Source: Bacillota bacterium (GTDB lineage: Bacteria > Patescibacteriota > Minisyncoccia > Phycocordibacterales > Phycocordibacteraceae). From it: a stretch of 64,000 nt of DNA. Location of the stretch: contig JBLNCF010000012.1 of assembly GCA_050260455.1 (NCBI GenBank), positions 58,236 through 122,235 of the forward strand, in the 5' to 3' direction. Below, one piece after another: positions 1 through 64,000 of this stretch; the first letter of the stretch is position 1, and the number at the start of each line of letters is the position of its first letter. A program made the translations under genes and the position numbers. The notes beneath the pieces were generated by a model. It was not told where the DNA came from. It saw only the letters and a program-made list of their open reading frames with translations, and made no database searches.

Positions 1-693
1 GATGATGCCGAGGACTTTGCTGGGATGCTTCGACGTATGTACGAAGGATATGCAGATCGTAAAGGATGGAATGTGCGCGAACTGCATGCGAACGAGAACG
101 ACCATGGCGGGTATCGCAACCTCCTACTTGAGATAACCGGGAAGGGAGTATACGGCAGGTTGAAACACGAAGCTGGCGTACATCGCCTGGTCCGCATCTC
201 GCCATTTAATGCCAACGACAAACGCCAGACCAGCTTCGCGATGGTAGAGGTCCTCCCGATTGTAAAGAATGCTGACATCGAGATTAAAGACGATGAGCTT
301 GATATGCAGTTTGCAAAGTCTGGCGGGGCAGGTGGTCAAAACGTGAACAAGCGCGAGACGGCGGTGCGTATAACGCATGTGCCAACCGGAACCTCGGTGC
401 ATGTCTCTTCGGAGCGAAGCCAGCAAGCCAATCGAGAGAAGGCACTCGAACTCCTGAAGGCAAAACTGTATGCGAGGAAGCTCGAAGAAGAGGAAGCTGT
501 CGCCAAGGGTCGTTCGGTCGCGGCAACGACCGCCAACGAGTGGGGGAGTCAGATGCGTTCCTATGTCCTCCACCCCTATAAATTGGTGAAGGATCACGAA
601 ACAGGGCACGAATCGCGCGATACGGAAGGCGTGCTCGCCGGTGATCTGGACGGTTTTATTGATGCGGCACCGGCATCAGAGGAGGCGAATTAG
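1..693 (+). CDS. prfB: peptide chain release factor 2, C-terminal part (5' end outside window)
   Basis: ORF in frame from window edge; SPF tripeptide (RISPFNAN) and GGQ motif (GGAGGQNVNK). Confidence 0.8.
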   Translation, partial: DDAEDFAGMLRRMYEGYADRKGWNVRELHANENDHGGYRNLLLEITGKGVYGRLKHEAGVHRLVRISPFNANDKRQTSFAMVEVLPIVKNADIEIKDDELDMQFAKSGGAGGQNVNKRETAVRITHVPTGTSVHVSSERSQQANREKALELLKAKLYARKLEEEEAVAKGRSVAATTANEWGSQMRSYVLHPYKLVKDHETGHESRDTEGVLAGDLDGFIDAAPASEEAN

Positions 694-784
694 CTTATCC
701 ACACACTCTGTACGCCACGGGGCGGTGTGAGCGCTTCATTTTCATAGACGCGAAAAACGGGGTGGGGTACAATACCCCTCGTAC

Positions 785-1465
785 ATGATCTATTTCGACA
801 AGGTCACGAAGATGTATCGCGATGGGACACCTGCCCTTGAGGATGTGACCATCAACATCGCCCCCAAAGAATTCGTCTCCATCGTCGGTCACTCGGGCGC
901 CGGTAAAACGACCCTCCTCAAAATGCTTCTTGCCGAAGAGCGTCCCACCGAAGGATCGGTCTTCTTCGAATCGGTAGACGTACATGCGTTGCCGGCTTCC
1001 TCGCTCCACCACTACCGCCGCAAAATAGGGATGGTGTTCCAGGACTTCCGCCTCATTCCAAATAAGACGGCATACGAGAACGTTGCTTTTGCCATGGAGG
1101 CGGCTGGCCGTACCGAGGATGAAATCGGAAGCGATGTACCGCACTTCCTTGATCTTGTGGACCTCGGCAGCAAGGCGCACCATTTCCCAAGCCAGCTCTC
1201 GGGTGGTGAGCAGCAGCGTGTGGCTATCGCACGCGCCATTGTGAATGGTCCGGATGTCATTGTCGCTGACGAACCGACTGGCAACCTTGATCCGATTAAC
1301 ACGTACGAGATCATCGAGATCTTGAAGAAAATCAACGAGCTCGGTACGACCGTCATTATCACGACGCACAATAAGGGAGTGGTGGATGCGCTCGGCAAAC
1401 GCGTGGTCACGATGGACCGCGGTCGTGTCGTGCGTGATGATCAGCGTGGGCATTACGTCCTGTAA
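785..1465 (+). CDS. ftsE: cell division ATP-binding protein FtsE
   Basis: Walker [13 protein letters not shown] signature LSGGEQQR, Walker B; directly followed by ftsX. Confidence 0.9.
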
Positions 1466-1471
1466 ATCTAT

Positions 1472-2392
1472 ATGGGTACTTTCCTGAAACGAATCATCTC
1501 AAGCGGTGCGACGAGTTTCGCGCGCAGTGGCGCGGTATCGTTCGCAACCGTGCTCATCATGACCGTGACCCTCACGATCATCGGTTCCCTTATCTTCCTA
1601 TCGGCTATCCTAAACAACACCCTCTCCGAGATTGTGAGCAAGGTGGACGTGAACGTCTATTTCACGACCGATACGGCTGAATCCGATATTCTCGCTGTGA
1701 AATCAAAGCTCGAGGCGCTTCCGCAGGTTGCACTGGTCACCTATACGTCGCGCGATCAGGCGCTCGACGATTTCAAGACCCGTCACGCGAACGACACGCT
1801 CACGCTCCAGGCGCTCCAGGAGCTAGGCACTAATCCGCTTGAGGCCTCTCTTGCGGTGAAGGCCCAGGACCCAGGTCAATACAGTGCGATTGTTGACTAC
1901 CTTACATCGCAAAATCTCACTCCGGGTGATGGTTCCATCGTCGATCGTATTAACTATTTCCAGAATAAGACGGTCATCGACCGCCTTACGGCCGCCATCC
2001 GCACTACCCAGCAGGTAGGTCTTGCCATCATTGTCCTCTTCGCTCTTGCTTCCACGGTCATTGCACTCGCCACTATCCGGCTCGCTATCTACACTGCACG
2101 TGATGAGATTGCCGTCATGCGACTCGTCGGTGCATCGAACATGTACATCCGGGGTCCGTTCATCGTGGCAGGCATTATTGCTGGTACCCTCGCGGCACTC
2201 ATCTCCCTCATCCTCTTCTATCCAGTCACCTGGTATGCGGGTGGGGCACTGGAATCTTGGCTTGGTGGATTTAATCTCTTCCAGTACTACATGAGCCACT
2301 TTGCCTTCGTGTTCTTTGTGCTCGTCGGCTCCGGTATCTTCCTCGGCGCGCTCGCTAGCTGGATCGGCGTGCGCCGATATCTAAGAATCTAG
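1472..2392 (+). CDS. ftsX: cell division permease FtsX
   Basis: 306 aa, N-terminal TM, large extracytoplasmic loop, three C-terminal TMs; 7 nt after ftsE. Confidence 0.85.
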   Translation: MGTFLKRIISSGATSFARSGAVSFATVLIMTVTLTIIGSLIFLSAILNNTLSEIVSKVDVNVYFTTDTAESDILAVKSKLEALPQVALVTYTSRDQALDDFKTRHANDTLTLQALQELGTNPLEASLAVKAQDPGQYSAIVDYLTSQNLTPGDGSIVDRINYFQNKTVIDRLTAAIRTTQQVGLAIIVLFALASTVIALATIRLAIYTARDEIAVMRLVGASNMYIRGPFIVAGIIAGTLAALISLILFYPVTWYAGGALESWLGGFNLFQYYMSHFAFVFFVLVGSGIFLGALASWIGVRRYLRI

Positions 2393-2402
2393 TCTCGCAA
2401 TC

Positions 2403-4052
2403 ATGGCCATCGAAGGACATAAGTACATATTCGTGCTGGGCGGCGTCATGTCTGGCGTCGGTAAGGGTATCGCCACGTCCTCGATGGGTCTCATTCTCAA
2501 CCAACGCGGCTACAAGGTGAATCTCGTGAAGATCGATCCGTATCTCAACGTAGATGCGGGCACCATGAACCCGACCGAACACGGCGAAACCTTCGTGCTG
2601 AAGTCCGGTCTTGAGACCGACCAGGACATGGGTAACTACGAGCGCTTCCTCGGTCGCGACCTTGGTCCCGAGGACTACATGACCTCGGGTATGGTGTACA
2701 AGACCGTGATTGAGCGTGAACGTGCGCTTGAATACGGAGGCAAGTGCGTTGAGGCAGTGCCGCACGTACGCGATGAGATACTTCGCCGCATTGAGAAGGC
2801 TGCCTCCAATAACGGCAGTCGCATCTCTGTCATTGAGATTGGAGGAACCGTAGGCGACTTCCAAAACGCACTTTTCATTGATGCTGCGCGCGTTCTTAAG
2901 TTGAAGCATCCAGATGACGTCATCTTTGTGATGGTGTCGTACCTTCCCGTGCCGGGCACACTTGGCGAAATGAAGACGAAACCGACCCAGTCGGCAGTGC
3001 GTGAGCTCAATTCATACGGCGTGCAGCCTGACTTCATCATCGCGCGCAGTACCAGTGCCATGGATGCTCGTCGCAAGGAAAAGCTCGCCATCTCCTGCAA
3101 TGTTCGTCCCGACCGCATCATCTCGGCTCCCGATGTTGAGTCCATCTACGACGTACCGCTCAATCTTGAGAACGATCATATTGGTGACGCGCTCCTTGAG
3201 GCACTTAATCTTGAGACGAATGTGGAAGCTGACCTCGACGATTGGCGTGCGTTCGTGGAAAAGACTCGTGGGGATGGACGACCCAATCTGCGCATCGGCA
3301 TCGTTGGGAAATACTTTGATACTGGTGATTTCGTGCTTTCCGATGCGTATCTTTCGGTCATCGAAGCACTCAAGTTCTCTGCAGCTGCAGTGGGCGTTAA
3401 GGCAAAGATTGAGTGGCTGAACGCCAAGGATTTCGAGAAGAGTGCAGACATTGCTACGCTTGCCGAGTACGACGGCATCATTGTGCCAGGCGGGTTCGGT
3501 GAGACGGGTATCGAAGGCAAGATCAAAGCTGCACAGTTCTGCCGCGAGAACAAGATTCCGTACTTTGGTCTCTGCTACGGCATGCACATGTTGGTCATCG
3601 AGTACGCACGCAACATTGTGGGACTCGATGGTGCTCACACGGTTGAAATAAATCCTGACGCAAAGCACCCGGTCATTGATGTGATGCCGGATCAGAAGGC
3701 ACTTATTGCGGAAGGGAGGTACGGCGGTACCATGCGTCTCGGTACCTACCCGGCATACCTCAAGGAGGGAACGGTTGCTCGTGAAGCATACGGTGCCGAC
3801 GTGGTTGATGAACGTCATCGTCATCGCTACGAGGTGAACCCCGAATACGTCGAGCAACTCACCGACAAGGGCCTGGTTTTCTCGGGAACCAGCCCTGACG
3901 GTGTCCTCATGGAAATCGCCGAGCTTCCGAAGTCCGAGCATCCGTTCTATCTTGGCTGTCAGTTCCATCCGGAGCTCCAGGCGCGTCCGCTTACTCCGCA
4001 CCCGCTCTTCTCCGCCTTCATGAAGGCCGCCAAGGAGCGTTCGGAAGGATAA
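2403..4052 (+). CDS. pyrG: CTP synthase
   Basis: N-terminal KYIFVLGGVMSGVGKGI synthetase domain plus C-terminal class I glutamine amidotransferase (GLCYGMH). Confidence 0.95.
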   Translation: MAIEGHKYIFVLGGVMSGVGKGIATSSMGLILNQRGYKVNLVKIDPYLNVDAGTMNPTEHGETFVLKSGLETDQDMGNYERFLGRDLGPEDYMTSGMVYKTVIERERALEYGGKCVEAVPHVRDEILRRIEKAASNNGSRISVIEIGGTVGDFQNALFIDAARVLKLKHPDDVIFVMVSYLPVPGTLGEMKTKPTQSAVRELNSYGVQPDFIIARSTSAMDARRKEKLAISCNVRPDRIISAPDVESIYDVPLNLENDHIGDALLEALNLETNVEADLDDWRAFVEKTRGDGRPNLRIGIVGKYFDTGDFVLSDAYLSVIEALKFSAAAVGVKAKIEWLNAKDFEKSADIATLAEYDGIIVPGGFGETGIEGKIKAAQFCRENKIPYFGLCYGMHMLVIEYARNIVGLDGAHTVEINPDAKHPVIDVMPDQKALIAEGRYGGTMRLGTYPAYLKEGTVAREAYGADVVDERHRHRYEVNPEYVEQLTDKGLVFSGTSPDGVLMEIAELPKSEHPFYLGCQFHPELQARPLTPHPLFSAFMKAAKERSEG

Positions 4053-4152
4053 ATTTCGCTCTCCACACGAGACCTGTGACGCTTCGTAAGAGCGCTATAC
4101 TTAATACGTCCTCTTACCAGGTACAGGTCCTTCCTTATCCTTCACACGCCCC

Positions 4153-4407
4153 ATGTCACACACTACGAAGATCGTGCTCGCGGTCGCCGTTGTAGCCGTC
4201 GTGCTCGCCGCGGCTTTCTTTTACTGGCAGCAGCACCAGACCGCCAATCAGCAGAACGATAGTGAGGTCACTACGCTTCCGAGCGGTTCCAGTACGACAG
4301 ATTCTTCTCTTGAAGATGACTTGGCAGCCATCGATAGTCAGCTTCAAGCATCGGCAAGTGATACTGCCGATGCAACCGGAAGCATCGATGCTGCAGCAGC
4401 TCAATAA
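4153..4407 (+). CDS. small membrane-anchored hypothetical protein
   Basis: N-terminal TM (IVLAVAVVAVVLAAAFFYW), Ser/Thr/Asp-rich tail; antisense ORF 4156..4404 judged spurious. Confidence 0.4.
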   Translation: MSHTTKIVLAVAVVAVVLAAAFFYWQQHQTANQQNDSEVTTLPSGSSTTDSSLEDDLAAIDSQLQASASDTADATGSIDAAAAQ

Positions 4408-4426
4408 CGTTTAGGCTCTCTCAATT

Positions 4427-5362
4427 ATGAAAAAGACTCACCTTATTACTTCATCGCTCGGTATTGCTCTGTTGCTCGCGTCGGCTGCACCGGCACTTGC
4501 GGACGAGGGTTCCGATGATTCTGTAACTGCCTCCAGCTCCTTGCGCGTAGAGATGCATGACAAGCAGGATGGCAAGCGTCCGCTATTTATGCTCGGCATG
4601 CCGAAGCTGAAGTTCATGGCTTCAACGTCCGCCCACATGGAACGGAAGGGGCAGGACGACGAAGATGCAACAAGCACGGACGATCGTATCGAGAACAAGG
4701 GCCAGCAGATGCATATCGAGAAAATGGACGAGCATGCATCTGTTTCCATCGACAATCGCATTGAGGCGCTCCAGAAGCTCTCGGCACGTCTTGCTTCCAT
4801 CAAGCTCCTCCCTGCAGATGTGCTCGCGAAACTCCAAGCATCCATCACGTCCGAGATCGATGCGCTTACTGCCCTGAAGACGAGCATCGGCACCACGACC
4901 GCAACTACCACCCTCAAGGCTGATCTTAAGGCCCTAGAGAAGGTGACCAAGGAACACCTGTTCGCCGAGCCGAAGGCACGTATTGCCGCAGCAGCGTCTC
5001 GTATCAATGCAGTCGTAACGCAGCTCACCGCGCTAGCAGGGAAGCTTGAGACTCGCATCAGCGATGCGCAGAAGGCCGGCATTGATGTGACTGCAGCGAC
5101 CTCTGCGCTCACTGACCTTAAGGCTAAGATTGCGGACGCAAAGATCCAGGCGGATGCCGCAGTTTCACTTACTGCCGATCTCACGGTGAGTACGTCGACC
5201 CAGGCGACCAATAAGGCCACTATGAAAACTGCCGGCCAAAAGCTAGTGGTTGCCCAGAAGGACCTTGCTGCCGCACGCCATGATGCTGCAACCATCATTG
5301 GAATCGTGAAGAAGGGTAACGGGGAAGACCACGCAACGACTACGGCTACCACCACACCGTAA
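4427..5362 (+). CDS. secreted hypothetical protein, Ala-rich coiled-coil-like
   Basis: Signal peptide MKKTHLITSSLGIALLLASAAPALA; intrinsic terminator 23 nt downstream; antisense ORF 4438..5355 rejected. Confidence 0.5.
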   Translation: MKKTHLITSSLGIALLLASAAPALADEGSDDSVTASSSLRVEMHDKQDGKRPLFMLGMPKLKFMASTSAHMERKGQDDEDATSTDDRIENKGQQMHIEKMDEHASVSIDNRIEALQKLSARLASIKLLPADVLAKLQASITSEIDALTALKTSIGTTTATTTLKADLKALEKVTKEHLFAEPKARIAAAASRINAVVTQLTALAGKLETRISDAQKAGIDVTAATSALTDLKAKIADAKIQADAAVSLTADLTVSTSTQATNKATMKTAGQKLVVAQKDLAAARHDAATIIGIVKKGNGEDHATTTATTTP

Positions 5363-5384
5363 ACTCCAACTCCACCCTAGTTAT

Positions 5385-5422
5385 CAGAACCGCCGCCCAT
5401 ATGGGCGGCGGTTCTTTTGCTT
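5385..5422 (+). terminator. Rho-independent terminator
   Basis: Perfect hairpin CAGAACCGCCGCCC-ATAT-GGGCGGCGGTTCT followed by TTTTGCTT. Confidence 0.7.
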
Positions 5423-5488
5423 GGTTGAAAAGAGATTTGATTTCCAGTATTGTCATAAAACCGTGGCCGCTTCGGCGGCCCACGGTAT

Positions 5489-5559
5489 TGCGGGATCGTC
5501 TAATGGTAGGACGCAACACTCTGGATGTTGTTATCTAGGTTCGAGTCCTAGTCCCGCAG
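5489..5559 (+). tRNA. tRNA-Gln (anticodon CTG)
   Basis: Cloverleaf by eye: acceptor TGCGGGA/TCCCGCA, anticodon stem CAACA/TGTTG with loop CTCTGGA, T-arm CTAGG-TTCGAGT-CCTAG; CCA not encoded. Confidence 0.7.
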
Positions 5560-5602
5560 CTCGTTAAGGCACCATATTTCTTCCAAATGCTATTGTTATG
5601 CA

Positions 5603-6073
5603 ATGGAAAAGTTCGAGCATAAACGTCCCGTAGGAAACTCAGAGCGGTTCGGAAGTGAACACAGACTTGAATTGATGATAGATGGCGAAAAGGTGGGGTA
5701 TGCAGCTTTCGAATACCATTCACGTCCATTTCCGCTTTATTACATTAATATCTTGGCCGTCGGTAAAGATGGAAACCAAAAGGATTGGGGCAAAGGCTAT
5801 GCTGGAAAGATTATGGCGTACCTTGAAGATATGCTTGATAAAAGCGGAAAGGCAGGGATTCTTATCGATGCTATAGATGAGAACTCTCCTGCCAAGGGAA
5901 TGTATGAACGACGAGGCTGGCATCCTGTTCCTGGTACTGCATACTTGGCGTACAACATTCCAAACTCAGCTTCAATCGAAAGATTAAAGGAGTATCAGCC
6001 ACGCACTGAAAACGATAGTCGAATGAACAGGTTGTGGCAGACGAGGGAGATTGGAGAATTACCTAACAATTAA
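5603..6073 (+). CDS. GNAT-family N-acetyltransferase
   Basis: Acetyl-CoA motif A-like NQKDWGKGYAGKIM; lower local GC. Confidence 0.55.
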   Translation: MEKFEHKRPVGNSERFGSEHRLELMIDGEKVGYAAFEYHSRPFPLYYINILAVGKDGNQKDWGKGYAGKIMAYLEDMLDKSGKAGILIDAIDENSPAKGMYERRGWHPVPGTAYLAYNIPNSASIERLKEYQPRTENDSRMNRLWQTREIGELPNN

Positions 6074-6147
6074 TGTTCGAATAACGTCTCAGACGGCCAG
6101 CTAACTTGAGATAGGTTCGGACTCCCAGGAGCCTTAGTATTACAAAT

Positions 6148-6654
6148 ATGGCAAGATCCAATAAACAAGAACTCGCGACTAGTTTTTTCGTCGATGGCAG
6201 AGAGTGTATAAAAAGTGCTGATATTCTCTTTCACGACAGAGATCGTGGTGCGCGTTCCCAGTATGGAATTCTCCTGATACACGGTATTGAGCTACTACTT
6301 AAGTCATACTTACTCTTAAAAAATGCATCGTTGCCGGATGATGCGAAAAAGATAGATGCGTACTTGATAGGACTCGGCCACAAATATAAGCATATCTACG
6401 ATGAGTGCAAAAAGTATGGAAACGAGTTAAGTGCACCCTTATCACCAGAGCTGCCTATTTCCATTTTAGAAGTCTACTTAGACTCTCTGAAAAATACTTA
6501 TTATGAAGATAGTGTTGGTGTTCGTTATGTAGATGAGTCGGGTTTGGTCCTTATTGACGGAATGATTTTCGCGGCAATTACTGGACATTTGATACGCCCC
6601 ATACACTCCATTCTTTTCCCCCACACTCCCTTTTCGGGAGATTACGGATACTAA
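6148..6654 (+). CDS. hypothetical protein (AT-rich, possibly foreign)
   Basis: 168-aa ORF with the lowest GC in the window; no motif recognised; HEPN-like fold is only a weak guess. Confidence 0.4.
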   Translation: MARSNKQELATSFFVDGRECIKSADILFHDRDRGARSQYGILLIHGIELLLKSYLLLKNASLPDDAKKIDAYLIGLGHKYKHIYDECKKYGNELSAPLSPELPISILEVYLDSLKNTYYEDSVGVRYVDESGLVLIDGMIFAAITGHLIRPIHSILFPHTPFSGDYGY

Positions 6655-6804
6655 TTCCGAGGAGCGTCGATTTGAGAAAGAAATATCCGCTAGAAAAGAC
6701 TTGTGGAGCTTGGCGGCAGGACTTACGAGACCGAGGAGGCCAGCAGCTTACAAAGTCTGAAAAATGAAAAGCCGTCCTCCAACGACCTTTCGTTGGAGGA
6801 CGGA

Positions 6805-7266
6805 CTAGAAGGGAACTGGCCGTATGCGTTGGAAGGAGTAGCGGATGCCCAGGTTGAGAAGTAAACGTTCGCCTTCTTCGACAACAGTAACTGCATGCCG
6901 GTACTTGCAAGGTTCGAAGATCTTGAAGTGCCGCCGGTTGACGATGAAATGCGGAACGACAAGCTCTCCGCCACTCACGGCATTCTTTAAGATGAACTGA
7001 ACACGGAATTGCCGTTCGCCTTTCTCGATGTAATCAATGTGCTCCGCCAAGTAGTCACCAACTCCATACTTGCTCACATGGAGCTGGAGCTGTAGAAGTA
7101 TGGGCCAGCGGAGATTGATAACATACTCTTGGTACCGCAAGCTCCCGCCGTCGTACTCGACTCGCTGCCATTTAGGCCTGACGATTATGCTCAATACGGG
7201 ATCTTTCCATAAGAGCCCGCCGTCAGGGGTGTGCCTCGGTATGAGGCGCCATAAGTCTTTTCTCAT
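6805..7266 (-). CDS. hypothetical protein
   Basis: 153-aa ORF convergent with the previous gene; no recognisable motif. Confidence 0.35.
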   Translation of the reverse strand: MRKDLWRLIPRHTPDGGLLWKDPVLSIIVRPKWQRVEYDGGSLRYQEYVINLRWPILLQLQLHVSKYGVGDYLAEHIDYIEKGERQFRVQFILKNAVSGGELVVPHFIVNRRHFKIFEPCKYRHAVTVVEEGERLLLNLGIRYSFQRIRPVPF

Positions 7267-7415
7267 AAGACGCCTCCGGTGATTGCCTGGACAGAACCTA
7301 TCACATGTTGCAGAAAGTCTCCAGTGGTCGCACTCTAAAGCACTCCAAGAATACTCCCGGGGTTCTTCATTCAGATACTGCTATAGTTACTTCATTATTC
7401 GTGTTGCCTCGTATT

Positions 7416-7760
7416 ATGAACAAATACGTAGCTATCTTCTGTATTCCGGCCGCAGCCATGCAAGACTGGATGACTAATGTGGACGAAACTACTCGCAAAG
7501 AACAGTCCCAGCAGGTCATGGAGCAGTGGAATGCCTGGCGCGAAACCAATAAGGATGCAATCGTCGAAGAGGGAATGCCTCTCGGCAAGACCAAGCGTGT
7601 CAGCAAGGATGCTATCGAAGATGTAAAGAACGATATGAACTGGTTCATGATCGTGCAGGCGGAGTCGCATGAGGCAGCGGCTACGCTTGTTCAGTCAAAC
7701 CCGCACCTCCAGCTTATCCCGAGTGCATACGTGGAGGTCATGGATACGGGCGGGATGTAG
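7416..7760 (+). CDS. YciI/DGPF-like dimeric alpha/beta-barrel protein (putative)
   Basis: Internal start MNKYVAIF in ORF 7305..7760; C-terminal NWFMIVQAESHEAAATLVQSNPH resembles YciI-like family; TGcTATAGT extended -10 about 22 nt upstream. Confidence 0.45.
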   Translation: MNKYVAIFCIPAAAMQDWMTNVDETTRKEQSQQVMEQWNAWRETNKDAIVEEGMPLGKTKRVSKDAIEDVKNDMNWFMIVQAESHEAAATLVQSNPHLQLIPSAYVEVMDTGGM

Positions 7761-7895
7761 CTCCTTGCTTGAGAATTATTATGGGGATGGGCGAACCTCG
7801 GCTGGTGCTCACTCGCACGAGGGTGCCATAGATTCTCCCTGGTTCTCGTGGTATAACCCGTCCGGCAATCTCGCCTCGACACCAGGGAGGGTGGA

Positions 7896-8738
7896 ATGAC
7901 CACCACGGAAATATTTCGCTGTCCCTTCGAGGTGAAGGGAGAACAAGATAGTCGTATCCGCCGGGTCGTACTCGGCGAGAACCGCGAAGAGCGCTTCGAG
8001 CTAATAACTGGAGCGTTCAAAGAATTTCAGCAGGATCTAGAGCGTGTCGCGATCAGATTCTGTCTGGATGCTGCTCTCTGGAGCGGCTGCAAGACCATCC
8101 GTGCTCTGCGTTCTTCTCTTGTACCTTACCAAGCAGAGCTGCTTGCTACGGAGATGAGTCTCCGTCTCTCTCCTTTCCTTCCACATCAATTCTGTGAGCT
8201 TGATGAGGAGGAGCGGCACCTGGCGTATAAGAATAATCCTCATGGCCTCGACGCCGCGTACGCACTCTTCGAAACGATTTCGGGGTGTGGTGGTGATGCG
8301 GGATCGGTGAGCGGCATTGCGGACTGGATGCAGCAGCAGCTTACAGCAGGGTTCATTGCCGCCAAGAAAACGCCCCGGCTCGACATCCATGATCCACGCA
8401 TACCATTTGTAACTGCGGAAACACGCTTGCTAAGCATTCATCCACACTCGTTCGTGCTACATCGTGAGCGAGAGGGTGGACTCGAGGATCCGCAGAAGAA
8501 TCGGAATACGTTCTCCGTCGTTAAGACACCTTTCTACCCTCACTCGTTCGGAAGGTATAGCGAAACGGTCGAGATCGTCGTCACGCGTGAGGCGGACTTC
8601 ACCGCGATCTCAAGCGAAACCCGTGAACGTATCCGAGTGGCGTCCACACAAATACTCAAACGTGGAGGAGTAAAGGTTCACCAAGACCTACGCGAGCACC
8701 GCAACGAGCTCGGGCTCTGGATCCCCAAACTACGCTAG
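7896..8738 (+). CDS. hypothetical protein
   Basis: 280-aa ORF; no recognisable motif. Confidence 0.45.
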   Translation: MTTTEIFRCPFEVKGEQDSRIRRVVLGENREERFELITGAFKEFQQDLERVAIRFCLDAALWSGCKTIRALRSSLVPYQAELLATEMSLRLSPFLPHQFCELDEEERHLAYKNNPHGLDAAYALFETISGCGGDAGSVSGIADWMQQQLTAGFIAAKKTPRLDIHDPRIPFVTAETRLLSIHPHSFVLHREREGGLEDPQKNRNTFSVVKTPFYPHSFGRYSETVEIVVTREADFTAISSETRERIRVASTQILKRGGVKVHQDLREHRNELGLWIPKLR

Positions 8739-8818
8739 CTCTGTGGGCAGCGTCCGGCCGGCGAGAGATCGCCGGCTTTTCATATCTTATTTACCCGATT
8801 CCTCGTATGCTCCGTGCT

Positions 8819-9004
8819 ATGCCTGCAAAATCGAAGAAGCAACAGATGGCCGCGGGAGCAGCTCTCTCCGCTAAACGGGGAGAGAAGAGCAAAGCCTCAC
8901 TCAAGGGTGCATCGAGGAGTATGTACGAATCTATGAGCGAGAAGGAACTCGACAAGATGGCGAGCGTCAAACGCAAGAAACTTCCGGCAAAGAAACGCTC
9001 CTAA
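8819..9004 (+). CDS. small basic protein, DUF3008-like
   Basis: MPAKSKKQQMAAGAALSAKRGE...KGASRSMYESMSEKELDKMAS matches the short Lys-rich DUF3008 pattern as I recall it. Confidence 0.45.
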   Translation: MPAKSKKQQMAAGAALSAKRGEKSKASLKGASRSMYESMSEKELDKMASVKRKKLPAKKRS

Positions 9005-9046
9005 GTTCATCGTTTCCTTAAGAAAAGAGGGGGTACAATAGCGGGT

Positions 9047-9934
9047 ATGACACGATTTGGCATGCTCGTAGTGTTAGGAGCGATTGTTCTCGTTGGTCTG
9101 ATTGGGTGGTATGCGTTTGGACGTACTGGAACACAGGTGGCTCCTGCTGAACAAGCAACCACCACACCAACTACTTCCGTTACACCACCACAACCCGCAT
9201 CCAAGGACGATCTGATCGTGGTTGACGCACCGTTACCGAATGCGGTGGTCGGAAGCCCTCTTACAGTGACGGGAAAGGCACGTGGCTCATGGTATTTCGA
9301 GGCACAGTTTCCCGTGAAGCTCTATGACGCAACGGGAAAGCTGATCGCAAGCGCCCCTGCGCATGCATCCGGGGACTGGATGACGACTGAATATGTGCCA
9401 TTCTCGGTAACACTTACGTTCGCCTCCTCAAACACATCCACGGGGAAGCTTGTGCTTGAGAAAGATAACCCTTCTGGACTTCCTCAAAACGCAAACTCGC
9501 TTGAGATTCCGGTGAGTTTCTTATCGAGTCAATCTGGACAGACAACGGTGAAGCTCTATTACTACAACCCCTTGCTTGATCAAGGACCGGGTGGAGCACA
9601 ATGCAGCTCGAAAGGCTTAGTCGCAGTCGAGCGCAATATCCCGAAAACTTCTACGCCGCTTACTGACGCAATACAATTGCTACTCAAGGGTGAATTGACT
9701 GATGCCGAACGAGCTCAAGGTCTTACGACAGAATTTCCATTGCCAGACGTTTCACTCACCAATGCATCGATAACAAGTGGGGTGGCGACGCTCACCTTTG
9801 CTGATCCACAGCACAAGCTTTCTGGTGGTTCGTGCCGGACCTCCATCCTGTGGAAGGAGATAGAAGCTACCGCAAAGCAATTCCCGACCGTTTCTTCTGT
9901 CCGCTACCATCCTGCGACCTTGTTCCAACCCTAG
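9047..9934 (+). CDS. Gmad2 Ig-like plus GerMN domain protein, membrane-anchored
   Basis: N-terminal TM; Gmad2-like VVDAPLPNAVVGSPLTVTGKARGSWYFEAQFPVKLYD; C-terminal GerMN-like (LYYYNP...ATLTFADP...SVRY). Confidence 0.65.
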   Translation: MTRFGMLVVLGAIVLVGLIGWYAFGRTGTQVAPAEQATTTPTTSVTPPQPASKDDLIVVDAPLPNAVVGSPLTVTGKARGSWYFEAQFPVKLYDATGKLIASAPAHASGDWMTTEYVPFSVTLTFASSNTSTGKLVLEKDNPSGLPQNANSLEIPVSFLSSQSGQTTVKLYYYNPLLDQGPGGAQCSSKGLVAVERNIPKTSTPLTDAIQLLLKGELTDAERAQGLTTEFPLPDVSLTNASITSGVATLTFADPQHKLSGGSCRTSILWKEIEATAKQFPTVSSVRYHPATLFQP

Positions 9935-9935
9935 T

Positions 9936-9944
9936 GGTATTCTG
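9936..9944 (+). promoter_or_regulatory. extended -10 element TGGTATTCT ending 6 nt before the VIT start codon
   Basis: TGnTATTCT; spacing implies the transcript starts at or next to the ATG (leaderless). Confidence 0.3.
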
Positions 9945-9949
9945 AATCC

Positions 9950-10651
9950 ATGAGGACCCACCGCGAACTTCACACCGCTCCGATTGCGGGCAAGCTGAAT
10001 TGGCTGCGTGCGGCGGTGCTGGGTGCAAACGATGGCATCGTCTCACTTGCTGCACTTGTAGTTGGAGTTGCCGGAGCATCCGTCCCGTCAGGAGTGATAT
10101 TTGTGACGGGTATCGCGGGGCTTCTGGCAGGTGCCTTTTCCATGGCGGTGGGTGAGTACGTATCGGTGAGTAGCCAACGCGATGCCGAACGAGCGCTGCT
10201 CGATAAGGAACGCTACGAGCTTGAGCACTATGCCGGACCCGAACTCGATGAACTCACCTCCCTCTACGAAAAGAAAGGACTTAATCCTGGCACGGCGCGT
10301 ACTGTGGCCGAAGAACTCACTGCCCATGATGTCTTTGCAGCGCACGCGGAAGCTGAGCTTGGTATTAACCCTAAAGAACTCACGAATCCGTGGCATGCTG
10401 CCGGCGCGTCAGCGGCTGCGTTTACGGTAGGTGCCCTTATTCCGCTCCTCGCAATACTCATTCCGCCCGCGCCGCTTCGCATACCGGTCACATTCGCCGC
10501 AGTGCTCGTAGCTCTTACAATTACTGGGGTAGTAAGCGCGCGTGCCACCGGGGTAAAAACCATACCCGCAACACTTCGGGTACTTATCGGTGGTATCCTT
10601 GCGATGGCCATCACCTTCCTGATTGGGCGGCTGTTTGAAGGAGCGGCATAA
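9950..10651 (+). CDS. VIT1/CCC1-family iron/manganese transporter
   Basis: LRAAVLGANDGIVS and GEYVSVSSQRD signatures; five TMs; stop 3 nt before the sigma factor gene. Confidence 0.8.
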   Translation: MRTHRELHTAPIAGKLNWLRAAVLGANDGIVSLAALVVGVAGASVPSGVIFVTGIAGLLAGAFSMAVGEYVSVSSQRDAERALLDKERYELEHYAGPELDELTSLYEKKGLNPGTARTVAEELTAHDVFAAHAEAELGINPKELTNPWHAAGASAAAFTVGALIPLLAILIPPAPLRIPVTFAAVLVALTITGVVSARATGVKTIPATLRVLIGGILAMAITFLIGRLFEGAA

Positions 10652-10653
10652 GC

Positions 10654-11217
10654 ATGGAAACAGACGAGTCGCTTGCTAGTCGGGTTCAGCAGGGAGACGA
10701 TCAGGCGCTCGGGGAACTCATAGAACGTTACGAAAAGAAACTATTACGGTACGGTTCTCGTTTCTTGGGGAGTCAGGGAGAAGATGCAGTTGTACAAGCG
10801 GTCCAGGACATTTTCATTCGGGTTTATCAGAACATTGCATCATTCGATACGCGTCAACGGTTTTCGCCCTGGATTTATCGGGTTGCACACAATACCTTTG
10901 TGAGCATTCTTCGCCAACGGACGCGTCAACCCGTGTACGGTATTGATTTCGATAGCTTCTTTCCGCATCCGGTACATGAAGATTCCGAGCGCCGAGAGAA
11001 AGAACATGCAGAAATCCGCGTAGTAGTAGAGGCGGCACTCTCCTCCTTGTCTGCCGCACATCGTGAAATTATCGTCCTATACTATTTTGAGGAACTCTCG
11101 TATCAGGAAATCGCCGATGTGCTCCGTATCCCGGTCAGCACGGTAGGGGTGCGGCTATCGCGCGCTCGTGAACGGCTGAAGCGAATCCTTCCCGAGAGTT
11201 CTGAACTGCCCCTATGA
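10654..11217 (+). CDS. ECF-type RNA polymerase sigma-70 factor
   Basis: Sigma region 2 (IFIRVYQNIASFD...FSPWIYRVAHN) and region 4 (YYFEELSYQEIADVLRIPVSTVGVRLSRARERL). Confidence 0.85.
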   Translation: METDESLASRVQQGDDQALGELIERYEKKLLRYGSRFLGSQGEDAVVQAVQDIFIRVYQNIASFDTRQRFSPWIYRVAHNTFVSILRQRTRQPVYGIDFDSFFPHPVHEDSERREKEHAEIRVVVEAALSSLSAAHREIIVLYYFEELSYQEIADVLRIPVSTVGVRLSRARERLKRILPESSELPL

Positions 11218-11927
11218 CGGACCACCCCAACAATTCGATACGAAGTACCGTACTTGAAAAGATACGGGAGGGGACGGTGCGTCGCCGACCGCGCGCGTAT
11301 TTTGTGGCGCGCATCGTAGCAACCGTGCTGGTAGCTATACTCCTCCTTGCCACGTCGGGGGTCGTCATTAGTTTCATTCTTTTCAGCTTGCATGAGAGCG
11401 GTGAACAGTTCTTGCTCGGGTTCGGTACCCGGGGAGTGCTCACATTCCTCACACTCTTTCCGTGGACCTGGGGAGTAGGTGCTGTGTTCCTCATCATCAT
11501 CCTCGATTGGCTCATACGTGGATTTCGGTTTGCGTATCGCATACCGCTCATGCCTATCTTCCTTGGCACTGTCGTGGCTAGCGTAATTCTCGGCATCGTA
11601 TTAAACCTCACACCGCTACACGCCACGCTTCTTCGGGAGGCGCATGAGCGTCAACTACCCGTTGTTGAAGATGTGTACGGCCATATATTTGATTCACACG
11701 AGCGGAAGGGAGTGTATCGCGGCTCCGTGATTTCTGTAGCGACAAGCACCTTCACACTTCAACACAATGATTGGGATCATGATCCCGATGACGGCATATT
11801 CACCATATTTGTGTCCCCGGAGAGCGGCATCCTGTTGCCACGTGTTGGAGACAAGGTGTTTGTTCTAGGAACGCTCGAAGAGGGGGTGATAGAAGCAAAG
11901 AACATCCAGATTTTCACATCTCGGTGA
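11214..11927 (+). CDS. putative membrane anti-sigma factor
   Basis: ATGA overlap with the sigma factor stop; cytoplasmic N-term, three TMs, extracytoplasmic C-term; call rests on position and topology only. Confidence 0.45.
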   Translation: MTDHPNNSIRSTVLEKIREGTVRRRPRAYFVARIVATVLVAILLLATSGVVISFILFSLHESGEQFLLGFGTRGVLTFLTLFPWTWGVGAVFLIIILDWLIRGFRFAYRIPLMPIFLGTVVASVILGIVLNLTPLHATLLREAHERQLPVVEDVYGHIFDSHERKGVYRGSVISVATSTFTLQHNDWDHDPDDGIFTIFVSPESGILLPRVGDKVFVLGTLEEGVIEAKNIQIFTSR

Positions 11928-11978
11928 GGATGTAATAAAGTCAGAAATCGTGCGTACTAAAGGGGTACCAGATACCCT

Positions 11979-12527
11979 ATGAAGAAATTCATCATCTCCG
12001 CTCTGTTTTTGCTTGGATTTGGATCGTATGCGATTTATAACCACACATCAGCCAAGCAGGCGAATGGCCTTGGTGTCGATGTAGCAACCACCACTTCGCT
12101 TGCTGTCGTGCCAACGGAAACCGACTCGACCTCTGCCGCTCCATCGAAACCCGTATCAAGCGCTCAACCACCAACGCGGCCGGTGACGAAGCCGTCAGCT
12201 CCGACTCCTGCACCTGTTCCAGAAACTCCGCGTCCTACGGGGAAGTATGTGGATGGCGTATATACGGGGAATGCGGCAGATGCGTATTACGGATATGTGC
12301 AAGTGCGCGCCACCATTTCGGGAGGTAAGTTGACGAATATTGCATTCCTGCAGTATCCAAATGACCGTCAGACTTCCGTCTATATTAGCCAGCAGGCTCT
12401 TCCGATGCTTCGTACCGAGGCGATAGAAGCTCAGAGCGCGAACGTCGATGGTGTCTCCGGTGCCTCGGATACCAGCCAAGCATTCGTCGAGTCACTCGGT
12501 TCTGCACTTGCTCAAGCCAAGGCATAG
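11979..12527 (+). CDS. secreted or anchored FMN-binding domain protein, likely ApbE substrate
   Basis: Signal/anchor MKKFIISALFLLGFGSYAIY; Pro/Thr linker; FMN_bind-like domain with flavinylation-type motif DGVSGASDTS. Confidence 0.7.
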   Translation: MKKFIISALFLLGFGSYAIYNHTSAKQANGLGVDVATTTSLAVVPTETDSTSAAPSKPVSSAQPPTRPVTKPSAPTPAPVPETPRPTGKYVDGVYTGNAADAYYGYVQVRATISGGKLTNIAFLQYPNDRQTSVYISQQALPMLRTEAIEAQSANVDGVSGASDTSQAFVESLGSALAQAKA

Positions 12528-12531
12528 CGGT

Positions 12532-13275
12532 ATGCGCGAAACACGCTCAATTATGGGCATGCCGGTGGTGCTTGAGATTGTAGGAGGAGCTCCTTCTTCG
12601 GAGTATGACGGAGTTTTCTCTTTCCTTCGAGAGGTGGATGAGCGCTTTAGTACCTATAAGGAGGGTAGTGAAGTGTCGCGGATCAATCGAGGAGAAATTG
12701 AACCGGATGCCTATAGCTCCGAACTTACAGAAATACTTGAACGGGCTGAAGAAACGAAACGCATAACAGGCGGATACTTTGATGTATATACACCTGATGG
12801 AACACTCGATCCTTCTGGACTGGTGAAAGGATGGGCAATCCAGCGTGCGGCCGAACTCCTACGCAGTCGTGGACTCGATCAATTCTATTTAGAGATTGCT
12901 GGAGATATCCAGACGAGCGGCATGAATCGCGATGGAAAAGAATGGAGTATTGGCATTCGTAATCCATTCGCATCCGAGGAGGTGGTGAAGGTGGTGTATC
13001 CGCATGGCAGGGGTGTCGCCACCTCGGGTACCTATGTACGAGGCGCACATATTTATGATCCGCATGCGGGCACGACCGCATCTGATGCGTTCGTGAGCCT
13101 CACCGTGATCGGTCCTAACGTATATGAGGCAGATAGGTTGGCGACGGCCGCATTTGCCATGGGTGAGCGGGGTATCGAATTCCTCGAGCGGTTCGGGGGA
13201 TGCGAAGCATACGCCATTACTCCCTCCGGCACCGCTGTTATGACGAGCGGATTTGAAGCATACACTTCTCTATGA
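12532..13275 (+). CDS. apbE: FAD:protein FMN transferase (ApbE family)
   Basis: Start MRETRSIMGMPV 4 nt after the previous stop (track ORF 12448 begins inside the upstream gene); ApbE-like GGYFDVYTPDG, WSIGIRNP, TSGTY. Confidence 0.8.
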   Translation: MRETRSIMGMPVVLEIVGGAPSSEYDGVFSFLREVDERFSTYKEGSEVSRINRGEIEPDAYSSELTEILERAEETKRITGGYFDVYTPDGTLDPSGLVKGWAIQRAAELLRSRGLDQFYLEIAGDIQTSGMNRDGKEWSIGIRNPFASEEVVKVVYPHGRGVATSGTYVRGAHIYDPHAGTTASDAFVSLTVIGPNVYEADRLATAAFAMGERGIEFLERFGGCEAYAITPSGTAVMTSGFEAYTSL

Positions 13276-14771
13276 TGCGCTTCATTGACTCGATCCTGAA
13301 CCGGATAACGATGTACCGGCTCGTGTTGTATGAACTGCTGATGCTTCTCGGTGTAGCTGTCCTGTTCGGTGCATTCCATTTCCTGCCGTACAGTCCGCTG
13401 TACATTGCGTATTCTGCGATTCTTATATTCGCAGTGACCTGGATCACCAATGAGATCTTCGCACTTGCATTCGATGCGCCTTCAAATCCAGAGTCCACCT
13501 ACATCACGGCGCTCATTCTCGCGCTCATCATCTCGCCGCCGCAAGCGTTCTGGGATCCGCACTATTTCATGCTTGCAGGCTGGGCTGCAGCACTTGCCGC
13601 TGCTTCCAAATATATTTTTGCGATACGTCACAAGCATCTCTTTAATCCAGCGGCGTTTGGTGTCGCCCTTCCGGCGCTTACGCTCGGCGTGGGTGCAAGT
13701 TGGTGGGTAGGTACGCTTTCTATGCTGCCGTTCGTAACTGTCGGGGGCTTCCTCGTCGCACGAAAGATACGGCGTCTTGACCTCGTACTTGCTTTCGGGG
13801 CATCGGTCGTGGTGACCATTCTGTTTTTGAGTGCGGGAGAAGGTTCTGGTGCACTGCATATTGTGAAGCAGGCGCTCCTGTATTCTCCGGCGGTGTTCTT
13901 GGGTACGGTCATGCTTACCGAACCACTCACTATGCCACCAGGGCGTTTTAACCGGGTGTGGTATGCGGTTCTGGTAGGATTCCTCTTTGCGCCTGAAGTG
14001 CACATTGGCACGTTCTATTTCACTCCCGAACTCGCATTGCTTGCAGGAAATATCGTTGCATACGTGATGAGTCCAAAAGGGAAGCATACCCTTACCCTCG
14101 TCGACCGCGTTCGCACTTCTTCGGGCACCTATGAGTTCGTATTTCAACCCGATGAGCATTTCGCATTCTCTGCGGGCCAGTATCTCGAGTGGACGCTCCC
14201 GCACCAACACGCGGATAGTCGTGGTATCCGTCGATACTTCACCATTGCCTCTGCTCCGTCTGACCCTTTTATACGGCTCGGCGTTAAATTCTATGATCCG
14301 ATGAGTACCTACAAAGGGCGATTACTCGCCATGAAGAAGGGTGACATTATCATTGCTTCGCAGGTGGCAGGAGATTTCGTTCTTCCATCCGATTCTGGTC
14401 GCAAGCTAGCGTTCATTGCGGGAGGTATTGGCATTACCCCTTTCCGTAGCATGCTGAACGAGTTGCGCGCCCGGGGTGAAAAGCGCGACATTGTTTTACT
14501 GTATTCCAATCGAAGTCGGCAGGAGACTCCGTATCTTGCCGACCTAGCGGAAGCCGAAAGCGAGCTTGGCATCCAGGTAGTTCCGGTATATACGGATACA
14601 GAAGGCCAACTTACGCCCGCACTCATTGCTCGCTATATACCTGATTACCAAGAACGCTTCTTCTATCTTTCTGGACCTCAAGGAATGGTGACCGGGTTCG
14701 ACCGGATGCTCCGTTCGATCGGTGTCTCCTGGCATCGCATCAAGAAGGACTACTTCCCTGGTTTTGCATAG
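13272..14771 (+). CDS. fusion oxidoreductase: RnfD/NqrB-like membrane domain plus FNR-type FAD/NAD(P)H-binding domain
   Basis: ATGA overlap with apbE; membrane half has HLFNPAAFG and MLTEPLT (compare RnfD NPFNPAM, ILTDPVT) but SPAV where RnfD has SGAT; C-half has RYFTIAS and GGIGITPF. Confidence 0.65.
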   Translation: MMRFIDSILNRITMYRLVLYELLMLLGVAVLFGAFHFLPYSPLYIAYSAILIFAVTWITNEIFALAFDAPSNPESTYITALILALIISPPQAFWDPHYFMLAGWAAALAAASKYIFAIRHKHLFNPAAFGVALPALTLGVGASWWVGTLSMLPFVTVGGFLVARKIRRLDLVLAFGASVVVTILFLSAGEGSGALHIVKQALLYSPAVFLGTVMLTEPLTMPPGRFNRVWYAVLVGFLFAPEVHIGTFYFTPELALLAGNIVAYVMSPKGKHTLTLVDRVRTSSGTYEFVFQPDEHFAFSAGQYLEWTLPHQHADSRGIRRYFTIASAPSDPFIRLGVKFYDPMSTYKGRLLAMKKGDIIIASQVAGDFVLPSDSGRKLAFIAGGIGITPFRSMLNELRARGEKRDIVLLYSNRSRQETPYLADLAEAESELGIQVVPVYTDTEGQLTPALIARYIPDYQERFFYLSGPQGMVTGFDRMLRSIGVSWHRIKKDYFPGFA

Positions 14772-14825
14772 TTGCGGCGTCAGCTGCCCATGCTTTAATG
14801 CGATCGGTAGCGAAAGGAGGCGACC

Positions 14826-15080
14826 ATGAATAGTACCTATTCCGGCGCCTCCCGGCGCTTTAGACAAGTCCGCGACGCTCAACGAGGGCCGCACCGAGGA
14901 GCTCTTTCGGCTCCCGATCGGCTTGAAGAAGAGTTCGCTGTCGGCGATGTGGTCGAAGTAAAGTTGACCAAACTTAAGACGAAAGTACGCGTAAAAACAG
15001 CGTGGAAAGATTATGAAGTTGAAGGGGTTACCGGATACTATTCGGCACGACAGCTTCGATTGATACAAAAAGCCCGCTAG
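14826..15080 (+). CDS. small hypothetical protein
   Basis: 84-aa ORF; hairpin plus U-tract terminator immediately downstream supports expression. Confidence 0.35.
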   Translation: MNSTYSGASRRFRQVRDAQRGPHRGALSAPDRLEEEFAVGDVVEVKLTKLKTKVRVKTAWKDYEVEGVTGYYSARQLRLIQKAR

Positions 15081-15082
15081 GA

Positions 15083-15110
15083 GAGCCTGCGACCCAGGCT
15101 CTTTTGCGTT
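15083..15110 (+). terminator. Rho-independent terminator
   Basis: GAGCCTG-cgacc-CAGGCTC followed by TTTTGCGTT. Confidence 0.6.
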
Positions 15111-15146
15111 CGGAGTCCGGCAAGTGTTTTATGGTACCCTCGATAT

Positions 15147-15668
15147 ATGGAAGACTCTCGCGGCTTTACGCTTATCGAACTACTCATTGTCATCGCCATC
15201 ATAGGAATCATTTCATCCGTAGTGGTGGCATCACTCGTCCTCACACGGCCCCGTGCACGTGACGCGGAACGGCTTTCAGATCTCCGTCAAATACGCATTG
15301 CACTTTCGTTGTACTACTCGACCTATAAGAAATTTCCGTACTGTCTGTCTGGGTGCACCGGAGCGCTCGACACTACTTCATATATGCCGAATGTACCCAA
15401 GGATCCGAAAACTGGCAGGGATTATAACTATGCCGCGTTAGCTCCTGGTTGTCTGACCTATCATCTCGGAGCACCGCTTGAAGATAAGAGTAACCGTGCT
15501 CTTCTCACTGATTCGGATGCGCCCTCTCAAGCACGCTGTTCTGATCAGAGCAGCTCTGATTTCTCTGGTACGTCCTACTACACTGGGGGTGTGTGCACGG
15601 GATCGACCGGGACTCCGCAGCCTACGACGGCAGGGAATGGTGAGAATTGCTATGATATCGTTCCCTAA
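15147..15668 (+). CDS. type IV pilin / pseudopilin (prepilin N-terminal cleavage/methylation domain)
   Basis: GFTLIELLIVIAIIGI class III signal at the N-terminus. Confidence 0.75.
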   Translation: MEDSRGFTLIELLIVIAIIGIISSVVVASLVLTRPRARDAERLSDLRQIRIALSLYYSTYKKFPYCLSGCTGALDTTSYMPNVPKDPKTGRDYNYAALAPGCLTYHLGAPLEDKSNRALLTDSDAPSQARCSDQSSSDFSGTSYYTGGVCTGSTGTPQPTTAGNGENCYDIVP

Positions 15669-15671
15669 TAT

Positions 15672-16061
15672 ATGACCCGCACCATCGCCATCATCCTGCT
15701 CGTTCTCGCGCTCATTGGCGCATTGATCTGGATATCAGAGCGCCAGGAATTCGGTAATGACGCGAAGGCCCCGTCGGTATCTCCTGGCTGCAGAGTGGGG
15801 GAGTGTCCGTTTGAAATCACCGAGGCGGATTCAGGTAAAACATTTACCTATACTGTCACGTCCCGCTTCACGCTCATTCTTGATGAAACGAAGCACCCGC
15901 AGCAGGAGCTTTCCTGTGTGCCTGCAGGTATCTTAGGAAGTATCTCGAACATTCCTGCGGTTTCGCCGCCCTCTTATGCGGCACGGTTTGAAGGAGTTGC
16001 TCCAGGTACCTGTACGTTTTCGGATCGGGATTTTACGGCCACCATTACCATCGTGCCGTAG
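15672..16061 (+). CDS. membrane-anchored hypothetical protein (possibly pilus-associated)
   Basis: N-terminal TM; starts 4 nt after the pilin gene. Confidence 0.4.
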   Translation: MTRTIAIILLVLALIGALIWISERQEFGNDAKAPSVSPGCRVGECPFEITEADSGKTFTYTVTSRFTLILDETKHPQQELSCVPAGILGSISNIPAVSPPSYAARFEGVAPGTCTFSDRDFTATITIVP

Positions 16062-16117
16062 ACGGTTCAGGGAAGCGTCAGATTGCCTAGGTGAGAATGC
16101 AGTGATAGAACCGATAT

Positions 16118-17587
16118 ATGGATTCGAAGAATAAATACCCGATTTTAGGCGGCATCTTGCTCGCCATGTTGCTTGCGGCCATGGATCAGACCATCGTTTC
16201 GACAGCAATGCCGCAGATCGTGCGGGAGCTTAACGGTCTTGAGCACCTCTCTTGGGTGTTCACGGCATACATGCTTGCAAGCACCCTCACCACCCCTATT
16301 TACGGCAAGCTCTCCGACATGTTCGGACGTCGTACGCTCTATATTGTCGCCATCGTCATTTTCCTTGGCGGTTCTATCCTTTCCGGTGCGGCGCACTCGA
16401 TGCTGCAGCTCATTCTCTTCCGCGGGTTGCAGGGTATTGGTGGCGGAGCCATCATGGTGACCTCTTTTGCGCTCATTGCGGATGTCTTTCCGCCTGCAGA
16501 ACGTGGCAAGTACCAAGGCATCATTGGTGCTGCCTTTGGTATCGCTTCCGTGGTGGGCCCGCTTCTTGGTGGATGGATTACCGATAATGTGTCGTGGCGT
16601 TGGGTCTTCTATGTGAATATTCCGCTCGCCATCCTCGCCATTGTCGTCTTGCTTGCCACTTTGCCACGCACCGAGCGTCATCATGACAACGCCAAGATCG
16701 ACTATCTCGGCGCATTCCTGCTCATGACGACGCTCATGCCGTTCCTGTTGGCAATGGTGTGGGGTGGAAGCACCTACGCCTGGGATTCGCGAGAGATACT
16801 CGCGCTCTTCGGTCTCTCGTTCATCTCACTCTTCTTCTTCGTGTGGCGTGAGGAAAGTATTCCGCAGCCCATTCTCTCGCTCCGGCTGTTCGGCACAAAA
16901 GCGTTCAGCCTGTCCGTCATCACTACCTTCCTTACGGCTGCGGGCATGTTCGGTGCGATTGTGTACATTCCGCTCTTTGCGCAGACGGTGCTCCATGCCT
17001 CTGCGACTGATGCAGGTCTTGCACTTACGCCCATGATGATTGGTATTGTGGTGGCCTCGACCACAAGCGGGCAGATTATTTCGCGAACAGGGAAATATCG
17101 GTCACTTCTCATTGGTGCACTCTTCGTAGCCACCGTTGCGATGTTCTTTTTTGCTACGGTCTCGACCGCGACGACATCGTGGGGACTTGCGGTGCGTATG
17201 GTGTTCCTTGGTCTTGGTCTTGGTCCTACCATGTCCGCCTTCACGCTCATTGTGCAGAGCGCCTTTGATGCAAAGCGCACGGGAGAAGTAACCGCCACCA
17301 TTCAAATGTTCCGTTCCATCGGTAGCACCATCGGCACTGCGGCCATGGGCGGCATCATGAACGCAGCGCTTGCCTCGGGTCTCGCTGCTGGCATGACCCA
17401 GCCGGAAGCGTTCACGCACGCTATGGATCGAGTCTTCTTCATTGGAAGCTTCTTCCTTCTCGCTGCGTTTCTTTTGGTCTTCTTTATCCCGCAGATACAA
17501 CTGCGTCGCTCGAACCGTCCGGTACTCGAAGAGATCGGTATCGAGATGGAAGAGGACTTCGCTTCGCCCGTCAGTCCACGGCAGTAG
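16118..17587 (+). CDS. MFS transporter, DHA2 (EmrB/QacA) drug:H+ antiporter family
   Basis: 14 predicted TMs; MFS motif [10 protein letters not shown]. Confidence 0.85.
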
Positions 17588-17623
17588 CTGCTCCTGCGGG
17601 CAGGTAGGGAGTACCATGCAGCT

Positions 17624-17881
17624 ATGAGCTACACGGTATATCTCCTTCAGTGCTCCGACGGTACTTTCTATACCGGCATCACGACGGACGTGGTACGTCG
17701 ACTCAAGGAACATAATGAGTCCTCCAAAGGAGCTGCATACACGAGAACACGTCGGCCGGTACTGCTCGTGTACGAAGAGCCGTGTTCTTCGCGTAGCGAT
17801 GCCTTGAAACGGGAATATGCCATCCGTACGTTACCTCGTGCACAGAAGGAGGAGCTCATGAACGCAACGGCTGGTCGGTAG
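17624..17881 (+). CDS. GIY-YIG nuclease family protein
   Basis: YTVYLLQCSDGTFYTGITTDVVRRLKEHN. Confidence 0.8.
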   Translation: MSYTVYLLQCSDGTFYTGITTDVVRRLKEHNESSKGAAYTRTRRPVLLVYEEPCSSRSDALKREYAIRTLPRAQKEELMNATAGR

Positions 17882-18614
17882 GGCACCAGTAGCTCCATCG
17901 CCCGCGCCGGCCAGTCTTCTCTTTGGTTAGTTTGCCACCACAGTAGGGGCACGTGCCGCGTCCATGAACCTTCAGGTTTTTCCGTAGCACAAACTTCCGG
18001 CGCCATGCGAGGAATTGCTTGGAGAACGCTCGTGTCGTATCCACCAATTCCTCTCGCTGTTTCTTTGTGAGCGCACCTATCTTGGTGCGTGGGTTCTGCC
18101 GGACGATGGAGAGCACTTCGTTTTTGATAATATTCCCGACACCGGCAAAAATGTCCTGATCAAGGAGCACGTCTGCTACTTCCTCGTCGCCTTGTTTCGC
18201 GAGGAGCGCGAGCACTTTCTGTCGATCCCATTTCCGTGAGAGAATATCGATACTGAAATCGTAATCTCCTTTAGCGTTCTTCGATTCGATCGGTTTCACC
18301 GAGCAGTTGAACATGAGCACTTCGCCGTTTTCGAATGAAAAGGAAAGTCGTGGCTCGCGCGCACGGCGATAATCGCCGGTCACGACCACGCCTTCAATCT
18401 CCGCTTCATACGTCCCGAAGAGCATGAAATGGATGCGCACGGCTTCATCGGGGAACTGGAATACCAAATGTTTGCCCCACGAGAATATGTCCGTTACTTC
18501 TTTGCCAACATATCGAGCAGCTCCCACTTTCGTATTGCCGCTCGCTTCACGTACTATCCTGCCGCGAAGCGGACGCATCTGCTCTTCCGCAAGCTTGAGC
18601 GAGGGACCTTCCAT
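17856..18614 (-). CDS. Fpg/Nei-family DNA glycosylase / AP lyase
   Basis: H2TH region and C-terminal zinc finger CPYCGGKL...WCPTDQ; N-terminus MEGP not canonical PELPEVE, so Nei-like rather than classic Fpg. Confidence 0.75.
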   Translation of the reverse strand: MEGPSLKLAEEQMRPLRGRIVREASGNTKVGAARYVGKEVTDIFSWGKHLVFQFPDEAVRIHFMLFGTYEAEIEGVVVTGDYRRAREPRLSFSFENGEVLMFNCSVKPIESKNAKGDYDFSIDILSRKWDRQKVLALLAKQGDEEVADVLLDQDIFAGVGNIIKNEVLSIVRQNPRTKIGALTKKQREELVDTTRAFSKQFLAWRRKFVLRKNLKVHGRGTCPYCGGKLTKEKTGRRGRWSYWCPTDQPLRS

Positions 18615-18654
18615 TAACGGGACGGTACGCTCATTGGCCTGAATCCGGAATGAA

Positions 18655-19995
18655 TCACGAGACCTCGCCTAGATACGGAAGAGAGAAGAGCTTTTTCATG
18701 CCCCGGCCGGAGAAGCGTTGTGGAGCGTTTTTCCGGAGCGACGCCGATGTGCCGTACTCGACATGCTGTTCAGCGTCAGTTTTCTCCACGATCGCTTGCA
18801 TAGAAGAGGCGAGAAAGATCGTATGCCGTCCGAACCGTTCCGAGAGTTCATCCACCTTCTCGAAGATCCGAGCCTTACCTGCGATTTTTGCTGGATCCGT
18901 AAAAAGATCAGGCTGGCGCTCTGCGTGCTCCGCAAGATGTGAAAGGGTTACCCCGGTGGTGCGATATGTTTCGCCCGGCCGCACGAGATCTTTCATGTGG
19001 CGCTCGATGACCGGCAGAATATCAGAGGGAACATTCGTGGGTCGTTCGAGGGTAAGTTCGCACACGCGGTATCGGAATGTTTCTTGGGTTTTCAGGAAGA
19101 ATGAAATACGTCTCGCAGACAATTCAAACCGTCGCGCTTTGGCACAGGCACCCTCGACATTCTTCGATAGTTGCGCGAAGAGAAACACGGGATCTTGCGA
19201 AGCGGGACGGAAAGTACGTGTTTTCTGAATGGACTGGTAGGTCTCCTTGGGATCGGTAACCAACTCATGGACTAGAGTCCCGTTCAACTCCTTCCATATG
19301 TCATGGATAGGTGCGGTTACGCGTTCTTCCACCCACCCTGCGGGCTTCCTCGCGAAATCAAGCGCGCTACGGATACCGAGCGTATTCAAGTAGCGCGCGG
19401 TATTCGGCCCAATACCCCAAATCTTATCGACGGACGTACTTGCCAGGTATCGATCCTTCTCGGACAGCGGGATGGCGGTGAAGCCGTTTGGCTTTCTATA
19501 CTTCGAGCCGACCTTGGCGAGCACTTTCGTGGGTGCGAGACCGACACCGAAGGTGATGTTGAGTTCGCGGGTGAGATCCGCCTGGATGTCACGAGCGATG
19601 GCCTCGTAAGATTTATGGAATTTGCGACGCAGGCCGGTGAGCTCACCGAAGCATTCATCGATACCGTATTCCTCTACGATGGGCGTATAGCGGCGCATGA
19701 TTGCGTACATACGCTCCGAGTAGAGTCCGTAGGTCTCATAATCCGATTCGATAACCACGAGATCGGGACAGATGCGCTTTGCTTCCGCGAGCGACACACC
19801 ACGCTTCACGCCCAACGCTTTAGCTTCATACGTGGCGGCCGATACGATACCGCGTTCGGCACCGGTGGCTACCGGTTTTCCTTTTAGGGCAGGGTTCTTT
19901 GCTACCTCGCAGGCCGCGAAGAAAGAGTCACCATCCACGTGGATGATGGCGCGTGGGTAATAGTAATTCTTTTCCCATCCGACCTCTGTCGGCAT
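18655..19995 (-). CDS. dinB: Y-family DNA polymerase (DinB/UmuC-like)
   Basis: N-terminal IIHVDGDSFFAACE catalytic motif; 446 aa; 4 nt downstream of lexA on the same strand. Confidence 0.85.
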   Translation of the reverse strand: MPTEVGWEKNYYYPRAIIHVDGDSFFAACEVAKNPALKGKPVATGAERGIVSAATYEAKALGVKRGVSLAEAKRICPDLVVIESDYETYGLYSERMYAIMRRYTPIVEEYGIDECFGELTGLRRKFHKSYEAIARDIQADLTRELNITFGVGLAPTKVLAKVGSKYRKPNGFTAIPLSEKDRYLASTSVDKIWGIGPNTARYLNTLGIRSALDFARKPAGWVEERVTAPIHDIWKELNGTLVHELVTDPKETYQSIQKTRTFRPASQDPVFLFAQLSKNVEGACAKARRFELSARRISFFLKTQETFRYRVCELTLERPTNVPSDILPVIERHMKDLVRPGETYRTTGVTLSHLAEHAERQPDLFTDPAKIAGKARIFEKVDELSERFGRHTIFLASSMQAIVEKTDAEQHVEYGTSASLRKNAPQRFSGRGMKKLFSLPYLGEVS

Positions 19996-19999
19996 AGCA

Positions 20000-20566
20000 T
20001 TAGTACTTGCGAACGACGCCCGTCACTACCGCCTCGATATTGAGCGCACCTTTCGGATAGATGGGCTTGAACGCTGCGTTGGCGGGGTCGAGATAGAATC
20101 GATCGCCGCTCTTGCGAAGGTACTTCATCGTGTACTCGCCATCGACCGACGCGATGACTATCTGACCAGGCTTATACGATGCACGACGTTCGACGATAAC
20201 CAGATCGCCCGGGCAGATGCCGGCATCAATCATGCTCTCGCCCTTTACCTTGAGAATGTAGGAGTTCTCCTTGTTTGGAGTGAGGAACTCATCGAAATCC
20301 ATGACATCGAGGAGTTCTTCTTCAGCGGGGGAGGGGAAACCTGCCTCGACCAGACCGAGGAGAGGGACACCTACCAGGGTGCGACCGGGTGCGAGACGTC
20401 CTTGCTTGTCCTTCTTTACGACCCCGTCCTCGACCAGCTTATTGATGAGCTTATAGACGGAGTTCTTTGAAGAAAGACCTGTCGCTTCCATGATCTCCTT
20501 GTAGCCGGGCATGCGCTTATGCCGTTCATAAAAACCGACAATCTTCCGTTTGTAGCTGTCGTACAT
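20000..20566 (-). CDS. lexA: LexA repressor (S24 peptidase)
   Basis: Winged HTH (GYKEIMEATGLSSKNSVYKLINKL), Ala-Gly cleavage-site-like VEAG, Ser/Lys dyad region (GESM...MKY); start moved to MYDSYKR because the track's GTG start at 20596 lies inside the SOS box. Confidence 0.85.
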   Translation of the reverse strand: MYDSYKRKIVGFYERHKRMPGYKEIMEATGLSSKNSVYKLINKLVEDGVVKKDKQGRLAPGRTLVGVPLLGLVEAGFPSPAEEELLDVMDFDEFLTPNKENSYILKVKGESMIDAGICPGDLVIVERRASYKPGQIVIASVDGEYTMKYLRKSGDRFYLDPANAAFKPIYPKGALNIEAVVTGVVRKY

Positions 20567-20573
20567 GCTTACT

Positions 20574-20604
20574 ATGATAGGTGAACTAGGGTTCACCAGT
20601 CAAG
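20574..20604 (-). promoter_or_regulatory. putative lexA promoter TTGACT-N18/19-TATCAT with the SOS box in the spacer
   Basis: Minus strand reads TTGACTGGTGAACCCTAGTTCACCTATCATAGTAAGCATG; -10 ends about 7 nt before the ATG, implying a leaderless or near-leaderless transcript. Confidence 0.45.
20581..20596 (-). promoter_or_regulatory. SOS (Cheo-type LexA) box GTGAAC-TAGG-GTTCAC
   Basis: Perfect GAAC-N4-GTTC palindrome about 17 nt upstream of the lexA ATG. Confidence 0.7.
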
Positions 20605-20616
20605 TGGTGCGGTGGA

Positions 20617-21243
20617 TTATGTCTCGGTAGCGGGGGAGGAGCGTTGCTTCTTTTTGCGTGCACGCAGATATGCCGATAGAACATATCCGCCCACGCCGAT
20701 GGCGAGCGCGACACCGATACCGAGAGAGGTGAGCTTTGCATCCTGCTTCCATGCCGCACCGATGAAATAGCCTGCAGCTAGATAGGCAGCAGTGCACAGG
20801 GCATTTCCCAACAGATCGAAGAAGGCGAATTCGACGACGCGCATTTGTGAGAGACCGGCAATAGCATTTACGGGTGTGCTTGCGACACCGATAAGGCGGG
20901 AAAGAAAAACGGTTGCGCGCGGGTGGCGCTTGGCGTAGCCCTCGATGCGATTTGCGAATCGGTTACGCTCAACGAATCGGCGATACCCAGCCTTCTTGCC
21001 GAGCCGCCGTGATATCTCAAACACAATAATGTCGCTCATGGTGCTTGCAGCAGCGGCCGTGAAGAACGATATGAAAAAACTTAAATAGTGCGCACGCGCG
21101 AGTGCTCCTACGCCGATGAGAATGATGCCGATCGGTAGGAAGCTTGTGACTTCGCTTGCTGCGACCAAAAGAAAAAGCGCGCTGTATCCGTACGCGAGAA
21201 TGTACCCAATATCGGTCGAAGGCGTGGGGAGTGCCATCGACAC
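20617..21243 (-). CDS. DedA/TVP38-family membrane protein
   Basis: DedA-like TM arrangement with conserved G and R residues (RLIGVASTPVNAIAGLSQM). Confidence 0.7.
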   Translation of the reverse strand: MSMALPTPSTDIGYILAYGYSALFLLVAASEVTSFLPIGIILIGVGALARAHYLSFFISFFTAAAASTMSDIIVFEISRRLGKKAGYRRFVERNRFANRIEGYAKRHPRATVFLSRLIGVASTPVNAIAGLSQMRVVEFAFFDLLGNALCTAAYLAAGYFIGAAWKQDAKLTSLGIGVALAIGVGGYVLSAYLRARKKKQRSSPATET

Positions 21244-21277
21244 CAGTATACGTCAGCAGGATGAGTCCCGAGTGAGG

Positions 21278-24200
21278 CTATTCCTCCGAACTTCGTGCGA
21301 AACGGGCAAGCACCTCCTTCCCGGGCCAGCGGTAGTAGAGAACGGGAATGAGGACGAGTGTGAGAAGGAGTGAAAAGGCGAGACCGAACATGATGGCGAC
21401 GGCAAGCGGTCCCCAGAATGGCGACACCAGAGCGAGCGGCACCATACCGATCACGGTCACAACGGTGGTGAGGAGGATGGGGCGTAGGCGGGTGGATGCT
21501 GCCTCGATCACCACGTTCTCAAGGGACATGGTCTCGTCTTCACGATGGATACGAGCGATCGAGTCCATGAGAATGATGGCGTGGTTGATAATCACGCCCG
21601 CAAGCGCGATGACACCGAGCATGGAGGTGAGGGAGAGCGGCTGTCCGACGAGCGTAAGACCGGCAAATACACCCACCAACGAAAGCGGAATGATGGAGAG
21701 GAGGTAGAAGGATTGACGGAATGAATTGAACTCAAGCACCAGGATGGAAAGCATAAGCGCTGCACCTGCGATGAGTGCAATAAAGAGTTCAGTGAAGGAT
21801 TTGCCAATGTCTTCTGACGCACCGCCGAGCTTCATGGTCACCCCCGTGCCGAGCATCGCGGGAGTAAAACGTTTCTCAAAGGCACGGGTCGCTTCAAGTG
21901 CGTTGGTCTTCGGACCCACATCTGCGGTTACGGTCGCGATGCGATGTCCGGCTTCGTGATGAATGGCCGTCTGTGCCGCTGCGTAATGGACGTCAGCGAT
22001 AGTGGAAAGGGGTACGGGACCCTTGGCGCCTGGAATGGTGAGTGCACGCACCGCATCAATATTGGCATGGGTGGTCTCGGAAGGATCAGCGTACGTTGGA
22101 TTGAGATCAAGCTTCACCCGCACCTCGATATCATTCGTACCGGTGCGAATAGAGGTCGCCTTGGCACTATAGAGGGCGGTGCGAAGCGTATCAGCAACCA
22201 CTGCAGGTGAGACTCCCATCTCGGCTGCTTTTGCACTATCAAGTGCGACCACAAACTCTGCGCTGGCATCCTTGGTGCTGGAATCGATGTTCACGACACC
22301 GGGGATATCGGAGAGAGTGTGTGCGGCACGATCTGCAGTGGCCGAAAGCGCCCCCAGGTCATCACCCGAGAAGGTGATGGTGATAGGGGAGGAGGAAGGA
22401 GGACCACCTTGCGGCTCACCGACGGTGATGGAAGCGGATGTAATGCCGGAAAGCTCCTTACGCAGTTCGGTCACGAACTTCGCGCTCGGGATATGGTGTT
22501 TCGGAAGATTCACCGTGATATTCGCGACATTGCTTCCCGAAGAGGGACCGGTAAGACCGCCGCCGGCAAAGGAACTACCAGAACCAACCTCGGTCACGAA
22601 CGAAGCGACGTGCTTGTCTCCATACAACACTTCTTCAATCTGACGTACTGCAAGATCGGTTTCAGAGAGTTCTGTACCCTGCGGTTTCTCAATCTCTACG
22701 TATACGTAATCTGAATCAGCACCGGGGAAGAAAATGGATTTAAGAAGTCCGGTGGAGGGAAGTGCAAGAGCAATGAAGAAAAGCGCGATCATCGCTGCAA
22801 TGAAGCGGTTTTGACTTTTGGTGTCATGGAGAAGCTTACGCAAGAACTGCTGATACCACGCACGAGCTTTCACGTTGTACTCTTCCTGGCGCGCGGCGAG
22901 CGGGTTGTATGAATCTTTCACGAAGAAGACAGAAAGAATCGGTACGAATCCAAGTGCGACGAAGATGGACGCCAGGAGAACGAAGATAACAGTGAATGGA
23001 ATCGCGGCGAGGAATTTACCGACGATACCCGACAGGAAGAAGAGTGGGATGAACACCACGATGGTAGTGAAGGTACCGGCGATGAGTGGCCAGGCGTATT
23101 CGCGAATAGCAGCGATTGCTGCTTCATGGCGATCACCATATTTATGCAGACGGGTATGAAAGGCTTCGACCACCACGATACCCGAGTCGACCAAAATACC
23201 GATAGCAAGGATGAGCGAGAACAACGAAACATTATTGAGGGTGTTGCCTGAAGCCATGAGGCCGATGAACGCAACCAAGAAAGAAAGAGGAACCGAAGCG
23301 GCTGCTACCAGTGACTCGCGCCATCCGAGGGTGACCAAGAGTACGAGCATGACGAGGATAACCGTCTCGATACCGGCGCGTCCCAGTTCAGTGAGACTCT
23401 TATTCACCTCTTCCGCTCCGTTATAGGAGATAACGGTTTCAGTTCCGGCGAGCATGCCGGACTGCAGGTCCGTAAGTTTCTTCTCGATAGCATGCCCGGT
23501 CTCGACAATGTTGCCTCCGCGGCTTTTAAAGATAGTGAGCGTGAGGGAAGGTTCTGCCGGTTTGCCTCCTACCGACACGCGCGAGAACGAAGTGGGGTCC
23601 TCAAGGCCATCGACGACATCGGCCACGTCGCGCACGTGGAGAGTCGAACCACCGGGACCTGCAATAGCAACGTTCGCGACGGCCTCGGTTGAAGGTACGC
23701 CCGAATCAAAACGCACCGCGTAGCGGATACCGTCCACGGTGATGGAGCCAGCCGGGGAGGCGACGCCAGCAGCGCGAATTGCGTTCGTAATATCGGAAAG
23801 TGAGAGGCCATACTCGCGCAAGCGATCCTCTCTGGCGATGACCTGCACCTGGCGCGCACGCACGCCAGAGACAGTCACTTTGGAAACACCGGGCACACGC
23901 TTCAGCTCTTCGGAAAGGGAGTCACCGAGCGCCGTCAATTCAGCAGGCGCCAAATCGCCGGAAACCGATACCACCATGATGGGCGAGTCGGCAAAGTTCA
24001 CGTCGGATACTACCGGTGCCTGCGCTTCAGCGGGAAGTTCGGGACGTACCTTATCGACTGCATCCTTCAAGAGCTGGATCGACTTATCAATATCTGCAGA
24101 GGAATCAAACTCAACTGATACTACGGAAATACCCTCGCCAGATGTAGAAGTCACCTTCGAAACATGTTCGACGGGGAGCACACCGCTCTCGATTTTGTCG

Positions 24201-24394
24201 GTGATGAGGCGCTCGACATCCGAAGAACTGGCACCCGGCAGCGTGGTTGAGACCACGCCAAGCGGAATGGAGATATCTGGCGTTGCCTCCTTTGGTATGG
24301 CGGTAAGTGCGTAAAGACCGCCTGCCAGAAGCACCAGCATCAGAAACACCGTGAAGTGGTGCTTGCGTATGAAAAAGGTCCAGAACCTGGTCAT
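21278..24394 (-). CDS. RND-family efflux transporter (AcrB/HAE-like)
   Basis: 1038 aa, 12-TM architecture with two large extracytoplasmic loops. Confidence 0.9.
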   Translation of the reverse strand: MTRFWTFFIRKHHFTVFLMLVLLAGGLYALTAIPKEATPDISIPLGVVSTTLPGASSSDVERLITDKIESGVLPVEHVSKVTSTSGEGISVVSVEFDSSADIDKSIQLLKDAVDKVRPELPAEAQAPVVSDVNFADSPIMVVSVSGDLAPAELTALGDSLSEELKRVPGVSKVTVSGVRARQVQVIAREDRLREYGLSLSDITNAIRAAGVASPAGSITVDGIRYAVRFDSGVPSTEAVANVAIAGPGGSTLHVRDVADVVDGLEDPTSFSRVSVGGKPAEPSLTLTIFKSRGGNIVETGHAIEKKLTDLQSGMLAGTETVISYNGAEEVNKSLTELGRAGIETVILVMLVLLVTLGWRESLVAAASVPLSFLVAFIGLMASGNTLNNVSLFSLILAIGILVDSGIVVVEAFHTRLHKYGDRHEAAIAAIREYAWPLIAGTFTTIVVFIPLFFLSGIVGKFLAAIPFTVIFVLLASIFVALGFVPILSVFFVKDSYNPLAARQEEYNVKARAWYQQFLRKLLHDTKSQNRFIAAMIALFFIALALPSTGLLKSIFFPGADSDYVYVEIEKPQGTELSETDLAVRQIEEVLYGDKHVASFVTEVGSGSSFAGGGLTGPSSGSNVANITVNLPKHHIPSAKFVTELRKELSGITSASITVGEPQGGPPSSSPITITFSGDDLGALSATADRAAHTLSDIPGVVNIDSSTKDASAEFVVALDSAKAAEMGVSPAVVADTLRTALYSAKATSIRTGTNDIEVRVKLDLNPTYADPSETTHANIDAVRALTIPGAKGPVPLSTIADVHYAAAQTAIHHEAGHRIATVTADVGPKTNALEATRAFEKRFTPAMLGTGVTMKLGGASEDIGKSFTELFIALIAGAALMLSILVLEFNSFRQSFYLLSIIPLSLVGVFAGLTLVGQPLSLTSMLGVIALAGVIINHAIILMDSIARIHREDETMSLENVVIEAASTRLRPILLTTVVTVIGMVPLALVSPFWGPLAVAIMFGLAFSLLLTLVLIPVLYYRWPGKEVLARFARSSEE

Positions 24395-24396
24395 TG

Positions 24397-25938
24397 CTAT
24401 TTGGTCGCCTCGACGACGTTCACTTTCTGTCCTTCCGAGAGTCCGCGGGCGTCGGTGACGATACGTAGGTCACTAGGGAGGTCGGTAGTGATCTCGATGC
24501 GGTCACCATGCACATCGCCGATATCGACGGGGTGTGCAATCAAACGACCGTCTTCGCCCAGAGAGAACACCACGCGCGAGTTTGGCGTGAGTTTGAGTGC
24601 GGCAAGGGGAAGCATGAGAGGACCGCTTGCAGTCGAGGTCGCAACAGCTGCGCCCGGCAATGAAACGCGGACCGACTGACCGTTCACGAGCGTGGATGCA
24701 CCAGTAACGGCGATGTGGACTTCGATCTGCTTGGTGGTGGGATCGAGTGCGGGAGCAATGGAAGTGATGATGCCGGGGTACTGGTCTTCTATCATGACGT
24801 TCGTTCCCACAGAGAGATGAGAGCGGGTCTCCTCGGAAACATACGCAACGATTTCAAGCGCACCATTTTGTGCCACGGTTGCCACATGCGTATAGGCGGT
24901 TACGTAGTCGCCCACGTGAAGCGGAAGGAAGTTCACTTGGCCGGAGATCGGTGCACGGATGAGTGTTTTCTCGAGGTTTGCTTGTGCGGCACGCAAGGTG
25001 CCGAGTGCCGTTTTCACACTCGCGTCCGCACCCGCAGTCGCCGATGTTCCCTGGCTGCGGTACGTCTGCTTAGCAGCCGTGATGCTTGCCTGGACCGAAG
25101 CAATGTTTGTGCGTGCGGTAGCGAGCGCAGCGAGTTGGGTTGCGTTGGCGTCGGTGCCGTAACGGGTCGCGATGCTTGCGATATCAGTAACGAGCGCTGA
25201 TGCTTCACGGGTGATGCTGTCGGCTTCGGTAAGGAGTGTCTCACCATTTGCGGACGATGCGGTCGCAAGGTGCGAGCGCCACACATCCATATCCTTGCTT
25301 AGTGTCTGGCGCTTGGTGGAGAAATAGGTTGAACCGAATTCGCGTGGACTGATGAGGAACGTCGGACCGAACGCGCCCTGGCTACCATAAAAGGTGTCGA
25401 CGTAGGTCTTGAGCGTCGAGTCGAGTGAGTTATACGAAGAAGTATAGGTGTTAAGAGCGGATGCTCCGATGTCGCCGACAGAAATGCCCGAACGCGCAGC
25501 AACGGCTGCGTCGTAGGATCCTTCAGCTTGTAGTACGGCAGCACGTTGGCTTGCGTTATCAAGTTCCGCAAGCACGTAGCCAGCCGGAACGTTCTGGCCA
25601 AGTTTCGCGTGGATGGAACGGACGGTACCACCTGATTCGGCGAGAATGTTCGCTTCGGTAATGGAGCGAACCGATCCAATGACACCGACCGAAGAAGCGT
25701 TTCCTGAAAGTTCAGCGATGGGCGCGAGTGTTACGGAAGGGAGGGTCTGTACTGCTTCGGCGGAAGAACCCAACCGTATGAGAAATGATATGACGGCAAG
25801 GAGGAGAATGACGACCAGAACACCGATAAGTGTCTGCAGCCAGAGGGCGAGTGAGAGATATCGAGACCAAAGCCGCTTACCGAAGCGGCCGACAGGAGCA
25901 AAGCGTTCCAAAGGAAAAGCGAGTCGTGGTATACGCAT
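24397..25938 (-). CDS. efflux periplasmic adaptor / membrane fusion protein (HlyD family)
   Basis: N-terminal TM, coiled-coil and beta-barrel domains; 3 nt upstream of the RND gene. Confidence 0.8.
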   Translation of the reverse strand: MRIPRLAFPLERFAPVGRFGKRLWSRYLSLALWLQTLIGVLVVILLLAVISFLIRLGSSAEAVQTLPSVTLAPIAELSGNASSVGVIGSVRSITEANILAESGGTVRSIHAKLGQNVPAGYVLAELDNASQRAAVLQAEGSYDAAVAARSGISVGDIGASALNTYTSSYNSLDSTLKTYVDTFYGSQGAFGPTFLISPREFGSTYFSTKRQTLSKDMDVWRSHLATASSANGETLLTEADSITREASALVTDIASIATRYGTDANATQLAALATARTNIASVQASITAAKQTYRSQGTSATAGADASVKTALGTLRAAQANLEKTLIRAPISGQVNFLPLHVGDYVTAYTHVATVAQNGALEIVAYVSEETRSHLSVGTNVMIEDQYPGIITSIAPALDPTTKQIEVHIAVTGASTLVNGQSVRVSLPGAAVATSTASGPLMLPLAALKLTPNSRVVFSLGEDGRLIAHPVDIGDVHGDRIEITTDLPSDLRIVTDARGLSEGQKVNVVEATK

Positions 25939-26033
25939 GAAGGCTTCATCAGTATACGGAAAAGTAGGGATAAAGTCAAATTAGCTCATTTCTTTCCTGA
26001 ATCCTTCACGGAGGAGAAAGGATACTGGTTTAT

Positions 26034-26735
26034 ATGCATCCGCTCATAATCCAGCGCGTTGCCACGGTTGCCGCCATGCCGCTTGTCGCGGCTGGTGGCT
26101 GGGCAGGGTATTCCCATTATGGAACCCCTTATCCGGCGCCACAGCCGCAGCAGATCGTCTGTACTACGCTCTCGACGGACCTGTACTACGGTGGCCATGC
26201 AAACGACGTGATGTATCTTCAACGATTCCTTTCAGCACAAGGCTACCTCGTCGCCTCGCCTACGGGATACTACGGACCGGCGACCCGTCAGGCCGTCTCG
26301 CGTTTCCAAGCAGACCGGGGCATTCCGATTAGCGGCTACGTCGACTGGCAAACGCGCCAGAGCATCGAGCAGGTCACCTGTACGCACTACAGCCCGCAGA
26401 GTAACGGAAGCTATTCATACCAAGACCATTACACCTGTGACGGATATGGACCCTGCGATCATTCGTACGCTCCTTCCTATCCGGATGGCTGCACCAGTTA
26501 CTATGATCGCTCCTGTTATGTGAACGGACGGTATATAGGACCGTCATACGATACCGGTACGTATCGTGGTCACGACGATAGCTGCTATCTCTCAAACGGT
26601 AGATGGTATGGAGACTGTGCCAACCAGCAGTATGGATACGATTATTCGTACCCCAGCTATTACCCGTATGACAACGAATACGCGTGTTACTACGACCGCG
26701 CATGTCTCGCGCGTATGCAGGGCCGCGACTACTAG
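26034..26735 (+). CDS. peptidoglycan-binding (PG_binding_1) protein with Tyr/Cys/Asp-rich low-complexity C-terminal domain
   Basis: DVMYLQRFLSAQGYL...GYYGPATRQAVSRFQADRGIPISGYVDWQTRQSI; C-terminal 120 aa contain about 12 Cys and more than 25 Tyr. Confidence 0.6.
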   Translation: MHPLIIQRVATVAAMPLVAAGGWAGYSHYGTPYPAPQPQQIVCTTLSTDLYYGGHANDVMYLQRFLSAQGYLVASPTGYYGPATRQAVSRFQADRGIPISGYVDWQTRQSIEQVTCTHYSPQSNGSYSYQDHYTCDGYGPCDHSYAPSYPDGCTSYYDRSCYVNGRYIGPSYDTGTYRGHDDSCYLSNGRWYGDCANQQYGYDYSYPSYYPYDNEYACYYDRACLARMQGRDY

Positions 26736-26798
26736 CGTTAACCTCTACTTCATTCCAGCTATCGTGAAATGAGTGCATTACCTTCTAATGCACTCGAT

Positions 26799-27338
26799 AT
26801 GAAAAAATTCACGATAGGCGTATTTGAATCACGCGATGTCGCCGAGAAAGCGATTAATCGCGTCCACAACGAACTCTCCATTCCAAACGATGACATTTCG
26901 TACATCTACCGCAACGCAGAAGGGGATGTGCAAGAAGTCGATGCCGGGAAAGTAAGCACTAACACTCCTGCGGAAGGTGCGGGGAAGGGAGCCGTAGTCG
27001 GTGGAGCGGTGGGAGCGCTCGCAGGTATCGCTGCGGTTGCGGGAGTGATCCCAGTCGTAGGACCATTATTTGCGGCCGGACCGCTTGCTGCTGCGCTTGG
27101 GCTTACCGGCGCGATCGGCACTACTGCTGCCGGTGCGCTCACGGGAGCCGCTGCAGGAGGACTTATCGGTGCGCTCGGTAATATGGGTGTTGGCGAAGAA
27201 CACGCACAACGTTATGCAGACCTGGTGCATGCAGGAGACATTCTCGTTGCAGTCTATGCCCCTGAAGAGACGGATGTCGCAACGCTCTTCCGAGATGCGG
27301 GAGCTATGGAGACGGAGTCCTACGTACTCAAGGTCTAG
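26799..27338 (+). CDS. YflT-like general stress protein with glycine-zipper membrane segment
   Basis: MKKFTIGVFESRDVAEKAINRVHNELSIPNDDISYIY resembles the YflT/GSP17M domain; Gly/Ala zipper. Confidence 0.5.
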   Translation: MKKFTIGVFESRDVAEKAINRVHNELSIPNDDISYIYRNAEGDVQEVDAGKVSTNTPAEGAGKGAVVGGAVGALAGIAAVAGVIPVVGPLFAAGPLAAALGLTGAIGTTAAGALTGAAAGGLIGALGNMGVGEEHAQRYADLVHAGDILVAVYAPEETDVATLFRDAGAMETESYVLKV

Positions 27339-27385
27339 TCCCCATGTTAGTTAGGCATCCTCGCATCTACGCGTAGAATGGAAGT

Positions 27386-29065
27386 ATGACCCAGGCCCAA
27401 GCGCTCGACATTCTCAAGACCGGCGCGAACGTGTTCCTCACGGGGGAGCCGGGAAGCGGCAAGACGCACACGCTTTCCGCATACATCGCCTGGCTTAAGT
27501 CTCATGGCATCGAACCATCGGTGACTGCATCTACGGGCATCGCCGCAACGCATGTGGGCGGCATGACTATCCATTCGTGGAGCGGGATCGGTATTCTTGA
27601 GCACCTCGATGCAGAAGATCTCGATCGCATCGCCTCGAAGGAGCACGTTGCGCGCCGCATTCAAAAAGCAAAGGTACTTATCATTGATGAGATCTCCATG
27701 CTCTCTGCAGGGGCGCTCTCGATGGTGGACGCGGTTGCTCGCGAGGTGCGTCGAGATACTCGCGCCTTCGGCGGTCTACAAGTAATCTTCTGCGGCGATT
27801 TCTTCCAGCTTCCGCCCGTCACGCGCGGTGGCACGCCAGCAGAGTTTGCGTTCATGTCTCCATCGTGGCGTTCGGCTACACCGCTCGTGTGTTATCTCAC
27901 GGAGCAGCATCGCCAGGAGGACGACACCTATCTCTCCATTCTCTCCGCTATACGCGATGGCAGTTTCGATCATACGCATGCGTCGGCCATTCTCTCGCGC
28001 GAATCGGATGGGGACGAGCTTGAGAGCGACACGCCGCGCCTCTTCACGCACAACGCGGACGTGGATCGCATCAACGATGAATGTCTTGCGCGGCTTCCCG
28101 GTTCTTCTCGTGCGTTCCGTATGGAAACCACCGGTCCTGATGTGCTTATCGAAGGATTGAAGCGGGGTTGTCTGTCGCCCGAGACACTGGAACTGAAAGT
28201 GGGCGCCGTTGTGATGTGTACCAAGAATCATCCGGCAGGCATGTACGTGAACGGTACGCTCGGAACCGTCACCGGTTTCGCACGCGGTTCAGGCGAACCG
28301 ATCATCGAAACCCGCGATGGTCGGGAGCTGTCGATGGTATCAACCGAGTGGGCTCTTGAAGAGAATGGCAAGGTGCGTGCAAAGATTGCACAGGTGCCGC
28401 TTCGACTTGCATGGGCCATTACGATACATAAGAGTCAGGGCATGAGCATGGATGCCGCGGCCATCGATCTGTCACGCTCGTTTGAGTTTGGACAGGGGTA
28501 CGTTGCACTCTCGCGCGTGAGATCACTGTCAGGTCTTGTGCTTCTCGGGTGGAGTGAACAAGCGACTTTGGTGCATCCAGAAGTTGCGCGCATGGATGAA
28601 CGTCTGCGCGAGGAATCCTATGCCGCAGAAGAGGCGTTCCAGACGTTGAGTGAAGATGGCGACCTCGCAATCATGCACCGCAATTTCATCATGGCGTCCG
28701 GGGGTACGCTCACGGAAGCTCCAGAAGGAGCGAAGTCGACCAAGCGTACGACGTATGACGAGACACTCGCATTCATTGAAGACGGCATGCCGCTTATCGA
28801 TATCGCCAAAGAACGCAAACTCACGATCGGTACCATTGCCGATCATGCGGAAAAACTCATTGCAGGTGGACGCATTGATGCGGCGACCTTACTTGCACTC
28901 ATCCCGGCCCGACTGGTCGCCGGACTCCCTGATATCCACGAGACCTTCGAAGAAGTCGGTACGGAGAAACTTGCTCCGGCGCATGCAAAATTGCACGGCC
29001 GATATACCTACGATGAGTTGAAACTGGCCCGCATCCTGTACGCTCGGGAGGCTGGGGTAAAATAA
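27386..29065 (+). CDS. PIF1/RecD-like ATP-dependent DNA helicase
   Basis: Walker A GEPGSGKTH, DEIS Walker B, PIF1-like motifs; C-terminal helicase HTH-like region. Confidence 0.8.
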   Translation: MTQAQALDILKTGANVFLTGEPGSGKTHTLSAYIAWLKSHGIEPSVTASTGIAATHVGGMTIHSWSGIGILEHLDAEDLDRIASKEHVARRIQKAKVLIIDEISMLSAGALSMVDAVAREVRRDTRAFGGLQVIFCGDFFQLPPVTRGGTPAEFAFMSPSWRSATPLVCYLTEQHRQEDDTYLSILSAIRDGSFDHTHASAILSRESDGDELESDTPRLFTHNADVDRINDECLARLPGSSRAFRMETTGPDVLIEGLKRGCLSPETLELKVGAVVMCTKNHPAGMYVNGTLGTVTGFARGSGEPIIETRDGRELSMVSTEWALEENGKVRAKIAQVPLRLAWAITIHKSQGMSMDAAAIDLSRSFEFGQGYVALSRVRSLSGLVLLGWSEQATLVHPEVARMDERLREESYAAEEAFQTLSEDGDLAIMHRNFIMASGGTLTEAPEGAKSTKRTTYDETLAFIEDGMPLIDIAKERKLTIGTIADHAEKLIAGGRIDAATLLALIPARLVAGLPDIHETFEEVGTEKLAPAHAKLHGRYTYDELKLARILYAREAGVK

Positions 29066-29069
29066 GCGG

Positions 29070-30080
29070 ATGAGCGCGACCGTTCCTCCTCGGCCAAGCA
29101 TCGGCCGCGTCATCGGGCTTGCATTCTTATGGTTCTCTCTCGCCGTGATAGCGGTGGCGCTTCTGTATGCCGCCGCCTTCGGTCCCACCGATGCTTCTGC
29201 ACCGTCAGCACAATTCCTGGTGGAGCCGGACGAATCGGTAGAACAGGTGGGGAAGGCACTGGCTGTACAAGGATACGTGCGTTCTCCATTTATATTTGAA
29301 CTCGCGTACCTGCGTGCCACTCCGAATGGGAAAGGTATTCGTCCGGGTCAGTATGAGATAAGCAAGTCCATGGATGCCTGGGCCATCGGCGCTGCGCTTG
29401 TACGCTTGCCTTCAGTCGCGTGGGTAAAGATTCCTGTGGGACTACGTAAAGAGCAGATCGCTGATCTACTTGCAGACTCTCTTGAGTGGAGTGATGCACA
29501 AAGAACCGCATGGCTTGCGGCGACCGCAAGCACGAGTGTGAACTACCAGGAAGGTGTGTACTTCCCGGATACCTATTTCATTCCCACAGATGAAGACCCC
29601 GCGCTCATAGCTGAACGTATGCGCAACCGTTTTAAAGAAGTGTTCGCTCCCTATGCTGCGGAAGCGGTGAAGAAGGGTATTCCGTGGACGAAGGTGGTGA
29701 CCATTGCGTCACTGATTCAGCGTGAGGCGGGAAGTGCGAGCGACATGCCTATCATTTCCGGCATCATACAGAACCGTCTTAAGACGGGTATGCCGCTCGC
29801 GATAGATGCAACACTTCAATATATGGAGGGGAATGAGGAGAATGGCTGGTGGCCCAAACCGCATGCCGCTGCAACTTATCCCGCTTCACCTTTCAATACG
29901 TATAAAGAGACAGGGTTGCCGCCGCACCCGATTGCTAATCCAGGTTTGGTGGCCATTAATGCTGCGCTCAATCCCACCGCCACCGATTGTCTCTTCTATA
30001 TCCATGACAACAATGGTCAGATCCATTGTTCAAAGACCTATTCAGGGCAGATGGCGAATATCAAGAAATACTTAAGGTAA
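29070..30080 (+). CDS. mltG: endolytic murein transglycosylase MltG (YceG-like)
   Basis: N-terminal TM, YceG-like domain (GVYFPDTYFIP...ASLIQREAG...GMPLAIDATLQY). Confidence 0.8.
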   Translation: MSATVPPRPSIGRVIGLAFLWFSLAVIAVALLYAAAFGPTDASAPSAQFLVEPDESVEQVGKALAVQGYVRSPFIFELAYLRATPNGKGIRPGQYEISKSMDAWAIGAALVRLPSVAWVKIPVGLRKEQIADLLADSLEWSDAQRTAWLAATASTSVNYQEGVYFPDTYFIPTDEDPALIAERMRNRFKEVFAPYAAEAVKKGIPWTKVVTIASLIQREAGSASDMPIISGIIQNRLKTGMPLAIDATLQYMEGNEENGWWPKPHAAATYPASPFNTYKETGLPPHPIANPGLVAINAALNPTATDCLFYIHDNNGQIHCSKTYSGQMANIKKYLR

Positions 30081-30096
30081 TTGACCGTATAGGATC

Positions 30097-30789
30097 TTGT
30101 GTCATTCTCTCTCCAGAAAGGAGACACGCATGCGTGCCGACACTATCCCGAGTGACGAAGAAATCATCGAGATAAATCTTCGCTACTATCGTGAAAGAGT
30201 AGAAACGGAGCTCGTTGTCCAGCAACAGTATCAGGAGGAAAACGAACACGAGGATTCCGAAGCGGACTTGCTTTTCGAAGAGTTCAACGCGCGTTGCCCC
30301 AAGGATGGCATCCTGATTGATATTGGGTGTGGTCAGGGCCATTACGTCCCGTGGATGAAAGAGATGGGATTCACCGGGTACCTTGGCATCGACCCTTCGG
30401 AGGCAATGCTTGGACTTGCTCGTCTTCAGAATCCGGAGACCGAGTTCCGCGTGGGGAACGTGCTCACTCTGACAGAAACTGCGCCCGGGCCTTACGCTGG
30501 CTTTCTCTGCTGCTTTGCACTGCCGTTCATTCCTCGGGCGTATGTGCCCCGTGCTCTCGCAAATATCCGGAGTGTTCTACGCGATGGAAGCTACGGCATC
30601 TTCGCAGTTGCGTACGGAGATGGGGAGCGGTGGTCCGAGATTGTCGCTGAAGGAGAAGGGCTTCGGCCGTTCGTCACGGAGTGGGATGCGGAGCTTCTTG
30701 ATCCGCACTTATGCACTGCGGGCTTCGAGATGGTCCAGACCTATCTTGATCGCGACCGTTTCTTGTGGATGCTTGTTCGTGCGGAGTGA
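30097..30789 (+). CDS. class I SAM-dependent methyltransferase
   Basis: Motif I DIGCGQGHY. Confidence 0.7.
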   Translation: MCHSLSRKETRMRADTIPSDEEIIEINLRYYRERVETELVVQQQYQEENEHEDSEADLLFEEFNARCPKDGILIDIGCGQGHYVPWMKEMGFTGYLGIDPSEAMLGLARLQNPETEFRVGNVLTLTETAPGPYAGFLCCFALPFIPRAYVPRALANIRSVLRDGSYGIFAVAYGDGERWSEIVAEGEGLRPFVTEWDAELLDPHLCTAGFEMVQTYLDRDRFLWMLVRAE

Positions 30790-30796
30790 GTATATA

Positions 30797-30840
30797 GCCG
30801 CCGACGTGAGAGCCTTCTGCTCTCACAGGCGGCTTTCATG
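30797..30840 (+). terminator. candidate terminator (imperfect hairpin GCCGCC..GTGAGAGC-cttct-GCTCTCAC..GCGGC then TTTCATGTTTC)
   Basis: 8 nt after the methyltransferase stop. Confidence 0.4.
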
Positions 30841-30883
30841 TTTCATTGACGCCTTGCATATATAAAGGTATTTTTTACTCAAC

Positions 30884-30902
30884 GGCCGCGCGGCCTCTTT
30901 TT
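30884..30902 (+). promoter_or_regulatory. GC palindrome GGCCGCGCGGCC plus TCTTTTT immediately upstream of the typA start codon
   Basis: Perfect 12-bp palindrome followed by a U-tract ending 4 nt before the ATG; attenuator, operator or weak terminator. Confidence 0.35.
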
Positions 30903-30906
30903 AATT

Positions 30907-32694
30907 ATGGAAATACGGAATATCGCCATCATCGCCCACGTGGACCACGGCAAAACCACCCTTACTGACGCCCTCATGCGCCAGACCGGTGCGGTGCAGG
31001 AAGGCGTCTCCATGGACTCCAATACGCTTGAGCAGGAGCGCGGTATCACTATCTATTCGAAGAACACCTCCATCGAGTACAAGGGTACGAAGATCAACAT
31101 CGTGGACACACCGGGTCACGCCGACTTCGGCTCTGAAGTGGAGCGTGTGCTTCGTTCCATCGACTCGGTGCTTCTCGTCGTTGATGCGCAGGAAGGTCCG
31201 ATGCCGCAGACCCGCTTCGTGCTCAAGAAGTCGCTAGAGCTTGGATTGAAACCTATTGTGGTCCTGAACAAGATTGATAAGCCGGCAGCGAATCCTGCAC
31301 AGGCAGAGGAGCAGGTGCTTGAACTCTTCTGGGAACTCGGTGCAAGCGATGAGCAGTCTGACTTCCGTACGGTGTACGCTATCGGTCGCGAGGGTGTTGC
31401 CATGAAGAACCTTGAAGACGAGCGTACGGACCTTACGCCGCTTCTCGATACCATTCTTGAACTCGTTCCTCCTGCGTCCACGCCGGAAGCAGTGGAGAAA
31501 CCTGCGAAACTCCAGGCATTTAATCTCGCGTACGACAACTTCCTTGGCCGCCTCGCCATCTGCCGCGTATACGAAGGTGTCATCAAGGGGACTGACAACG
31601 TGACGGTGAAAAAACCGACTGGCGAAGCACGCACGGGCAAGCTCACCAAGGTCTTTACCTTCAAAGGGCTTGAACGTGTTGACGTACCTGAAGCCCAGGC
31701 GGGCGACATTGTTATCATTGCTGGTCTCCCCGACATCTTCATTGGCGAAACGATTACGACTGATCCGAATGCCGAGGCGCTTCCGGCCATCGCTATTGAT
31801 GAGCCGACCATTACGCTCTCGTTTCTGGTCAACAACTCTCCGTTTGCTGGTAAGGAAGGGAAGTACGTCACTTCACGCCAGCTCCGTGAGTATCTTGAAC
31901 GCGAGCTTGAAGTGAACGTGGGCCTTAAGGTGGACTTTGTTGCACCGGATAATTTCCAGGTCTCCGGCCGTGGTGAGCTTCACATTGCGATTCTTCTTGA
32001 GAATATGCGCCGTGCAGGATACGAAATGCAGGTCTCGCAGCCGCAGGTCATCATTCACGACAACAATGGCGTGAAGGAGGAACCGTTTGAAGAAGTCATT
32101 ATTGATACGCCGTCCGAGTTCCAGGGTGCCATCATCGAGAAGCTTGGTCAGCGCGGTTTTGTGCTTCAGAACATGCTGCAGCACGACACGCAGGTGCGCC
32201 TTACGCTTGAAGGTCCGACGCGCGGACTCCTCGGCTACCGCAACCAGTTTGTAATCGACACTAAGGGTGAGGGCATCCTCTCTTCACGTGTTATCGGCTT
32301 CAAGCCATTTGCCGGTGAAATTAAGAAGCGCCAGGTAGGCTCGATGATCTCGATGGCGGCTGGCAAAGCGCTCGGCTACGCCCTCTGGGGTCTTCAGGAA
32401 CGCGGCACACTCTACATGGGTCCAGGTGTGGATGTCTACGAGGGTCAGGTTATCGGCAATACCTCGAAGGGTGAAGAGATGATCGTGAATCCCACCAAGG
32501 GTAAGAACCTTACCAACGTGCGTTCGTCTGGCAACGATGAGGCTATCAATCTCTTTCCGCCGTATACGCTTTCTATCGAGCGTGGTCTTGAAGTGATGGC
32601 GGAGGACGAGTATCTCGAAATCACTCCTTCTTCGGTTCGTTTGCGCAAGCAGTATCTGACCGAGACCGATCGCGCAAAGGCTCGTCGCGCGTAG
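30907..32694 (+). CDS. typA: translational GTPase TypA/BipA
   Basis: [26 protein letters not shown]; 595 aa. Confidence 0.95.
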
Positions 32695-32731
32695 TTGCCA
32701 CAATTATAAATACGTGTTTCTATGCGGCGGG

Positions 32732-32756
32732 GCCTCGAACGAGGCTTTGCTGTTTT
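32732..32756 (+). terminator. candidate terminator GCCTC-gaac-GAGGC then TTTGCTGTTTT
   Basis: Short GC stem plus U-tract after typA, only about 25 nt before the dapD start. Confidence 0.4.
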
Positions 32757-32782
32757 CAACTGGTCACGAGGGAGATGACCGA

Positions 32783-33982
32783 ATGTCGACCGAAGGATAT
32801 ATAGTTCAACTCGAGGCGCTCGCCAAACGTCTTGGGAAGCAGTTTCCGCTCCGAGAAGACGAACTCGGCGTGCAGGCCATCAATTTTCCCGCGCTCGACA
32901 AACTGGTCATCGAAGCGACGGCTAATAATCTAGGTTCTCGGCTCTTCGCTGAGAGCCTCGCCTTTGAACCGCTTGAGGCTGGCGTACAGCAGCAAGTCAT
33001 GGTCACTGATACCGTGATCGCTACGGCGCGGGCATACTTCTGTCAGTATTGGGATGATGAACCTCTTTCGGGCAAGCATCCCTTCATCGATGCGCTCAAA
33101 CGGGCCCATGCGGCAAAAAGCGCGTTCTACCTCGTTGTGAAAGAAGGGAAGAAAAAACCGATGTTCGACGGACTTGAAGAAACGATCAATAGGGCGTGGG
33201 AGGATCGGGGCTCCATCTCGGTCGAGACCAGGGGTCAGGCCCGCGATGCCGTTCATGCTGTGCTTGAACTTCTCGATTCAGGTGCCCTTCGGGTCGCCGA
33301 GAAGGGAAAAGACGGCTGGGTGGTCAATCAATGGGCCAAAAAGGCAGTGCTGCTTTCTTTCCGCCTCAATCCGAACGCTCTCATCGTGCCGGCCACCAGT
33401 GGGGCGTGGTACGACAAAGTGCCGGGAAAATTCGAGAGCTGGACTGGAAAGCAATTCGCGTCTGCCGGCATTCGCGCGGTGCCAGGCTCGATTGCTCGTC
33501 GCGGTGCGTTCATTGGCAAGGGTGTGGTGCTCATGCCCTCCTTCGTCAACATTGGTGCGTACGTCGATGAGAATGCGATGGTGGATTCCTGGGCGACCGT
33601 CGGTTCTTGTGCTCAGATCGGCAAGAACGTCCACCTCTCCGGCGGTGTCGGTATCGGTGGCGTTCTCGAACCGCTCCAGGCCAACCCGACCATCATCGAG
33701 GATGATTGCTTTATTGGCGCTCGTTCCGAAGTGGTGGAAGGGGTCATTGTCGGCCAAGGTTCGGTGCTCTCGATGGGTGTCTTCATCGGCGAATCGACCA
33801 AGATCTACAACCGGGAGACGCGCGAAATCATCTATGGACATGTACCTCCATACTCGGTGGTGGTCCCCGGATCGCTGCCGGCGGCTGACGGTACTCACTC
33901 GCTATACTGCGCCGTCATCGTGAAGACGGTGGATGCTCAGACTCGGGCCAAGACCAGCATCAACGAACTTCTGCGCGGCTAA
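32783..33982 (+). CDS. dapD: 2,3,4,5-tetrahydropyridine-2,6-dicarboxylate N-succinyltransferase (long form)
   Basis: Hexapeptide-repeat C-terminal half with [20 protein letters not shown] and ...[24 protein letters not shown] as in DapD; start MSTEGY preceded by GAGGGAG. Confidence 0.75.
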
Positions 33983-34004
33983 CGCTCGCGTCGGACTACA
34001 ACTT

Positions 34005-34044
34005 GGGCGCTTCCTCTCTGGGGAAGCGCCTTCATCTTTTCTTT
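34005..34044 (+). terminator. Rho-independent terminator
   Basis: GGGCGCTTCC-tctctg-GGAAGCGCC then TTCATCTTTTCTTT. Confidence 0.6.
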
Positions 34045-34126
34045 GGATGCGATGTACTACAAATGCTAATCCGAGACCCTCTCGTACGTCTCGCGTGAGC
34101 CACTTAATCGGCTAACTCCTCACCCT

Positions 34127-34279
34127 ATGCTCGTAACTATCGCCGTCATTCTCCTCGTCCTCTGGGCCTTGGGCCTCGTGACGTCCTATACCATTGGAGG
34201 ATTCATCCATCTCCTTCTTGTTGCCGCGATCATCCTCGTCCTCATTCGTCTTATCCAGGGACGGAGCCCGGTCGCGTAG
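34127..34279 (+). CDS. lmo0937-family small membrane protein (50 aa)
   Basis: MLVTIAVILLVLWALGLVTSYTIGGFIHLLLVAAIILVLIRLIQGRSPVA matches the lmo0937 family pattern; too short for the ORF track; no obvious Shine-Dalgarno. Confidence 0.65.
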   Translation: MLVTIAVILLVLWALGLVTSYTIGGFIHLLLVAAIILVLIRLIQGRSPVA

Positions 34280-34366
34280 GGAAGGATAATATCGTGCCGG
34301 CTTCTGCACGGCGTGCAGCGCAAGTCTCAGCGAGCGGGACGTGCGCTGCACGCTAGGGCAGAAGCC

Positions 34367-34395
34367 TTGAATAAGCGCCATGCGCGTGGTATACT
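34367..34395 (+). promoter_or_regulatory. sigma70-type promoter TTGAAT-N17-TGGTATACT (extended -10) for the DEAD-box helicase
   Basis: Good -35, 17-nt spacer, TGn extended -10; predicts a 5' UTR of about 155 nt. Confidence 0.5.
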
Positions 34396-34558
34396 CCCGG
34401 TACAACAGTGCTCCAAGTTTACTGTCTTGAGGACTCCATTTTGTCGGTAGTCGGCTCGAGACCAGGAAGGACTCTTCCACCTGAAACTCTCGAGGACCGT
34501 TGTGCTTATCCGATTTCGGCCTGTATTTACATACGGTTCCGACAAGACAATTACTTAC

Positions 34559-35947
34559 ATGCAGCAATTCAAGAACAGGGGCGGTGGCGCAGTGCGTTCA
34601 CGTCCCGCTAAGTCCGGCGCACGGCGTGCCGCTCCTTCGAGTGCGTACGAGGCGGGTATGAAGTTCGCCCAGGAGCTCGGTATGACGCCGACCCTCAATT
34701 ATGTTCCTCGTCGCGAAGCGCCTCGCGGCCGTCCCAATCGCGGTGGTTCCGGGGGTGGGCGCTCACGTACGGGGAGTTCTCGCGGTCGCAACGATTCTTC
34801 GCGCGGAGGCGGTAAACGCAATGCGCAGGAGATGGCCGTTGACCTCTCGAAGCTCATCAACAAAGCAGCACCGATGGAAGCGGAAGCTCCCTATGTGCCG
34901 CAGCACTCATTCAACGACTTTAAGATTGACGAGCGACTGAAGGCTAACATCGCCGCGAAGGGATATCTCACCCCGACTCCCATCCAAGATCAGTCCATCC
35001 CGCATGTGCTTAAGGGTGAGGACATTGTGGGACTCGCAAACACCGGTACCGGCAAGACCGCATCCTTCCTCATTCCGCTCATCGACAAGGTGATCAAGTT
35101 CCGCACCCTCGGCAAGAATGAGCGCGTGCTCATCATGGTGCCTACGCGCGAACTCGCACTCCAGATCGAGCAGGAGTTCTTCGGCTTTGCCAAGGGGCTC
35201 GGACTCGCAAGCGTCACCTGTGTTGGTGGTGCAAATATTGTGCCGCAGATTCGTGTACTCCGTCGCAATCCTGCCTTCGTCATCGGTACGCCGGGACGTC
35301 TGAAGGATCTTATGGAACGCAAGGATCTCGACCTCTCCGATTTCGCTACCGTCGTGCTCGACGAGGCGGACCGCATGCTCGACATGGGATTCATTGGCGA
35401 TATGCGCTACATCCTTTCCTGCATGCAGGAGAAGCGCCACACGCTTTTCTTCTCGGCCACTATGGATAAAGAGATTGAGAAACTCATCGGTGATTTCCTC
35501 ACCAATCCGGCTCGTGTGTCCGTGAAGACGCGTGATACCGCAGCGACTATCGACCAGGATGTTGTGTACGTTACACGCGACAACAAGTTCGATGTGCTTG
35601 TAGACCTTCTTACGGGTCCGGACATGGACAAGGTTCTCGTCTTCGGCCGCACGAAGCATGGCGTCGAGCGTCTCACTCGTGACCTCAATCGTCGCGGAGT
35701 GAAGGCTGATTCTATCCATGGCGATAAAACGCATGGTCGCCGCCAGAAGGCACTTGGTCTCTTCAAGCAGAATCATATCCAAGTGCTAGTTGCGACTGAC
35801 GTGGCTGCTCGCGGTCTCGATATCTCGGGTGTCTCGCATGTCATCAACTATGATCTGCCCGCGACGTATGAGGACTATACGCACCGCATCGGCCGCACCG
35901 GCCGTGCCGGGAAGACGGGCCAGGCCCTCACGTTCGTAAGCCAATAA
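34559..35947 (+). CDS. DEAD-box ATP-dependent RNA helicase with Arg/Gly-rich N-terminal extension
   Basis: Q-motif, AxTGTGKT, DEAD, SAT, HRIGRTGRAG motifs; start taken at MQQFKNRGGG (track ORF starts 34502 with GTG); N-terminal about 110 aa RG/RGG-rich. Confidence 0.85.
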   Translation: MQQFKNRGGGAVRSRPAKSGARRAAPSSAYEAGMKFAQELGMTPTLNYVPRREAPRGRPNRGGSGGGRSRTGSSRGRNDSSRGGGKRNAQEMAVDLSKLINKAAPMEAEAPYVPQHSFNDFKIDERLKANIAAKGYLTPTPIQDQSIPHVLKGEDIVGLANTGTGKTASFLIPLIDKVIKFRTLGKNERVLIMVPTRELALQIEQEFFGFAKGLGLASVTCVGGANIVPQIRVLRRNPAFVIGTPGRLKDLMERKDLDLSDFATVVLDEADRMLDMGFIGDMRYILSCMQEKRHTLFFSATMDKEIEKLIGDFLTNPARVSVKTRDTAATIDQDVVYVTRDNKFDVLVDLLTGPDMDKVLVFGRTKHGVERLTRDLNRRGVKADSIHGDKTHGRRQKALGLFKQNHIQVLVATDVAARGLDISGVSHVINYDLPATYEDYTHRIGRTGRAGKTGQALTFVSQ

Positions 35948-35959
35948 TCAGGCTCGTAT

Positions 35960-36002
35960 AGCAGAACCCCCGCGCCTAGCGGGGGTTCTGCTATACTGCT
36001 TC
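35960..36002 (+). terminator. Rho-independent terminator (3' arm overlaps a TGcTATACT -10-like element)
   Basis: AGCAGAACCCCCGC-gccta-GCGGGGGTTCTGCT, then ATACTGCTTCGG. Confidence 0.55.
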
Positions 36003-36034
36003 GGTATTGGAATAACGGGCCTCTAACATACCGT

Positions 36035-36736
36035 ATGGATTCGAAAGCATCGTTCCTCGAGAAATATCTGACACCCATTGCTGTGCTCTTGGGTGCCGTC
36101 ATCATCGCTGCCGCATTTATCTTTGGACACCCGGGCAAGCCGGCTGGCACGAATGGACAGCAGCAGGCCACGCAGGTGGATATCAAGAAGGTAAAGACCG
36201 AAGGTGATCCCTTCATTGGTGACCCGAACGCACCGGTCACGATCGCGTTCTGGTTTGATTATCAGTGTCCGTTCTGCAAGCAGTTCGAGGAAAACGTTGC
36301 GTCACAGCTCTACGAGAACTACGTGAAGACTGGCAAGGTGAAAATCGTTTTCAAGGACTTCCAGTTCCTCGGTCAGGACTCCATGACAGGGGCCGAGTTT
36401 GCGCGTGCGATGTGGGAGGCCTATCCCGACCATTTCTACGAGTGGTACCAGGCGATGTTCAATGCCCAGGATGATGAAGGTGACCAGGGCTTCGGTGACC
36501 TCGATTCCATCAAGGCACTTACCGCGAAGATCCAGGGTGTCGACGTGAATAAGGTTGTCGCGCTCATGAATCAGAAGAAGAGCCAGTACGATGCCGCCAT
36601 TGCGGCAGATCGGGACGAGGGTCAGGCTATGGGAGTCAACGGCACTCCGGCGCTTATCGTCGGCACCACGCTCCTTTCAGGTGCGCAGCCATACGCCACC
36701 GTTGCACCGCTCATTGACGCACAGCTCAAGAAATAG
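36035..36736 (+). CDS. DsbA/BdbD-like thiol:disulfide oxidoreductase, membrane-anchored
   Basis: N-terminal TM, thioredoxin fold with CPFC active site (WFDYQCPFCKQFEE). Confidence 0.75.
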   Translation: MDSKASFLEKYLTPIAVLLGAVIIAAAFIFGHPGKPAGTNGQQQATQVDIKKVKTEGDPFIGDPNAPVTIAFWFDYQCPFCKQFEENVASQLYENYVKTGKVKIVFKDFQFLGQDSMTGAEFARAMWEAYPDHFYEWYQAMFNAQDDEGDQGFGDLDSIKALTAKIQGVDVNKVVALMNQKKSQYDAAIAADRDEGQAMGVNGTPALIVGTTLLSGAQPYATVAPLIDAQLKK

Positions 36737-36763
36737 AATCTTCAGTGCTTTCGGAATGAAGCC

Positions 36764-36797
36764 ATCACGCCCCGTTCACCGGGGCGTGATGTATTAT
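36764..36797 (+). terminator. candidate terminator ATCACGCCCCG-ttcac-CGGGGCGTGAT then GTATTAT
   Basis: 11-bp stem; weak U-tract. Confidence 0.45.
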
Positions 36798-36805
36798 CAG
36801 CGGAT

Positions 36806-37510
36806 ATGACAGACGACACCTACGTTACGCTCGCCGTGGAAGACGGATCTGAAATGCGCGCCTATGTGGCGCAGCCCTCGGTTACGCCGCGTGCCGGCAT
36901 CATCGTTATTCAGGAAGCGTTCGGGGTGAATCCCTATATTCGTAGTGTGGCGGACCGATTCGCGAGCGAGGGATATCTCGCTGTCGCACCCGAGCTCTTT
37001 CATCGCACCGCTCCTGGTTTTGAATCTGATTACGTAAATCGCGACGGTGTGGCAGAGAACATGGCGGGACTCACACTCGGAGGCCAGGAACATGATCTCC
37101 GAGCAGCCTACGAATGGCTCCGTACAGAAGGAGGTGTAGGGGAACGCATCGCGACCGTTGGATTCTGCATGGGCGGAAAGGCATCGTATCTTGCAAACGC
37201 CATCCTTCCGTTGAAGGCTGCGGTGTCCTACTACGGCGGGGGTATTGCACCTGACCTTCTCGATCGTGCCGTGAACCTGAATGCTCCCATGCTCTTCTTC
37301 TGGGGAGGGAAGGACGCACACATTCCGCGCGAGCTCTGGAGTCAAATTCCAGAAGCAATGGAGCAGGCAGGAAAATCCCACATCACGGTGGAGATGGGGG
37401 ACGCCGGTCATGGCTTCTTCTGCGATCAGCGCGATAGCTACGACCCAGCAGCCAGTGCGCTTGCGTGGCCCCTCACACTCCAATTCCTCGACCAAAAGTT
37501 ATCCTCGTAG
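36806..37510 (+). CDS. dienelactone hydrolase family protein
   Basis: alpha/beta hydrolase with GFCMGG nucleophile elbow; DLH-like N-term IIVIQEAFGVN. Confidence 0.75.
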   Translation: MTDDTYVTLAVEDGSEMRAYVAQPSVTPRAGIIVIQEAFGVNPYIRSVADRFASEGYLAVAPELFHRTAPGFESDYVNRDGVAENMAGLTLGGQEHDLRAAYEWLRTEGGVGERIATVGFCMGGKASYLANAILPLKAAVSYYGGGIAPDLLDRAVNLNAPMLFFWGGKDAHIPRELWSQIPEAMEQAGKSHITVEMGDAGHGFFCDQRDSYDPAASALAWPLTLQFLDQKLSS

Positions 37511-37526
37511 CGCAGTTGGTTGACTT

Positions 37527-38045
37527 TTGCATTTCGTACGGCCTGGTACACTTACCGGTATGGACGGATACACCACCTGGAAGTCGACCGTAAGTTGGAC
37601 GCGGGGCATTCCGCACTACTACGGGGATCATGTGCGGTTCCTCTTTATTAGTATGGCCGTGCTCTCGTTCGTCGTTATGCCGCTCTGGGGCGATCTGTTA
37701 CCGTTCGGGATATTCGCGCAAGTAGGAGCATCGCTCCTCCTCGTGCTGCTTGCTGGTCTTACCAATCCACGCAATTTCTACGTGATGCTTACCAATGCGA
37801 CGATTTCCGCCGTATCGGTACTGCTTCTTGAGACGTTCGCCATCGCACTCCGACAGTCTCAGTCGATAGAGCTTTTCATTGCTCGAGAGGCGGGGGTGCT
37901 GCTTATGCTTGCATCACTCTACTTCAGCGTGAAAACCGTGCGATCCATGATGAGTGGCAAGCTGGGTCACGCTGATACACCACTCGAATTTGATGAGATG
38001 GCGGAACCTGTCGTACCGCCGACCTACGATTCAGACGCAAAGTAG
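37527..38045 (+). CDS. hypothetical membrane protein (4 TM)
   Basis: Hydrophobic segments; no motif; true start may be an internal Met. Confidence 0.4.
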   Translation: MHFVRPGTLTGMDGYTTWKSTVSWTRGIPHYYGDHVRFLFISMAVLSFVVMPLWGDLLPFGIFAQVGASLLLVLLAGLTNPRNFYVMLTNATISAVSVLLLETFAIALRQSQSIELFIAREAGVLLMLASLYFSVKTVRSMMSGKLGHADTPLEFDEMAEPVVPPTYDSDAK

Positions 38046-38064
38046 CAGGGTGTAGAATCGAGGC

Positions 38065-39018
38065 ATGTCAGCGCGTACGCTCTCGGTCCCATTCCGGGCC
38101 CTTATGTGGGTGTACGCCATCGTACCCATTCTCTCCTTGGTCGCTGGTGCAGATCTCTTGATTGCACACGGCGCCCTCCGCTCCTTCCTCCCACGCGACC
38201 CCGAACATTTCTTCCTCTATCTACTTCTGTTCAATGTTCCGCATCATGTCGGGAGTCTGTTGTCGTTCGCGGATGCCGAGTACCTGAAGCACTATCGGCG
38301 TAGGTTACTCACCACACTCCCCCTTGTGTGGACGGCGACCGCGCTGTGTTTCTTCTTCGCTCCACTCCTCGCGCTCGTAATATTTATCGTTTACACGGAA
38401 TATCACACGCTTAATCAACAGATAGGCATCGGGGGTGCATTTATACGGACACGTCTTGCATATCTATCACTCTGGCGTTGGTCGACCGTTGCCATCATGG
38501 CACTGTTCTACGCAGCGACCACGTATCCAACACTCATACCAGCAGCGGCAGGACATGCCGCTGCTGTGTTTGGCATTGCGGTCAGTATCATGCAAGCGGG
38601 GGTGACACTCCTCTTGTACCGACAGATAGAGACCTCACACGGGAAGTCGTTTTTCCTTGCAATCAGCATGAGTCTTGCAGGCGCTGCGTGGATTATGGCG
38701 CTCGGCTACCCACTCCTCTCCGCCCTTATGACACGGTTCATACACGATGTGACAGCGTTTATGGTCTATGCGGTGCATGACCGCAACCGTAATCATGAGC
38801 GACGACACAATGTGATTTATCGTGCGCTCTCGTTCCTGCCGATCCCCGTACTTGTCCTGGTACCTCTTGTTGCGGTACTTATCGCAGCGCCTCTTACCTT
38901 CGGTCTCGCTGCTGGGAGTCTTGTGCTCATGCTCTTATTTATGACCCACTACTACGTCGAGGGCATTATTTGGCGGCGCGGCACCATCCATCGCGCCCAC
39001 CTCACATTTGCCCCGTAG
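38065..39018 (+). CDS. hypothetical polytopic membrane protein
   Basis: 317 aa, about 8 TMs; no motif recognised. Confidence 0.45.
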   Translation: MSARTLSVPFRALMWVYAIVPILSLVAGADLLIAHGALRSFLPRDPEHFFLYLLLFNVPHHVGSLLSFADAEYLKHYRRRLLTTLPLVWTATALCFFFAPLLALVIFIVYTEYHTLNQQIGIGGAFIRTRLAYLSLWRWSTVAIMALFYAATTYPTLIPAAAGHAAAVFGIAVSIMQAGVTLLLYRQIETSHGKSFFLAISMSLAGAAWIMALGYPLLSALMTRFIHDVTAFMVYAVHDRNRNHERRHNVIYRALSFLPIPVLVLVPLVAVLIAAPLTFGLAAGSLVLMLLFMTHYYVEGIIWRRGTIHRAHLTFAP

Positions 39019-39030
39019 TACACTGGGAAC

Positions 39031-39447
39031 ATGAACATCGAATGGAATAAGGTGACGCGGTACTCGCAGATCATCGCTATCGTGCTTTTTGTAGGCGTAT
39101 TCGTACTTGGATTCTGTCTGGGTAGGGCGTATGAGTATCATGCCTTCGTAAATGCGTTGCCGGTATTCACTGCAGCTCCTACGTCACTAGGTGAGAAGCC
39201 GATTGCAGACGTTACCTATTCCTGTTCGAAGGAGAAGACCGTCCACGCTATCTATCGCAAGCAAGAAGTTGAACTTCTTTTGTCGGATGGTCGCCACCTT
39301 ACCGTGCCGCAGGCGATATCTGGTTCGGGCGCGCGCTACGCCAATGCCGACGAATCCTTTGTCTTTTGGAATAAGGGGAATACTGCCTTCATCACGGAAG
39401 GCAATGACACTACCTATGCCGACTGCACAGAAATGAACGCGCAGTAG
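39031..39447 (+). CDS. MliC-family protein (membrane-bound lysozyme inhibitor of C-type lysozyme)
   Basis: N-terminal anchor; DVTYSCSKEKTVHAIY...LLLSDGRHLTVPQAISGSGARYANADESFVFWNKGNTAFITEG...YADC matches MliC. Confidence 0.65.
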   Translation: MNIEWNKVTRYSQIIAIVLFVGVFVLGFCLGRAYEYHAFVNALPVFTAAPTSLGEKPIADVTYSCSKEKTVHAIYRKQEVELLLSDGRHLTVPQAISGSGARYANADESFVFWNKGNTAFITEGNDTTYADCTEMNAQ

Positions 39448-39906
39448 CTAGGGAGTGATTTCGAAGAGTACTTCGTCCGTGTGATGACCTTCGGTGAAAT
39501 CACCAAAGCGTACAAAAGAAGGCGTGATACGGAAGAAGCGCACATCGCCTCGATCGAAGCGTGCGAGGGGTGCGTAGTACTTCGCGTTCATCTGCAGATT
39601 ATGAAATAGCGTCTCGATCACCGCATCGTCAGCAGGCATGTTGGTAATGTCTTCTGCAACGCCTTCGATTTGTACGGTACGGGGTTCAGTCTCGTCTGCG
39701 ACCGTGAAGGCCACTTTCTTCGAGTATCGGAGATCATCCGCCTTGCGCGTGTTGCCGAGCGTGAGGAAGTAGATATTGAAGCGATCGTCGTTTGCGTAGT
39801 AAACGAGACGGGCACGCGGTGCGCCATCTGCCGATAGAGTGGCGAGTACACCGGTCTTCTTACTAGCGAGGAAATCAAGCGCGGCTTGCTTGGGGTCGGT
39901 AGTCAT
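39448..39906 (-). CDS. pyridoxamine 5'-phosphate oxidase-like FMN-binding split-barrel protein
   Basis: GVLATLSADGAPRARLVYYANDD...FYFLT; internal start MTTDPKQ preferred over track start 40014. Confidence 0.65.
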   Translation of the reverse strand: MTTDPKQAALDFLASKKTGVLATLSADGAPRARLVYYANDDRFNIYFLTLGNTRKADDLRYSKKVAFTVADETEPRTVQIEGVAEDITNMPADDAVIETLFHNLQMNAKYYAPLARFDRGDVRFFRITPSFVRFGDFTEGHHTDEVLFEITP

Positions 39907-39945
39907 ATCCGCAGTATATCGCAGTGCCGATGCTAGAATGCACCC

Positions 39946-40761
39946 ATGGCTCAAAAACGCCTCCATTACTACACCCATCGTGGCCGACGAGCACATCCCA
40001 CGACCATCGCGCATCGAGTGGGGAACGGACTCATCCTCCCGCTTCTCCTCGTGGTACTTGCTGTCGCTGCAGGAACCGGAGCCTTTTTCCTACCGTCTCC
40101 CTACACCATTCCTGCGGGTATGTTGCTCGGTGCACTCGGGGCTTCTCTCCTCCGACTCTTCGGTGCTTTCTTTCTTGCGCTTCTCATAGGCATCCCCCTT
40201 GGACTTCTTGCTGAATCGAATCGGCGAATTGAATCGGCCCTCTTGCCGATTTTCGATGTACTTGAGTCCATGCCAGTGCTCGCGTTCTTTCCCGTGATCA
40301 TTCTTTTCTTCCTACATTCTGGATGGGTGGAGGGTGCTGCGCTCTTCATTATCTTTTTTTCGATGGTCTGGAATATCGCGTTCAGTACAGTCGGTGGCCT
40401 CAAAGTCGTTCCAGCTGATGTGAATTCAATAGGGAAGGTCTTTGGTCTCTCACCTTTCGCTCGGCTCACAAAGATTACCTTGCCTGCCTTGTTCCCTCCG
40501 TTGGTTACCGGCTCTATCCTTTCCTTAGCAGACGGATGGAACGTACTCATTGTCGCTGAAGCATTACACGCGTATGCGCCTGCTACATCCAGCGCTCCGG
40601 ATCTCTTTGGTATCGGGAGCATATTGGTTGCTGCGTCATCGACCGGCGATACCTCAACCCTGCTTGTGGCTATGGGTATTCTCGTGCTGGTAATCGCACT
40701 CATTAATCTGTTCGTGTGGCAGCCCTTACTCGCTCTATCCGAGCGCTACAAATTCGAATAA
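39946..40761 (+). CDS. ABC transporter permease (NitT/TauT, SsuC-like)
   Basis: BPD_transp_1 EAA-like region SPFARLTKITLPALFPPLVTG; 6 TMs; start uncertain, may be an internal Met. Confidence 0.75.
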   Translation: MAQKRLHYYTHRGRRAHPTTIAHRVGNGLILPLLLVVLAVAAGTGAFFLPSPYTIPAGMLLGALGASLLRLFGAFFLALLIGIPLGLLAESNRRIESALLPIFDVLESMPVLAFFPVIILFFLHSGWVEGAALFIIFFSMVWNIAFSTVGGLKVVPADVNSIGKVFGLSPFARLTKITLPALFPPLVTGSILSLADGWNVLIVAEALHAYAPATSSAPDLFGIGSILVAASSTGDTSTLLVAMGILVLVIALINLFVWQPLLALSERYKFE

Positions 40762-40767
40762 GGATAT

Positions 40768-41487
40768 ATGGAGCACGCCCCCATTGTTTCGTTTAAGAAT
40801 GTACGCTTCGCGTACGATCCTGCACTTCCTGAAGTGGTGCACGACGTTTCATTCGATCTAGGTCGGGGCTCGTTCACAGTGATTGTGGGACCTTCTGGGT
40901 CGGGGAAGTCTACGCTCCTGCGGCTTGCGATCGGTCTTGATCAGCCTACACACGGTACCGTTTCGCGAAATGCCCGCGCGCGCATGATATTTCAGTCTGG
41001 CGCCCTCTTGCCGTGGGCGACGGTACTTGAAAATGTATGTATCGGATTCACCGGGCTTTCCGTTCCCCAGATGGAACAGAAGAAACGCGCTCTGAATGCA
41101 CTCGCAGAACTTGGCATCCATGAGCTAGTGAACGCATATCCTCGTTCTCTTTCCGGTGGACAACGCCAGCGCGTGGGTATTGCTCGCGCGCTTGTATCGG
41201 AACCAGAACTTATGCTGCTCGACGAACCCTTCTCTGCACTCGACATTGAAACTGCCGACAAGCTGGCTTCCGAGCTACTGGCCATTCAAGCCCGCACAGC
41301 TATGACCATGCTCATGGTGTCGCACAGTATCGAAGACGCAGTTGTTCTTGCCGATTCCATTCTTGTATTTAAAGGAGGTGTTATTGCACACACAGTACCG
41401 ATCTCGCTGCCTAAGCCGCGTACTCGTGATGATGTGGAGGTGCTTTCGTTGGTGAAAGAAGTAAAAGGTCTTTTACCCGGTGAATAA
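40768..41487 (+). CDS. ABC transporter ATP-binding protein (SsuB/TauB-like)
   Basis: Walker A GPSGSGKST, signature LSGGQRQR, Walker B LLDEPFSALD. Confidence 0.85.
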   Translation: MEHAPIVSFKNVRFAYDPALPEVVHDVSFDLGRGSFTVIVGPSGSGKSTLLRLAIGLDQPTHGTVSRNARARMIFQSGALLPWATVLENVCIGFTGLSVPQMEQKKRALNALAELGIHELVNAYPRSLSGGQRQRVGIARALVSEPELMLLDEPFSALDIETADKLASELLAIQARTAMTMLMVSHSIEDAVVLADSILVFKGGVIAHTVPISLPKPRTRDDVEVLSLVKEVKGLLPGE

Positions 41488-41489
41488 CT

Positions 41490-41915
41490 ATGGATCCAAA
41501 GCAATTCGAAGAACTCGTAGGAGAAACGTGGGAGGCCATGCCGGAGCGTTTCAAAAAGCGTGTGGAGAATGTTGCACTTCTCATCGAAGAGGAACCGAGT
41601 GAAGAGGTACGAGAACGGGAAGGGTTAGGACCTCACGAGACGTTACTGGGTCTCTATCACGGCATTCCAGCCATCGCGCGCGGCGAGATGTATGGCATCG
41701 GGGGAGTTGTTCCAGATACCATTACGTTGTATCGGTTACCTATTTTGGAGGAGGCGCACCGTCTTTCTCGCGAGCGAAACTATGCTTCGTTTGACGAAGC
41801 GATAGCCGAGGCTGTCCGCGAAACGTTATGGCATGAAGTGGGGCATTATTTCGGTTTATCGGAAGGGGAAATAGACGAACGGGAATCTGACGGAAGCAAC
41901 CAATTTGCTCCTTAA
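41490..41915 (+). CDS. zincin-like metallopeptidase family protein (DUF1025-like)
   Basis: HExxH (WHEVGHYFG) in a 141-aa acidic protein. Confidence 0.55.
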   Translation: MDPKQFEELVGETWEAMPERFKKRVENVALLIEEEPSEEVREREGLGPHETLLGLYHGIPAIARGEMYGIGGVVPDTITLYRLPILEEAHRLSRERNYASFDEAIAEAVRETLWHEVGHYFGLSEGEIDERESDGSNQFAP

Positions 41916-42017
41916 CGGCTATCCACACTCGTGTGAAGCCTGCACGGCACGGCTCTTCAAAGGATTCATACTTATAGACGAGATCCGCTCTGGGTCCCTT
42001 ATCCCTTAATCATTCCT

Positions 42018-42431
42018 ATGGCTAAAACGCTTGCGATAGTCTTCGGCATCGTACTTGTCATTGTTGGCGTGCTTGGATTTGTTCCGAACACGCTCGTCGG
42101 TGCTGGCGACACATTCGCGACCAATCTGGCGCATGATCTGGTGCACCTCGTCACTGGCATCATTCTGCTTGCTGTTGCCTTCATGGCATCTGGTAAGTCC
42201 GGTCTCTGGCTTAAGATTCTGGGCGTGGTGTACCTTGTGCTTGCGGTTGTCGGATTCGTGCTTGCTCCGAATGGCGGCATCCTGTTCGGTCTTAATGTGA
42301 ATCCGGCCGACCACCTTCTCCACATCGTGCTCGGCGTGGTGTTTCTGGTGGCGGGCTTCGTTGGCAAAGGCTCGAAAGCCTCCGTTCCTGCTGCGCCTAT
42401 GTCCACTCCTCCTACTGGAGGAACGATGTAG
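42018..42431 (+). CDS. DUF4383-family membrane protein
   Basis: 4 TMs with conserved N-x2-D-x3-H (NLAHDLVH) and PADHLLH. Confidence 0.6.
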   Translation: MAKTLAIVFGIVLVIVGVLGFVPNTLVGAGDTFATNLAHDLVHLVTGIILLAVAFMASGKSGLWLKILGVVYLVLAVVGFVLAPNGGILFGLNVNPADHLLHIVLGVVFLVAGFVGKGSKASVPAAPMSTPPTGGTM

Positions 42432-42908
42432 TTTCTCCGGGATAGGTGCTTACGAACGCGCGCTTCGGTGCGCGTTCGTCATATACGCAAAAGCCACCAT
42501 CGAGGAAGATGGCGGCGTAAGAAGAAGAATCAGTAGGGACCGACTTGTCGTGCTTGAGGGAGTGGGTAGGGAGGAAGTGCGGGAGTGCCGAGGGCTGCAG
42601 CTTGTGCGGCATATCCTGAAGCAACATTCGCGGAAACCTCTGCTCCTTTCAAGAATGACAGGACGGTAGATTCTCCTTGGGACAGGACAGCGGGTGCGAG
42701 GCATTTAAGGACGAGTATCAGCACCGCTATCCCTATGGCGTTCCATACGGACATAGGCGAGCGATTAAAAGCGGGTAAACCAGTACGATGAAGCACTGGC
42801 GAGACACGGTGCGGTGTCTCCTGATCTGGTCCTCGAAGGTTCCTCGTTCCCTCTGTCCCTTATAACCAGACTGGCCTTTAAAGGGTTGCGGAGGTGTTAG
42901 AGTGAGGC

Positions 42909-43490
42909 ATGCAATTTGAATGGCACACCGTGCTCGGAATGGCGGGAAGCCTCCTGCTTATCCTTTTGGCGTATCCGTATATCCGGAGCATCGTGAAAGA
43001 TACGACCCGGCCGAGTGCTGTTTCTTGGCTCGGCTGGGCCCTCCTCTTCGGTATCACTTCGGCTGCGCAGTTCTCGAAAGGTGTGGACTGGTCGCTTGCC
43101 GTGCCGGTCATTTCCACCTTGAGCACCTCGATTATATTTGTTTTCGCGCTCTTCATCGGTCGGATCGTATGGACTCGTTTTGATGCTCTATGTCTTTTCC
43201 TTGCCGTACTTGCAGTAGTGCTGTGGCTTATCACTAAAGAGCCACTTACGGCGATCGTACTTAGCATGGCTGCTGATTTCTTCGTCACCATCCCCACACT
43301 CATCAAAACGTATCAGGATCCGACGTCCGAACCGCGCATCCTCTGGACGCTATATACCCTAGGTGCACTCCTTGAAGTTCTTGCGACTCAGGAATTAACC
43401 ATCTACAACCTGTTGTTCCCGATATATACCGTGCTTGGTTCAGGAAGCATCGCACTTCTTTCCTGGCGGGCCGTGGGACAGCGAACCTAA
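42909..43490 (+). CDS. polytopic membrane protein, paralog of 48779..49381 (possibly PQ-loop-like)
   Basis: About 35% identity to the 48779 protein across six TMs; shared YPYI/IPYI and IPTLIKT/IPTIVKT motifs. Confidence 0.5.
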   Translation: MQFEWHTVLGMAGSLLLILLAYPYIRSIVKDTTRPSAVSWLGWALLFGITSAAQFSKGVDWSLAVPVISTLSTSIIFVFALFIGRIVWTRFDALCLFLAVLAVVLWLITKEPLTAIVLSMAADFFVTIPTLIKTYQDPTSEPRILWTLYTLGALLEVLATQELTIYNLLFPIYTVLGSGSIALLSWRAVGQRT

Positions 43491-43491
43491 T

Positions 43492-44037
43492 TCAGACACC
43501 CGAGCGGTTTGCGAGCAGTTCAGCAAATTCCTTCTGCACCTTCTGTAGTTTGGGAGCGATGATGACCTGGCAATAGCCCTGCTGCGAGTTTCGTGCGTAA
43601 TAGTCCTTGTGGTACTCCTCGGCAGGATAGAAGGTCGCATGCTCCTCCACGGTCGTTACGATAGGATCGCCTTCGCTCGAAGATCCCTGCAATTCCTGGA
43701 TGAAAGCCTGTGCCTCTTTCGTTTGTTCTGCTGTAGTAGGGAAGACGGCGGAGCGGTATTGCGTGCCAATATCGTTCCCTTGCCGGTTTAACTGTGTTGC
43801 ATCATGGCTACCGAAGAAAACGGTCATGAGCTCTCGGTAGGAGATCTGTGATGGATCGAATTCGATACGGATGACTTCTGCGTGTCCCGTTGTCCCCGTG
43901 CACACCTGCTCGTAGGTGGGATTGCTGGTATGTCCGCCTGCATAGCCAGGTTCTACCTTGGTCACACCTTTCAGCATCTTAAATACCGCTTCGGTGCACC
44001 AGAAGCATCCGCCTCCGAATATCGCTGTTTCGGTCAT
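43492..44037 (-). CDS. msrA: peptide methionine sulfoxide reductase MsrA
   Basis: GGGCFWC active site. Confidence 0.9.
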   Translation of the reverse strand: MTETAIFGGGCFWCTEAVFKMLKGVTKVEPGYAGGHTSNPTYEQVCTGTTGHAEVIRIEFDPSQISYRELMTVFFGSHDATQLNRQGNDIGTQYRSAVFPTTAEQTKEAQAFIQELQGSSSEGDPIVTTVEEHATFYPAEEYHKDYYARNSQQGYCQVIIAPKLQKVQKEFAELLANRSGV

Positions 44038-44053
44038 GGATTCATCGTAGCAC

Positions 44054-44085
44054 TAGAAAGAAAGAGCGCGCCTGTCCCGGCGCGC
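44054..44085 (-). terminator. hairpin GCGCGCC-gggaca-GGCGCGC plus UCUUUCUUUCU on the minus strand, 12 nt upstream of the msrA ATG
   Basis: Terminates the upstream acidic micro-ORF or acts as a leader structure. Confidence 0.45.
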
Positions 44086-44124
44086 AAAAGTTCAACTGCC
44101 CACATACTCCTCTCTTCTTGTTAT

Positions 44125-44271
44125 TCAGTCTTCCTCTTCTTCTAGCGCCGCGTCGGCTTCTTCGTCGGCTTGACGTTGGGTGTCAGCGGCATCGCGCAGC
44201 GCCTCCGCTTTCTCGGAGCCGCGTTCTTCAGCGGCGTCAGCTTGTTCTTCGAGTTCTCGTGGTGTAGGCAT
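44125..44271 (-). CDS. candidate 48-aa highly acidic micro-protein
   Basis: MPTPRELEEQADAAEERGSEKAEALRDAADTQRQADEEADAALEEEED; GGGAGA RBS 6 nt upstream; followed by a terminator; low complexity. Confidence 0.3.
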   Translation of the reverse strand: MPTPRELEEQADAAEERGSEKAEALRDAADTQRQADEEADAALEEEED

Positions 44272-44408
44272 CGTGGTCTCCCGTGGTTCTCGTGCCTGGC
44301 GTAGTTAATACAAAAGGTAGTGAAGGACGAGTGAGTCGCCGCTGCTTCACCGCTCCATCATCGATAAGCTCGTATACAAGAGCGACTCTAATTACATTGC
44401 TCATTCTT

Positions 44409-44897
44409 ATGGACCCCATCGAACTCATCACCGAAGACCACCGCCGCATTCAAGCACTCCTCGACGAGTACGAAGCGTACGGCGAGGACGCATACATTCA
44501 GAAACAGGAACTTGTCGATTCCATTATCGATGAGCTTGAAGCACATACGGAGATGGAAGAGACCATTGCGTATCCCGCGTTCCGCGAAGCGTTCGATACC
44601 GAGGGAGATAAGAAGATAGAAGAGGCGTATGCAGAGCATGACGTTGCCAAGAATCTCATAGAAGAATTACGTGGCCTGGATCCCCAGGATCCGCAATTTG
44701 ATGCGAAGCTGGTGGTGCTTCGGGAAAGTGTCATGCACCACATGGAGGAAGAGGAAAGCAGCCTCCTCCCTTCAGCAGAGACATCGATGAGTGGGGAAGA
44801 TATGGCGCGAATCGGAGAGGAAATGAAGGCATTCAAGGATGCGCGCGATGATGCGGCGCTCGATGCTTTGAGCGACCTTGACGACGACGCGTTATAG
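44409..44897 (+). CDS. hemerythrin HHE cation-binding domain protein
   Basis: H/E-rich four-helix pattern (DHRRI...H..EE...YP...EH...HH.EEE); start MDPIEL preferred over track start 44283. Confidence 0.7.
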   Translation: MDPIELITEDHRRIQALLDEYEAYGEDAYIQKQELVDSIIDELEAHTEMEETIAYPAFREAFDTEGDKKIEEAYAEHDVAKNLIEELRGLDPQDPQFDAKLVVLRESVMHHMEEEESSLLPSAETSMSGEDMARIGEEMKAFKDARDDAALDALSDLDDDAL

Positions 44898-44996
44898 ACG
44901 CTATCCACCGCACGTGCTCGACGGGGCACTGGGGCACGTGCCTATACTCGAAATAGAGGTGCGCTCCTGCACACTCGGTAGCAAAGGGGTTTTGAC

Positions 44997-45503
44997 ATGG
45001 GCTGGACAGAAGAACGGATAGCCTTGCTCAAGAAGATGTGGCTTGAAGGACTCTCGGCGAGCCAGATCGCGAAGCAGTTGGGTGGGGTGACCAGGAACGC
45101 GGTGATCGGGAAGGTGCATCGGCTGGGCCTTTCTGGACGCGCTACACCGTCGCAGCCACGAGCAGCTGCATACAAGGTCAAGGTGCCCCGCGCGCCACGA
45201 CCGGTTACGACGAAGCCTGCGCGTCGGGAACCGGCTGAAGCGGTGCATCGGCCGGCGGCACGGGTACAGATATACCGCGAAGAATCTCCTGGCTCGGCGA
45301 CGATACTCACGCTCGGGGCACATATGTGCAAATGGCCGATCGGGGATCCCGTCTCCGACAGCTTCACCTTCTGCGGCAAGCGGGTGGGGGATGGCAACCC
45401 GTACTGTGTGGATCACGGACGGATCGCCTACCAACCCATGCAGGCAGGCCAGAAGAAATCATCCGGGGATGATCTCGTCCGTTCTCTGCGCCGGTACGCG
45501 TAA
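44997..45503 (+). CDS. gcrA: GcrA cell-cycle regulator homolog
   Basis: N-terminal MGWTEERIALLKKMWLEGLSASQIAKQLGGVTRNAVIGKVHRLGLSGR and C-terminal CKWPIGDP...FTFCG...PYCVDH...AYQP correspond closely to alphaproteobacterial GcrA as I recall it. Confidence 0.8.
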   Translation: MGWTEERIALLKKMWLEGLSASQIAKQLGGVTRNAVIGKVHRLGLSGRATPSQPRAAAYKVKVPRAPRPVTTKPARREPAEAVHRPAARVQIYREESPGSATILTLGAHMCKWPIGDPVSDSFTFCGKRVGDGNPYCVDHGRIAYQPMQAGQKKSSGDDLVRSLRRYA

Positions 45504-45521
45504 AACTCGGCTGGTAAGTCA

Positions 45522-45555
45522 GGGCGCCTTCGGCACATATGTGCTCGAGGCGCCC
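45522..45555. terminator. bidirectional terminator between gcrA and msrB (GGGCGCC...GGCGCCC enclosing palindrome GCACATATGTGC)
   Basis: Convergent gene ends 57 nt apart; compound hairpin. Confidence 0.5.
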
Positions 45556-45559
45556 GCAC

Positions 45560-45958
45560 TTATTCCTTATCGAAAGCAAGACAGACGGAATTAATACAGT
45601 ATCGTTTGCCGCCTGCATCCTTGGGTCCATCATCAAATACATGACCCAGATGACTGCCGCAGTGCTTGCAGAATACTTCCGTGCGTTGCATGCCGTGGCT
45701 GTCGTCCACTCTCGTACCTACATTCTCTGCGACCGCGGGATCAGTGAAGGATGGCCAGCCGGTCCCTGAATCAAATTTTTGTGCGCTGGTGAAGAGGACA
45801 TTTCCACATACTTTGCAGCGGTACACACCCTCCTCATGATTATCGACATATTCGCCGGTGAAGGGTGCTTCGGTGGCCCCTTCGCGAAGCACCGCATATT
45901 CTTCAGTTGTGAGCCGCTCGCGTAATTCTTCTTCGGTTGGCATCGGTTTTTCATTCAT
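45560..45958 (-). CDS. msrB: peptide methionine sulfoxide reductase MsrB
   Basis: Two CxxC pairs (CKVCGNV, CKHCGSH) and GTGWPSF...HLGHVF. Confidence 0.9.
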   Translation of the reverse strand: MNEKPMPTEEELRERLTTEEYAVLREGATEAPFTGEYVDNHEEGVYRCKVCGNVLFTSAQKFDSGTGWPSFTDPAVAENVGTRVDDSHGMQRTEVFCKHCGSHLGHVFDDGPKDAGGKRYCINSVCLAFDKE

Positions 45959-46009
45959 GCGGAAAGTATATACCCAGGCTCGGTGAAGGCTCCGTGTTAG
46001 AATCGGGCC

Positions 46010-46462
46010 ATGAAGCGCTCGACGCTCATTTCTCTTATCATTGCGCTCTCATTCCTCGGCGTGGCAGATGCCTGGTATCTCGCGGAGACCGCGCTTACCC
46101 ATACGGCTCTGACCTGCAGTATAGCAGGGCTCGATGGCTGCAATGTCGTTGCGCAAAGCCCCTATTCGCACGTTTTCGGCATTCCGCTTGGGGTATACGG
46201 TGTCGTCTTCTACGCCCTCACTATCATTATCGCAGCCCTCTCGGCGCGGCTGGTTCGTACCTGGCTCGATCGCATTCTGGCGCTGATTGTTTTTGTCGGA
46301 GCGCTCGCCTCCCTCTATTTCTTGTACGTCCAGTTCGTACTTATTCAGGCGCTGTGCGTGTACTGCCTTGCGTCTGCAGTCATCTCGCTTGCGCTCACGG
46401 TCGTAGTTATTCGTCTGGTACGAGGGCAGAAAACGAGCGACCCTGCGGCTACTGTCTCTTAA
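46010..46462 (+). CDS. vitamin K epoxide reductase (VKOR) family protein
   Basis: TM-embedded CxxC (CVYC), loop Cys pair (TCSIAGLDGC), 4-5 TMs. Confidence 0.7.
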   Translation: MKRSTLISLIIALSFLGVADAWYLAETALTHTALTCSIAGLDGCNVVAQSPYSHVFGIPLGVYGVVFYALTIIIAALSARLVRTWLDRILALIVFVGALASLYFLYVQFVLIQALCVYCLASAVISLALTVVVIRLVRGQKTSDPAATVS

Positions 46463-46468
46463 ACTCTC

Positions 46469-47641
46469 GTGTTATTATCAGGCCATATGAAGCGGTACCT
46501 AGCTATCGCAACTCTGCTTCTCCTTGCGCCGTCGTTCGCGTACGCATCCACATTCACCTCAAGCCGCACCGTCGTTCTTTCCGACGAGACGACCAACGCA
46601 TACCTGACTGGTACAGATATTACGGTCGTAGCGCCGCTTGCGGGCGACCTGCTTGCGGCCGGAGGCACGGTGACGGCGAATAGTCCGATAGCCGGAGACG
46701 CGATGCTCGCGGGCGGTACTATCGATATCGAGAAACCGGTGGCAGGCGATGTGCGTGCGGGTGGCGGTACCGTCACCGTGAACGCTCCTGTGGGCGGTGA
46801 CCTGGTTGCAGGAGGAGGAACGGTTACCGTTTCAGGAACCGCCAAGGAGATGCGTATTGCGGGCGGCACGGTACGCATAACTAATGGTGCCACCGGTCCA
46901 GTCATTATCTACGGCGCCGATATTTCTCTTGCGGGTGATTTTGCAGGCGATGTCACCATCGAGGCTTCCGACCGAATCACCATTGCGGAGGGCACTCATA
47001 TCCATGGTGCGCTGCGGTATAACGCACCGCAGGAGATCACACTTCCGGTGGGTGCTGTTGCTGATGGGGGCGTCTCCTATATCGGTTCGTCATCGTTCCT
47101 GCCGACCTCGCAGGAAGCACAGACGTTCGCGGTAGCCGGCGCGACCATCTTCTTTGTGGTACATCTCCTTGCCGTACTCATCCTTGCCGGTCTCCTTGCC
47201 GGTCTTTTCCCGGTATTCACCGAGCGGGTAGCCGAGCGCACACTTGCTGATCATTCTCCCGGTCGGTTTGTCCTTCTTGCTTTGCTTGGATTCGGTATAC
47301 TCGTAGCCGCACCGGTGCTCATCCTCTTCCTCCTCTTCTCGTTCGTCGGTATTGGCGTAGCACTCGTACTGGCTGCGCTCTATGCACTCTTTATCATGCT
47401 TGCCTATATCTATGCCGGTATCCTTGCTGGTGCCGCCCTCGCTCGGGGACTTATGAAGCGGCACATCATTACGTGGAAGGAGGCGGTGCTCGGCATGCTC
47501 GTCCTCTACCTTATCGGAGTCATTCCAGTCATTGGCATGCTCGTTAAGTTTGTGCTCATGCTTGCTGCGGGCGGAGCTATTGTTTCCATAGCGTACGTAT
47601 TCGCGTTCCGCCGGACCTCTGCAGAGCCGCTCTTCGAGTGA
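46469..47641 (+). CDS. signal-peptide protein with Gly-rich beta-helix-like repeats (bactofilin/DUF4097-like) and C-terminal polytopic membrane domain
   Basis: Reiterated about 19-aa units (AGD..AGGTVTVN.P); then about 5 TMs. Confidence 0.5.
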   Translation: MLLSGHMKRYLAIATLLLLAPSFAYASTFTSSRTVVLSDETTNAYLTGTDITVVAPLAGDLLAAGGTVTANSPIAGDAMLAGGTIDIEKPVAGDVRAGGGTVTVNAPVGGDLVAGGGTVTVSGTAKEMRIAGGTVRITNGATGPVIIYGADISLAGDFAGDVTIEASDRITIAEGTHIHGALRYNAPQEITLPVGAVADGGVSYIGSSSFLPTSQEAQTFAVAGATIFFVVHLLAVLILAGLLAGLFPVFTERVAERTLADHSPGRFVLLALLGFGILVAAPVLILFLLFSFVGIGVALVLAALYALFIMLAYIYAGILAGAALARGLMKRHIITWKEAVLGMLVLYLIGVIPVIGMLVKFVLMLAAGGAIVSIAYVFAFRRTSAEPLFE

Positions 47642-48117
47642 TCATGGGGTTCCCGCGTGTAGGTACTGCCGCACCCGACTTCACACTCCTGGATCAGGAC
47701 GGGAAAGAACACCGTCTTTCTGCCTACCGGGGGAAATGGGTGCTTATCTATTTCTATCCTAAGGACGATACTCCGGGCTGTACTAAGGAAGCGTGTGCCA
47801 TTCGTGACGCCGATCCTGACTTCAGCACACTCGATGCGGTCGTGCTCGGTATTTCCGCTGATAGCGTAAAGTCGCACAAGAAATTTGCGGAGAAGTACGA
47901 ACTTACATTCCCGCTCCTTGCAGACGAAGACAAAACGGTCATCAATGCATACGGCGTGTGGGGCCTGAAAAAATTCATGGGCCGAGAGTATGAGGGCATT
48001 CTTCGTACTTCATTCCTGGTTGATCCGAACGGGAAGATCGCCTACGTCTATGAAAAGGTGAAGCCGGAGCAGCATGCTGCGGAAGTAATCGCTGATCTGA
48101 AGGAATTTGTCGCATGA
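47638..48117 (+). CDS. bcp: thiol peroxidase Bcp/PrxQ (peroxiredoxin)
   Basis: YFYPKDDTPGCTKEAC active site. Confidence 0.85.
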   Translation: MIMGFPRVGTAAPDFTLLDQDGKEHRLSAYRGKWVLIYFYPKDDTPGCTKEACAIRDADPDFSTLDAVVLGISADSVKSHKKFAEKYELTFPLLADEDKTVINAYGVWGLKKFMGREYEGILRTSFLVDPNGKIAYVYEKVKPEQHAAEVIADLKEFVA

Positions 48118-48782
48118 CGTCCGAGAAACTGAAAGAACGCAAAGCGCGCGCAAAGAAGATCGTTGCGTATTTGAAGAAGGAATATCCCGTTCCGAAAACG
48201 GAACTTGCGTATAAGACGCCCTTCCAGCTTGTTGCTTCTGTCATTCTCTCTGCGCAATGCACGGACAAGAAGGTGAATGCGGTCACCGAAACGTTGTGGA
48301 AGAAATACAAGACTATAGATGATTTCGCCAACGCGGATCTCGCAACCTTCACGAGAGAGATATCCTCACTTACGTTCTATCAAAACAAAGCCAAGCACAT
48401 CATTGCGGCGGCCAACTATGTACGCGACCATTTCAAGGGAAAGGTGCCGAAGACCGAAAGCGAGATGGTGCAGCTCCCCGGTGTGGCGTACAAGACTGCG
48501 CATGTGGTGCTGGGCGAGCTCTATGACATCTGGGAAGGAATACCTACTGATACGCATGTGCGCCGCTTTGCCATCCGATTCGATCTCGTTGACAGTCGAG
48601 ACCTGACCAAGATTTCCAAAGAGCTTGAAGCACTCATACCCAAAGAGGACTGGCGATATGTAAATAACGGGCTCGTGCTCTATGGCCGCTACCTATGTCC
48701 AGCCACACCGCACGACTGCACCCAGCATCCGCTCACCAAACTCTATCCTCTGGCGGCGAACGTCTGGCCTAAATCAAAATGA
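48114..48782 (+). CDS. nth: endonuclease III
   Basis: HhH-GPD (LPGVAYKTAHVVL) and C-terminal Cys cluster region. Confidence 0.9.
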   Translation: MTSEKLKERKARAKKIVAYLKKEYPVPKTELAYKTPFQLVASVILSAQCTDKKVNAVTETLWKKYKTIDDFANADLATFTREISSLTFYQNKAKHIIAAANYVRDHFKGKVPKTESEMVQLPGVAYKTAHVVLGELYDIWEGIPTDTHVRRFAIRFDLVDSRDLTKISKELEALIPKEDWRYVNNGLVLYGRYLCPATPHDCTQHPLTKLYPLAANVWPKSK

Positions 48783-49381
48783 TTGACCACGAACTCATTG
48801 GCATCATCGCAGGTCTTCTCGCGTTCGGAACGGGCATTCCCTACATCTGGAATATTCTGGGTGGCATCACAAAGCCCAATGTCGTGACGTATTTTGTCTG
48901 GACACTTCTCCAGACCATTGCCCTCATTGCGCAGTGGAGAGCGGGCGCCTCCTGGTCCATTCTGCTTCTCCTTGGTTCGACGGTAAGTGTCGCCATCATA
49001 TTTCTGCTGTCGCTTACCAAATACGGATATAAGCACTACACGCCCGTGGACACCATTGCTCTTCTGTTGGCTGGACTCGCCGTTATCATCCTCGTATTTA
49101 CGGATCATCCTACGCTCGCCATCCTTCTACCTATCGTCGCGGATGGACTCGGTGCCATACCAACCATCGTGAAGACGAAGAAGTATCCGCACACCGAGGA
49201 TCAGTTGGCATGGTTCCTCATGATTATTGCGTCGGCCTTGGGTGTGATTGCCACCGAGAAGATGGATGTGGCGAATCTGGCATATCCTATCTTCCTCTTG
49301 TTTGAAGCGACGTTCATATTTAGTCTCGCATTTTTCACCAAGAAGACGGTGGTGTGTCGATGGGGAAGAGGGTGTGTCTAA
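48779..49381 (+). CDS. polytopic membrane protein, paralog of 42909..43490
   Basis: See the 42909 entry; 4-nt overlap with nth. Confidence 0.5.
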   Translation: MIDHELIGIIAGLLAFGTGIPYIWNILGGITKPNVVTYFVWTLLQTIALIAQWRAGASWSILLLLGSTVSVAIIFLLSLTKYGYKHYTPVDTIALLLAGLAVIILVFTDHPTLAILLPIVADGLGAIPTIVKTKKYPHTEDQLAWFLMIIASALGVIATEKMDVANLAYPIFLLFEATFIFSLAFFTKKTVVCRWGRGCV

Positions 49382-49426
49382 CTCGTTTGACCTCTCGAGG
49401 TGAGGGGTATAGGATGCGCGCAGTGG

Positions 49427-49456
49427 TCCTGCGGGCGCAGCCTGTTCTTTTGTTCT
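49427..49456 (+). terminator. candidate terminator (short GC hairpin CTGC-gggc-GCAG then TGTTCTTTTGTTCT)
   Basis: 46 nt after the 48779 gene stop. Confidence 0.35.
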
Positions 49457-49657
49457 CTCGGGGGAGAGTCGACTGAAACAACGTGATGATGCGTGGGAGG
49501 GCAAAACCGCACGCGACTGATCGTTGCCGATTCGGCCTAAAACCTATTCTACAGAGAACAAGCTTCACCTCCAGGACCACACCCTCACTTCTATGACCTT
49601 TTGTGGCGTCCCGAATGGGGCGCTTTTGCATTTCCTTGGAAGCGGTACCATGAGGGT

Positions 49658-50350
49658 ATGGAGAAGTCCAAACCAGTCGCAGTATTCGATATCGACGGAA
49701 CCCTGTTCCGCTCCTCGCTCCTTATCGAATTGGTGGAGGAGCTAGTGCGACGCGGCATATTCCCCCCGGAGGCGCGTAACACCTATAAGGATGCGCACGA
49801 GGACTGGCTGAATCGAAAGGGAGAATACGGACCGTTCATTCAGAAGGTTGTGCTCGCGTTTGGTAAGTACGCCAAAGGTGCACCGTATGGGGAGGTGGCG
49901 GATATTGCCGGCGAGATCATCGAAGCCAAACGCGATCGTGTTTATCGCTATACCCGGGACCTTATTACCGATCTCAAGAAGGATGGTCACTACCTTCTTG
50001 CCGTATCGCACTCGCCAAAGTTCATTGTGGATGGCTTTGCGTATGAACTGGGATTCGATAAGTCGTACGGTACCTTCTATGACACTGGCGCAAGTAATCG
50101 TTTCACTGGAGAGATCATCGATGAGCATCTCATTATGAATAAGGCGGCGATATTGAAACGCGCCGTTGAGAAGGAGGGACTCACGCTCGAAGGGTCGGTG
50201 GGGGTAGGAGACACCGAGAGCGATATTTCTATGCTTACCATGGTCGAAACAGCTATTGCGTTCAACCCGAATCGTTTGCTCTACCGCCACGCCAAAAAGC
50301 ATGGGTGGAAGATAGTGGTGGAGCGGAAAGATGTGATTTATGAGATCTAG
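49658..50350 (+). CDS. HAD-superfamily hydrolase (subfamily IB-like)
   Basis: Motif I DIDGTLF at the N-terminus when started at MEKSK; C-terminal GDTESD. Confidence 0.7.
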   Translation: MEKSKPVAVFDIDGTLFRSSLLIELVEELVRRGIFPPEARNTYKDAHEDWLNRKGEYGPFIQKVVLAFGKYAKGAPYGEVADIAGEIIEAKRDRVYRYTRDLITDLKKDGHYLLAVSHSPKFIVDGFAYELGFDKSYGTFYDTGASNRFTGEIIDEHLIMNKAAILKRAVEKEGLTLEGSVGVGDTESDISMLTMVETAIAFNPNRLLYRHAKKHGWKIVVERKDVIYEI

Positions 50351-50375
50351 ATAGTGCATTTGCTATACTCTCCGT

Positions 50376-50627
50376 ATGACCAAGCGACTCTATCGAAGCA
50401 GGACCAATAAGGTGCTCGAGGGCGTGTGCGCGGGCGTCGGTGAGTATTTCGACGTGGATCCGGTACTCGTCCGCCTCATCTATCTCATGGCCACCGTATT
50501 CACCGGATTCGTGCCTGGCATCGTCGGTTACATAATCGCTATGCTTATTGTTCCGGAACAGCCGAAAGCGGTAACCGAATCGAAGCCGAAGGAGGAACCG
50601 GTCAAGGATGACTCCGCAGCAGTTTAG
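50376..50627 (+). CDS. PspC-domain protein
   Basis: LYRSRTNKVLEGVCAGVGEYFDVDPVLVRLIY plus TM. Confidence 0.7.
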   Translation: MTKRLYRSRTNKVLEGVCAGVGEYFDVDPVLVRLIYLMATVFTGFVPGIVGYIIAMLIVPEQPKAVTESKPKEEPVKDDSAAV

Positions 50628-51408
50628 GACGCTCGTCTGGAAGCACTATCATACTCATGGTCGCCACGATTTGCCGTGGCGAAAAACGCGCGATCCCTAT
50701 CGCATACTTGTTTCAGAGGTGATGCTCCAACAAACGCAGGTAGAGCGGGTGAAGCCTTTTTACGAGGCCTGGCTTAAGAGATTCCCAACTATCGCAGCGC
50801 TCGCAAAAGCTCCGCTCCGCGATGTGCTCACGGTATGGCAGGGGCTCGGTTATAACCGTCGTGCAAAGATGCTCCATGAGGCTGCAAAAGCACTGACTGC
50901 AGAGGGAAAGGTTCCGAAGACGGCAGAGGAACTACAGAAGCTCCCCGGCATCGGTCCGTACACTGCCCGAGCGGTTATAGCGTTTGCTCATAATGCAGAT
51001 ACGGTGTTCATCGAGACCAACATCCGTACAGCAGTCATGCATCACTTCTTTCCGCGGAAGAAGCAGGTAAGTGATAAGGAGATACTCTCCATACTTGAGA
51101 AGGCACATCCAACAGGGAAGAGTCGTGAATGGTATGCGGCACTCATGGACTATGGCGCGTATCTGAAACGAAATGGTGTGCGGTTGAATGCGAGAACTAA
51201 GGGTTACACGAAGCAGAAGACATTCTCGGGCTCAAGCCGTCAGGCGCGTGGGGCCATTCTCAAGGAGCTGGTGAAGGGTAGGAGTAGCAAAGCGCGACTC
51301 GTCGGTCTTTTTGGTGACGACCGGAAGTTGCAGCTCGAAGAGCAACTCGCCAAGCTCGTGGACGAAGGCATGGTGCAAAAACGCGGTATTTCCTACACTC
51401 TTCCATAG
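50608..51408 (+). CDS. A/G-specific adenine glycosylase-like HhH-GPD protein (MutY family, no NUDIX domain)
   Basis: PYRILVSEVMLQQTQVERV, LPGIGPYTARAV; 266 aa. Confidence 0.7.
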   Translation: MTPQQFRTLVWKHYHTHGRHDLPWRKTRDPYRILVSEVMLQQTQVERVKPFYEAWLKRFPTIAALAKAPLRDVLTVWQGLGYNRRAKMLHEAAKALTAEGKVPKTAEELQKLPGIGPYTARAVIAFAHNADTVFIETNIRTAVMHHFFPRKKQVSDKEILSILEKAHPTGKSREWYAALMDYGAYLKRNGVRLNARTKGYTKQKTFSGSSRQARGAILKELVKGRSSKARLVGLFGDDRKLQLEEQLAKLVDEGMVQKRGISYTLP

Positions 51409-51446
51409 GTGAACCATAGTTCACCTCTTTGTGATATCATGGCCCG

Positions 51447-51992
51447 ATGCGCGGCCGCATAGGAGACCAGTACCCACTGTTTGATGTTCCTGCATCGTTT
51501 CCAAACGGCTTCATATACCGTCCGAATTTCATTACGCCCGAAGAAGAAGCAGAACTACTGAAACATATCCGGGAACTCCCGCTTCGGAATGCACCCTTTA
51601 AGGAATACATCGCCAAGCGTCGAGTATACGGCTGGTGGGGAAATCGTAAGTTGCCCGAATGGCTTCTCCCGATAACCGCGAAGCTTGCCGAGTGGGAAGG
51701 GGTGCCACAGGACACATTCAAGAACGCGCTTGTTTCGGAGTACTCTCCCGGTACGGGAGTTGGGTGGCATCGTGATCAGCCACCGTATAAGAAGATATTT
51801 GGTCTGTCACTCGCTGGGTGGGCAACGTTCGAACTACGACCCAATAAAAACGCGAGCACGAAAGAACCTGTGTCGCTCACCGCCGAACCCCGTTCGGTCT
51901 ACGTCATGCAGGGCGAGAGTCGCGAGCGTTTCCAGCATCGGGTGAAGCCGACCAAGACGTTGCGGTATTCGATAACGTTTCGGACTATTTGA
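51447..51992 (+). CDS. alkB: AlkB-like 2OG-Fe(II) oxygenase (alkylated DNA/RNA repair)
   Basis: LVSEYSPGTGVGWHRDQ (HxD) and distal H/R (RFQHRVKP...RYSITFR). Confidence 0.8.
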   Translation: MRGRIGDQYPLFDVPASFPNGFIYRPNFITPEEEAELLKHIRELPLRNAPFKEYIAKRRVYGWWGNRKLPEWLLPITAKLAEWEGVPQDTFKNALVSEYSPGTGVGWHRDQPPYKKIFGLSLAGWATFELRPNKNASTKEPVSLTAEPRSVYVMQGESRERFQHRVKPTKTLRYSITFRTI

Positions 51993-53148
51993 TGTCCTTG
52001 ATTGCAAGACCGCTTGCAACACCGACGATACCAATGAGCATGCCGGTGACGATAAAGAGTGCGCCGTAGCTCGATATAGAAAGCAGAATGCTGCAGACAA
52101 CTGGTGCGGTAAGTGCCGCCATGGGGCGTGTCATACGGAACAGACTCACCGTCGCCGCGTCATTCTCTGAAACGCGTCGGAAGAAATGACCTTCGGACAT
52201 TGCTTCGACGAGTGCTGCGCCCGCGCGGTTCATGACGAGAAGGATAAGGATAACCAGTACGGTAGTATCGGCAGTGACCATCGCGAGCGCAGCGAAAGCG
52301 GTGGCCATGAGTACAAAGCCCGCAAGAAGAAGTTCTTGATCGCCCCATTTACGATCTGCTAACCAACCGGCAGGGTATTCCAAGAGCACAAAGGGGAAGA
52401 GCATGACTGCGAACATCCATCCGAGGTTTTGCCACGGCATACCGAGCACATGATGAAGGTAGAGCGGAATATAGAGCGGCGCCACATGATAGAAGAACTG
52501 GAGCGTACCGTGTGCAATGACAATGGCCCGTAGATCCTTGTCGCGAAGCAAACAGACATACGCCTCCATCACCGTAACGAAATTGGGAGTGCGGCCTTCC
52601 GGAAGACGTCGCACTAGCATGAGGCCGATAAATGGAACGAGACTCACTGCTGCAAGTGCATAGACGCGCCAATAGGCCTCACCAGAATCAAGAAGCATGC
52701 CGGCGATAAGAGGGGAAGCCACAAGGGCGATATTGCCCGCTGTGAGGAACATGGTGCGGATACGCCCCGTGGTGCCTTCTTTGGCGATCGTTGCTTCAAG
52801 CAAGAGATCGAGTTGGTAGACGAGGAGAGGACTCGTCGCGCAGGCGACCGCGACCATAAGCACGGCCGGGATAGGGGTGGGTTCGACTGCGAGCCAGGCA
52901 AGCGCGAATGCCTCTATCGAGCCAAAGAATACCGCGAGACGGCGCGGTCCATACCGACGTACGAGATGCGGCATGAAAGGGAACACTGAAAGGGTCATGA
53001 TGGCACCGAGTGATACCACGAGACCGGTTGCCGAATCTGGCATGAACGTCGCCAGGTACGGCGTAATGAGGTAGATGATGAGATAGAAATGCGCGACGGC
53101 GAAGAAGTTGCCGAAGGTAAGTATGGAGCGTGGCGACATGTCGAACAT
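51985..53148 (-). CDS. MFS transporter
   Basis: 12 TMs; start moved to MFDMSPRSILTFGNFF because the track's first 121 residues look non-protein-like. Confidence 0.7.
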   Translation of the reverse strand: MFDMSPRSILTFGNFFAVAHFYLIIYLITPYLATFMPDSATGLVVSLGAIMTLSVFPFMPHLVRRYGPRRLAVFFGSIEAFALAWLAVEPTPIPAVLMVAVACATSPLLVYQLDLLLEATIAKEGTTGRIRTMFLTAGNIALVASPLIAGMLLDSGEAYWRVYALAAVSLVPFIGLMLVRRLPEGRTPNFVTVMEAYVCLLRDKDLRAIVIAHGTLQFFYHVAPLYIPLYLHHVLGMPWQNLGWMFAVMLFPFVLLEYPAGWLADRKWGDQELLLAGFVLMATAFAALAMVTADTTVLVILILLVMNRAGAALVEAMSEGHFFRRVSENDAATVSLFRMTRPMAALTAPVVCSILLSISSYGALFIVTGMLIGIVGVASGLAIKDIK

Positions 53149-53256
53149 AATTTTAGCATCCGGTGCTGGTGCTTCGATCACACATTTCTCCCCGGTTTGT
53201 GATGAGTAGCGTCCTGCGGTATAACGCACAGAGGAGAATCTTTCGGGGAGAGGGCT

Positions 53257-53640
53257 ATGAGCCTTAAGGAAGCGACGCAAGACGTGTCCAGTAAAGCTTT
53301 GCAACCGCCGTGCCGGAAAACCGGACAGCATCACATCATCAAGTTCTATGGCATCGGCTGGTGCACTTGGTGTGGCACGACCGTTGCCGAGGGCGATACC
53401 GTATCGGCCGAAGGGGCCGTACGAGCATGCACGAAGGCGGGCGGCGGAAAACACGAATTCCGCGAACTGCACCGGGAACAAGCATCCGCGAACGTGGATG
53501 CAGTCGTGCACTGGTGCGTGCGCTGCGGCGGCTTCGTCGTAGATCGTGAATCCGATAACCGGGTGCTACCCGGCCCTCTCCTTGCCATGCGGTGGCCGGA
53601 ATTCCGGCTTAGTAATGGAACGTGGAGGAAGGCTGCCTGA
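53257..53640 (+). CDS. candidate small protein with two CxxC pairs (zinc-ribbon-like)
   Basis: GGAG/AGGG 6-8 nt upstream; CTWC...49 aa...CVRC; terminator 24 nt downstream; overlapping ORFs in other frames make this uncertain. Confidence 0.25.
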   Translation: MSLKEATQDVSSKALQPPCRKTGQHHIIKFYGIGWCTWCGTTVAEGDTVSAEGAVRACTKAGGGKHEFRELHREQASANVDAVVHWCVRCGGFVVDRESDNRVLPGPLLAMRWPEFRLSNGTWRKAA

Positions 53641-53663
53641 GATCGGGCGCCATCACCTAAAAG

Positions 53664-53706
53664 AATCGCCCCCGGCCGTTGGTCGAGGGCGATTTCTCTT
53701 TGTGTT
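53664..53706. terminator. bidirectional Rho-independent terminator (AATCGCCC...GGGCGATT) after rnj
   Basis: U-tract on both strands (TCTCTTTGTGTT on +, CUUUU on -); 15 nt after the rnj stop. Confidence 0.6.
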
Positions 53707-53720
53707 GGTGATCTGCGTAG

Positions 53721-55637
53721 CTAGACGCCGATCAGGACCGGGATGACCATCGGCGCCTTGTTGGTGCGCGCGAAGAGGTAACCGGCCATAGTGTCAGACA
53801 ACGTGTTCTTCACGTAATCGAGATCCACCGGGTTCATACCCTTGGTGGAATCCTCGACCGTCTTCTTGATGAGAAGGCGGGCCTGGTTCAAGAGATCCTG
53901 GCTCTCGCGCAGATACACGAAGCCGCGGGAAATGATGTCCGGGGACTTGCGGAGCTTGCCGGTCTTCAGGTTCACCGTCGCGATGATGACGAACATACCG
54001 TCCTTGGCGAGCATCTGGCGGTCGCGAATGACCACCTCCTGCATGTCACCGATAGAGAAGCCGTCCACAAGAAGCGGCGCGCTCGGCACCTTCTCCTTAT
54101 GGATGTTGAGCTTCTCGCCACCTTCGATGTCGATCACCATGCCGTTCTCGGCGAGGATGATGGTGTCGCGTGGGCGTCCAGCCTGTTCCACCGCCTTCGC
54201 ATGGCACGAGGTCATGGAGTAGTAGCCGTAGGCGGGCATGAAGAACTTAGCGTTCACCTTCTGGTTGATCCAGACGAGCTCACCGGCGCGGGCATGGCCG
54301 CCCGAGTGCACATCGGAAGAACGGTAGTGGATGAGGGTCACCTTGTTGTGGTAGAGGTTGTCCTTCAGTTTCTGGACCGAAAGTTCGTTACCCGGAATGA
54401 CGGAAGACGAGAGGACCACGGTATCGCGCTCGCTAAGCGTGATGTTTTTGTGCTGTTTCGTTGCGATGCGCATGAGCGCTGCGAATTCTTCGCCCTGGGC
54501 ACCGGTAGCGAGCACCACGATCTTGTCGGGAGCGTAGTCGCCAATTTCCTGGGCGCTAATAATAGTGCCTTTCTTGAGTTCAACGAGACCGAGCTTCTGC
54601 GCAATCTCGAGGTTCGTCTTGATCGAACGACCTTCCATGACAATCTTCTTGCCGTACTTCTCGGCGATCTCGATGATCTTCACCATACGCTCGAACTGCG
54701 AGGCGAAGGTGCCGATGATCACACGACCCTTCACGGTCTTGATGATTTCCTCGAGGGTGTCGTGCACCTTCTTGTCGGGAATGGAGAAGCCTTCGATTTC
54801 CGCGTTGGTAGAGTCACCGATGAAGAGGAGATTCTTCTCTGCTCCGATGGCGCTCCATTTCTTCACTTCGTCGTCTGCCGGAACACCGTTCTCATGCTCA
54901 AGCTTCAAGTCGCCGGTCACGATGACATTGCCATACGGAGTCTCTACCTTGATACCCATGGAGTCGGGGATGGAGTGGGTCACGGGGAAGAAGTGCACCT
55001 TCGTGCTGCCGATGGTCACTGTCTGGTCATCCTCAACGACGATCAGGTTCGGCTTCGGCATGTCCGGATATTCCTCCTGACGCTTCTGAATCATAGTCGC
55101 CGAGAGCTGCATGGTGTAGATCGGGGGATTGCCGAAGCGGTTCATCAAGAAGGGAATGCCGCCGATGTGATCCAAGTGACCGTGGGTGATGAACACCGCG
55201 CGGATACGGTCCTGGTTCTTCTCGAGATACTTCGTATTCGGAAGGACGTAGTCGACGCCGGGGGAATCATCCTCGGAGACGAACTGGAAGCCGACATCGA
55301 AGATAAAGATGTCGTTGTTCGTTTCGATGGTGAACATGTTGCGTCCCACTTCTTCGACGCCTCCCAAGGGAACGACGCGGACTACTTCCTTGCTCGGAGC
55401 GTCCGGAAGGTAGTCGGCACCTTTCTTTGCGGGTGCACCGCCAGAAGGTCCCATGGGGCGACGAAGCTGTCGGCGAATCGAACGCGAGGCTCCGCCTGCG
55501 CGTCCTTTTCCACCACGAGGAGAACGACCGCCGCGGAATTCACGACCGCCGCGTTCACCGCGTGCTGCTGGTTTCTCGCCTGCCTGCCCGGCGTTCTTTG
55601 GAGATGGTGCCGGAGCGGGTGCTGGTGCTGTACTCAT
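53721..55637 (-). CDS. rnj: ribonuclease J (beta-CASP metallo-beta-lactamase) with Arg/Gly-rich N-terminal extension
   Basis: HGHLDHIGG, beta-CASP and C-terminal domains; about 85 N-terminal residues RG/P/A-rich, start uncertain. Confidence 0.9.
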   Translation of the reverse strand: MSTAPAPAPAPSPKNAGQAGEKPAARGERGGREFRGGRSPRGGKGRAGGASRSIRRQLRRPMGPSGGAPAKKGADYLPDAPSKEVVRVVPLGGVEEVGRNMFTIETNNDIFIFDVGFQFVSEDDSPGVDYVLPNTKYLEKNQDRIRAVFITHGHLDHIGGIPFLMNRFGNPPIYTMQLSATMIQKRQEEYPDMPKPNLIVVEDDQTVTIGSTKVHFFPVTHSIPDSMGIKVETPYGNVIVTGDLKLEHENGVPADDEVKKWSAIGAEKNLLFIGDSTNAEIEGFSIPDKKVHDTLEEIIKTVKGRVIIGTFASQFERMVKIIEIAEKYGKKIVMEGRSIKTNLEIAQKLGLVELKKGTIISAQEIGDYAPDKIVVLATGAQGEEFAALMRIATKQHKNITLSERDTVVLSSSVIPGNELSVQKLKDNLYHNKVTLIHYRSSDVHSGGHARAGELVWINQKVNAKFFMPAYGYYSMTSCHAKAVEQAGRPRDTIILAENGMVIDIEGGEKLNIHKEKVPSAPLLVDGFSIGDMQEVVIRDRQMLAKDGMFVIIATVNLKTGKLRKSPDIISRGFVYLRESQDLLNQARLLIKKTVEDSTKGMNPVDLDYVKNTLSDTMAGYLFARTNKAPMVIPVLIGV

Positions 55638-55726
55638 AATGATTACTGATTAGAGATTAATTAATCGTTTCTAGTAGAGTCACTAGTCTTCGGACAGAAC
55701 TGATTCCGTACAAAAACCAATAACCC

Positions 55727-57454
55727 TTAGGGAAGACTCCTCGGTGCGAAGAACGGCCAGACCCACTCGGTGCGCATGTGCCACGTGGACACCGTTGCAA
55801 AGCGATCCGACGGAGCGGTGATCTGCGGCAGTACGACACCCTGCATTGATTGCGGGAGTGCGTAGATGAATTCAGGCGCATGCGTGAACGCGGCCGGGTA
55901 GTCTGCGGCGATGAGATCGCTCGCTTTCTGTAGATCTGTTGTGCGTGCCGCAGGATCGCTCTCCTGGCGTGCTTTCTCAAGCAACTGATCCACACTCTTG
56001 TTGGTGTAGAGCGCAATGTTGAGACCTGGATCGTTCTTCTGCGAGGAATCCCAGAAAGCAAAGAGGTCCTGATCGTGTCCGATCACCATGCCGAAGTAGA
56101 GCGCGGCGTAGTTGCGGGGACGAATCACTGAAGTGGCGAGTGCGCTCGGATCGGAGAACTCAAGGGAGGTCTCAACCCCGAGTGCTTCCCAGTCAGTCTC
56201 GACCGAACTTGCGAGCGTTTTCAGCTCCGGAACGTTCGACGTCGTGATGACGATAGGGTCGAGGGTGAGCGAGAGTTTCGCGTTCTTCCAGGTGCCGGCT
56301 TCTTCGTCAAAGGTCCATCCCGCATCCGTAAGCACCTTTCGTGCGGCGGCGAGACGATCATCGTACTCGAGTACTGGCGATTTGATGCCGCTACCAGGCG
56401 GAACAGGACCCATAAGCGGCGTAGCGTATCCACCAAGGACATTGTTCACGATATGGTCGCGGTCAATCGCGATGGAAAGAGCTTTGCGGACGGCAAGCTG
56501 CGAGAGTGCCTTGTTCTGTGATTGATTGAAGAACACTCCAAACACACGCGAGTACGGAGCAGTGAGCGCGCCCTTCGCGGGAATGCCATACGCGCTGTCC
56601 ACCGTGCCGTGCTTGTAGGCGCTTGAGAGCTCGTCGGTCGTGTCGTAGAAGCGTAGGCGGATGGCATCTAGATACGGCCGACCGAGTGCGTACGAACGAT
56701 TCGCAACCAGATCGTAACCGGTGATGATGCCGTTGCGGTCCCGGATTACACGCGAGACCTTGAACGGTCCATCTCCTACTGGAACCACCATGCGTTTATC
56801 GAACGGGAACTGCTCATCGGGAACATTCTTCCAAAGACGCGAGGGCAGGATGCCGAGTGTGGTGTCCTCAAGGAACGCTGCATATGCTTTCGGAAGCGTG
56901 AACCGTACCGTTTGCGCGTCCAATGCCTCGACTCGGATATTTGCCCAGTTGGCGAGTTCCGGAGACTTAAGTGCAGGATCCTGCGCCTTGGTAACCGTGA
57001 ATACCACGTCATCTGCGGTGATAGGGGAACCGTCCGTAAACTTGAGCCCCTTACGCAACGTGAACGTATACGTCTTGCCATCGGGCGATATCTCGTAGCT
57101 CTCTGCAAGCACGGGACGAAGACCATCGGGACCTGTACCCATAAGGCCTGCATAGGTCAGGGTAGTGAGGTCGCGATCAGCATCCGTGAGTGCCAGAAGC
57201 GGATTCACGAAACGTGGCGTTCCGACGATGCCTTCCGTAATGGAACCGCCATACGTAGGTACCTCGACGAGCATGGTACGTTCGAGGGCAACCAGGCCCG
57301 AGAAACACGACAGGGCGAAAATGAGTGCGAGCGTGCCCGCAATCAGTTTGTCTCCGGCTGGCATTGCGCCAACCATGTTCGACACCCGGTCAAAAAGTCC
57401 GATGCGCCTATGGCGCGTCAGGGTGTCGAGCATGCCGGAGGACCGACCCGCCAT
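55727..57454 (-). CDS. ABC transporter substrate-binding protein, family 5 (peptide/nickel type), membrane-anchored, orphan
   Basis: SBP_bac_5-like length and motifs; N-terminal TM anchor; no adjacent permease genes. Confidence 0.75.
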   Translation of the reverse strand: MAGRSSGMLDTLTRHRRIGLFDRVSNMVGAMPAGDKLIAGTLALIFALSCFSGLVALERTMLVEVPTYGGSITEGIVGTPRFVNPLLALTDADRDLTTLTYAGLMGTGPDGLRPVLAESYEISPDGKTYTFTLRKGLKFTDGSPITADDVVFTVTKAQDPALKSPELANWANIRVEALDAQTVRFTLPKAYAAFLEDTTLGILPSRLWKNVPDEQFPFDKRMVVPVGDGPFKVSRVIRDRNGIITGYDLVANRSYALGRPYLDAIRLRFYDTTDELSSAYKHGTVDSAYGIPAKGALTAPYSRVFGVFFNQSQNKALSQLAVRKALSIAIDRDHIVNNVLGGYATPLMGPVPPGSGIKSPVLEYDDRLAAARKVLTDAGWTFDEEAGTWKNAKLSLTLDPIVITTSNVPELKTLASSVETDWEALGVETSLEFSDPSALATSVIRPRNYAALYFGMVIGHDQDLFAFWDSSQKNDPGLNIALYTNKSVDQLLEKARQESDPAARTTDLQKASDLIAADYPAAFTHAPEFIYALPQSMQGVVLPQITAPSDRFATVSTWHMRTEWVWPFFAPRSLP

Positions 57455-57461
57455 GAACCTA

Positions 57462-57692
57462 TCAGATGAGGAACCCGAGGACCGCTGCTGCCACGAACAA
57501 GACCGCGATGACTATAGTTGCGTTGAAAAGAAATTTCTCCGCGCCGCGGCGCTTATAGAATGTCGATGCGAAATTATCGCCTCCAAAGGCTCCTCCGAGA
57601 TTGGCGCCTCGCTGCTGAAGCACGACGCCGAGGATAAGGAGAAGGGAGAGGGTGAGTTCCGCGTATGGCAGTATCGCCTTGAGTAGCTCCAT
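57462..57692 (-). CDS. secG: preprotein translocase subunit SecG
   Basis: Two TMs flanking GANLGGAFGG...KRRGAEK loop; start at MELLKAIL. Confidence 0.7.
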   Translation of the reverse strand: MELLKAILPYAELTLSLLLILGVVLQQRGANLGGAFGGDNFASTFYKRRGAEKFLFNATIVIAVLFVAAAVLGFLI

Positions 57693-57783
57693 CTGTGCCT
57701 GAAAGCCTACCATAGGGGCATACGAGAGACAAGAACAACAAATCCCCGGTTACCCGGGGATTGTCCTGGAGAGAGGAAAGTTC

Positions 57784-58176
57784 TTATCGCTCGGGCATTT
57801 CTATGGTTACCGCATGCTTGCCCAGATCGAGCGTGACGGGTTCGGGAGTATCGATGCTGATCTCCTGAGCCTTTGTGGGCGCCTCGATGGTTACGGGTGG
57901 GGGAGCGTCAGTCGATTTCTTTCCAGCTGTAGGATGCTCACCGTGGATCGTATCGGTAGCTTCTGCTGGGTTGCTGTGCGCTTTTTGTGGAATACCATCG
58001 GCATCAAATGCTCCTGCTGCGCCGAGTGCTGCCACACCGGCGGCAGCACCAATTCCTACGCCCATAGCGATTCGATCCTTAGTCTTCCTTTCGCGTTCCT
58101 CCCGCTCCATCCTTTCTTCGATGGTTTCCTCGGGAGCCTTGTTCTGCTTTGGTTTAAAGAATTTATCGAGACCCAT
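57784..58176 (-). CDS. hypothetical protein with Gly/Ala zipper
   Basis: 130-aa ORF. Confidence 0.35.
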   Translation of the reverse strand: MGLDKFFKPKQNKAPEETIEERMEREERERKTKDRIAMGVGIGAAAGVAALGAAGAFDADGIPQKAHSNPAEATDTIHGEHPTAGKKSTDAPPPVTIEAPTKAQEISIDTPEPVTLDLGKHAVTIEMPER

Positions 58177-58324
58177 ATATAGTGACTAGTGGTATGTCTT
58201 AATCGTAGCCGGTAGAAACACGCTCGTGCCGGCTGTGTGGGGATAAAAGAAGACCCCCGGGAACGCTTGTGGCGAACCCGGGGGCACAGTGCGGCGTCCT
58301 TATTCTGCGTGGGTCACAGAGGGG

Positions 58325-58750
58325 CTAGGACGCCGTGAGCAGTCGCGGTATGCGGACGTTGCCGAAGACCAGCATTGCGCCGGTGACCGCCATGAAGCCG
58401 ATCGTGATGGCCGCGTAGAGCTGGATGAAGCCCGACACGTCACCGGCCGAAGCTGCGAGCATCAGAGCGCCGAACAGGAGTCCTGCGAAGGCAGCGATGA
58501 ACAGCAGCGAGTCCAGGGCGTCGTAGAGGATCTCCTTGCGGGCGAAGTAGGCGATGACGCCGTTTGCGAGCCCTGCGAACAGGGTAACGACTCCGAGGGT
58601 AGCGGCGTGTTGGCCGATGTCACCGGAATCCGTGAGCGCGTTCCAGCGGAAGATGCAGCCGATGGCTGCCGCCAGGAACGCCGCACCGAGCAGGAGCCCG
58701 ATCACGACGATGAACGCGCGACGACGCGAAGAAAGCGAAGAAAAGGGCAT
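58325..58750 (-). CDS. hypothetical 4-TM membrane protein
   Basis: Downstream hairpin CCCCCGGG...CCCGGGGG plus U-tract on the minus strand. Confidence 0.4.
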   Translation of the reverse strand: MPFSSLSSRRRAFIVVIGLLLGAAFLAAAIGCIFRWNALTDSGDIGQHAATLGVVTLFAGLANGVIAYFARKEILYDALDSLLFIAAFAGLLFGALMLAASAGDVSGFIQLYAAITIGFMAVTGAMLVFGNVRIPRLLTAS

Positions 58751-58853
58751 GGTTTATCTCCCAGTTGCCAATACAAGATTAACCGAAGCGAACTACAGTA
58801 TTGCACATAGGCTACATATTGTCAAGTACTTTAAGAACAGCTTGCTGCCCGGA

Positions 58854-58882
58854 TTGACGCTGAAAATCGGCATTCATATACT
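58854..58882 (+). promoter_or_regulatory. sigma70-type promoter TTGACG-N17-TATACT for groES-groEL
   Basis: Near-consensus -35 and -10; about 80-nt leader; no CIRCE (TTAGCACTC-N9-GAGTGCTAA) seen. Confidence 0.55.
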
Positions 58883-58968
58883 GGGGATAACCGGCGCGGC
58901 CCCGCTGCGCCGAATTCGGGTCAGTTTTATTAAGGTGTATTAACCGCATCGAGCGAATTTATTTCCCT

Positions 58969-60914
<1,946 letters not shown>

Positions 60915-60933
60915 CCGACAGGTAAACGAACGG

Positions 60934-60957
60934 GCCCCGCTTGTGGCGGGGCTTTTT
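60934..60957. terminator. Rho-independent terminator after groEL
   Basis: GCCCCGC-ttgtg-GCGGGGC then TTTTT. Confidence 0.7.
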
Positions 60958-60959
60958 CG

Positions 60960-61088
60960 TTAGTTCATCTCCTTGTCGTAGGTTCCGGAGAACCAAAGGC
61001 CAACAAAACCGGCCGCAGCGACCACGATAACCACAGTAAAGGCAACGCAGGCTGCAGCAATTGGGTGTGCTTGTATCCAGGCTTCCAT
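60960..61088 (-). CDS. small single-TM protein, 42 aa (tandem family member 1)
   Basis: MEAWIQAHPIAAACVAFTVVIVVAAAGFVGLWFSGTYDKEMN; GGAGGG RBS; start context ACACCACATGG shared with member 4. Confidence 0.5.
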   Translation of the reverse strand: MEAWIQAHPIAAACVAFTVVIVVAAAGFVGLWFSGTYDKEMN

Positions 61089-61103
61089 GTGGTGTTCCCT
61101 CCA

Positions 61104-61256
61104 TCAGAAATCGCCTTGGGCCATTTCCTCCTCTTCTTGGTAGAGTGCAGCTTCGCGTTTGAGTGCGGCGCCGAGCAGAGTAGCGCACGCAGCAACAAGA
61201 GCAATCGTTGGTCCGGCCCATTGATGGACCGAGATCCATATAAAGAGTCTTTCCAT
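61104..61256 (-). CDS. small single-TM protein, 50 aa (tandem family member 2)
   Basis: MERLFIWISVHQWAGPTIALVAACATLLGAALKREAALYQEEEEMAQGDF; GGAGGTG RBS 4 nt upstream. Confidence 0.45.
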   Translation of the reverse strand: MERLFIWISVHQWAGPTIALVAACATLLGAALKREAALYQEEEEMAQGDF

Positions 61257-61345
61257 AACTCACCTCCTGTGGGGAACCATAGCGCAGGGGAGATGCACTC
61301 GCAATGTCGGAAAGCCGTAGTCGAGGACTACGGCTTTCTCTCTGG

Positions 61346-61468
61346 CTAGGGTGCGTCCGTCGTGGAGTAGAAGGACCGCCACAGTTCAAACGGAAGGGTG
61401 TAGCACGAGAGCCAGAAGCTGGTCACCATCTTGGGAGAAGGTGGCGGCAACAGGAGCCAAGTGAACAT
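61346..61468 (-). CDS. small hydrophobic protein, 40 aa (tandem family member 3, divergent)
   Basis: MFTWLLLPPPSPKMVTSFWLSCYTLPFELWRSFYSTTDAP; AGGAGGT RBS; hairpin plus UUUCC after the stop. Confidence 0.35.
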   Translation of the reverse strand: MFTWLLLPPPSPKMVTSFWLSCYTLPFELWRSFYSTTDAP

Positions 61469-61573
61469 GGAGCACCTCCTGCATCTAGTATGACGCGCTG
61501 AAGCAGGTGAATTGAGAGGTGAGGGGATAAGGCAAGGGCTCTGCGGCATTATGTCCGCAGAGCCCGTGCGCCG

Positions 61574-61714
61574 TCACGCGCGTCGCTTGGCTTCCTCGTC
61601 ATCATCCGAACCTTGGAATGATCCCCACAGGGTGGAGATGGCCGGCAGCAGGATAATCACGATGCCAAGAGCGAGCACGATCTGAACGCGATGAGTAGCG
61701 ATCCAGGTGCCCAT
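61574..61714 (-). CDS. small single-TM protein, 46 aa (tandem family member 4)
   Basis: MGTWIATHRVQIVLALGIVIILLPAISTLWGSFQGSDDDEEAKRRA; AGGGAGG RBS; strong hairpin GGGCTCTGCGG...CCGCAGAGCCC after the stop. Confidence 0.5.
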   Translation of the reverse strand: MGTWIATHRVQIVLALGIVIILLPAISTLWGSFQGSDDDEEAKRRA

Positions 61715-61787
61715 GTGGTGTCCTCCCTGGGGCTGACCATACTCCCCGGTCCCGCTTCACGCAATCTTTGGAGGTATTCAGCGACTC

Positions 61788-61817
61788 TGTATAATGACAA
61801 GCGATTCTTATAATCGC
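61788..61817 (+). promoter_or_regulatory. extended -10 TGTATAAT followed by perfect palindrome GCGATTCTTATAATCGC, 9 nt before the lemA ATG
   Basis: Palindrome sits between the -10 and the start codon, an operator-like position. Confidence 0.4.
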
Positions 61818-61825
61818 TCACTTGT

Positions 61826-62386
61826 ATGACTATCCTCTATATCATCATTGCCGCCGTCATCGTGGTGCTTGTCTGGGTGGTGGCCGCGTTCAATGGCTTC
61901 GTATCTAAGGTAAACCGCACGAAGGAAGCGTGGGCAGATATTGATGTGCAGCTGAAGCGCCGCTACGATCTCATCCCTAACCTTGTCGAAACGGTAAAGG
62001 GCTATGCTGCACACGAATCGCAGGCGTTTGAGAACGTTACGAAGGCACGTGCTGCAGCCATGGGTGCTACGGGTGCCGCACAGAAGGCCGAGGCGGAGAA
62101 TGCGCTCACGGGCACGCTCAAGTCACTCTTTGCGGTCGCAGAGGCATACCCCCAGCTGAAGGCGAACGAGAATTTCCTTCAGCTTCAGAAGGAGCTCGGT
62201 GATACCGAGGATAAAATCCAGGCAGCACGCCGCTTCTACAACAGCAACGTGCAGGATCTTAATACGTCCATCCAGTCGTTCCCTGGCAACCTCATTGCCA
62301 ACATGTTCGGGTTTAAAGCGATGGATCTATTCCAGCTCGGGGTAGGTGAAGAGGCTGCACGCGAGCCAGTAAAAGTGTCATTCTAA
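61826..62386 (+). CDS. lemA: LemA family protein
   Basis: N-terminal TM plus NGFVSKVNRTKEAWADIDVQLKRRYDLIPNLV. Confidence 0.85.
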   Translation: MTILYIIIAAVIVVLVWVVAAFNGFVSKVNRTKEAWADIDVQLKRRYDLIPNLVETVKGYAAHESQAFENVTKARAAAMGATGAAQKAEAENALTGTLKSLFAVAEAYPQLKANENFLQLQKELGDTEDKIQAARRFYNSNVQDLNTSIQSFPGNLIANMFGFKAMDLFQLGVGEEAAREPVKVSF

Positions 62387-62431
62387 GGAGTCTTCAGCGT
62401 CTCCTTAGAAAGGAACGCTTACTCTTGTTTC

Positions 62432-63328
62432 ATGGCTACTCTCTACCAGGAACGCTCAAGTAATGTCTGGCGCACCGCTATCTTGATGGCGGTGTTCCTC
62501 GCGTTTGTTATCGGCATCGGGTATGCCGTTGCCTGGTACTACAACTCACCGACCATTCTCTATGCCGCGATCATCTTTGCGGTGGGCATGAACTTCTATA
62601 GCTATTGGTTCAGCGACAAGCAGGTGCTCTCGATGACGACCGCACGGCCTGCGTCGCGTGAAGAGTTCTTCGACTTCTACACGGTTGCAGAGAACATGGC
62701 GATAACATCTGGCATCCCGATGCCCAAGCTATATGTCATTGAGGATCCCGCACCGAATGCGTTTGCGACCGGCCGAGATGAAAAGCATGCGGTGGTGTGC
62801 GCTACCACCGGACTCCTTGCCATGATGACGCGCCCAGAACTTGAGGGTGTGATCGCACATGAGATGTCGCACATCAAGAACCGCGACATCCTCGTGATGA
62901 CGGTCGCAGTGGTACTCGCGGGCTTCCTTGCTATCGTCGCCGACATCTTCCTGCGCATGTCGTTCTGGGGCGGTCGCGATCGCGATCGAGAGGGTGGAGG
63001 ACTTCTTATGGTCCTCGCCATCGTCGGCATCATTCTCGCGCCTATCGCTGCGCAGCTCATCCAGCTCGCCATCTCTCGCCGCCGCGAATACCTTGCAGAC
63101 GCCTCCGGCGCGCTCCTCACACGCTATCCGGAGGGTCTCGCTTCAGCGCTCGCCAAGATTGGCAACTACCCGGCTCCCATGGAGCATGCAAGTCATGCGA
63201 CCGCACATCTTTTCATCGGAGATCCGTTTAAGGCAGAGGAGAAATCGAATTGGATCAATAATCTTTTTTCGACCCATCCTCCTATCAAGGATCGCATCCA
63301 GCAGCTCCTCCATCCGGACGGCAAATAA
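62432..63328 (+). CDS. htpX: HtpX-like M48 zinc metalloprotease
   Basis: HEMSHIKNRD zinc motif, 4 TMs; the usual lemA-htpX pair. Confidence 0.85.
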   Translation: MATLYQERSSNVWRTAILMAVFLAFVIGIGYAVAWYYNSPTILYAAIIFAVGMNFYSYWFSDKQVLSMTTARPASREEFFDFYTVAENMAITSGIPMPKLYVIEDPAPNAFATGRDEKHAVVCATTGLLAMMTRPELEGVIAHEMSHIKNRDILVMTVAVVLAGFLAIVADIFLRMSFWGGRDRDREGGGLLMVLAIVGIILAPIAAQLIQLAISRRREYLADASGALLTRYPEGLASALAKIGNYPAPMEHASHATAHLFIGDPFKAEEKSNWINNLFSTHPPIKDRIQQLLHPDGK

Positions 63329-63357
63329 CGGAAGAGTGTGCTATAACAGCTCCTAAC

Positions 63358-63447
63358 GGAGGCGTCGCATAGTGGTCTAGTGCGCCCGCTTGGAAAGCGG
63401 GTAAGGGGTAAAACCCTTCGAGAGTTCGAATCTCTCCGCCTCCGCCA
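63358..63447 (+). tRNA. tRNA-Ser (anticodon GGA) with encoded CCA
   Basis: Acceptor GGAGGCG/CGCCTCC, anticodon stem CCCGC/GCGGG with loop TTGGAAA, long variable arm, T-arm GAGAG-TTCGAAT-CTCTC, then G-CCA. Confidence 0.7.
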
Positions 63448-63498
63448 CATTCGGGGATAGTTGATTGCACTCATAACAGCCCGTGTCATAGTTTGGGC

Positions 63499-64000
63499 AT
63501 GAAAACCTATAAATACCTGGGCATCATCACGGTGCTCTACGTCGCGTTCCAGCTCGTTTCCGACGTCACTGCCGGAAAGATCGTGCAACTCGGTATTTTC
63601 ACCGTATCGGTGACAGCGTTGTATTTCCCGTTCACGTATATCTTCGCTGACGTGCTGACGGAGGTATATGGGTATGCGAAAGCGCGAAGCGTGGTGTGGC
63701 AGGTCCTGTTCGCTTCAGTGCTCGCCGGTCTCATCTACCAACTCGTGATATGGCTTCCACCTGCCAGTGGTTTCGATGCGAACGATGCCTATGTTCGCGT
63801 ACTAGGTTCGGTACCCCGCATCCTTCTCGGCGGGTGGGTCGCGGTGTGGGTCGGCGGCATCCTGAACGACTACATCATGGCTAAGATGAAGGTTCTGACA
63901 AAGGGCAAATATCTTTGGACCCGCACCATCGGTTCCACTATTGTAGGAGAGTTCGCAAACACCGCGCTCTTCTACTCCATCGCTTTGTATGCTGTTCTGC
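63499..64000 (+). CDS. yhhQ: queuosine precursor transporter (YhhQ/DUF165 family), 3' end outside window
   Basis: MKTYKYLGIITVLYVAFQLVSDVTAGKIVQLGIFTVSVTALYFPFTYIFADVLTEVYGY. Confidence 0.75.
   Translation, partial: MKTYKYLGIITVLYVAFQLVSDVTAGKIVQLGIFTVSVTALYFPFTYIFADVLTEVYGYAKARSVVWQVLFASVLAGLIYQLVIWLPPASGFDANDAYVRVLGSVPRILLGGWVAVWVGGILNDYIMAKMKVLTKGKYLWTRTIGSTIVGEFANTALFYSIALYAVL

What the first reader, a model, noticed from the sequence alone, without database searches (positions are those of the whole stretch)
34559..34890. Arg/Gly-rich N-terminal extensions on both the DEAD-box helicase and RNase J (55380-55637)
Both RNA-decay enzymes carry 85-110 N-terminal residues rich in RGG, RGR, GGG and PAP (the helicase has GGGAVRSRPAKSG...RGRPNRGGSGGGRSRTGSSRGRNDSSRGGGKR; RNase J has ERGGREFRGGRSPRGGKGRAGGASR). 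RG-rich tails usually sit at the C-terminus of bacterial DEAD-box proteins and mediate RNA binding or condensates. Matching N-terminal tails on the two likely degradosome partners would be unusual. The extensions could instead be translated leader in a high-GC genome, with true starts at internal Mets (MKFAQELG / MGPSGG).
Basis: partly seen in the sequence, partly recalled or inferred. Interest (0 to 1): 0.5.

Follow-up and report, generated by a model that had tools for sequence, protein, structure and literature searches.

The report
Basic disordered N-terminal tails, both real
In this small-genome (CPR/Paceibacteria) bacterium, both the RNA helicase and the main RNA-degrading enzyme RNase J carry a translated, conserved, positively charged floppy tail at their front end, a lineage-wide and apparently undescribed variant of a known way of helping such enzymes hold RNA.

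Summary
The DEAD-box helicase (34559-35947, +) has 115 residues ahead of where family models start and no C-terminal tail. RNase J (55637-53721, -) has 85 extra residues. They hold the two most Arg/Gly-rich stretches in the six-frame translation of the window.

Both tails are translated from the first ATG. The frame stays open in about 70 of 74 related helicase genes, and in all RNase J relatives with at least 68% core identity. Conserved motifs lie upstream of the proposed internal Mets, which are not themselves conserved. RNase J begins with a nearly invariant M-x2-APAPAPAP, encoded by all synonymous codons across 44 relatives. pN is below pS in both tails. The shorter database entries (370 and 576 aa) that were checked at DNA level are gene-calling artefacts.

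The genome is 55% GC, not high-GC, and the tails stay basic and Arg/Gly-rich in relatives at 33-40% GC. AlphaFold2 predicts both as disordered, apart from one short conserved helix in the helicase tail.

The two tails match in composition only (BLASTP E=24). No physical partnership was tested. The most likely role is accessory RNA binding or tethering. The closest precedents are the H. pylori RNase J N-terminal extension and the basic tails of other DEAD-box proteins.

Also noticed: a conserved structured 5' leader on the helicase mRNA, and apparently widespread leaderless genes.

The parts
34559..35947 (+). DEAD-box RNA helicase gene, 462 aa. Core is aa 116-461, with no C-terminal extension.
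   Evidence: ORF. Pfam DEAD + Helicase_C and NCBIfam CshA/RhlE models align from aa 116-118 to 461. Closest solved structure is CshA 5IVL, query aa 118-461.
34559..34903 (+). Helicase N-terminal extension, aa 1-115. It is basic (net +14), rich in R/G/S, and predicted disordered.
   Evidence: AF2 pLDDT is below 50 for aa 1-25 and 44-108. An N-terminal extension of 54-197 aa (median 88) is present in 70 of 74 species-level relatives. pN is 0.27-0.40 against pS 0.69-0.81. All five other frames contain stops, and Arg/Gly codon choice matches the genome.
34640..34675 (+). Conserved short helix motif SAYEAGMKFAQE (aa 28-39) inside the helicase tail.
   Evidence: Conserved S-x-AYEAGM(K/R)FA block in alignment A1. 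It is the only predicted helix in the tail, pLDDT 54-71. The motif is found in 11/70 relatives, the closest clade only.
34697..34717 (+). Conserved NYVPRRE motif (aa 47-53).
   Evidence: Alignment A1. Relatives with shorter tails begin at the aligned MATTYI(V/R)R(K/T).
34718..34819 (+). Arg/Gly/Ser-rich low-complexity core of the helicase tail (aa 54-87).
   Evidence: Top RG-rich window in the six-frame scan. Its sequence and length vary among relatives.
34820..34867 (+). Conserved pre-core segment NAQEMAVDLSKLINKA (aa 88-103).
   Evidence: E91, M92, L99, N101, K102 and A103 are invariant or nearly so in A1. A D-[LIV]-S-K-[LF]-[IV]-N-K-like motif occurs in 43/70 relatives at a fixed 22-25 aa before the core.
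53721..55637 (-). RNase J gene, 638 aa. Core is aa 86-638.
   Evidence: ORF. TIGR00649 scores 486.5 bits against a cutoff of 400, aligned from aa 86. Pfam finds Lactamase_B, beta-CASP and RNase_J_C. B. subtilis RNase J1 3ZQ4 aligns to aa 87-636.
55383..55637 (-). RNase J N-terminal extension, aa 1-85. It is basic (net +12), rich in R/G/P/A, and predicted disordered.
   Evidence: AF2 pLDDT is 31-37 with no secondary structure for aa 1-71. The extension is present in all relatives with at least 68% core identity. pN is 0.25-0.39 against pS 0.54-0.77. An in-frame stop lies 5 codons upstream of the ATG.
55605..55628 (-). Nearly invariant APAPAPAP motif (aa 4-11) at the extreme N-terminus of RNase J.
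   Evidence: A6-P11 are at least 90% conserved in A2. The motif is present in 45/49 distinct tails. Several synonymous codons are used at every one of the 8 positions (all four at seven of them) across 44 distinct relatives, which indicates selection on the peptide. It is the only (AP)n run in the six-frame window.
55482..55562 (-). RG-rich segment of the RNase J tail (aa 26-52), including the tri-RGG RGGREFRGGRSPRGG (aa 29-43).
   Evidence: Sequence is variable among relatives.
55455..55484 (-). Conserved arginine-rich motif RSIRRQLRRP (aa 52-61).
   Evidence: Consensus R-x-IRR-x-LRRP in A2 and in the 46-sequence tail alignment. A regex match is found in 26/49 tails.
34367..34395 (+). Predicted helicase promoter, TTGAAT-17-TG-n-TATACT.
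   Evidence: Consensus scan. The TTG and TG..A...T positions are invariant in 14 aligned relatives.
34402..34558 (+). Predicted 157-nt 5' UTR of the helicase mRNA. It has no SD and contains no AUG before the assigned start. Nucleotides 34402-34504 form a conserved Y-shaped structured element.
   Evidence: No Rfam match.
55638..55726 (-). RNase J upstream intergenic leader. It holds the hairpin CTAGTgactctACTAG (55671-55686), followed by a G-poor, SD-less stretch up to the ATG.
   Evidence: Sequence. The hairpin is conserved in L004. AT/C-rich, SD-less sequence precedes the ATG in 44 relatives. No promoter or terminator consensus was found.

Best explanation
Both extensions are translated, lineage-specific parts of the proteins. 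Each is a strongly basic, Arg/Gly-rich, intrinsically disordered N-terminal tail. Each combines a fast-evolving low-complexity stretch with short conserved motifs.
- Helicase motifs: an S-AYEAGMKFA helix, NYVPRRE, and D-L-S-K-L-I-N-K just before the core.
- RNase J motifs: N-terminal APAPAPAP, R-x-IRR-x-LRRP, and DY-x-P.

Shown here: translation starts at the first ATG (34559 and 55637). The tails are conserved across Paceibacteria-type CPR bacteria, evolve under relaxed purifying selection, and are predicted disordered.

Inferred: the tails act as accessory electrostatic RNA-binding or tethering arms that raise local RNA affinity for the catalytic cores. This is the job done by the C-terminal basic tails of RhlE, CshA and DeaD. 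In this lineage the helicase has no C-terminal tail, and one relative (L055) carries an RGG-like tail at the C-terminus instead. The embedded conserved motifs probably dock onto partners that are still unknown. The two tails arose independently and resemble each other in composition only.
For: Core boundaries.

Conservation in relatives: alignments A1 and A2. 70 of 74 species-level helicase loci have an N-extension of 54-197 aa and essentially no C-tail. RNase J relatives with at least 68% identity all carry M-x-APAPAPAP, then an RG-rich stretch, then IRRxLRRP.

Short database entries are mis-called starts: the upstream frame is open and encodes the same tail in L001 and L004.

Selection on the protein: synonymous-only variation in APAPAPAP. 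Third-codon-position differences are about twice those at positions 1 and 2, and pN is below pS in the tails. Arg/Gly codon usage matches the genome, and stops occur in the other frames.

Start site: internal Mets are not conserved. The helicase start is the first AUG of the predicted transcript, and 11 of 17 related UTRs contain no AUG at all.

Not a GC artefact: net positive charge of 0.07-0.23 per residue, R/(R+K) of 0.67 and Gly 0.19 persist in relatives at 33-40% GC.

Disorder: AF2.

Specificity: only these two proteins have such tracts in the window and in 790 kb of related loci.

Position-independence: L055 has a C-terminal RGG-like tail.

Precedents: the H. pylori RNase J 132-aa disordered N-extension is needed for full activity but not for RhpA binding (PMC3592473, PMC10700544). 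The C-terminal disordered regions of RhlE govern RNA binding and unwinding (PMC11260450). CPR bacteria retain RNase J, RNase III and PNPase as their ribonucleases (PMC12641178).
Against: No experimental or direct computational test of RNA binding was possible.

Strict RGG-box motifs are not conserved: tri-RGG occurs in 8/70 helicase tails and 3/49 RNase J tails. The conserved property is basic disorder, not RGG as such.

The near-invariance of APAPAPAP and of the helix motif points to specific partner recognition, which generic RNA binding does not explain.

The AF2 models rest on shallow alignments (40-44 sequences, 70-89% identical).

pS is saturated, so no reliable dN/dS value can be given. 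The codon alignments were guided by the protein alignment, which biases them towards amino-acid identity.
Confidence: 0.7

Rival explanations
1. The extensions are not part of the mature proteins. They are an open 'translated leader', and the true starts are the internal Mets (MKFAQELG or MAVDLSKL in the helicase, MGPSGG in RNase J).
For: Some database entries start at those Mets: 370-375-aa helicases and 576-585-aa RNase J. There is no Shine-Dalgarno sequence before either upstream ATG.
Against: The two short calls checked at DNA level have an open upstream frame encoding the same conserved tail. The internal Mets are not conserved, and M34 is Ala in L001. Conserved motifs lie upstream of them, and APAPAPAP shows only synonymous variation. 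The frame is kept open in about 70 helicase and more than 50 RNase J relatives. A missing SD is normal in this genome, where about half the genes look leaderless.
Confidence: 0.03
2. The tails are mainly protein-protein or ribosome-docking and scaffold elements. In this view they assemble an RNase J-helicase degradosome or condensate, or tether both enzymes to ribosomes. RNA binding is secondary.
For: The invariant short motifs (APAPAPAP, the AYEAGMKFA helix, DLSKLINK) look like linear docking motifs. [quoted passage not shown] CPR bacteria retain rnj, rnc and pnp as their ribonucleases, and no RNase E- or Y-type scaffold is listed among them. The helicase lies next to the ribosome-assembly GTPase BipA here and in relatives.
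Against: There is no evidence of interaction. The tails share no motif with each other. In H. pylori the RNase J N-extension is dispensable for helicase binding. The helix motif is restricted to the closest clade, 11/70.
Confidence: 0.2
3. The tails are neutral low-complexity expansions, produced by replication slippage or compositional drift, that are tolerated but have no function.
For: The RG-rich middle parts vary freely in length and sequence. pN in the tails is 3-4 times that of the cores. Searches with the tails alone find no family.
Against: The tails are retained in nearly all relatives across 33-63% GC, always with net positive charge. Conserved motifs sit at fixed positions. pN is below pS. 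No similar tracts occur in neighbouring genes.
Confidence: 0.05

Closest known systems
N-terminal extension of Helicobacter pylori RNase J (132 aa)
   Same: It is a lineage-specific, predicted disordered N-terminal extension on the sole RNase J of a bacterium lacking RNase E. It is important for full nuclease activity, and the enzyme works with the single DEAD-box helicase RhpA (PMC3592473, PMC10700544).
   Different: phmmer aligns only the cores (query aa 76-598 to 8CGL residues 135-654), so the tails show no detectable similarity. The Paceibacteria tail is shorter (75-130 aa), Arg/Gly/Pro-rich, and has its own motifs (APAPAPAP, IRRxLRRP). The H. pylori papers call their extension a distinctive feature of the Helicobacter lineage.
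C-terminal basic disordered tails of bacterial DEAD-box helicases (RhlE1/RhlE2, CshA, DeaD)
   Same: These are basic, low-complexity disordered appendages on a RecA-like DEAD-box core. They tune RNA binding, unwinding, phase separation and RNase interaction (PMC11260450).
   Different: Here the tail is N-terminal and the protein ends right at the core, aa 461 of 462. Scores for the CshA and RhlE equivalog models are below their cut-offs.
Eukaryotic DEAD-box helicases with N-terminal RGG or disordered domains (LAF-1, DDX4/Vasa, Ded1p/DDX3X)
   Same: The architecture is the same: an N-terminal Arg/Gly-rich disordered region followed by the DEAD-box core. Vasa and DDX3X are among the best PDB matches to the core, and DDX3X aligns from aa 104. 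The N-terminal disordered region of Ded1p binds nucleic acid and promotes phase separation (PMC8315639, abstract). The roles of LAF-1 and DDX4 are from my own knowledge.
   Different: There is no homology in the tails, the organism is bacterial, and no arginine methylation machinery is expected. The helicase tail here does not meet the strict di- or tri-RGG spacing.
Arg-rich RNA-binding segments in the disordered C-terminal scaffold of RNase E
   Same: This is a disordered, arginine-rich region appended to the main decay nuclease that carries RNA-binding and partner-docking microdomains (discussed in PMC3592473; details from my own knowledge).
   Different: It belongs to a different nuclease family, sits at the opposite terminus and is much longer. 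No docking sites have been mapped in the tails found here.

Membership tests
DEAD-box RNA helicase (SF2, DDX) | DEAD and Helicase_C domains with the Q, I (GxGKT), II (DEAD), III (SAT) and VI (HRIGRTGR) motifs | tested here: met
   PF00270 at 1.7e-45 and PF00271 at 1.8e-31. TGTGKT, DEAD, SAT and HRIGRTGR are visible in the translation and invariant in A1.
CshA / RhlE equivalogs (NCBIfam NF053631, NF007882) | Whole-protein score above the curated cut-off, including the family's C-terminal region | tested here: not met
   CshA scores 413 bits against a cut-off of 646, and RhlE scores 354 against 743. The models are matched only over positions 1-342 of 434 and 2-349 of 456, with no C-terminal extension.
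RNase J (TIGR00649, beta-CASP metallo-beta-lactamase) | Score above the cut-off, with MBL, beta-CASP and RNase J C-terminal domains | tested here: met
   TIGR00649 scores 486.5 against a cut-off of 400. PF00753, PF22505 and PF17770 are all present.
RNase J1 (RnjA, NF047419) | Score above the curated cut-off of 820 | tested here: not met
   550.6 bits.
RGG/RG-motif proteins (tri-RGG, di-RGG, tri-RG and di-RG with spacers of 0-4 residues; definition recalled from Thandapani et al. 2013) | At least a di-RGG or tri-RG motif | tested here: inconclusive
   The RNase J tail has a tri-RGG at aa 29-43, while the helicase tail has only a di-RG. Among relatives, tri-RGG occurs in 8/70 and 3/49 tails, and di-RG in 35/70 and 38/49.
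Intrinsically disordered region | Low predicted order and a low-hydrophobicity, high-charge composition | tested here: met
   AF2 pLDDT is below 50 over helicase aa 1-25 and 44-108 and over RNase J aa 1-71. Hydrophobic residues number 11/87 and 8/85. This is prediction only.
Helicobacter-type RNase J N-terminal extension | Sequence homology of the extension | tested here: not met
   The phmmer alignment to 8CGL starts at chain residue 135 and query aa 76. The tails are not aligned.
RNase J-helicase degradosome | Physical interaction between the two enzymes | not testable with these tools
   The only support is that both genes occur on the same contigs in about a dozen relatives, judged by matching contig lengths. 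There are no interaction data.

The most novel reading that the evidence does not exclude
Paceibacteria (CPR) bacteria, which lack an RNase E- or Y-type scaffold, may organise RNA decay through N-terminal basic disordered tails on RNase J and their DEAD-box helicase. In this reading, lineage-specific docking motifs (APAPAPAP, the AYEAGMKFA helix) assemble a degradosome-like complex or condensate. Helicase expression would be fed back through the 5'-terminal structured leader: P1 sequesters the mRNA 5' end from RNase J until the helicase unwinds it.
Probability: 0.12. Interest if true: 0.7.

Novelty: new variant of a known kind. Interest (0 to 1): 0.42.

Why it matters
CPR/Patescibacteria make up a large, mostly uncultured share of bacterial diversity, and their RNA metabolism is essentially unstudied. 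This analysis has four consequences:

1. Their central decay nuclease and their DEAD-box helicase both carry conserved basic disordered N-terminal tails with specific short motifs. These are concrete, testable handles for how a minimal cell recruits RNA and partners without an RNase E-type scaffold.

2. Some public annotations of these genes are truncated. The 370-aa helicase and 576-aa RNase J entries that were checked start at internal Mets and miss the tails.

3. N-terminal disordered regions on RNase J extend beyond Helicobacter.

4. N-terminal Arg/Gly-rich DEAD-box architectures, best known from eukaryotic condensate helicases, also occur in bacteria.

Tried and rejected
- Searching 5.8 billion proteins with the helicase tail alone (aa 1-107) gave nothing at E<=1e-3.
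- An exhaustive HMMER search with the RNase J tail alone gave two RNase J N-terminal fragments and one unrelated repeat protein. So there is no evidence that the tails are portable modules on other proteins. Low complexity limits the sensitivity of both searches.
- Pfam on the tails alone at E<=10 gave nothing.
- The exact-sequence look-up of the window's own two proteins, meant to provide an annotated neighbourhood, found them not on record.
- RNAalifold on plain MAFFT alignments of the helicase leader predicted no structure. Per-sequence folding and a hand-segmented alignment were needed instead.
- The 'high-GC artefact' idea was rejected.
- The idea that a lineage had lost both tails together (P0016 and P0214, apparently on the same contig) was rejected. 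Both short forms are gene-calling artefacts.
- The upstream GTG at 34502 was rejected as the helicase start. Relatives begin at the aligned MQQ/MNQ, and the sequence upstream of it is not conserved.
Full report
WHAT IS THERE

The window is 52-57% GC. Its closest relatives are Paceibacteria/Parcubacteria-type CPR genomes, although NCBI labels the source contig 'Bacillota bacterium'.

The helicase ORF starts at ATG 34559 and ends at 35947 (462 aa). Pfam DEAD and Helicase_C domains, and every NCBIfam DEAD-box model (CshA, RhlE, DeaD, SrmB and others), start at aa 116-118 and stop at aa 460-461. The best solved homologue, CshA 5IVL, covers aa 118-461. The protein therefore has 115 extra N-terminal residues and no C-terminal tail.

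RNase J runs from 55637 to 53721 on the minus strand (638 aa). TIGR00649 and RnjA position 1-2 align with aa 86, and B. subtilis J1 3ZQ4 aligns with aa 87-636. An in-frame stop lies five codons upstream of the ATG.

Helicase aa 1-87 has R16, G17 and net charge +16. RNase J aa 1-85 has R12, G16, P12, A14 and net charge +12. Both cores have zero RGG.

IS IT MORE THAN CHANCE?

A six-frame scan of every ORF of at least 60 aa in the window ranks these two segments first, each with 19 of 30 residues R or G and 7 RG/GR dipeptides. The remaining hits lie in short ORFs that look like non-coding frames. In about 790 kb of related loci (2,057 ORFs of at least 100 aa in all frames), no credible RG-rich segment occurs outside these two genes. 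BipA, GroEL, a Pif1-type helicase and the other neighbouring proteins have no such tails.

ARE THE TAILS TRANSLATED?

Six lines of evidence say yes, from the first ATG.

1. Protein alignments of 43 helicase and 39 RNase J relatives show conserved blocks inside the tails and upstream of the proposed internal Mets.
   - Helicase: MxQ..N, S-x-AYEAGM(K/R)FA, NYVPRRE, a variable RG-rich stretch, then GKR-N-x-QEM-x-VDLSKLINKA.
   - RNase J: M-S-x-APAPAPAP (at least 90% conserved), a variable RG-rich stretch, R-x-IRR-x-LRRP, then KK..DY-x-P.

2. The short database entries (about 370 aa and 576 aa) are gene-calling artefacts.
   - In L001 the frame upstream of the called start is open. It encodes MQTFNKGG...SSAFEAGAAFARQF...NYVPRRD...RGG. 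The Met of 'AGMKFA' is an Ala there.
   - In L004 the upstream frame encodes MSTAPAPAPAPAPHKGE...RNIRRQLRRPMGPSS.
   - P0044 (435 aa) and P0116 (374 aa) appear to be two calls of one gene.

3. Among species-representative genomes, 70 of 74 helicase loci have an open N-extension of 54-197 aa (median 88) and essentially no C-tail. All RNase J relatives with at least 68% core identity have the AP-RG-IRR tail.

4. In APAPAPAP, several synonymous codons are used at every one of the eight positions, and all four at seven of them, across 44 distinct relatives, while the peptide is invariant. Selection therefore acts on the protein, not on an RNA element.

5. Codon-level comparison supports coding. 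Differences per codon position in the tails are about 0.3, 0.3 and 0.65. pN is 0.25-0.40 against pS 0.54-0.81, while core pN is 0.08-0.17. Caveats: pS is saturated, and the alignments were guided by the protein. Arg and Gly codon choice in the tails matches the genome, and the five other frames of the helicase tail contain stops.

6. The internal Mets are not conserved: helicase M34-equivalent in 9/70 tails, M92-equivalent in 13-21/70, and RNase J M62-equivalent in 5/49. The helicase ATG is the first AUG of the predicted transcript, and 11 of 17 related 5' UTRs contain no AUG at all.

The absence of an SD is not an argument against these starts, because about half the genes in the window look leaderless.

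NOT A GC ARTEFACT

Across 70 helicase tails from genomes of 33-63% GC, net charge stays at +0.07 to +0.23 per residue. In the 33-40% GC bin, R/(R+K) is still 0.67 and Gly is 0.19. More distant RNase J relatives (50-60% identity) keep long basic tails that are richer in K/S/T/N and lack the AP motif. Relatives at 44-46% identity have no tail.

STRUCTURE

AlphaFold2 with the family alignments gives pLDDT below 50 for helicase aa 1-25 and 44-108. The only secondary structure element in the tail is a helix at aa 28-39 (SAYEAGMKFAQE, pLDDT 54-71), which is the conserved motif. RNase J aa 1-71 has pLDDT 31-37 and no secondary structure. The alignments are shallow, so this supports disorder but does not prove it.

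DO THE TAILS MATCH?

Only in composition; BLASTP between them gives E=24. Strict RGG-box criteria are met by the RNase J tail (tri-RGG at aa 29-43) but not by the helicase tail, and they are not conserved among relatives. The conserved property is therefore a basic Gly/Ser/Pro-rich disordered region plus lineage-specific short motifs.

The helix motif is confined to the closest clade (11/70). The D-L-S-K-L-I-N-K motif, 22-25 aa before the core, is widespread (43/70). APAPAPAP is present in 45/49 tails.

Two relatives show the typical bacterial arrangement.
- L083, labelled Verrucomicrobiota, has a 4-aa N-terminus and an 82-aa C-tail.
- L055 has a 25-aa N-extension and a 42-aa C-terminal RGG-like tail.

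This suggests the tail's role does not depend on which end carries it.

MECHANISM

Shown: the tails are translated, conserved, basic and predicted disordered. Inferred: they act as electrostatic RNA-binding or tethering arms that compensate for the missing C-terminal tail of the helicase and give RNase J an RNA-capture arm.

This inference rests on known families.
- The C-terminal disordered regions of RhlE determine RNA binding, unwinding and RNase E interaction (PMC11260450).
- The disordered 132-aa N-extension of H. pylori RNase J is needed for full activity but not for RhpA binding, and may drive foci (PMC3592473, PMC10700544).
- CPR bacteria retain RNase J, RNase III and PNPase as their ribonucleases (PMC12641178), so RNase J is probably their central decay enzyme.

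The invariant motifs suggest additional partner docking, which remains unidentified. A helicase-RNase J complex or condensate is possible but untested.

COMPARISON AND NOVELTY

Basic disordered tails on DEAD-box helicases and on decay nucleases are a known kind. Three things are new here:
- the N-terminal position on a bacterial DEAD-box protein;
- a second lineage, besides Helicobacter, with a disordered N-extension on RNase J that is not homologous to the Helicobacter one;
- the specific motifs.

Full-text searches found no paper linking Patescibacteria with RNase J or degradosomes. The tails match no Pfam family. They recover no other protein family in exhaustive searches.

SIDE FINDINGS

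1. The helicase is its own transcription unit.
   - A terminator of the upstream dapD-like gene lies at 34005-34031, and a promoter TTGAAT-17-TGgTATACT lies at 34367-34395. Its -35 TTG and extended -10 are invariant in 14 relatives.
   - The predicted transcript starts near 34402 with ACAAC. Its first 78-105 nt fold into the same Y-shaped structure in the 15 relatives folded over the complete element: a long-range P1 that pairs the extreme 5' end, plus hairpins P2 and P3.
   - MFE z-scores range from -0.2 to -3.4.
   - P2 and P3 differ in sequence but keep their pairing, with compensatory changes in 7 of 8 alifold pairs on a segment-wise alignment.
   - A covariance model finds the element once in the window (90.8 bits) and only upstream of the closest helicase genes, those with at least 66% identity.
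   - The modelled pairs are 93.6% paired, against 20-48% for slid controls.
   - Rfam has no match.
   - A plant 'DEAD' RNA element that senses helicase activity is a functional precedent (bioRxiv 10.64898/2026.01.23.701338, abstract).

2. 30 of 61 candidate genes have a TAnnnT box ending 5-10 nt before the first ATG, against 1-8 in shifted controls. Eleven of them have the extended TGnTAnnnT form, against 0-1 in controls. This suggests widespread leaderless mRNAs.

VERDICT

The internal-start alternative is refuted. The 'matching partner tails' idea is only compositional and remains untested. This is a solid, moderately interesting, lineage-wide variant of a known theme.

Noticed in passing
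window 34367-34504 (+): promoter 34367-34395, RNA element 34402-34504: A conserved promoter (TTG-17-TGnTAnnnT) is followed by a Y-shaped structured RNA of about 100 nt at the very 5' end of the helicase mRNA. P1 pairs the first nucleotides, and P2 and P3 are hairpins with compensatory changes. The element is found upstream of the 16 closest helicase orthologues and has no Rfam match. It may be an autoregulatory or 5'-end-protecting leader; that function is inferred.
   Followed up: partly
window-wide, e.g. first ATGs of the stop-to-stop ORFs 9935-10651, 15081-15668, 27377-29065, 36737-37510 (ATG at 36806), 38056-39018, 39937-40761, 46001-46462 and 46463-47641: 30 of 61 candidate genes have a -10-like TAnnnT ending 5-10 nt upstream of the first ATG and no SD, against 1-8 in shifted controls. 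Eleven have the extended TGnTAnnnT form, against 0-1 in controls. About half the genes therefore look leaderless.
   Followed up: partly
window 34313-34351 (+): A perfect 10-bp hairpin, GTGCAGCGCA...TGCGCTGCAC, has a conserved loop (TCTCAGCGAGCGGGA) and sits about 15 nt upstream of the helicase -35 box. It is conserved in L006-L008, with a compensatory A-T to G-C change in L008 (the same site as L001). Its function is unknown; it could be an operator or a small RNA.
   Followed up: no
window 55638-55726 (-), hairpin at 55671-55686: The RNase J leader holds a small hairpin, CTAGTgactctACTAG, which is conserved in L004. It is followed by a G-poor, AT/C-rich, SD-less stretch before the ATG in 44 relatives. 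No promoter consensus was found, so the gene may be co-transcribed with the upstream SBP_bac_5 gene.
   Followed up: partly
public entries P0013, P0016, P0022, P0113, P0116 (helicase, about 370 aa) and P0133, P0197, P0214, P0236 (RNase J, about 576 aa); checked at DNA level in L001 and L004: These database proteins start at internal Mets and miss the conserved tails. The two checked at DNA level (P0016 in L001, P0214 in L004) are truncated gene calls. The source contig is labelled 'Bacillota bacterium' at NCBI, and many relatives are labelled 'uncultured Candidatus Saccharibacteria', although the gene content and relatives are Paceibacteria-like.
   Followed up: yes
L055 (CAZSKK010000001.1), helicase C-terminus: One relative has only a 25-aa N-extension but carries a 42-aa RGG-like C-terminal tail (SSGGFGGGYNRSRSSGSSSFRRSSGGFGGGRRSSFRR). 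The tail appears to have moved from one terminus to the other.
   Followed up: partly
window 30850-32694 (+) with 34559-35947; L001-L003: The ribosome-assembly GTPase gene bipA/typA lies just upstream of the helicase, and a DsbA-like thioredoxin gene lies downstream. The same arrangement occurs in relatives, which hints at a ribosome-biogenesis or cold-adaptation context.
   Followed up: no
window 54099-55649 (+): A 516-aa ORF lies antisense to RNase J, and many other long antisense ORFs are present. These are frame artefacts of the high GC3 of the coding strand (RNase J GC3 is 0.75-0.80), not genes.
   Followed up: partly

Follow-up and report, generated by a model that had tools for sequence, protein, structure and literature searches.

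A GcrA-family σ70 cofactor gene in a Paceibacteria genome, probably captured from Caulobacteraceae-type Alphaproteobacteria

Domains and key residues of the GcrA-family protein

GcrA drives the cell cycle of Caulobacter as a cofactor of RNA polymerase and counts as a hallmark of cell-cycle control in Alphaproteobacteria. A 64-kb stretch of metagenome-derived DNA labelled Bacillota at NCBI (hereafter, the window) carries an open reading frame with an ATG start (positions 44997–45503, plus strand), whose product, MGE5541156.1, is a 168-residue, full-length GcrA-family σ70 cofactor. In which host does this gene reside, where did it come from, and what could it do there? In the literature searched, no paper that names GcrA also names Patescibacteria or the candidate phyla radiation (CPR). 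The family is already known; it is the phylum that is unexpected.

The protein scores 188 bits on Pfam PF07750 (GcrA; cutoff 26.9) over profile positions 1–153 of 155, and its residues 1–167 align with the solved Caulobacter GcrA (PDB 7YE1_G) with an E-value of 1e-64. It belongs to the GcrA family but scores slightly below the curated cutoff for orthologs of the NCBIfam equivalog NF050816 (cell cycle sigma70 cofactor GcrA; 258.2 bits, cutoff 280). Identity to Caulobacteraceae orthologs is 77–79% overall and 83–84% within the two domains. Two blocks, one N-terminal and the other CKWPIGDP...FTFCG...PYC.DH...AYQP, are both present in the window protein and invariant across the aligned orthologs, in agreement with a preliminary description of this DNA, made from the letters alone, which had pointed to the two blocks and to a very high similarity with the alphaproteobacterial regulator.

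The protein is composed of an N-terminal DNA-binding domain (residues 1–45; 44997–45131, plus strand), a variable linker rich in Pro, Ala and Arg (residues 46–97; 45132–45287, plus strand) with the donor-clade signature ...VHRPAARVQIYREE, a C-terminal σ70-interacting domain with a CCCH zinc finger (45288–45431, plus strand), and a C-terminal basic tail (…QKKSSGDDLVRSLRRYA; 45444–45500, plus strand), which corresponds in the alignment to the basic patch at residues 157–173 of Caulobacter GcrA. In Caulobacter GcrA, residues R33, N34, I37, G38, H41 and R42 contact bases or m6A, while eight residues (M1, W3, W15, S20, A21, S22, T32 and K39) contact the backbone (PMC5887438). All 14 are identical in the window protein (6/6 base or m6A contacts and 8/8 backbone contacts). 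The four zinc ligands are likewise present, in the pattern C111-X14-C126-X10-C137-X2-H140, with a second spacer that is one residue longer than in Caulobacter GcrA, as it is in most orthologs. Eight of the ten hydrophobic σ-contact residues are identical, and the other two are conservative. Specifically, in Caulobacter numbering, the essential σ contacts W120, F130, F132, Y142 and Y151 are all identical, while the essential position G129 is occupied by serine, a residue that also occurs there in natural alphaproteobacterial orthologs. The explanation that we favour, and consider probable when taken as a whole, starts from these residues: the product of this reading frame would be a functional GcrA-family protein in a CPR genome.

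Host lineage and the hemerythrin–msrB slot

The host is an ultra-small bacterium of the Parcubacteria/Paceibacteria (CPR, Patescibacteria) and is neither a member of the Bacillota, as the NCBI label has it, nor alphaproteobacterial. Specifically, the window shares a 14-gene synteny with Parcubacteria C7867-008 (GCA_001189215.1) at 48–79% identity, GroEL relatives with names are all Parcubacteria/Paceibacterota, and all eight loci fetched via an alignment of p390, a 390-residue membrane protein with no Pfam family, belong to Patescibacteria. The preliminary description had rightly called the surroundings not alphaproteobacterial, without recognising their CPR/Parcubacteria identity. The redox cluster that it had described is confirmed by Pfam: msrA, hemerythrin, msrB, VKOR, Bcp/AhpC-TSA and DsbA-like genes flank gcrA. 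An Rfam scan of the window returned two tRNAs and nothing else.

The gene sits in a slot with a hemerythrin-domain gene (PF01814; 44409–44897, plus strand) as its left border and a convergent msrB (SelR, PF01641; 45560–45958, minus strand) as its right border. Further upstream lies msrA (PMSR, PF01625; 43492–44037, minus strand), part of a conserved CPR redox/repair block and 78–84% identical among CPR loci; downstream, VKOR, p390 and Bcp/AhpC-TSA (46010–48117, plus strand) form a CPR-specific syntenic block, assigned by Pfam, that was used to fetch related genomes. The conserved alphaproteobacterial context, in which gcrA lies between ABC2 permease/argD/argF and xseA-DUF2093, is missing here; the ABC2/argD/argF–gcrA–xseA context is found in L002, L004, L005, L014, L015, L176 and L180.

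The slot is filled by gcrA in at least nine CPR loci (the window, L007, L010, L011, L100, L101, L121, L148 and L178) and is empty in L006, L008, L009, L012, L013 and about 30 syntenic metagenome loci, so that the presence of gcrA is patchy (4/9 genomes; about 4/35 syntenic metagenome loci). The left border is hemerythrin or msrA, and convergent msrB adjoins gcrA in all gcrA-bearing CPR loci; in L006 and L009, which have no gcrA, hemerythrin adjoins msrB directly. The L100 and L101 copies are frameshifted (2/9 loci). Because of these two copies, and because most related genomes do not have the gene, selection on gcrA is at best conditional. A search with the L121 sequence for a larger CPR-specific GcrA subfamily yielded only two or three members. 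Two candidates were set aside. P0154, which matches the divergent copy in L121, comes from an alphaproteobacterium and not from CPR. P0128 carries the label 'Parcubacteria' and, with more than 90% identity to the GcrA of Caulobacteraceae, was considered as a very recent transfer; it proved to lie on a mis-binned contig of alphaproteobacterial type.

The recurrence of the slot also bears on whether an alphaproteobacterial gene was misjoined or mis-binned to a CPR contig. Such errors occur in this material: the 'Parcubacteria' MAG GCA_050260915.1 of the same study has a mis-binned contig with a Caulobacteraceae-type gcrA–xseA arrangement, and the MAG from which the window comes bears the wrong label Bacillota. 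However, the window gcrA lies within a 64-kb CPR-syntenic contig, eight other loci from unrelated studies have the same arrangement, and the gene has an intermediate GC3 and no alphaproteobacterial counterpart above 79% identity. Furthermore, a separate Logan assembly, made independently from run SRR24035587 (L001), has the same hemerythrin–gcrA–msrB junctions, indicating that the gene arrangement is not an assembly chimera. We regard an artefact of this kind as extremely improbable.

Several sequence elements accompany gcrA. A −10-like hexamer, TATACT (44943–44948, plus strand), was read from the sequence 5′ of the gene, and L007 and L010 have CATAGT and CATACT at the aligned position; a consensus promoter scan upstream of gcrA found no full σ70 promoter, and TATACT is a putative promoter element. 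A conserved 12-nt block, TGCGCTCCTGCA (44960–44971, plus strand), is the same in the window, L007 and L010 and is found neither in C7867 nor in alphaproteobacterial loci; RNA folding of the conserved 5′ block gave z-scores of 0.1–1.1, none significant. The likely ribosome-binding site, AAAGGGG (44983–44989, plus strand), is located 7 nt before the ATG and has purine-rich counterparts in L007 and L010. Between the stop codons of the convergent gcrA and msrB, positions 45513–45564 form a strong hairpin with a folding energy of −33.1 kcal/mol (z = −5.6; none of 200 shuffles folds equally well), which is likely a bidirectional terminator.

Origin of the CPR copies

The composition of gcrA sets it apart from its neighbours. 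Its GC content is 62.1%, versus 54.1 ± 3.1% for window genes, and its GC3 is 68.6%, versus 58.9 ± 6.4%, so the local GC "a few points higher" of the preliminary description was an understatement. In every CPR copy GC3 (0.69–0.80) is 10–25 points above the host level, in loci with a total GC of 48–62%; that of the donors is about 0.90. The dN/dS values of gcrA are 0.03–0.27 with saturated synonymous sites, pointing to purifying selection. Because of this saturation, with an identity of only about 0.4 at 4-fold sites between the window gene and the Caulobacteraceae genes P0002, P0003 and P0005, transfer to the window lineage was not recent.

The nearest relatives of the window protein have 67–68% GC and the ABC2–gcrA–xseA context, and those with names are Caulobacteraceae. 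Homology with alphaproteobacterial loci ends exactly at the borders of the coding sequence, while the flanks of in-group CPR loci are homologous from hemerythrin through into gcrA. Within gcrA we found no mosaic structure, i.e. no segment in which the nucleotide identity to an alphaproteobacterial gene is unusually high. Horizontal acquisition from Caulobacteraceae-type Alphaproteobacteria is the second part of the explanation that we favour, to which, as a whole, we give better than even weight.

The preliminary description had suggested a phage as the carrier. GcrA-like genes are indeed known from phages, with 32 records of cultured phages and at least 80 contigs of IMG/VR carrying one, and a CPR phage or prophage could have brought in such a gene, as in phiCbK-type Caulobacter phages. 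However, the phage homologs are at most 38% (cultured) or 60% (IMG/VR) identical to the window protein, versus 77–79% for chromosomal Caulobacteraceae genes; the window contains no integrase, capsid or other phage genes; and the slot borders are housekeeping genes that are conserved also in gcrA-less genomes. The phage route is therefore abandoned as highly improbable.

The CPR copies differ in the alphaproteobacterial clade to which they attach: the window copy goes with one Caulobacteraceae clade, C7867, L101 and L148 with a second, and L007 with a third. Nearest-neighbour bootstraps are 97–100% for C7867 with the P0032 group, 90–94% for L007 with P0064, and 60–89% for the window copy with the P0002 group; in strict neighbour-joining clade bootstraps, the window donor clade appears in 4/100 replicates and is not recovered. 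Monophyly of all CPR copies appears in 0/100 replicates, and the L121+P0153 pair in 100/100. These trees are based on a short protein, of which 126 domain columns can be aligned, and non-monophyly can be mimicked when long CPR branches join alphaproteobacterial sequences that evolve slowly. Quartet sums with nearest neighbours also favour separate origins and were discarded; the choice of neighbours in these quartets is biased, so linker signatures and bootstraps were used instead. Specifically, the window linker resembles that of the P0002–P0005 Caulobacteraceae clade (...SHQPAPRVQVYREE), unlike the linkers of other CPR copies; L007 and P0064 have 16 linker residues in common (AAPSQPARPAYKPPRP); and the C7867 linker is 88% identical to the P0032 linker and 47% identical to the window linker.

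Could the gene nevertheless have been acquired a single time, by an ancient ancestor of the Paceibacteria clade, and have been inherited purely vertically since, with many losses and unequal rates, the affinity to several clades being a tree artefact? One insertion site is used in all nine loci, the flank homology is contiguous and includes the 12-nt block common to the window, L007 and L010, and the identity between the window and C7867 proteins (67%) lies inside the 48–79% range of neighbouring orthologs. Moreover, Window+X pairs together in 60–70% of random quartets, CPR copies have rare residues in common (T71, K73, S97 and I103 in the window and C7867 copies), and clade support for the window placement is weak. 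The constant insertion site and the common upstream block are explained by one insertion in an ancestor no less simply than by repeated captures. However, the clade-specific linkers of the L007/P0064 and C7867/P0032 pairs, the 90–100% nearest-neighbour bootstraps that put C7867 and L007 with different alphaproteobacterial groups, and the lack of CPR monophyly in any replicate argue against purely vertical descent, and a GC3 10–25 points above the host in all copies is hard to square with a very old resident gene. We regard a single ancient acquisition as fairly unlikely.

Because the slot is mostly empty, and because the filled alleles trace to at least three alphaproteobacterial clades plus an old CPR-only lineage, we infer that the slot was probably subject to repeated capture or allele overwriting and was not filled in a single inherited event. 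Homologous replacement within the conserved coding sequence would be a plausible route of allele change, plausibly accompanied by CPR-to-CPR exchange via the conserved msr flanks. The horizontal acquisition proposed in the preliminary description thus stands as to its alphaproteobacterial origin and not as a one-off insertion, since at least nine CPR loci have the gene at the same site. The description had also named vertically inherited homologs in the host lineage as evidence against transfer; host-lineage homologs do exist at the same locus, but they form no clade and trace to different alphaproteobacterial clades. The picture that emerges, and the third part of the explanation that on balance we find the most credible, would be recurrent capture or allele replacement, neither simple vertical inheritance nor a single recent event.

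Proposed role and comparison with known systems

No partner methyltransferase was detected. Pfam scans of all window ORFs of at least 95 residues found no DNA methyltransferase domain, the (D/N/S)PP(Y/F/W) motif is not present in any long ORF of the 64-kb window, and no methyltransferase was found in 184 kb of related CPR loci; the earlier remark that no CcrM lies nearby is thus upheld. GANTC is under-represented in genomes with CcrM. Under analytical maximal-order Markov and mononucleotide models, the observed/expected ratio of GANTC is 0.96–0.99 in the window, 0.84–1.08 in the two gcrA-bearing CPR sequences analysed first and 0.87–1.36 over all CPR loci, versus 0.13–0.52 (mononucleotide model) and 0.34–0.75 (Markov model) in three alphaproteobacterial loci. 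GANTC under-representation, which is only an indirect proxy for CcrM, is not seen in the CPR loci. YGAKTCG sites are not enriched (41 observed versus about 35 expected, only 3 of them intergenic). GANTC sites at the 5′ ends of msrA and msrB/VKOR were considered as a possible GcrA regulon; they occur in 3/4 gcrA-positive and 1/4 gcrA-negative loci, and the idea was dropped because these locus numbers are too few to be meaningful.

By analogy with the Caulobacter structures, the C-terminal zinc-finger domain would dock on region 2 of the primary σ factor, and the N-terminal domain would serve RNA polymerase as an extra DNA-reading head at YGAKTCG-like sites, which would be bound best when N6-adenine methylated. 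Across CPR copies the σ-binding domain is always kept, while the helix that reads DNA is in some copies altered or wholly remodelled. In particular, the DNA head of L148 retains 4/6 base contacts, while that of the L121/P0153 lineage retains 0/6, i.e. its DNA-reading helix is remodelled, next to an intact σ-binding domain (4/4 zinc ligands and 7–9/10 σ contacts). Since the σ-binding domain is kept and the DNA helix varies, and since neither CcrM nor GANTC avoidance was detected in the 64-kb window and the related CPR loci, σ binding is probably the selected activity. The window protein thus most likely acts as a σ-factor cofactor; methylation reading is possibly optional or lost in CPR, the window copy keeping an intact reading head. 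The interface in Caulobacter comprises σ regions 1.2 and 2.1 together with K298 of the non-conserved region (PMC5887438), and CPR σ factors may lack a K298-type residue. No rpoD/sigA gene lies in the window or among the CPR loci that were fetched.

A more modest account makes gcrA a non-functional or near-neutral passenger: episymbionts that scavenge DNA would repeatedly take up host DNA, and the gene would linger and then decay. The patchy distribution described above, the two frameshifted copies, the incomplete GC amelioration and the partner methyltransferase not seen in the window or in the 184 kb of CPR loci are in line with such a fate. However, it is always one gene at one site; frames are intact, with dN/dS of 0.03–0.27 despite saturated synonymous sites; functional residues are kept in the seven intact copies; and the CPR-only L121/P0153 lineage is conserved (100/100 bootstrap). 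A mere passenger is distinctly unlikely in our estimate.

Which hosts CPR bacteria live with has long been hard to establish, and repeated gene flow from one bacterial family to one CPR clade, as proposed here, would be a testable clue. Donor-type Caulobacteraceae co-occur in the window's sample series. A more far-reaching proposal, which we hold to be improbable, is that these Paceibacteria are episymbionts of Caulobacteraceae that repeatedly capture the σ70 cofactor of their current host. The allele would be host-matched, and the protein would either act on host RNA polymerase or methylated host DNA, as a mimic or effector tuning the host cell cycle, or couple symbiont transcription to host-derived signals. 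If this were true, the host lineage of a given CPR species could be read from the allele in its msrB slot.

For GcrA itself, returning to the σ-cofactor reading, the CPR copies suggest that its σ-binding half can persist under selection outside the native regulatory circuit, and they support GcrA as a general σ cofactor and not purely a methylation reader. They also provide a natural variant series for dissecting both activities, with an intact (window), a point-altered (L148) and a remodelled (L121/P0153) DNA head.

We compared the window protein with the structures of Caulobacter crescentus GcrA in the holoenzyme (7YE1/7YE2), of its σ-interacting domain (SID) with σ70 region 2 (5YIX), and of its DNA-binding domain (DBD) with m6A DNA (5YIV/5YIW/5Z7I). 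The two proteins (173 residues in Caulobacter, 168 in the window) have the same three-part architecture, identical DNA-contact and m6A-pocket residues, and the same CCCH zinc finger, except that the second spacer is X9 in Caulobacter and X10 in the window and that G129, S126 and V149 of Caulobacter are replaced by S, V and I. They differ in setting: hemerythrin–gcrA–msrB in a CPR host, with CcrM not detected in the 64-kb window and GANTC not depleted, versus the Caulobacter-type ABC2/argD/argF–gcrA–xseA. The closest sequences to the window copy are those of uncultured Caulobacteraceae (clusters P0002, P0003 and P0005; for example HET9161646.1 and HEX6867041.1), which have the linker features AAY..PRAPRPV..H.PA.RVQ.YREE in common with it and a gcrA GC3 of about 0.90, versus 0.69 for the window copy. 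The GcrA-like proteins encoded by phiCbK-type Caulobacter phages belong to the same Pfam family and cover 86–88% of the query at 31–38% identity, and those of IMG/VR viral contigs are at most 60% identical to the window protein.

A functional analogy has been drawn between GcrA and the RbpA/CarD-type cofactors of actinobacteria (PMC5887438). RbpA and CarD bear no relation to GcrA in sequence or fold; they are small, bind region 2 of the primary σ factor or RNA polymerase before promoter recognition, and stabilise initiation complexes, and an RbpA/CarD-like activity may be what GcrA has retained in CPR.

A GcrA family protein in a Paceibacteria genome

The preliminary description had assigned a GcrA homolog to an open reading frame at 44997-45503, and our analysis confirms the frame at exactly those coordinates on the + strand, where an ATG start opens a gene for a protein of 168 aa. 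The protein matches the Pfam GcrA family (PF07750) end to end (188 bits, cutoff 26.9) and, over residues 1-167, chain G of the Caulobacter crescentus GcrA structure 7YE1 (E=1e-64); it scores 258 bits with the NCBIfam equivalog 'cell cycle sigma 70 cofactor GcrA', slightly below the 280-bit cutoff. Alignment with ten relatives shows no variation over the first 50 residues or in the C-terminal block HMCKWPIGDP..D.F.FCG...YC..H...AYQP; the Pro/Ala/Arg-rich linker is the sole variable part. Functional residues were taken from the experiments of Wu et al. 2018 (PMC5887438) and mapped onto the protein. Specifically, the base and m6A-pocket residues R33, N34, I37, G38, H41 and R42 (6/6), the backbone DNA contacts (8/8), the zinc ligands (4/4) and the essential sigma contacts W120, F130, F132, Y142 and Y151 are all as in Caulobacter, while of the ten hydrophobic sigma contacts eight are unchanged and two are conservatively substituted. 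Judged by architecture and residues, the protein is a GcrA family member and, as far as sequence can tell, would work like Caulobacter GcrA; what we say of its function is inferred throughout.

The exact protein (MGE5541156.1) and its MAG are labelled 'Bacillota bacterium' at NCBI. The label is wrong and the MAG belongs to Parcubacteria/Paceibacteria, because four lines of evidence converge. First, a 14-gene syntenic block, including genes for a DEAD helicase, a DsbA-like protein, msrA, gcrA, msrB, VKOR, a 390-aa membrane protein without Pfam family, Bcp, Nth, a MutY-like protein, an MFS protein, RNase J and an SBP, is common to the window and Parcubacteria bacterium C7867-008 at 48-79% protein identity. 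Second, a scan for the 390-aa protein in one genome per GTDB species returned eight loci, all eight in Patescibacteria MAGs. Third, all named close relatives of the window GroEL (77-89% identity) are Parcubacteria, Patescibacteria, Paceibacterota or Kaiserbacteria. Fourth, Pfam annotation of the whole window gives a repertoire typical of the small-genome candidate phyla radiation (CPR), with no alphaproteobacterial features seen. The window further encodes LexA (20000-20596) paired with DinB/Pol IV (18655-19995), an AcrB-like RND pump (21278-24394) that adjoins this pair and is somewhat surprising for a CPR genome, the HlyD-like adaptor of the pump (24397-25938), and a Pif1-family helicase with a C-terminal HTH (27386-29065).

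Origin and position of gcrA

The closest proteins to the window GcrA are 77-79% identical overall and 83-84% in the two folded domains. They are encoded on contigs of 67-68% GC in a canonical alphaproteobacterial neighbourhood, with ABC2 permease, argD, argF and hslO genes upstream and xseA and DUF2093 downstream, and their 90% clusters include members named Caulobacteraceae. The window gcrA has 62.1% GC and 68.6% GC3, against means of 54.1 +/- 3.1% and 58.9 +/- 6.4% for the window genes; donor-type genes have a GC3 of about 90%. Nucleotide homology to alphaproteobacterial loci begins and ends within 3 nt of the coding sequence. On these comparisons the transfer is real, and it is not recent, since fourfold-degenerate sites are saturated (about 40% identity with the closest alphaproteobacterial genes). 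The phage route proposed earlier finds no support, because no phage or mobile-element genes lie near the window gcrA. Phage GcrA-like proteins are much further away than the alphaproteobacterial ones: identity does not exceed 38% for cultured phiCbK-type phages or 60% for IMG/VR.

The gene lies between a hemerythrin gene (44409-44897, +) and a convergent msrB (45560-45958, -), with a strong hairpin 3' of it (-33 kcal/mol, z = -5.6). The same slot holds gcrA in the closely related loci L007 and L010 (390-aa protein 73-74% identical to the window's), in C7867-008 (L011; 51%), in four metagenome loci fetched via msrB (L100, L101, L121 and L148) and in L178/L179. In two other loci (L006 and L009) the slot is empty and hemerythrin directly abuts msrB; gcrA is absent from L008, L012 and L013 and from about 30 further syntenic metagenome loci. 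Thus, in this Paceibacteria clade gcrA is accessory and, wherever present, occupies the same position.

The window, L007 and L010 are homologous without a break from hemerythrin, across the intergenic region and over the first ~130 nt of gcrA; the homology is lost at the linker and returns in the C-terminal domain. A 12-nt block upstream of gcrA (TGCGCTCCTGCA, 44960-44971) is identical in all three CPR genomes despite saturated synonymous sites; a hairpin of 4-6 bp closed by a GCUCCU loop is possible there, with folding z-scores that are not significant, and the block may serve as an operator or in translation. Two further features mark the locus. A small, very acidic ORF (44125-44271, -; 48 aa, Glu/Asp/Ala-rich) closely precedes msrA in the same orientation, with similar acidic ORFs at the matching place in L008 and L010. 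In all CPR loci (window 45959-46009; L006-L012), an extended -10-like element, TGnTAGGAT, precedes the VKOR start codon by ~10 nt or less, a spacing that suggests a leaderless or very short-leader mRNA; the window version, TGTTAGAATC, is overlapped by a GANTC site.

Allele types sharing the slot

The CPR copies are not each other's closest relatives, and monophyly of all CPR GcrA was recovered in 0/100 bootstraps. Linker sequences vary freely among alphaproteobacteria and were used for sorting the CPR copies into groups. The window linker (...H[RQ]PA[AP]RVQ[IV]YREE) resembles that of the Caulobacteraceae clade P0002-P0005, while those of C7867, L101 and L148 (PSKP...APRRIAEP...RY[VMI]DE) resemble that of the P0032/P0094/P0098 clade, the C7867 linker sharing 88% identity with the P0032 linker and 47% with the window's; L007 and the alphaproteobacterial P0064 have sixteen consecutive linker residues in common. 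Bootstrap analysis joins C7867 with the P0032 group (86/100 as a clade, 97-100% as nearest neighbour), L007 with P0064 (67-82/100 and 90-94%), and L121 with P0153 as a CPR-only pair (100/100). In 60-89% of replicates the window copy finds its nearest neighbour in the P0002 group, and in none does it do so in either of the other two groups; its strict clade placement is unstable (4/100), the phylogeny being weakly resolved because the protein is short.

Set beside these placements, a single ancient capture followed by evolution at unequal rates is unlikely; we leave it some weight because the locus is very constant and the CPR copies have a few rare residues in common. We conclude instead that one slot is probably shared by three or more alphaproteobacterial allele types and an old lineage internal to CPR. 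In the simplest account, an initial gcrA would have been inserted at the slot, the resident gene would then have been replaced by recombination within the conserved gene ends, and copies would have spread among CPR genomes via the conserved msr flanks.

Repeated gene flow from one family, the Caulobacteraceae, into a single CPR clade hints that the two are physically associated in a lasting way. A 44-kb contig of 67% GC in a 'Parcubacteria group bacterium' MAG from the same study (L176; GCA_050260915.1, JBLNCT010000038.1) carries fabF-acpP-fabG-fabD, rpsF-rpsR-rplI and gcrA-xseA, with a gcrA of the P0002 type. It is a mis-binned Caulobacteraceae contig, and donor-type bacteria therefore share the sample series with the CPR organism. 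A bold and improbable extension of this idea would have these CPR bacteria maintain a copy of the sigma cofactor that matches their host's own. Our literature search found no paper joining GcrA with Patescibacteria or the CPR, and the NCBI pipeline already annotates such proteins of Parcubacteria MAGs as 'GcrA family cell cycle regulator', so the annotation exists and the phenomenon appears to be undescribed.

Selection, methylation and comparison with Caulobacter

Frames are intact in seven of the nine CPR gcrA copies. Frameshifts interrupt the other two, L100 (4477-4967, -) in the linker and L101 (1529-2031, -) inside the DNA-binding domain, which could reflect real decay or metagenome sequencing error. 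Between CPR copies, dN/dS is 0.03-0.27 wherever estimable, with synonymous sites saturated. Every CPR copy retains 4/4 zinc ligands and 7-9 of the 10 sigma-contact residues. The DNA-reading helix does not vary among alphaproteobacteria; in L148 it has the changes I37L and H41S, and in L121 and P0153 it is fully remodelled (0/6 base contacts) yet still under purifying selection (dN/dS 0.26). L121 (4110-4559, -) and L178 (5001-5447, +) represent a CPR-only sublineage (57% identical, dN/dS 0.19-0.26) in which the recognition helix is replaced by GGG[VL]T..QIY..[RK]KLDLP and the zinc-finger sigma-binding domain is intact; the L121/P0153 form would count as a new GcrA variant. Separately, P0154 (L180, 5001-5468, +), a GcrA in an alphaproteobacterial context, is without the IGKVHRLGLSGR recognition helix either through a natural deletion or because of faulty assembly.

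Neither a DNA methyltransferase domain nor a motif IV turned up in the 64-kb window, and 184 kb of related CPR loci likewise gave none. GANTC, the target of the methyltransferase CcrM, is not depleted in the window (O/E 0.96-0.99) or in other CPR sequences (0.84-1.36); in alphaproteobacterial loci it is depleted (0.13-0.52 by composition, 0.34-0.75 by Markov expectation). On both counts, reading of methylated GANTC appears optional in CPR. Because its reading head is fully orthodox, the window copy might yet recognise methylated sites, should another part of the genome encode a methyltransferase. A different motif, CTNAG, is strongly under-represented in the window (41 observed, 109 expected by Markov model, O/E 0.38), in L010 (0.44) and in L006 (0.61), which suggests DdeI-type restriction-modification pressure in some of these Paceibacteria; its O/E is near 0.9 in L007, L011 and L013.

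The window protein has the same architecture and nearly all the contact residues of C. crescentus GcrA. It is nonetheless not a vertical alphaproteobacterial ortholog: its gene lies in another neighbourhood, its score stays under the equivalog cutoff, and the GANTC avoidance that marks GcrA/CcrM is not seen. Retention of zinc and sigma residues in every copy while the DNA-reading helix is altered in some suggests that binding of the primary sigma factor is the activity kept in CPR cells. This putatively retained activity corresponds to the pre-recruitment cofactor activity, binding of the primary sigma factor, described for Caulobacter GcrA (PMC4647560, PMC5887438).

Follow-up and report, generated by a model that had tools for sequence, protein, structure and literature searches.

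The gap between groEL and lemA in this uncultured Parcubacteria-type bacterium, which also has groES, htpX and a tRNA-Ser gene as neighbours, holds four ATG-initiated open reading frames (ORFs) on the minus strand, here designated M1 to M4 (Table 1); the window, that is, the whole stretch of DNA analysed, comprises 64,000 nucleotides. The original prediction of four minus-strand micro-ORFs of 40–50 residues is borne out as to their positions. Its description of all four as unannotated proteins with a single transmembrane segment holds in part. M1, M3 and M4 each contain such a segment, based on the maximum Kyte-Doolittle score over 19 residues, but NCBI lists them as hypothetical proteins; M2 is indeed unannotated but lacks a transmembrane segment. 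For three of the four ORFs, then, the picture of tandem, paralogous genes for small single-pass membrane proteins stands.

Table 1. Positions of genes and signals in the groEL–lemA gap, counted from the first letter of the window.
Feature	Position	Strand	Details
Bidirectional terminator hairpin common to groEL (+ strand, T-tract) and M3–M4 (− strand)	60925–60961		−21.3 kcal/mol, z −3.6
M4 gene, 42-aa single-pass membrane protein (MEAWIQAHPIAAACVAFTVVIVVAAAGFVGLWFSGTYDKEMN)	60960–61088	−	GGAGG 61098–61102; codon score 0.246; Kyte-Doolittle 2.61; ACM3TU_02730
M3 gene, 50-aa membrane protein (MERLFIWISVHQWAGPTIALVAACATLLGAALKREAALYQEEEEMAQGDF)	61104–61256	−	GGAGG 61263–61267; codon score 0.163; Kyte-Doolittle 1.85; ACM3TU_02735
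M3–M4 candidate promoter	61276–61304	−	TTGCGA (61304–61299), 17-nt spacer, TATGGT (61281–61276); read by eye
Perfect 13-bp hairpin between M2 and M3 (GAAAGCCGTAGTC/GACTACGGCTTTC)	61310–61338		− strand −22.3 kcal/mol (z −4.3), + strand −25.3 kcal/mol
M2 ORF, 40 aa (MFTWLLLPPPSPKMVTSFWLSCYTLPFELWRSFYSTTDAP)	61346–61468	−	GGAGG 61475–61479, 6 nt 5' of ATG; codon score 0.006; Kyte-Doolittle 0.62
Hairpin 3' of M1 (GGGCTCTGCGG...CCGCAGAGCCC)	61532–61569	−	U-poor tail; −32.7 kcal/mol, z −4.7
M1 gene, 46-aa single-pass membrane protein (MGTWIATHRVQIVLALGIVIILLPAISTLWGSFQGSDDDEEAKRRA)	61574–61714	−	Codon score 0.336; Kyte-Doolittle 2.58; ACM3TU_02740
Divergent control region, 111 nt, M1 start to lemA start	61715–61825		Contains lemA TATAAT boxes and M1 candidate promoter
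M1 Shine-Dalgarno GGAGG	61722–61726	−	7 nt 5' of ATG
M1 candidate promoter	61736–61764	−	TTGCGT (61764–61759), 17-nt spacer, TATGGT (61741–61736); read by eye

Start signals, coding potential and transcription units

An exact GGAGG lies 6–9 nucleotides 5' of each ATG, in agreement with the strong ribosome-binding site that had been proposed for every ORF. The combination of GGAGG, 5–9 nucleotides, ATG and an ORF of at least 40 codons occurs at 10 sites in the whole window, both strands considered, and four of these fall inside the 755 nucleotides of the locus, where 0.036 would be expected (Poisson P = 6.5e-8). Shine-Dalgarno motifs are rare among the window's other genes, and 19 of 62 window genes carry a TANNNT box 5–7 nucleotides 5' of the ATG, which together suggest leaderless starts for the majority of the genome's genes. 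It is against this background that four perfect Shine-Dalgarno sites in 755 nucleotides are conspicuous, and reliance on them would be unusual in a genome of mostly leaderless-looking genes.

Codon usage separates the four ORFs. On the codon score, pieces of true genes reach 0.31 ± 0.18, compared with −0.25 ± 0.25 for other small ORFs; M1, M3 and M4 have gene-like scores, that of M1 being reached by only 0.5% of other small ORFs. Every overlapping alternative ORF at the locus has a negative score, and two longer ones, of 171 residues (60874–61389, minus strand) and 94 residues (61065–61349, plus strand), are spurious by this measure. M2 differs from the genes in GC content by codon position (0.40/0.55/0.80 versus 0.60/0.43/0.59) and has received no gene call in any database. 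Its one weak match, to the 40-residue ORF L001_C of the closest relative, has FW..CY in common (p = 0.027 before multiple-testing correction); a third FW..CY, found in the gap of L008, is not preceded by any start codon and probably reflects chance. Falling outside the family described below, M2 is a different, non-membrane 40-residue ORF of doubtful coding status and uncertain translation.

Its near-neutral codon score, atypical GC pattern across codon positions, missing transmembrane segment, absence from all annotations and single weak look-alike make M2 compatible with a reading in which the spacer is non-coding, its reading frames are due to chance, and its GGAGG motifs and hairpins have some other purpose. 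We regard this reading as very improbable for the locus as a whole. M1, M3 and M4 combine gene-like codons and clustered start signals with paralogy, syntenic relatives and, in one relative, a dN/dS of 0.07 in the called frame only, and the gap contains no Rfam family. As far as sequence analysis reaches, chance is refuted for these three, and gene-like codon usage, resemblance to syntenic relatives and the purifying selection measured on one relative identify M1, M3 and M4 as real genes.

The three genes would be expressed from two transcription units. A sigma-70-type promoter of its own seems to serve M1; scored with a −10 matrix derived from the genome, the candidate −10 box ranks at the 99.8th percentile, but the specificity of this matrix is low, too low to decide on antisense promoters. 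Assuming transcription from this position, the predicted fold of the M1 transcript leaves GGAGG largely unpaired and not sequestered. The hairpin that would close the unit is probably a terminator or an RNA-stabilising stem. The control region between M1 and lemA has counterparts of comparable length in related loci (106–109 nt in L034/L162, 125 nt in L073 and 111 nt in L001).

M3 and M4 are predicted to form the second unit. The GGAGG of M4 starts one base past the stop codon of M3 (TGA, 61104–61106), inside TGATGGAGG, and this abutment marks the two genes as a pair likely to be translationally coupled. Their candidate promoter is near-identical to that of M1 and has the same layout, and the unit would end at the terminator common with groEL; the predicted transcript shows no unusual degree of structure (z −1.6). 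The stable hairpins that had been described between the genes were recovered on folding at 61532–61569 and 61310–61338, the latter with a U-rich tail on the plus strand only (TTTCTCTCT).

Could these units be type I toxin–antitoxin modules, with Fst/Ldr-type membrane toxins, a plus-strand small RNA, antisense or overlapping, as the antitoxin, and tandem copies as their usual way of multiplying? The corresponding shape (fewer than about 60 residues, one hydrophobic helix and a charged or acidic tail) is found in M1, M3 and M4 and not in M2, and intergenic tandem copies, hairpins flanking each unit, fast sequence evolution and a narrow family would all suit such modules. On the plus strand, a −10-like box (TGG-TAGAGT, 61138–61146) is present, and the hairpin at 61310–61338 with its U-rich tail could serve as the 3' end of a ~190-nt RNA running antisense to the start of M3. 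However, −10-like boxes of equal score occur on both strands all through the gap, so that an antisense promoter does not rise above background. The leaders predicted from the candidate promoters are short, about 15–45 nt, where a long, structured 5' leader hiding the ribosome-binding site would be looked for; the Shine-Dalgarno sequence of M1 is exposed, and the M3–M4 transcript is unremarkable in structure. Scanned against Pfam at E values up to 10, the peptides matched no toxin family, CbiN and VirC1 being sub-threshold chance matches, and an Rfam search of positions 58000–64000 at E up to 1 returned only the tRNA-Ser and a sub-threshold overlap on it, with no Rfam antitoxin RNA in the region. 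In addition, the relatives described below retain chromosomal position, strong promoters and purifying selection across considerable divergence. We therefore consider a toxin–antitoxin identity unlikely.

The M-x-x-W family and its chromosomal position

Similarity among the three genes exceeds what composition would produce. Composition-controlled shuffles give z-scores of 5.7 for M1–M4, 3.5 for M1–M3 and 3.0 for M3–M4 within the locus, and of 7.7 for M4–L073 and 5.6 for M4–L060 in comparisons with relatives. An N-terminal motif, M-x-x-W-I-x-x-H, had been reported for three ORFs; it is exact in two (MGTWIATH and MEAWIQAH), whereas in a third W-I-x-x-H is offset by three residues (MERLFIWISVH), and Trp is the only invariant column of the alignment. 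The start context that had been noticed to recur is a 21-nt repeat, 86% identical, at 61075–61095 and 61701–61721. The recent duplication deduced from it does not hold: DNA-level similarity is confined to the start region, and the paralogues are only 14–26% identical to M4, which points to an old duplication. An AlphaFold model of M4 (pLDDT 82) has a helix at residues 2–7, a kink at His8-Pro9 and a second helix at residues 9–41. The C-terminal tails carry net charges of −2 (M1), −5 (M3) and −1 (M4).

Besides M1, M3 and M4, the family comprises L073, L060 and L034, encoded in the same groEL–lemA gap and in the same orientation in three other Patescibacteria genomes. All six show pairwise similarity beyond what composition explains (z 3.0–7.7), carry the Trp motif at the N-terminus, have a single transmembrane helix and are encoded between groEL and lemA, on the strand opposite to these two genes; in most, the gene lies 106–125 nt from the lemA start and is divergent from it. 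The related database proteins, P0002 (L073), P0004 (L060-like) and P0006 (L034-like), are uncharacterised and unnamed. Searches with single peptides (tblastn and phmmer, each against 160 related loci) yielded nothing significant, and only the composition-controlled shuffles reached significance; a family profile, in contrast, recovered the syntenic members from the 160 loci, and these alone. Run against 5.8 billion and, exhaustively, 1.84 billion proteins, the profile returned the six known members and no further ones, two other matches (P0007 and P0008) being spurious repeat proteins. The peptides have no match in Pfam or NCBIfam, in keeping with the earlier statement that the family is not a recognised one, the databases hold no model for it, and our literature search found no description of an M-x-x-W family or of small proteins beside lemA–htpX. 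By these searches, the family is very narrow, lineage-restricted and previously undescribed.

The syntenic genomes are only 76–78% identical in GroEL and yet retain the same chromosomal position. Selection was measured on two pairs of relatives, L060/L161 and L034/L162. L060 and its variant L161 differ by 13 synonymous and 4 non-synonymous changes, giving a dN/dS of 0.07 (Fisher p = 1e-6) compared with 2.6 and 1.4 in the other two frames; L060 is under strong purifying selection. For L034 and L162, dN/dS is 0.36. Strong promoters precede L073 (TTGACA-16-TATAAT) and L060 (TTGCAA-17-TATATT), and both genes are followed by intrinsic terminators.

The gap itself varies widely. Among 32 related groEL–lemA gaps, Shine-Dalgarno-led small ORFs with a transmembrane segment number 11 on the strand divergent from lemA and 1 on the other strand, with 0.18 expected, and Trp occupies position 4 in 7 of 15 gap ORFs of that kind against a background of 1.1% (p = 1e-10). 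Relatives have gaps of between 62 and 2180 nt, and different lineages contain unrelated small membrane ORFs or 2-kb inserts (L004, L019 and L079), the inserts encoding proteins with a signal-peptide-like N-terminus. In L001, the closest relative, the gap contains four small ORFs in tandem, without DNA similarity to the window; blastn of the gap DNA against all loci found no similarity, the closest genome included. The nearest genome in the collections has 89% GroEL identity and a gap without DNA similarity, and a LemA-anchored metagenome scan reached 74% identity at best. The groEL–lemA spacer of this Parcubacteria subclade appears to act as a variable slot repeatedly occupied by small membrane genes, unrelated ones among them, in the same orientation.

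One may go further and regard the gap as a slot for lineage-specific surface or host-interaction proteins. On this view the small membrane proteins would be unconnected with groEL, lemA and htpX, and their genes might be of recent origin, having arisen out of the divergent promoter region. The range of gap lengths, the unrelated contents in other lineages and the dissimilar array of L001 would accord with this proposal, as would the finding that 31 lemA loci lacking groEL nearby have no small membrane ORF upstream of lemA, and that 40 groEL loci without lemA have none downstream of groEL. What speaks against it is that a recognisable family persists in four species and is under purifying selection in one relative, and the recurrence of the M-x-x-W signature in 7 of 15 gap ORFs favours descent with divergence over repeated birth. 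We hold the proposal to be possible but rather doubtful.

A proposed role inside the membrane

In conjunction, these observations lead us to favour, with some confidence, a model in which M1, M3 and M4 are paralogous, independently expressed single-pass membrane proteins of 42–50 residues that act as accessory or modulator subunits. In this model, a short interfacial helix formed around the motif M-x-x-W-[IL]-x-x-H-(P) opens each protein, a single transmembrane helix follows, and the C-terminus is a short tail, acidic in most cases. We infer from the way other bacterial proteins of such size and shape act that M1, M3 and M4 would have a non-catalytic role: within the membrane, they would bind a larger membrane protein and modulate it. 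The combination of a transmembrane helix and an acidic tail fits Fst-type toxins equally well in shape. With six sequences from four species, function cannot be read from co-occurrence.

Alternatively, the products might be exported, as class II bacteriocins, pheromones or small lipoproteins. Their small size would allow this, and V-A-A-C at residues 21–24 of M3 fits a lipobox pattern. The cysteine recurs in M4 (AAAC) but is absent from M1, L073 and L060, and a hydrophobic stretch followed by a charged tail resembles a membrane anchor. The bacteriocin-like option of the original prediction is unsupported: the peptides have no double-glycine leader (no GG/GA motif), and the neighbours are groEL, lemA and htpX, with no transporter, immunity or modification gene nearby. 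We consider export very improbable.

Which membrane protein might be the partner? LemA–HtpX, transcribed divergently from a start 111 nt away, would be the sole candidate from context. LemA belongs to a widespread protein family of unknown role. It is conceivable that M1, M3 and M4 are membrane proteins dedicated to LemA–HtpX, as its adaptors, inhibitors or decoy substrates, and are co-regulated with it through the divergent promoter region, although we judge this specific assignment improbable. The link to envelope stress, drawn originally from the same neighbourhood, is weakened by the lack of such ORFs at loci where groEL and lemA lie apart, and the association with groEL–lemA may simply mark one subclade. 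Since the CIRCE heat-shock operator is absent across the entire window, a link to HrcA cannot be claimed.

Small single-pass membrane proteins make up a large and poorly charted share of bacterial proteomes, and in the Candidate Phyla Radiation (CPR) they are, to our knowledge, almost entirely unexplored. The locus offers a clean example with comparative support, in the form of three paralogues, a conserved slot and purifying selection in a relative. If the partnership with LemA–HtpX were true, it would provide a first functional handle on LemA and insight into how membrane protein quality control is tuned in a minimal-genome CPR bacterium; either such partners or type I toxins would be a first for this bacterial group. 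What stands at present is an orphan family whose annotation is well supported, and not a new kind of system.

Comparison with known small membrane proteins

Two groups of characterised proteins invite comparison. Fst, from Enterococcus faecalis pAD1, has 33 residues, with a membrane helix at residues 4–26 and a disordered C-terminus (PMC10730256). The proteins described here resemble Fst and Ldr in their very small size, N-terminal membrane helix and short, charged or acidic, probably disordered tail, and the locus resembles theirs in its tandem intergenic copies, of which there are often several, and in units bounded by hairpins. Unlike those systems, it matches no Pfam toxin model, has short predicted leaders and an exposed ribosome-binding site, and, in its relatives, combines a stable syntenic position with purifying selection.

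AcrZ, CydX, KdpF, MgtS and MgrB are proteins of 30–50 residues with a single transmembrane helix that are not enzymes and are believed to bind a larger membrane protein; they constitute a functional class and not a homologous family, and CydX and KdpF are encoded in the operons of their partners. The genes in the groEL–lemA gap differ in forming separate transcription units, divergent from lemA–htpX, and in having no sequence similarity to this class. What they share with it is a length below 50–60 residues, a single transmembrane helix, the absence of an enzymatic domain, and a nature that makes such proteins hard to detect by homology and easily missed in annotation.

An orphan family in the groEL–lemA gap

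Our analysis of the gap between groEL and lemA revealed small single-pass membrane proteins that form an orphan family, together with one doubtful ORF, a feature that is real but ordinary in kind. The four small minus-strand ORFs of the original prediction, M1 to M4 counted from the lemA side, were largely correctly observed. They had been described as unannotated, which holds for M2; M4, M3 and M1 are in NCBI as the hypothetical proteins ACM3TU_02730, _02735 and _02740, respectively, and the family is already partly annotated in this form. The single transmembrane helix ascribed to them is likewise found in M1, M3 and M4 (Kyte–Doolittle 19-residue maxima of 2.58, 1.85 and 2.61) and not in M2, which has no hydrophobic helix by this measure (0.62).

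Features of the groEL–lemA gap, in window coordinates
Feature	Position	Strand	Details
groEL	59277-60914	+	
Bidirectional terminator	60925-60961		common to groEL and minus-strand genes
M4	60960-61088	-	42 aa, ATG start
M3	61104-61256	-	50 aa, ATG start
Candidate M3 promoter	61304-61276	-	TTGCGA-17-TATGGT, by eye
Stable hairpin after M2	61310-61338		-22.3 kcal/mol, z -4.3
M2	61346-61468	-	40 aa, ATG start
Stable hairpin after M1	61532-61569		-32.7 kcal/mol, z -4.7
M1	61574-61714	-	46 aa, ATG start
Candidate M1 promoter	61764-61736	-	TTGCGT-17-TATGGT, by eye
lemA	61826-62386	+	

An exact GGAGG lies 6-9 nt 5' of the ATG in all four ORFs. That of M4 (61098-61102) starts one base past the M3 stop codon, TGA (61104-61106), inside TGATGGAGG, marking M3 and M4 as a coupled pair. 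By eye, the promoter layout is alike upstream of M1 and M3. Around their starts, M1 and M4 have a 21-nt stretch of 86% identity in common; the recent duplication once proposed from such shared start context is not supported.

Several neighboring features were recorded. The region 5' of lemA (61786-61825, +) has TATAAT boxes at 61790 and 61809. A short inverted repeat, AAGCGAT-N7-ATCGCT, encloses the second box and may be an operator, and lemA starts 11 nt past this box. A tRNA-Ser (GGA) at 63358-63447 (+), overlapped by several small spurious ORFs, lies directly 3' of htpX. The groES gene departs from the leaderless majority, with a conventional promoter (TTGACG-17-TATACT, 58853-58881, +) and a leader some 90 nt long.

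Start signals, coding potential and protein shape

GGAGG occurs 153 times on both strands of the window, against about 126 expected at 54.5% G+C. Only ten sites combine it with a 5-9-nt spacer and an ATG that opens a frame of 40 codons or more, and four of these fall within the 755 nt of M1-M4, where 0.036 are expected (Poisson P = 6.5e-8). The cluster is the more striking since the Shine-Dalgarno motif is rare among the window's long genes. Of 62 long ORFs, 19 have a TANNNT box 5-7 nt ahead of the ATG, most often at 6 nt, as is typical of leaderless transcripts. On these patterns leaderless mRNAs seem to be in heavy use in this genome, Shine-Dalgarno-led genes being the exception. The boxes often read TAGAAT without a Shine-Dalgarno motif, for example at the gene starts 27386, 38065, 39946 and 46010. 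A further Shine-Dalgarno-led ORF (14826-15080, +; GGAGG, 5-nt spacer, ATG), 84 aa long, not hydrophobic and in an apparent intergenic stretch, may be another small gene.

Codon log-odds scores, trained on 56 long window genes, were 0.34 for M1, 0.25 for M4 and 0.16 for M3, compared with 0.31 +/- 0.18 for in-frame 45-codon pieces of true genes and -0.25 +/- 0.25 for 190 other small ATG ORFs, of which only 0.5%, 2% and 5% score as high as M1, M4 and M3, respectively. GC by codon position in these three is as in genes (GC1 > GC2), and every alternative frame overlapping M1-M4 scores negatively. A 171-aa, TTG-started, R/S/P/C-rich ORF (60874-61389, -) that overlaps M2, M3 and M4 in another frame is spurious (-0.46); in an ORF track cut off at 60 aa it would stand in for the real small genes. 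In an AlphaFold model of M4, made from the family alignment, a short helix (residues 2-7) leads through a kink at His8-Pro9 into a long one (9-41), with pLDDT 82.

Whether M2 is a gene is close to an even call. In its favor are a perfect Shine-Dalgarno and ATG, and FW..CY at equal offset in L001_C, a 40-aa ORF in the corresponding gap of the related genome L001, where it is a called gene (P0009). Against it stand the weakness of that alignment (p = 0.027 before multiple-testing correction), poor codon usage (score 0.006; atypical GC by codon position, 0.40/0.55/0.80), the missing transmembrane segment and its absence as a called gene from database annotation, the NCBI record included.

Relatives and the spacer as a slot

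GroEL of the window is 89% identical to that of the Patescibacteria MAG L001 and 75-80% identical to those of many Parcubacteria, Kaiserbacteria and Paceibacterota MAGs. The label 'Bacillota bacterium' on the NCBI MAG record (locus tags ACM3TU_027xx) is probably a taxonomic misassignment, because its GroEL, LemA and HtpX have their nearest counterparts in Patescibacteria (Parcubacteria/Kaiserbacteria) MAGs.

In plain tblastn and phmmer searches the small peptides gave no significant match, and Pfam, NCBIfam and Rfam searches gave nothing. Family members lie in the same gap of the related loci L073, L060 and L034, and small minus-strand ORFs in the first two are the best non-self matches of M4. 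Measured against composition-preserving shuffles the similarities become significant: z-scores were 5.7 (M1-M4), 3.5 (M1-M3) and 3.0 (M3-M4) within the window, and 7.7 (M4-L073), 5.6 (M4-L060) and 4.5 (L073-L034) with relatives. A profile of these six sequences finds only its own members in 160 related loci and in a 5.8-billion-protein database; an exhaustive search through 1.84 billion representatives added two matches, both repeat proteins and not family members. The L073 and L060 units are single genes, each with a promoter (TTGACA-16-TATAAT and TTGCAA-17-TATATT, respectively), Shine-Dalgarno and intrinsic terminator.

Low dN/dS in the called frame of the relatives' copies indicates that the family is translated and constrained. 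Between L060 and L161, a slightly diverged copy from another sample, there are 13 synonymous and 4 non-synonymous changes (dN/dS 0.07, Fisher p = 1e-6; other frames 2.6 and 1.4); L034 and its variant L162 give 0.36 (other frames 4.3 and 1.3).

The groES-groEL-lemA-htpX order recurs in 34 of 80 GroEL-anchored genomes, with spacers of 62 to 2180 nt. Across 32 loci with a 250-1300-nt spacer, LemA-anchored metagenome loci included, Shine-Dalgarno-led transmembrane ORFs with an ATG start and 25-90 aa number 11 on the strand opposite lemA and 1 on the other, against 0.18 expected (Poisson 1e-16; strand bias p = 0.006). Most have no detectable homology to the window's family; Trp at position 4 in 7 of 15 slot ORFs (background 1.1%, p = 1e-10) hints at a wider, fast-diverging group. 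No such ORF was found 5' of lemA in 31 loci with no groEL nearby, nor 3' of groEL in 40 that lack lemA, so the small ORFs mark one subclade and its spacer and neither neighbor alone.

The closest genome, L001, has four tandem small ORFs of 38, 43, 49 and 40 aa (7718-8371, -), with overlapping stop and Shine-Dalgarno signals (TAGGAGG, TAAAGGAG) and a hairpin 5' of the last. The Shine-Dalgarno/start context of that last ORF, GGAGGACTCCACATGGG, is nearly the one seen at M1, GGAGGACACCACATGGG, yet the two proteins are different; the L001 gap has no DNA similarity to the window.

Other spacers are expanded to about 2.1 kb (L004 7623-9803, L019 3951-6071, L079 7620-9741) and hold several genes on the minus strand, which encode membrane proteins and proteins whose N-termini resemble signal peptides; the L004 and L079 spacers are alike in layout. 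A second small membrane protein type occupies the slot in L021 (7700-7945, -) and L059 (7683-7904, -): 73-81 aa, with an acidic N-terminus, one transmembrane helix and a charged tail, ...LLDL.HR, in which the two are weakly similar (BLASTP E = 0.003).

Possible function

The facts agree with a model in which M1, M3 and M4 would be small membrane proteins of an ordinary kind, expressed independently. The CIRCE operator is absent from the window, also at groES, and hence nothing beyond position connects this locus with a heat-shock regulon. The divergent region between M1 and lemA is about 110 nt, similar in length in L034/L162, L073 and L001; the only partner that context would suggest is LemA-HtpX, across this region.

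That the proteins are instead toxins of the Fst kind lacks support: candidate plus-strand promoters are no stronger than background, no known antitoxin RNA (Rfam) or toxin family match (Pfam) was found, the predicted leaders are short, and the fold predicted for the M1 transcript leaves the ribosome-binding site exposed. A plus-strand RNA may be read from a TAGAGT box at 61141 and, downstream, the 61310-61338 hairpin with its U-rich tail. The likeness of Fst, a 33-aa membrane helix with a disordered tail (PMC10730256), to the small membrane proteins described here is one of overall shape.
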